Shown here piece after piece: positions 1-6,358 of a stretch of DNA of 6,358 bases. The notes under the pieces were generated by a model. It was not told the origin of the DNA. It worked only from the letters and a program-made list of their open reading frames with translations, and did no database searches. The stretch comes from a virus: positions 1 to 6,358 of IMG/VR virus record IMGVR_UViG_3300022758_000022; one strand, given 5' to 3'. Made by a program: the position numbers and the translations under genes. The first letter of the stretch is position 1. Every line of letters starts with the position of its first letter.

Positions 1-127
1 ACAGGAATACGTAAATTCCTATTAACAGAAGAGAAAGAATAACTAAAACGATTATTATCCAAAGAATCTACAGATTTAAGTTCTATATAAGGAAGATACT
101 GATCTTCATAAGAAAGCCAAACAAAAA
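1..127. repeat. Terminal direct repeat, copy 1 (circular-genome assembly overlap); identical to 6232..6358
   Basis: I aligned the two window ends by hand: 'acaggaatacgtaaattcctattaacagaagagaaagaataactaaaacgattattatccaaagaatctacagatttaag...aagaaagccaaacaaaaa' occurs at 1..127 and again at 6232..6358, an offset of 6231. Confidence 0.97.
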
Positions 128-314
128 AGCAATATTTGAAATTGGAAGCAATATTCATAGCTAATGCAGTATCACGGTTTGACTTATTTTTTAAACACGA
201 ATAGCAATGACCACAAGGGACATATATAATATCATTCGTATACTTATTCAGTACCTTAACAGGATGAAGACACTCAGAAAGAAGATACTTATCTATAACT
301 TCTTGATTAATCAT
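1..314 (-). CDS. VP4: Replication initiation protein (HUH rolling-circle endonuclease, Microviridae VP4 / phiX174 gene A analogue), N-terminal part. It continues at 6231 and downward via the circular junction.
   Basis: My hand translation of the minus strand upstream of the track's TTG 'start' stays open across the junction. It reaches an ATG at 312..314 and an in-frame TGA at 324..326. The N-terminus reads MINQEVIDKYLLSECLHPVKVLNKYTNDIIYVPCGHCYSCLKNKSNRDTALAMNIASNFKYCFFVWLSYEDQYLPYIELKSVDSLDNNRF... It carries the C..HP / PCGxCxxC cysteine cluster (195..272) and the motif-1-like FFVWLSY (108..128) typical of microvirus Rep proteins. Confidence 0.9.
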   Translation of the reverse strand, partial: MINQEVIDKYLLSECLHPVKVLNKYTNDIIYVPCGHCYSCLKNKSNRDTALAMNIASNFKYCFFVWLSYEDQYLPYIELKSVDSLDNNRFSYSFSSVNRNLRIP

Positions 315-316
315 AA

Positions 317-490
317 TTATTGTTCAGAAGTAGGAACAAACATATCAATAGAATCAATCAACAAAACGCTATCCGAAAATAATTTCACCTCTATAAACGA
401 AGAGAGATCTTCACGACGAACAACAAAAATCTGAACCTGAGCTTGAGAACTCTTAGACTTAACAGAAACTAAAAAAAATTCATTTTTCAT
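317..490 (-). CDS. Hypothetical 57-aa protein, not in the supplied ORF track (below its length cut-off)
   Basis: Hand translation gives ATG at 488..490 and TAA at 317..319: MKNEFFLVSVKSKSSQAQVQIFVVRREDLSSFIEVKLFSDSVLLIDSIDMFVPTSEQ. It lies on the same strand as all other genes. It starts 13 nt after the stop of the 65-aa ORF and ends 2 nt before the Rep ATG, so it exactly fills an otherwise non-coding gap. Confidence 0.5.
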   Translation of the reverse strand: MKNEFFLVSVKSKSSQAQVQIFVVRREDLSSFIEVKLFSDSVLLIDSIDMFVPTSEQ

Positions 491-503
491 AATTGTAATT
501 TTT

Positions 504-701
504 TTAACGATTAATATTTATTTTAGTGGAATCTACAGAAGAAGTAGATGTTTGTTCAGTAGACTGAGAACTATTACTATTATACTTAGAAATAGACATA
601 GACGCAGTACATGATTGTACACATAAACAAGTGATAACACCAATAATAAAAGTCGAGATAAGTTTAACTATCTCAATCCATTGTTGAGGAGTAATTTTCA
701 T
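504..701 (-). CDS. Small single-pass membrane protein (65 aa), function unknown; candidate lysis or membrane effector
   Basis: ATG at 699..701. A hydrophobic helix, WIEIVKLISTFIIGVITCLCV (about 618..680), is followed by a Ser/Thr/Asn-rich tail, SISKYNSNSSQSTEQTSTSSVDSTK. The start overlaps the stop of the upstream ORF as ATGA (698..701). Confidence 0.6.
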   Translation of the reverse strand: MKITPQQWIEIVKLISTFIIGVITCLCVQSCTASMSISKYNSNSSQSTEQTSTSSVDSTKININR

Positions 702-898
702 AATTCAGAATATTGAAATGTTAAATTAACAATAGTATATCTACGATTCAAATAAGACTTAACTACAGGAGTCTTCAATACATAAGACACAGCATGAGAA
801 AGAGTACAGCCTGTGAAAGGATCAAGGGAAAAAGACGAGACAGCTAAGTCAGTGTCGGAAGAAAAAGTAACGGCAACAGATGAAATATTTTTAGACAT
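698..898 (-). CDS. Hypothetical 66-aa protein
   Basis: ATG at 896..898 and TGA at 698..700. It is the first ORF after the long intergenic region, lies on the same strand as all other genes, and has a 4-nt ATGA overlap with the next ORF. I recognise no motif. Confidence 0.55.
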   Translation of the reverse strand: MSKNISSVAVTFSSDTDLAVSSFSLDPFTGCTLSHAVSYVLKTPVVKSYLNRRYTIVNLTFQYSEL

Positions 899-1019
899 AA
901 GCGCTATTTTTTTTAATTATAATACAATCACGGAACAAAGGAACGTTTTTTTTTTGAAAACACAAAATAAAATGAAGTTTTTTTAAGAAGGATACTGTCA
1001 TTTATCTAATATAAGGCAA
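899..1019 (-). promoter_or_regulatory. A+T-rich half of the single long intergenic region; probable promoter/leader for the small-ORF cassette and Rep
   Basis: G+C is about 25% (15 of 60 counted for 901..960). On the plus strand there are homopolymer tracts T8 (907..914), T10 (946..955) and T7 (978..984). A TATAAT-like hexamer on the minus strand (916..921) lies 18 nt upstream of the ATG at 898. I found no perfect Bacteroides-type TAnnTTTG box. Confidence 0.3.
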
Positions 1020-1029
1020 GAAGGACCGA

Positions 1030-1054
1030 GTTTTTGGGGAGATTAACCAAAAAC
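1030..1054. repeat. Inverted repeat / hairpin with an 8-bp stem
   Basis: gtttttgg (1030..1037) is the exact reverse complement of ccaaaaac (1047..1054). The loop is 9 nt, ggagattaa. Confidence 0.7.
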
Positions 1055-1225
1055 CCTCCGGGATAAATGAAATAGGCTTCGCCAATAATATAGGGGGTAT
1101 ATAGGGAAGGAGAGAAAGCGTAGAAAGGGAATTAGCGTCCTAATGAAAACAGATAAGGGCAGAACTGCACCCACTCTACGAGCGTGGTGTGCGGCTCCGC
1201 CGATATCAAGGTGCTAGACGCTAAG

Positions 1226-1241
1226 GGACGTTACCACGTCC
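1226..1241. repeat. Inverted repeat / hairpin with a 6-bp G+C-rich stem and a tetraloop
   Basis: ggacgt (1226..1231) pairs with acgtcc (1236..1241). The loop is tacc. Confidence 0.7.
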
Positions 1242-1246
1242 AGTTA

Positions 1247-1275
1247 CCTGAGGTCCGTTCAGGCCACGGAGGCCT
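1247..1275. repeat. Cluster of three mutually overlapping 5-bp inverted repeats (alternative hairpins, or an H-type pseudoknot topology)
   Basis: The pairs are cctga (1247..1251)/tcagg (1259..1263), tccgt (1254..1258)/acgga (1266..1270) and aggcc (1261..1265)/ggcct (1271..1275). The cluster ends 8 nt from the VP2 stop codon. Confidence 0.55.
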
Positions 1276-1283
1276 ATCGACTA

Positions 1284-2393
1284 TCAATAGCGATTATAGG
1301 TTCTATTGCCATACACATAAGTATTACGCGCACCGGGTTTACGAAGATTACCTGCACTACCGATAGCATTTCCGACAACACCAAGAGCATTAAGACCTTC
1401 AGACCAATAACGTTTATCAAATTGCCATTGAGAATTAAGAGCATCCATACGAGACTTCAATACAGATGCGGGTACATATTTTTTATCTCCTTCAATAAAT
1501 GGAGAATCAATATCATAAGACGCCGCATACTGTGCGTTGAGAGCTTTTATATAAGAATCAGAAGTGGCTTCAGCAATCTTATTATCTATCTGTAATCCTT
1601 TAGCTTCAGCAGCCATAACCAGGCGTTTGACAATTTCAGACTTAACCTGATGATACTTCAAATGTCCGGACGCCATAGAATCATAATACTGAGCAGCCAT
1701 TAAATCCAATTGAAGACGCTGACCTTCATCAAGATACTTATTAAGGATCTGCTTAGACTTATTATCCAACAAAACACTAAGGTGTTGAGCCTGGACCAAA
1801 TTACCGGACCACTGCATATTACGAAGATTCTGCCGATCAGTCTGAAACTGAAGACCAGCACGAGCAAGACCAGTCACTTGAGACCATTTTTTATACTCAG
1901 GACCTAATTTCCACCAATCAACATTAGAAAGAATACTGTTAGCCTGTGCGTCAAATAAAGACTTTTGACTCTGAAGAGACTGAACATTAGCATTCGTTTC
2001 CTTGGTTTGATTCGCAATTTGAAGAGCCGAAGAAAGAGTATTAGAAAGGCCGGAAAAATCCTGACGTTGCATAGCAAGAGGAGATGCTGCAGAAGCAGGA
2101 GAGGTACTACCAGAAGATTGAGCCGTACCAGCACTTCCTCCATTCATCATTAAATAAGGATTCAATCCAGCGCTTTCCAGACGAGAACGCTGAGCAGAGG
2201 CAGAATTATACTCATTGGTACGATTCCACATATCCAATTGAAACTGCCGAGCCTTTTCAGCTTCGGCAGCATTAAATTCATTATTCATCTGATTGATAGC
2301 CATATTGTTCTTATTGGTTTTATTCGTAGAAACAGCATTACCAATAGAAGAAACAACATCACCAACAATAGGAATAAAATCAAGAAGTCCCAT
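1284..2393 (-). CDS. VP2: Minor capsid / DNA pilot protein VP2 (phiX174 H analogue), 369 aa
   Basis: ATG at 2391..2393 and TGA at 1284..1286. The N-terminal block, GLLDFIPIVGDVVSSIGN...NNEFNAAEAEKARQFQLDMWNRTNEYNSASAQRSRLESAGLNPYLMM, matches the conserved N-terminal signature I recognise from Microviridae VP2 (..F..E..R.F...M....YNS...Q..R...AGLNP.L). It is followed by a low-complexity Ser/Ala/Gln-rich and coiled-coil-like region. Confidence 0.85.
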   Translation of the reverse strand: MGLLDFIPIVGDVVSSIGNAVSTNKTNKNNMAINQMNNEFNAAEAEKARQFQLDMWNRTNEYNSASAQRSRLESAGLNPYLMMNGGSAGTAQSSGSTSPASAASPLAMQRQDFSGLSNTLSSALQIANQTKETNANVQSLQSQKSLFDAQANSILSNVDWWKLGPEYKKWSQVTGLARAGLQFQTDRQNLRNMQWSGNLVQAQHLSVLLDNKSKQILNKYLDEGQRLQLDLMAAQYYDSMASGHLKYHQVKSEIVKRLVMAAEAKGLQIDNKIAEATSDSYIKALNAQYAASYDIDSPFIEGDKKYVPASVLKSRMDALNSQWQFDKRYWSEGLNALGVVGNAIGSAGNLRKPGARNTYVYGNRTYNRY

Positions 2394-2395
2394 AA

Positions 2396-2905
2396 CTATT
2401 CAGATTGAGATTCAGAAGAATTACTTTCAAGAGAAGATTCAGCAGACTCCTTCTCAAGAGAAATACGAAAAGCTTCGTCCTCAATAGATTTAGCCTGATC
2501 AATAAGATACTCACTCCACGCAATCAACTCAGAGGGAGATTGAAGATGACGAGATTTAATAGTATCTAGGATCTGATCATCAGACATACAATCCATTTGA
2601 GACTGAAGATTGCTAGATTTAGGACGACGCATATCAATCATAGATTGAACAAATCCAGATCCGTATTTCTTAGCCATATCAGCAGCATGAAGAAGCATAC
2701 TAACATCAGAACGAATACGAATAGCTTCATCGTCATCAGTTCCTATTTTTTCAAAACGAAAAGGTTCAGTAGGGAGCTCTTCCAAAACAATATCAGGCTC
2801 AGAAGAGGCACAAATAGGGCAAATCTGAACTTCTCGAACAGGTGTACATTTTCGGTAACCTGGACCAAAACATGTACAAGATTCTTTTTTCTTTTCCTCT
2901 TTCAT
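2396..2905 (-). CDS. Putative internal scaffolding-like protein (VP3-like), 169 aa, with an N-terminal Cys cluster and an acidic Ser/Glu tail
   Basis: The track starts this ORF at a TTG (2909..2911). The first ATG is at 2903..2905, 12 nt after the VP1 stop. TAG at 2396..2398 lies 2 nt before the VP2 ATG. The protein is small and acidic, and it sits between the capsid and pilot genes. The function is inferred from position and composition only. Confidence 0.6.
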   Translation of the reverse strand: MKEEKKKESCTCFGPGYRKCTPVREVQICPICASSEPDIVLEELPTEPFRFEKIGTDDDEAIRIRSDVSMLLHAADMAKKYGSGFVQSMIDMRRPKSSNLQSQMDCMSDDQILDTIKSRHLQSPSELIAWSEYLIDQAKSIEDEAFRISLEKESAESSLESNSSESQSE

Positions 2906-2917
2906 AATCAAGAAAAT

Positions 2918-4834
2918 TTAATAAGGCACACCGTCAGCAGACAATGGGCGAGTTACATAACAACCAACATTACAATTCACTAACAACTGATCCGTTTCCC
3001 AAGTAGAGTCAACCTTAACAGCAAAAATATCATCAAGAGTATTAGGATTGACTTTAAAAAATGGCCAAGTAACACCCTTATAAGCAGACAAATTACCACC
3101 GAACAAAGAATAAAGAAACGAATCATCAATAGGAGCAACCCAATCCTTGAGAGTAGTGGTAAACGCACCGTGAATGCGATCAACCTTAGTTTTCCAGTTA
3201 TAATAACGAGGATTATAACCTAAAATCTTATCCGCAGAATCTACATTGGAATAAAGATTAGAATTCATTAATTCAACAGCAGGAACAGATTCCATACCAA
3301 TGTTGTCAAATTCAGGAATAGGAAGATCTTCCACAGATGTAACAAGATTCTGACCGTCAGGTCCACTAATTGCATAATCTAATAAAGGTGTAGCATGATA
3401 AATACACATAATAATGTAATAACCAGAACCTGTACTGAATGTCATAGATCCTTGACCAGATCCAACGCCTTTACCATAAATATAGGCCTGATCAGTTTCA
3501 GAAGACAACTGCTGATTAACGACCTCAGATATATCAAGATTACGAGCAATACCTCCGATATACTTAGCCATATGAGATTCAGACTGAGGAACATTCACTC
3601 CAAAATGAGCCTTAATCTGATCTCTATAATTGGCATCTACAGACTGGGTAATTTCTTTCCACTTCTGAAGAGCCTCCGCTTGACGAAGAGCAAGAACAGA
3701 AAATTTCAAATTTAGATCAGGAGAATTTCCAAGAACAGCCCATAAATTAGAGTTTTGACGAACAGAAATAGAATCCGGAAATCGAGGAAATATGTCCGTG
3801 CCCTTTTCGGTAGAAGGAGTACCGGTATTAACAGATTGAACTCTCGTCTTAAACTGATGAAAAGTACCGGTATCATTCGTACCGTCATAAGCACCAACAG
3901 GAACCTTAGAACCTGAAATACTCATAGTTCCAAGATCTACTACTGCAAGATCTCCAAATTGAGCATTCGGGAGAATACCCATAAACTTATCCTTATTCCA
4001 ATTGGCGTAACGAAGAGAAAACAAATTATCTCGCTTCCAATAGGCATTATTAGAAGGAATAGAAGAAGCAAGATTCGTAGCACCAAATAAATTACCTGAA
4101 CCTTGATACCAATCAAAGTTATAAGATGTAGGATCAGCATTTTCCCATTGAGACCAACGGAAAAAGTCTTGATAGATCTTCTGATAAGTAGCAATGAAAA
4201 ATAAATTAACAGCTAAATTAACATTGTACTTCTGAGAATAAGAAGAAGAGTCAGACAAAGATGCCTGCATATTCCACCAACGATTAGTACCAGTACCAAT
4301 CCAAGAAGCAGAAGAATCCACAACATTTCCATAATCAAACATAGTTAACAACTTATGATTAACATCACCTCGATTATAACCGAAAATATTACCATAACCT
4401 TCAATAACAGATACATCATCTCCCAGTTGAACAGGATCACCAGCAGCAAATTTCAACGCAGAACTAAGATCAGACAAAGTACAATAAGGAAGATCTCCTT
4501 TAACAGTAAGATTGGTTAATAAGTCCTTAGACTGAATAGGAGCCTTTTCTCCCATTTGAATCACAGCAGAATCAAATGATTTCCAAATCAAATTACAAGG
4601 AACTGCGAAGAAATCAAAATACTCACGAATACGAGTATACGCAGAAGTCTGCACCGGACGAGTACGAGTAAAATACTCAAGATTAAACCTGTACGTACAA
4701 TTAGGAACCGCAAAATCGGTCCATACAGGCAATAATTCTCCAACCTTTGCAGTAAAACAATTTTTAGCAGAGATATCATGACCAGACTTATGAGGTCTGT
4801 TCTGTAACTCTTTAAGACCAGTAAAATGAGCCAT
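2918..4834 (-). CDS. VP1: Major capsid protein VP1 (phiX174 F analogue), 638 aa, Alpavirinae-like
   Basis: ATG at 4832..4834 and TAA at 2918..2920. The N-terminus, MAHFTGLKELQNRPHKSGHDISAKNCFTAKVGELLPVWTDFAVPNCTYRFNLEYFTRTRPVQTSAYTRIREYFDFFAVPCNLIWKSF, is the characteristic microvirus capsid N-terminal jelly-roll signature. The length of about 640 aa fits the Bacteroidales-associated lineage rather than gokushoviruses. Confidence 0.96.
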   Translation of the reverse strand: MAHFTGLKELQNRPHKSGHDISAKNCFTAKVGELLPVWTDFAVPNCTYRFNLEYFTRTRPVQTSAYTRIREYFDFFAVPCNLIWKSFDSAVIQMGEKAPIQSKDLLTNLTVKGDLPYCTLSDLSSALKFAAGDPVQLGDDVSVIEGYGNIFGYNRGDVNHKLLTMFDYGNVVDSSASWIGTGTNRWWNMQASLSDSSSYSQKYNVNLAVNLFFIATYQKIYQDFFRWSQWENADPTSYNFDWYQGSGNLFGATNLASSIPSNNAYWKRDNLFSLRYANWNKDKFMGILPNAQFGDLAVVDLGTMSISGSKVPVGAYDGTNDTGTFHQFKTRVQSVNTGTPSTEKGTDIFPRFPDSISVRQNSNLWAVLGNSPDLNLKFSVLALRQAEALQKWKEITQSVDANYRDQIKAHFGVNVPQSESHMAKYIGGIARNLDISEVVNQQLSSETDQAYIYGKGVGSGQGSMTFSTGSGYYIIMCIYHATPLLDYAISGPDGQNLVTSVEDLPIPEFDNIGMESVPAVELMNSNLYSNVDSADKILGYNPRYYNWKTKVDRIHGAFTTTLKDWVAPIDDSFLYSLFGGNLSAYKGVTWPFFKVNPNTLDDIFAVKVDSTWETDQLLVNCNVGCYVTRPLSADGVPY

Positions 4835-4844
4835 AATAAAAAAA

Positions 4845-6358
4845 TTAAATATTCAACAATAAACCACTAAGATCATTAAATTCCTTATGTTTAACCTTAT
4901 CCACGCACGCCTTCCGATTGTTGGCGGTCAACTCTTTAAGGAATTCTTGAGATAAAACGGGATCATATGAATAAGTACGTTTCTCAAACTCAGAAAAAGA
5001 TTCTGTCAATGTATAACCACCTTTATCAACAGTTCTAAATCTAGTAACAAATTGAGAATTAAGAACCTCATTAGAAACAGTACGATGAAACAAGAATGAA
5101 CGCTGATTATCATTACAATTCTCTAAAAACGCAAAGTAATCAGAAAGACGACGCCGAGCAAATTCATTCCAATAATTATCAGATGCATCCATAAGAGCAT
5201 AAATAGGATCTCGACGATAAACATCTACATATTCAAACAAATTCCAAAACCTAGCAGAGCGAATGACCATGTTGAAAAGTCTGTAAAATTTACTATAAAT
5301 TTGATCATAAGTAAGACAATGCCAATACTTACATTTAGGAGCGTCAAGACGAACAGTAGTAACTATTAGCTCATCATCAAAATGAATAAACCCTTTATCT
5401 TCACGGTCTAAGAAAAAATTAGTATACGCATGAGCAAGTTGAGATACAGGGGAAACAGACTTATCATAAGTTATGTCCAAATATCCGTAACGAATGAGCC
5501 TCTCGGGTGCAAAGAACGCAGCTGAAAATAAGAGAGCACTGCTATGTGCAGATTTGCAAACAAGATTCGAGAATCTAGGGAATACGGTATGTTTATACGA
5601 CCGTGTAGGGTAGATCTGCTTAACTTTACCATTAACAGAGAGGCTTTCTCCATTAAGGAGGATAGAGGACATTTTGTCAAGTTCATGTATCGTGGCTTGA
5701 GTGGGAAAGACATGATTGTTTGAATATCCTTTAGAGTGGAGGGAACGCGCTCTAATCTCTTTGTGCTGGAGATATAATGAAGGTAAGCATACATTGCTAT
5801 TAACATACGACGCAACGTAGGAAGCAGAGCCTCCTCGCGATAGTTCACAAGTTGTACGACCGTAGGACCAACTCTCAGATACAAGTTGCCGTATAACCGA
5901 GGAGAGTTCGTCCGAGTTAAAGAATAATAACAAATGCCAATGCGGACGGTATGTCCGAGGACCATATTCTGATACACCGTAAAAACGTATTTCTTCATTG
6001 TATTTATTTTTTGAATGAAATCTTAAACGCTTAAGAAATTTCTGACAATCAGAAGTATTACAATAAGGGATATAATTATCACAATCTTCAAAACGAGGAT
6101 AAACAACACATTTACGAAGAAAGTCATAACGTCCATGACTCTTAACAATAATATCCTGGTATTCAAGAGAAGTCATAGAATGAGTAATTTCAAAAAAAGG
6201 ATCTTCTATAATTCTATCCTTACCATTAAAAACAGGAATACGTAAATTCCTATTAACAGAAGAGAAAGAATAACTAAAACGATTATTATCCAAAGAATCT
6301 ACAGATTTAAGTTCTATATAAGGAAGATACTGATCTTCATAAGAAAGCCAAACAAAAA
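4845..6358 (-). CDS. VP4: Replication initiation protein VP4 (HUH endonuclease), main part. The frame is open to the window end and continues at 127..314 through the circular junction. Full length is 566 aa.
   Basis: TAA at 4845..4847. The HUH motif RPHWHLLLF has HWH at 5934..5942. The paired catalytic tyrosines SYVASYVNS have Tyr codons at 5817..5819 and 5805..5807. The track's start at 6293 is a TTG inside the continuous frame. Confidence 0.93.
   Translation of the reverse strand, partial: FVWLSYEDQYLPYIELKSVDSLDNNRFSYSFSSVNRNLRIPVFNGKDRIIEDPFFEITHSMTSLEYQDIIVKSHGRYDFLRKCVVYPRFEDCDNYIPYCNTSDCQKFLKRLRFHSKNKYNEEIRFYGVSEYGPRTYRPHWHLLLFFNSDELSSVIRQLVSESWSYGRTTCELSRGGSASYVASYVNSNVCLPSLYLQHKEIRARSLHSKGYSNNHVFPTQATIHELDKMSSILLNGESLSVNGKVKQIYPTRSYKHTVFPRFSNLVCKSAHSSALLFSAAFFAPERLIRYGYLDITYDKSVSPVSQLAHAYTNFFLDREDKGFIHFDDELIVTTVRLDAPKCKYWHCLTYDQIYSKFYRLFNMVIRSARFWNLFEYVDVYRRDPIYALMDASDNYWNEFARRRLSDYFAFLENCNDNQRSFLFHRTVSNEVLNSQFVTRFRTVDKGGYTLTESFSEFEKRTYSYDPVLSQEFLKELTANNRKACVDKVKHKEFNDLSGLLLNI
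5471..5998 (-). CDS. Candidate overprinted gene (175 codons) in the +1 frame inside Rep; hypothetical
   Basis: ATG at 5996..5998 and TAA at 5471..5473, on the same strand as Rep but shifted one nucleotide. It is more than twice as long as any other same-strand alternative-frame ORF in the track (next longest 84 aa). The predicted product is basic and Leu/Arg-rich. Confidence 0.3.
   Translation of the reverse strand: MKKYVFTVYQNMVLGHTVRIGICYYSLTRTNSPRLYGNLYLRVGPTVVQLVNYREEALLPTLRRMLIAMYAYLHYISSTKRLERVPSTLKDIQTIMSFPLKPRYMNLTKCPLSSLMEKASLLMVKLSRSTLHGRINIPYSLDSRILFANLHIAVLSYFQLRSLHPRGSFVTDIWT
6232..6358. repeat. Terminal direct repeat, copy 2 (circular-genome assembly overlap)
   Basis: Same 127-nt string as 1..127. 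It implies a circular unit of 6231 nt. Confidence 0.97.

What the first reader, a model, noticed from the sequence alone, without database searches (positions are those of the whole stretch)
1020..1283. G+C-rich, hairpin-dense non-coding island in an A+T-rich ssDNA genome
The genome has a single sizeable non-coding region. Its VP2-proximal 260 nt jump to about 54% G+C (65 of 120 counted for 1141..1260), against roughly 25-28% in the adjoining A+T-rich tract and at the window ends. The island contains exact inverted repeats at 1030..1054 (8 bp), 1226..1241 (6 bp, tetraloop) and 1247..1275 (three interleaved 5-bp pairs), plus an 8-bp long-range pair ttagcgtc (1132..1139)/gacgctaa (1217..1224). 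It also has a run of near-pure purine on the plus strand (1091..1130), which is pyrimidine on the virion strand. Intergenic stem-loop clusters of this kind are complementary-strand origins in other ssDNA coliphages: the phiX174 primosome assembly site in the F-G spacer, the phage G4 DnaG-recognised stem-loops, and the M13 minus-strand origin. An equivalent element has not, to my knowledge, been defined for Bacteroidales microviruses. Alternatives are a structured ncRNA/3'UTR of the late transcript, a host-derived attP-like segment for XerCD-type integration, or a packaging signal. I could not match it to any RNA family from memory.
Basis: partly seen in the sequence, partly recalled or inferred. 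Interest (0 to 1): 0.78.

Follow-up and report, generated by a model that had tools for sequence, protein, structure and literature searches.

The report
Shared structured origin-like cassette, gut microviruses
The G+C-rich island is real and belongs to a previously undescribed, strongly conserved hairpin cassette found in about 100 gut microvirus genomes. It most likely works as folded single-stranded DNA on the packaged strand, as a host-dependent start site for second-strand synthesis. Its orientation suggests that one whole clade of these phages packages the strand antisense to its genes.

Summary
In detail: 65/120 G+C in 1141-1260, the three tested inverted repeats are exact, and the ssDNA fold of the - strand has z = -4.1.

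The non-coding region holds two conserved modules:
- **Module 1 (1097-1278)** occurs once per genome in about 100 microvirus contigs of two very divergent lineages that infect Bacteroidaceae. 96.7% of its pairs are canonical and 20 of 28 pairs show compensatory changes.
- **Module 2 (993-1087)** is shared by the wider window lineage. 99.5% of its pairs are canonical.

There is no tRNA, Rfam, literature or host-genome match.

Module 1 is antisense to the genes in the window lineage and sense in the other lineage. The synonymous-site skew is mirrored in the same way (69% T versus 65% A). The cassette therefore always has the same orientation relative to the T-rich strand.

Wobble intermediates (31:1) and GNA/GNRA loops also place the selected fold on the T-rich strand, which is the window's - strand and its coding/virion strand.

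The two lineages have barely alignable Rep proteins but share hosts. A sister clade carries a different structured module at the same site.

A Rep nick site at the phiX-like core is rejected. A + strand ncRNA is disfavoured.

The parts
899..992 (.). A+T-rich tract (24% G+C) between the structured region and the first small ORF (698-898, - strand). It contains a T-run (+ strand, about 980-987) that is conserved only in close relatives.
993..1087 (-). Module 2: a three-way junction conserved across the wider window lineage. It is made of S1, S2, a mini-hairpin and S3.
   Evidence: On alignment A5, 99.5% of cells are canonical against 76% in shuffles, and 13/22 pairs are compensatory.
998..1070 (-). 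S1 helix: 998-1006 pairs with 1062-1070 (TCATTTATC/GATAAATGA on the + strand).
   Evidence: Compensatory variants include TCACTTATC/GATAAGTGA, AATTTTTC/GAAAAATT and GAGTTTG/CAAACTC.
1030..1054 (-). S2 hairpin: 1030-1037 pairs with 1047-1054, with a conserved loop at 1038-1046 (TTAATCTCC on the - strand; consensus TTTACCTC).
   Evidence: 7 of 8 pairs with compensatory changes
1055..1061 (-). Mini-hairpin: CC-GGA-GG on the - strand. The loop is always GNA or GNAA on that strand.
   Evidence: Observed loops: GGA, GAA, GTA, GCAA, GAAA, GTAA. One variant has a compensated stem (TCC/GGA).
1075..1083 (-). S3 mini-hairpin: GGCGAAGCC on the - strand (variants GGCGAAAGCC, GACGAAGTC, GGTGAAACC). It contains GCGAAGC.
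1016..1021 (-). Invariant unpaired CTTG(Y)C on the - strand (CTTGCC in the window), inside the S1 internal loop and followed by an A+T-rich stretch. This is a speculative candidate for a lineage-specific Rep site.
   Evidence: invariant columns. Inference only.
1097..1278 (-). Module 1: the widely shared cassette. The covariance-model match reads 1097-1278 on the + strand at 171 bits. The selected fold is inferred to be on the - strand.
1097..1165 (-). A tract that is 75% pyrimidine on the - strand (purine-rich on +). Its sequence varies but its composition is conserved. It starts with the conserved box GTATATAGGG (1097-1106 on +).
1166..1191 (-). P2 long hairpin: outer arms 1166-1171/1186-1191, inner hairpin 1172-1184, and one bulged base.
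   Evidence: 8 of 11 pairs compensatory
1192..1202 (-). P3 hairpin: CGGC-TCC-GCCG on + (loop GGA on -).
   Evidence: the middle pair occurs as G-C, C-G and A-U
1202..1224 (-). Conserved junction: GATATCAAGGTGCTAGACGCTAA on + (TTAGCGTCTAGCACCTTGATATC on -). It contains a 2-bp mini-helix, G1213-C1221 and C1214-G1220.
   Evidence: both pairs compensatory. The junction is not invariant; variants are listed.
1225..1242 (-). P4 hairpin: GGACGT 1226-1231 pairs with ACGTCC 1236-1241 (loop GGTA on -).
   Evidence: 6 of 7 pairs compensatory
1255..1269 (-). P5 hairpin, found in B-type cassettes: CCGT 1255-1258 pairs with ACGG 1266-1269.
   Evidence: 2 of 4 pairs compensatory
1284..2393 (-). Flanking gene: the VP2-like DNA pilot protein. 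Its stop codon at 1284-1286 abuts the cassette.

Best explanation
**What it is.** The island is the main part of a roughly 290-nt replication-control region that acts as folded single-stranded DNA on the packaged (T-rich) strand. In this window that is the - strand, which is also the coding strand.

**Module 1 (1097-1278).** Module 1 is a horizontally exchangeable, host-dependent cassette. After the ssDNA enters a Bacteroidaceae cell, its hairpins (P2, P3, the junction mini-helix, P4, P5) would stay free of single-strand-binding protein. Together with the conserved junction they would present the adjacent pyrimidine-rich tract to a host priming enzyme, either primase or RNA polymerase. That enzyme would start complementary-strand synthesis. 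In short, it would be a single-strand (minus-strand) origin.

**Module 2 (993-1087).** Module 2 is universal in the window's Rep lineage. It may be the lineage-specific partner, possibly the Rep-side origin.

**Shown versus inferred.**
- Shown: the conserved family, the structure with covariation, the strand of selection, the orientation rule, and the independence from Rep relatedness.
- Inferred: that the T-rich strand is the packaged strand in both lineages, and that the activity is priming.
For: 1. **A real family.** The cassette occurs as one copy per genome in about 100 microvirus-sized contigs.
2. **Structure.** On A4, 96.7% of cells are canonical against 82% in shuffles and 27-50% with slid partners, and 20/28 pairs are compensatory. 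On A5 (module 2), 99.5% are canonical and 13/22 pairs are compensatory.
3. **Strand of selection.** Outside three conserved helix-terminal positions, the non-Watson-Crick cells are 31 A.C against 1 G.U in + orientation. That means G.T wobbles on the - (T-rich) strand. The counts are 14:0 in the window lineage and 17:1 in the other.
4. **Loops.** Module 2 loops are always GNA or GNRA closed by C-G on that strand, and they include GCGAAGC and GCGAAAGC.
5. **Window fold.** The - strand ssDNA fold has z = -4.13 against -2.49 for the + strand.
6. **Orientation rule.** The cassette is antisense to the genes wherever the coding strand is T-rich (13 + 22 genomes). It is sense wherever the coding strand is A-rich (43 + 18 genomes). 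There are no exceptions.
   - NNT preference is the known signature of the single-stranded form in ssDNA phages (PMC3278643).
   - phiX174, SpV4 and Chp2 show the same preference.
7. **Host dependence.** The Rep proteins of the two lineages are barely alignable (BLASTP E = 0.018), yet the cassette is 80-90% identical by BLAST. One Bacteroidaceae CRISPR array targets both lineages.
8. **Cassette behaviour.**
   - Both A- and B-type cassettes occur in both lineages.
   - A sister clade has a different structured module of about 260 nt at the same site while keeping module 2.
9. **Wobble scarcity.** The covariation is almost purely Watson-Crick. By my own judgement this fits DNA better than RNA.
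Against: - No priming activity, and no similarity to any characterised origin, was or could be shown.
- The orientation rule rests on two viral lineages plus a few inferred cross-lineage transfers, so the number of independent events is small.
- That the T-rich strand is the packaged strand in the second lineage is inferred. It contradicts the textbook positive-sense polarity of Microviridae. phiMH2K also has an A-rich coding strand.
- Family-wide, the minimum free energy is slightly lower on the + strand in 17-18 of 20 sequences. Three near-invariant G.U-compatible positions exist on the + strand.
- Several helices are short (2-4 bp), which is more typical of RNAs with tertiary structure.
- The cassette is clade-restricted (22/76 and 18/35 relatives). 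If it is essential, other modules must substitute for it.
Confidence: 0.5

Rival explanations
1. Module 1 is an independently transcribed structured non-coding RNA read from the window's + strand, antisense to the viral genes here. It would bind a conserved host factor.
For: - The architecture looks RNA-like: a multi-helix junction with conserved joining nucleotides and short helices.
- Three near-invariant G.U-compatible positions lie on the + strand.
- The + strand minimum free energy is slightly lower family-wide.
- A conserved T-TA box sits directly 5' on that strand.
- An autonomous gene would tolerate either orientation relative to the phage genes.
Against: - The wobble asymmetry at variable pairs is 31:1 against this strand.
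- No promoter-like element is conserved upstream: one sigma-70-type hit, as many as shuffles give, and no shared Bacteroides-type motif in the alignments.
- The strict link between orientation and strand skew is not predicted.
- There is no Rfam match even at E <= 10.
- G.U pairs are almost absent outside the three terminal positions.
Confidence: 0.15
2. The element acts as RNA in the sense of the T-rich strand. In the window lineage it would be a 3'-UTR or processing/stability element of the late (VP2) transcript. In the second lineage it would be an antisense RNA.
For: - The wobble asymmetry and the GNRA-type loops lie on the T-rich strand.
- In the window that strand is the mRNA sense, and the region directly follows the VP2 stop.
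Against: - In the second lineage this strand is antisense to all genes. One common RNA role would therefore need a dedicated antisense promoter there.
- This reading does not explain the mirrored synonymous-site skew.
- G.U usage is very low for an RNA.
Confidence: 0.12
3. The conserved junction is the viral-strand (+) origin. Rep would nick TAGCACCTTG^ATATC on the - strand, by analogy with phiX174 CAACTTG^ATA.
For: - The window's - strand matches the phiX174 recognition decamer at 9 of 10 positions. The phiX174 origin is annotated at 4306.
- GATATC is palindromic.
- In Chp2 a similar CTACTTGATC sits in the loop of a 14-bp intergenic hairpin.
Against: - Sampling that does not require the hexamer shows it varies: GATACT, GGTACT, GATGCT and GATACTATGG occur in many genomes.
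- Genomes whose proteins are about 95-97% identical, including the ~346-aa protein taken to be Rep, carry different hexamers.
- The cassette is shared by lineages with barely alignable Reps.
Confidence: 0.04
4. It is a host-derived or host-matching recombination site (attP or a dif-like XerCD substrate) used for integration. Integration of this kind was proposed for Bacteroidetes microvirus proviruses.
For: - Integration of Bacteroidetes microviruses at dif-like sites has been proposed (PMC3091885).
- CTX-type phages use a folded ssDNA attP (as cited in that paper).
Against: - The 19-base core pattern has no exact match in 185,579 bacterial and archaeal species genomes, as attB or as a provirus.
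- I recognised no dif-like arms by eye.
- Freely covarying stems with conserved loops are not what a recombinase core site looks like.
Confidence: 0.03
5. It is another ssDNA-level cis element on the packaged strand, for example a packaging or condensation signal, or a termination/re-initiation signal of rolling-circle synthesis.
For: The same strand and orientation evidence as for the best explanation applies.
Against: - Packaging and termination in phiX-type phages are coupled to Rep and capsid proteins (own knowledge). Those proteins differ greatly between the two lineages.
- Sharing of the cassette across lineages fits a host-dependent step better.
Confidence: 0.1

Closest known systems
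Single-strand origins (ssoA, ssoU, ssoT, ssoW) of rolling-circle plasmids
   Same: - Non-coding, about 150-300 nt, and heavily structured, with conserved unpaired motifs.
- Active only in one orientation relative to the displaced strand.
- Host-specific rather than Rep-specific.
- Exchanged as cassettes between unrelated replicons (own knowledge; the general scheme is in PMC5714925).
- The - strand even carries TAGCGT or TAGCGA, which resembles the ssoA CS-6 motif. A 6-mer could match by chance.
   Different: - There is no sequence or structural homology.
- The host is Bacteroidaceae rather than Firmicutes.
- The replicon is a phage.
- The helices are shorter.
- RNA-polymerase priming is untested.
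Complementary-strand origins of ssDNA coliphages: the phiX174 primosome assembly site, the G4 primase site and the M13 minus origin
   Same: - Intergenic hairpin clusters on the virion strand.
- Recognised by host priming machinery (PMC5714925, PMC9865509).
   Different: - There is no similarity in sequence or hairpin layout.
- The priming enzyme is unknown.
- Here the element is a swappable cassette shared by two lineages.
Conserved intergenic hairpins of reekeekee- and roodoodoo-microviruses
   Same: - Conserved DNA hairpins with compensatory substitutions in microvirus intergenic regions.
- They were tentatively linked to negative-strand initiation, and their function is also unproven (PMC9865509).
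   Different: - Different clades, hosts and sequences.
- Those are single hairpins, whereas this is a multi-helix cassette with a defined orientation rule.
phiX174 viral-strand origin (gene A protein site CAACTTG^ATA)
   Same: The window's - strand reads CACCTTGATA, a 9/10 match.
   Different: - The motif is not conserved within the family.
- It does not track Rep.
Hyperstable DNA mini-hairpins d(GCGAAGC) and d(GCGAAAGC), and GNA/GNRA loops
   Same: S3 reads exactly GCGAAGC or GCGAAAGC, and the mini-hairpin loops are always GNA or GNAA on the T-rich strand. The stability of these motifs is from my own knowledge (Hirao and co-workers).
   Different: These are motifs, not a functional family. 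On the opposite strand the same loops could be read as UNCG.

Membership tests
Rolling-circle single-strand origin (sso / ssi type) | Non-coding, extensively base-paired region conserved through compensatory change | tested here: met
Rolling-circle single-strand origin (sso / ssi type) | Fixed orientation relative to the displaced or packaged single strand | tested here: inconclusive
   The orientation is fixed relative to the T-rich strand in all genomes. Wobble pairs also lie on that strand. That the T-rich strand is the packaged one in the second lineage is inferred, not measured.
Rolling-circle single-strand origin (sso / ssi type) | Depends on host factors, not on the replicon's Rep | tested here: inconclusive
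   Indirect support only: the cassette is shared by lineages with barely alignable Reps and common Bacteroidaceae hosts.
Rolling-circle single-strand origin (sso / ssi type) | Supports site-specific priming of complementary-strand synthesis | not testable with these tools
   This needs an in vitro or in vivo replication assay.
ssoA subtype | Conserved RS_B and CS-6 (TAGCGT/A) motifs | tested here: inconclusive
   TAGCGT or TAGCGA is present on the - strand of B-type cassettes, and GAGCGT in A-type cassettes. A 6-mer could match by chance. I did not look for RS_B.
phiX174-type viral-strand origin | Conserved gene A recognition and cleavage sequence that co-varies with Rep | tested here: not met
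   The match is 9/10 in the window, but the motif varies within the family and among genomes with near-identical proteins.
Known RNA families (Rfam 15), tRNA and tmRNA | Match to a curated covariance model, or detection by ARAGORN | tested here: not met
   (no match in 899-1283 even at E <= 10)
attP / dif-like integration site | Sequence identity with a host chromosomal site, or presence at provirus borders | tested here: not met
   (0 matches to the 19-base core pattern in 185,579 species genomes)

The most novel reading that the evidence does not exclude
The cassette marks the packaged strand. It always lies the same way on the T-rich strand, its wobble pairs lie on that strand, and the second lineage has mirror-image synonymous-site skew (65% A on the coding strand). 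Taken together, these suggest that a whole clade of gut microviruses packages the strand antisense to its genes. That would make them negative-sense Microviridae. The cassette would then be a host-specific minus-strand origin that is traded between positive- and negative-sense lineages.
Probability: 0.4. Interest if true: 0.9.

Novelty: new member of a known kind. Interest (0 to 1): 0.78.

Why it matters
- **An open question becomes testable.** Replication origins are experimentally defined in Microviridae only for phiX174-type coliphages. For the abundant gut microviruses of Bacteroidaceae nothing is known. This work gives a precisely bounded, structure-annotated candidate element, plus a covariance model that finds it.
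- **It behaves as an exchangeable cassette.** The element moves between very different phage lineages that share hosts.
- **It offers a marker for the packaged strand.** The orientation rule, together with the mirrored codon-position skew, gives a cheap sequence-based way to ask which strand is packaged. It raises the possibility that some microviruses are negative-sense, which would change textbook statements about the family.
- **Practical use.** The element is a natural target for engineering or rebooting synthetic Bacteroides microviruses. It could also serve as a host-range marker.

Tried and rejected
**Tests with a negative result**
- **tRNA/tmRNA and Rfam.** There are no matches in the island.
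- **Literature.** Full-text searches for the core sequence and for microvirus structured RNAs or origins found nothing specific.
- **Host origin or attP.** There are no matches to the core in species genomes.
- **Small ORF in the island.** Rejected by inspection, because hairpin indels are not multiples of three.

**Readings I held for a while and then dropped**
- **+ strand ncRNA.** It rested on both orientations being found, G.U:A.C = 80:18, and UNCG-like loops.
  - It was demoted when the G.U excess proved to come from three helix-terminal positions.
  - The variable pairs showed the opposite asymmetry.
  - The loops read better as GNA/GNRA on the other strand.
- **Rep nick site at the palindromic GATATC / phiX-like CTTGATA.** Rejected after re-sampling without that hexamer.

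**Technical dead ends**
- **Ascertainment bias.** My first sample required the 15-mer, which made it look invariant.
- **Bare 15-mer hits in larger contigs.** These are coding-region chance matches in collagen-like GATGYQ repeats.
- **Closing helix and junction pairing.** A helix between the 5' box and the post-P4 linker, and pairing of the junction with the CUACCUU segment, are compatible with the sequences. Neither is supported by compensatory change.
- **Promoter and terminator scan.** The sigma-70 scan was uninformative.
- **RNAalifold on the mixed alignment.** It failed because the two subtypes differ in 3' architecture.

Full report
**The window**

The window is a complete circular microvirus genome of 6,231 nt; positions 1-127 repeat at 6232-6358. 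All large ORFs lie on the - strand:
- a Rep protein (ends at 4845; Pfam REP_ORF2-G2P, with a weak Phage_GPA match);
- the major capsid protein at 2918-4834 (Phage_F);
- an ORF at 2396-2911;
- a VP2-like pilot protein at 1284-2393;
- three small ORFs at 698-898, 504-701 and 317-490.

The only sizeable non-coding stretch is 899-1283. The closest public records are MT837631 (about 84% identity) and Dulem viruses 244/245 (about 77%).

- G+C is 65/120 in 1141-1260, against 24% in 899-1019 and 36.6% genome-wide.
- The three tested inverted repeats are exact, and 1091-1130 is 85% purine on the + strand.
- Folding is better than dinucleotide shuffles, and more so on the - strand. As ssDNA, 993-1283 gives z = -4.13 (0/200 shuffles as good) on the - strand and z = -2.49 on the + strand.

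**A conserved family**

BLASTN of the region hit the close relatives. It also hit otherwise unalignable microviruses from rat, human, civet and rodent samples, but only over window positions of about 1150-1276. Pattern scans of IMG/VR and a covariance model (R1) then recovered the element in about 100 microvirus-sized contigs.
- It occurs once per genome.
- In the window the match is 1097-1278 at 171 bits.
- Unrelated control contigs gave nothing.
- Two subtypes (A and B; the window is B) differ in their 3' architecture.

**Structure**

Hand-defined helices P2, P3, P4 and P5, plus a 2-bp helix inside the junction, hold up on a model-based alignment of 62 distinct B-type copies.
- 96.7% of cells are canonical. 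Shuffles give 82%, and sliding the partners gives 27-50%.
- 20 of 28 pairs show compensatory changes.

Just upstream lies a second module at 993-1087: S1, S2, a mini-hairpin and S3, forming a three-way junction.
- It is conserved in at least 58 of 77 genomes of the wider window lineage.
- 99.5% of its cells are canonical and 13 of 22 pairs are compensatory.
- One relative has an insertion of about 230 nt between the two modules, so they are separable.

**Not something already catalogued**

There is no tRNA or tmRNA and no Rfam match in the region even at E <= 10. Full-text literature searches found nothing, including a search for the core sequence. The 19-base core pattern has no exact match in 185,579 species genomes.

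Conserved intergenic hairpins with compensatory changes have been reported for other microvirus clades. Their role there was left open (PMC9865509).

**Orientation and strand asymmetry**

The element-bearing genomes fall into two lineages.
- In the window lineage (gene order Rep-VP1-VP3-VP2) the cassette is antisense to the genes and abuts the VP2 stop.
- In the second lineage (VP1...VP2-Rep) it is sense and follows the Rep stop.

I first read this as orientation independence. The coding strands, however, have mirror-image composition at four-fold degenerate sites.
- Window lineage: T = 0.69 and A = 0.12.
- Second lineage: A = 0.65 and T = 0.14.
- This holds whether or not a genome carries the cassette.
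- phiX174, SpV4 and Chp2 are T-rich like the window lineage (0.61, 0.65, 0.50).
- NNT preference is the documented signature of the single-stranded state in ssDNA phages (PMC3278643).

The cassette therefore always has the same orientation relative to the T-rich strand: 13 + 22 antisense genomes and 43 + 18 sense genomes, with no exception.

**Which strand folds**

The overall count of G.U against A.C (80:18 in + orientation) first pointed to the + strand. That excess comes entirely from three near-invariant positions at helix ends.

At all other pairs the non-Watson-Crick cells are 31 A.C against 1 G.U in + orientation, spread over nine pairs. The split is 14:0 in the window lineage and 17:1 in the second. 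An A.C on the + strand is a G.T wobble on the - strand. The tolerated intermediates of compensatory evolution therefore sit on the T-rich strand in both lineages.

The loops agree. On that strand S3 reads GCGAAGC or GCGAAAGC, and the mini-hairpin loop is always GNA or GNAA. Read on the other strand, the same loops looked like UNCG, but that reading needs a shifting closing pair.

One point goes the other way. The minimum free energy across the family is slightly lower on the + strand, because of the three G.U-compatible positions.

**Rep independence and cassette behaviour**

- The Rep proteins of the two lineages share only the HUH-type family and are barely alignable (BLASTP E = 0.018). Yet the cassette is 80-90% identical by BLAST.
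- Both subtypes occur in both lineages.
- Within each lineage only the closer relatives carry the cassette: 22 of 76 and 18 of 35.
- In the window lineage, genomes without it carry a different conserved, structured, G+C-richer module of about 260 nt at the same place. They keep module 2.
- A CRISPR array points to a shared host family.
  - Its 47-nt repeat is exact in Phocaeicola and Bacteroides genomes.
  - About half of its spacers match these microviruses of both lineages, including a 28/28 match to MT837631.
  - One spacer lies on the cassette junction itself.

**Mechanism proposed**

Put together, the region is best read as a cis-acting ssDNA structure on the packaged strand, and module 1 as a host-dependent, exchangeable cassette. 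The known kind of element with this set of properties is the single-strand (complementary-strand) origin of rolling-circle replicons.

On the window's - strand a tract that is 75% pyrimidine (1165 down to 1097) lies between two hairpin clusters. One cluster is P5, P4, the junction, P3 and P2. The other is module 2. This layout is what one expects for a priming site kept free of SSB.

The priming activity, the enzyme and the start site are inferred. Module 2 is universal in the window's Rep lineage and carries an invariant unpaired CTTG. It may be the Rep-side element, but that is speculation.

**What was rejected**

- **Rep nick at the junction.** The window's - strand reads CACCTTGATA, against phiX174 CAACTTG^ATA. 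This looked attractive until sampling without that hexamer showed frequent variants (GATACT, GATACTATGG and others). These variants occur even among genomes with 95-97% identical proteins.
- **+ strand ncRNA.** This is disfavoured by the wobble asymmetry, by the lack of any conserved promoter-like motif, and by the skew-locked orientation.
- **mRNA-embedded RNA role.** This cannot be common to both lineages, because the element is on opposite strands relative to the genes.

**Limits**

- Only two viral lineages, plus a few inferred transfers, underlie the orientation rule.
- Which strand the second lineage packages is inferred from composition and wobble asymmetry, not measured.
- The shuffle controls do not correct for phylogeny.
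- Some alignments were fitted to the model.

Noticed in passing
L002-L007, L015-L143 and L243-L285 (second lineage), compared with window 1284-6293: Four-fold degenerate sites on the coding strand are 50-80% A in every genome of the second lineage. They are 53-74% T in the window lineage and in phiX174, SpV4 and Chp2. This mirror-image skew suggests that the second lineage packages the strand antisense to its genes.
   Followed up: partly
L028 (IMGVR_UViG_3300008060_000094), - strand, about 3038-7998: A 65-repeat CRISPR array sits on a contig labelled viral. Its 47-nt repeat is exact in Phocaeicola vulgatus, P. faecalis, P. sartorii and Bacteroides spp. About half of its spacers match these microviruses, two of them inside the cassette.
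   Followed up: yes
window 993-1087: A second structured module, with almost purely Watson-Crick covariation and GNA/GNRA loops, is shared by the wider window lineage. It carries an invariant unpaired CTTG on the - strand (1021 down to 1018).
   Followed up: partly
L181-L240 (for example L196 3526-3785): Sister-clade genomes lack module 1. At the same position after VP2 they have a different, highly conserved, structured module of about 260 nt ('type C', also containing GCGAAGC), followed by module 2.
   Followed up: partly
L132, between the two modules (about 230 nt): One relative carries a G+C-rich insertion between module 2 and module 1.
   Followed up: no
L004, L017, L024, L101 and others, about 80 nt upstream of A-type cassettes: A-type cassettes are preceded by two further covarying hairpins (GTTTTCG-TTTCA-CGAAAAC and GTCCGT-AACGA-ACGGAC). 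In the second lineage these start right after the Rep stop.
   Followed up: no
window 897-908 and 1286-1297: A 12-nt inverted repeat (11/12 complementary) brackets the whole non-coding region. I did not check it in relatives.
   Followed up: no
L156 (Chlamydia phage 2, AJ270057), about 2903-2941: A perfect 14-bp intergenic hairpin carries CTACTTGATC in its loop, which resembles the phiX174 cleavage sequence. It is a possible gokushovirus origin.
   Followed up: partly
L155 (Bdellovibrio phage phiMH2K, AF306496): Its coding strand is A-rich at four-fold sites (A 0.47, T 0.24, G 0.07), unlike phiX174, Chp2 and SpV4.
   Followed up: no
window 1202-1216 and homologues: The junction exists in recurrent 'alleles' (GATATCAAGG, GATACTAAGG, GATACTATGG) that appear in both lineages and both subtypes. 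This suggests recombination between cassettes.
   Followed up: partly
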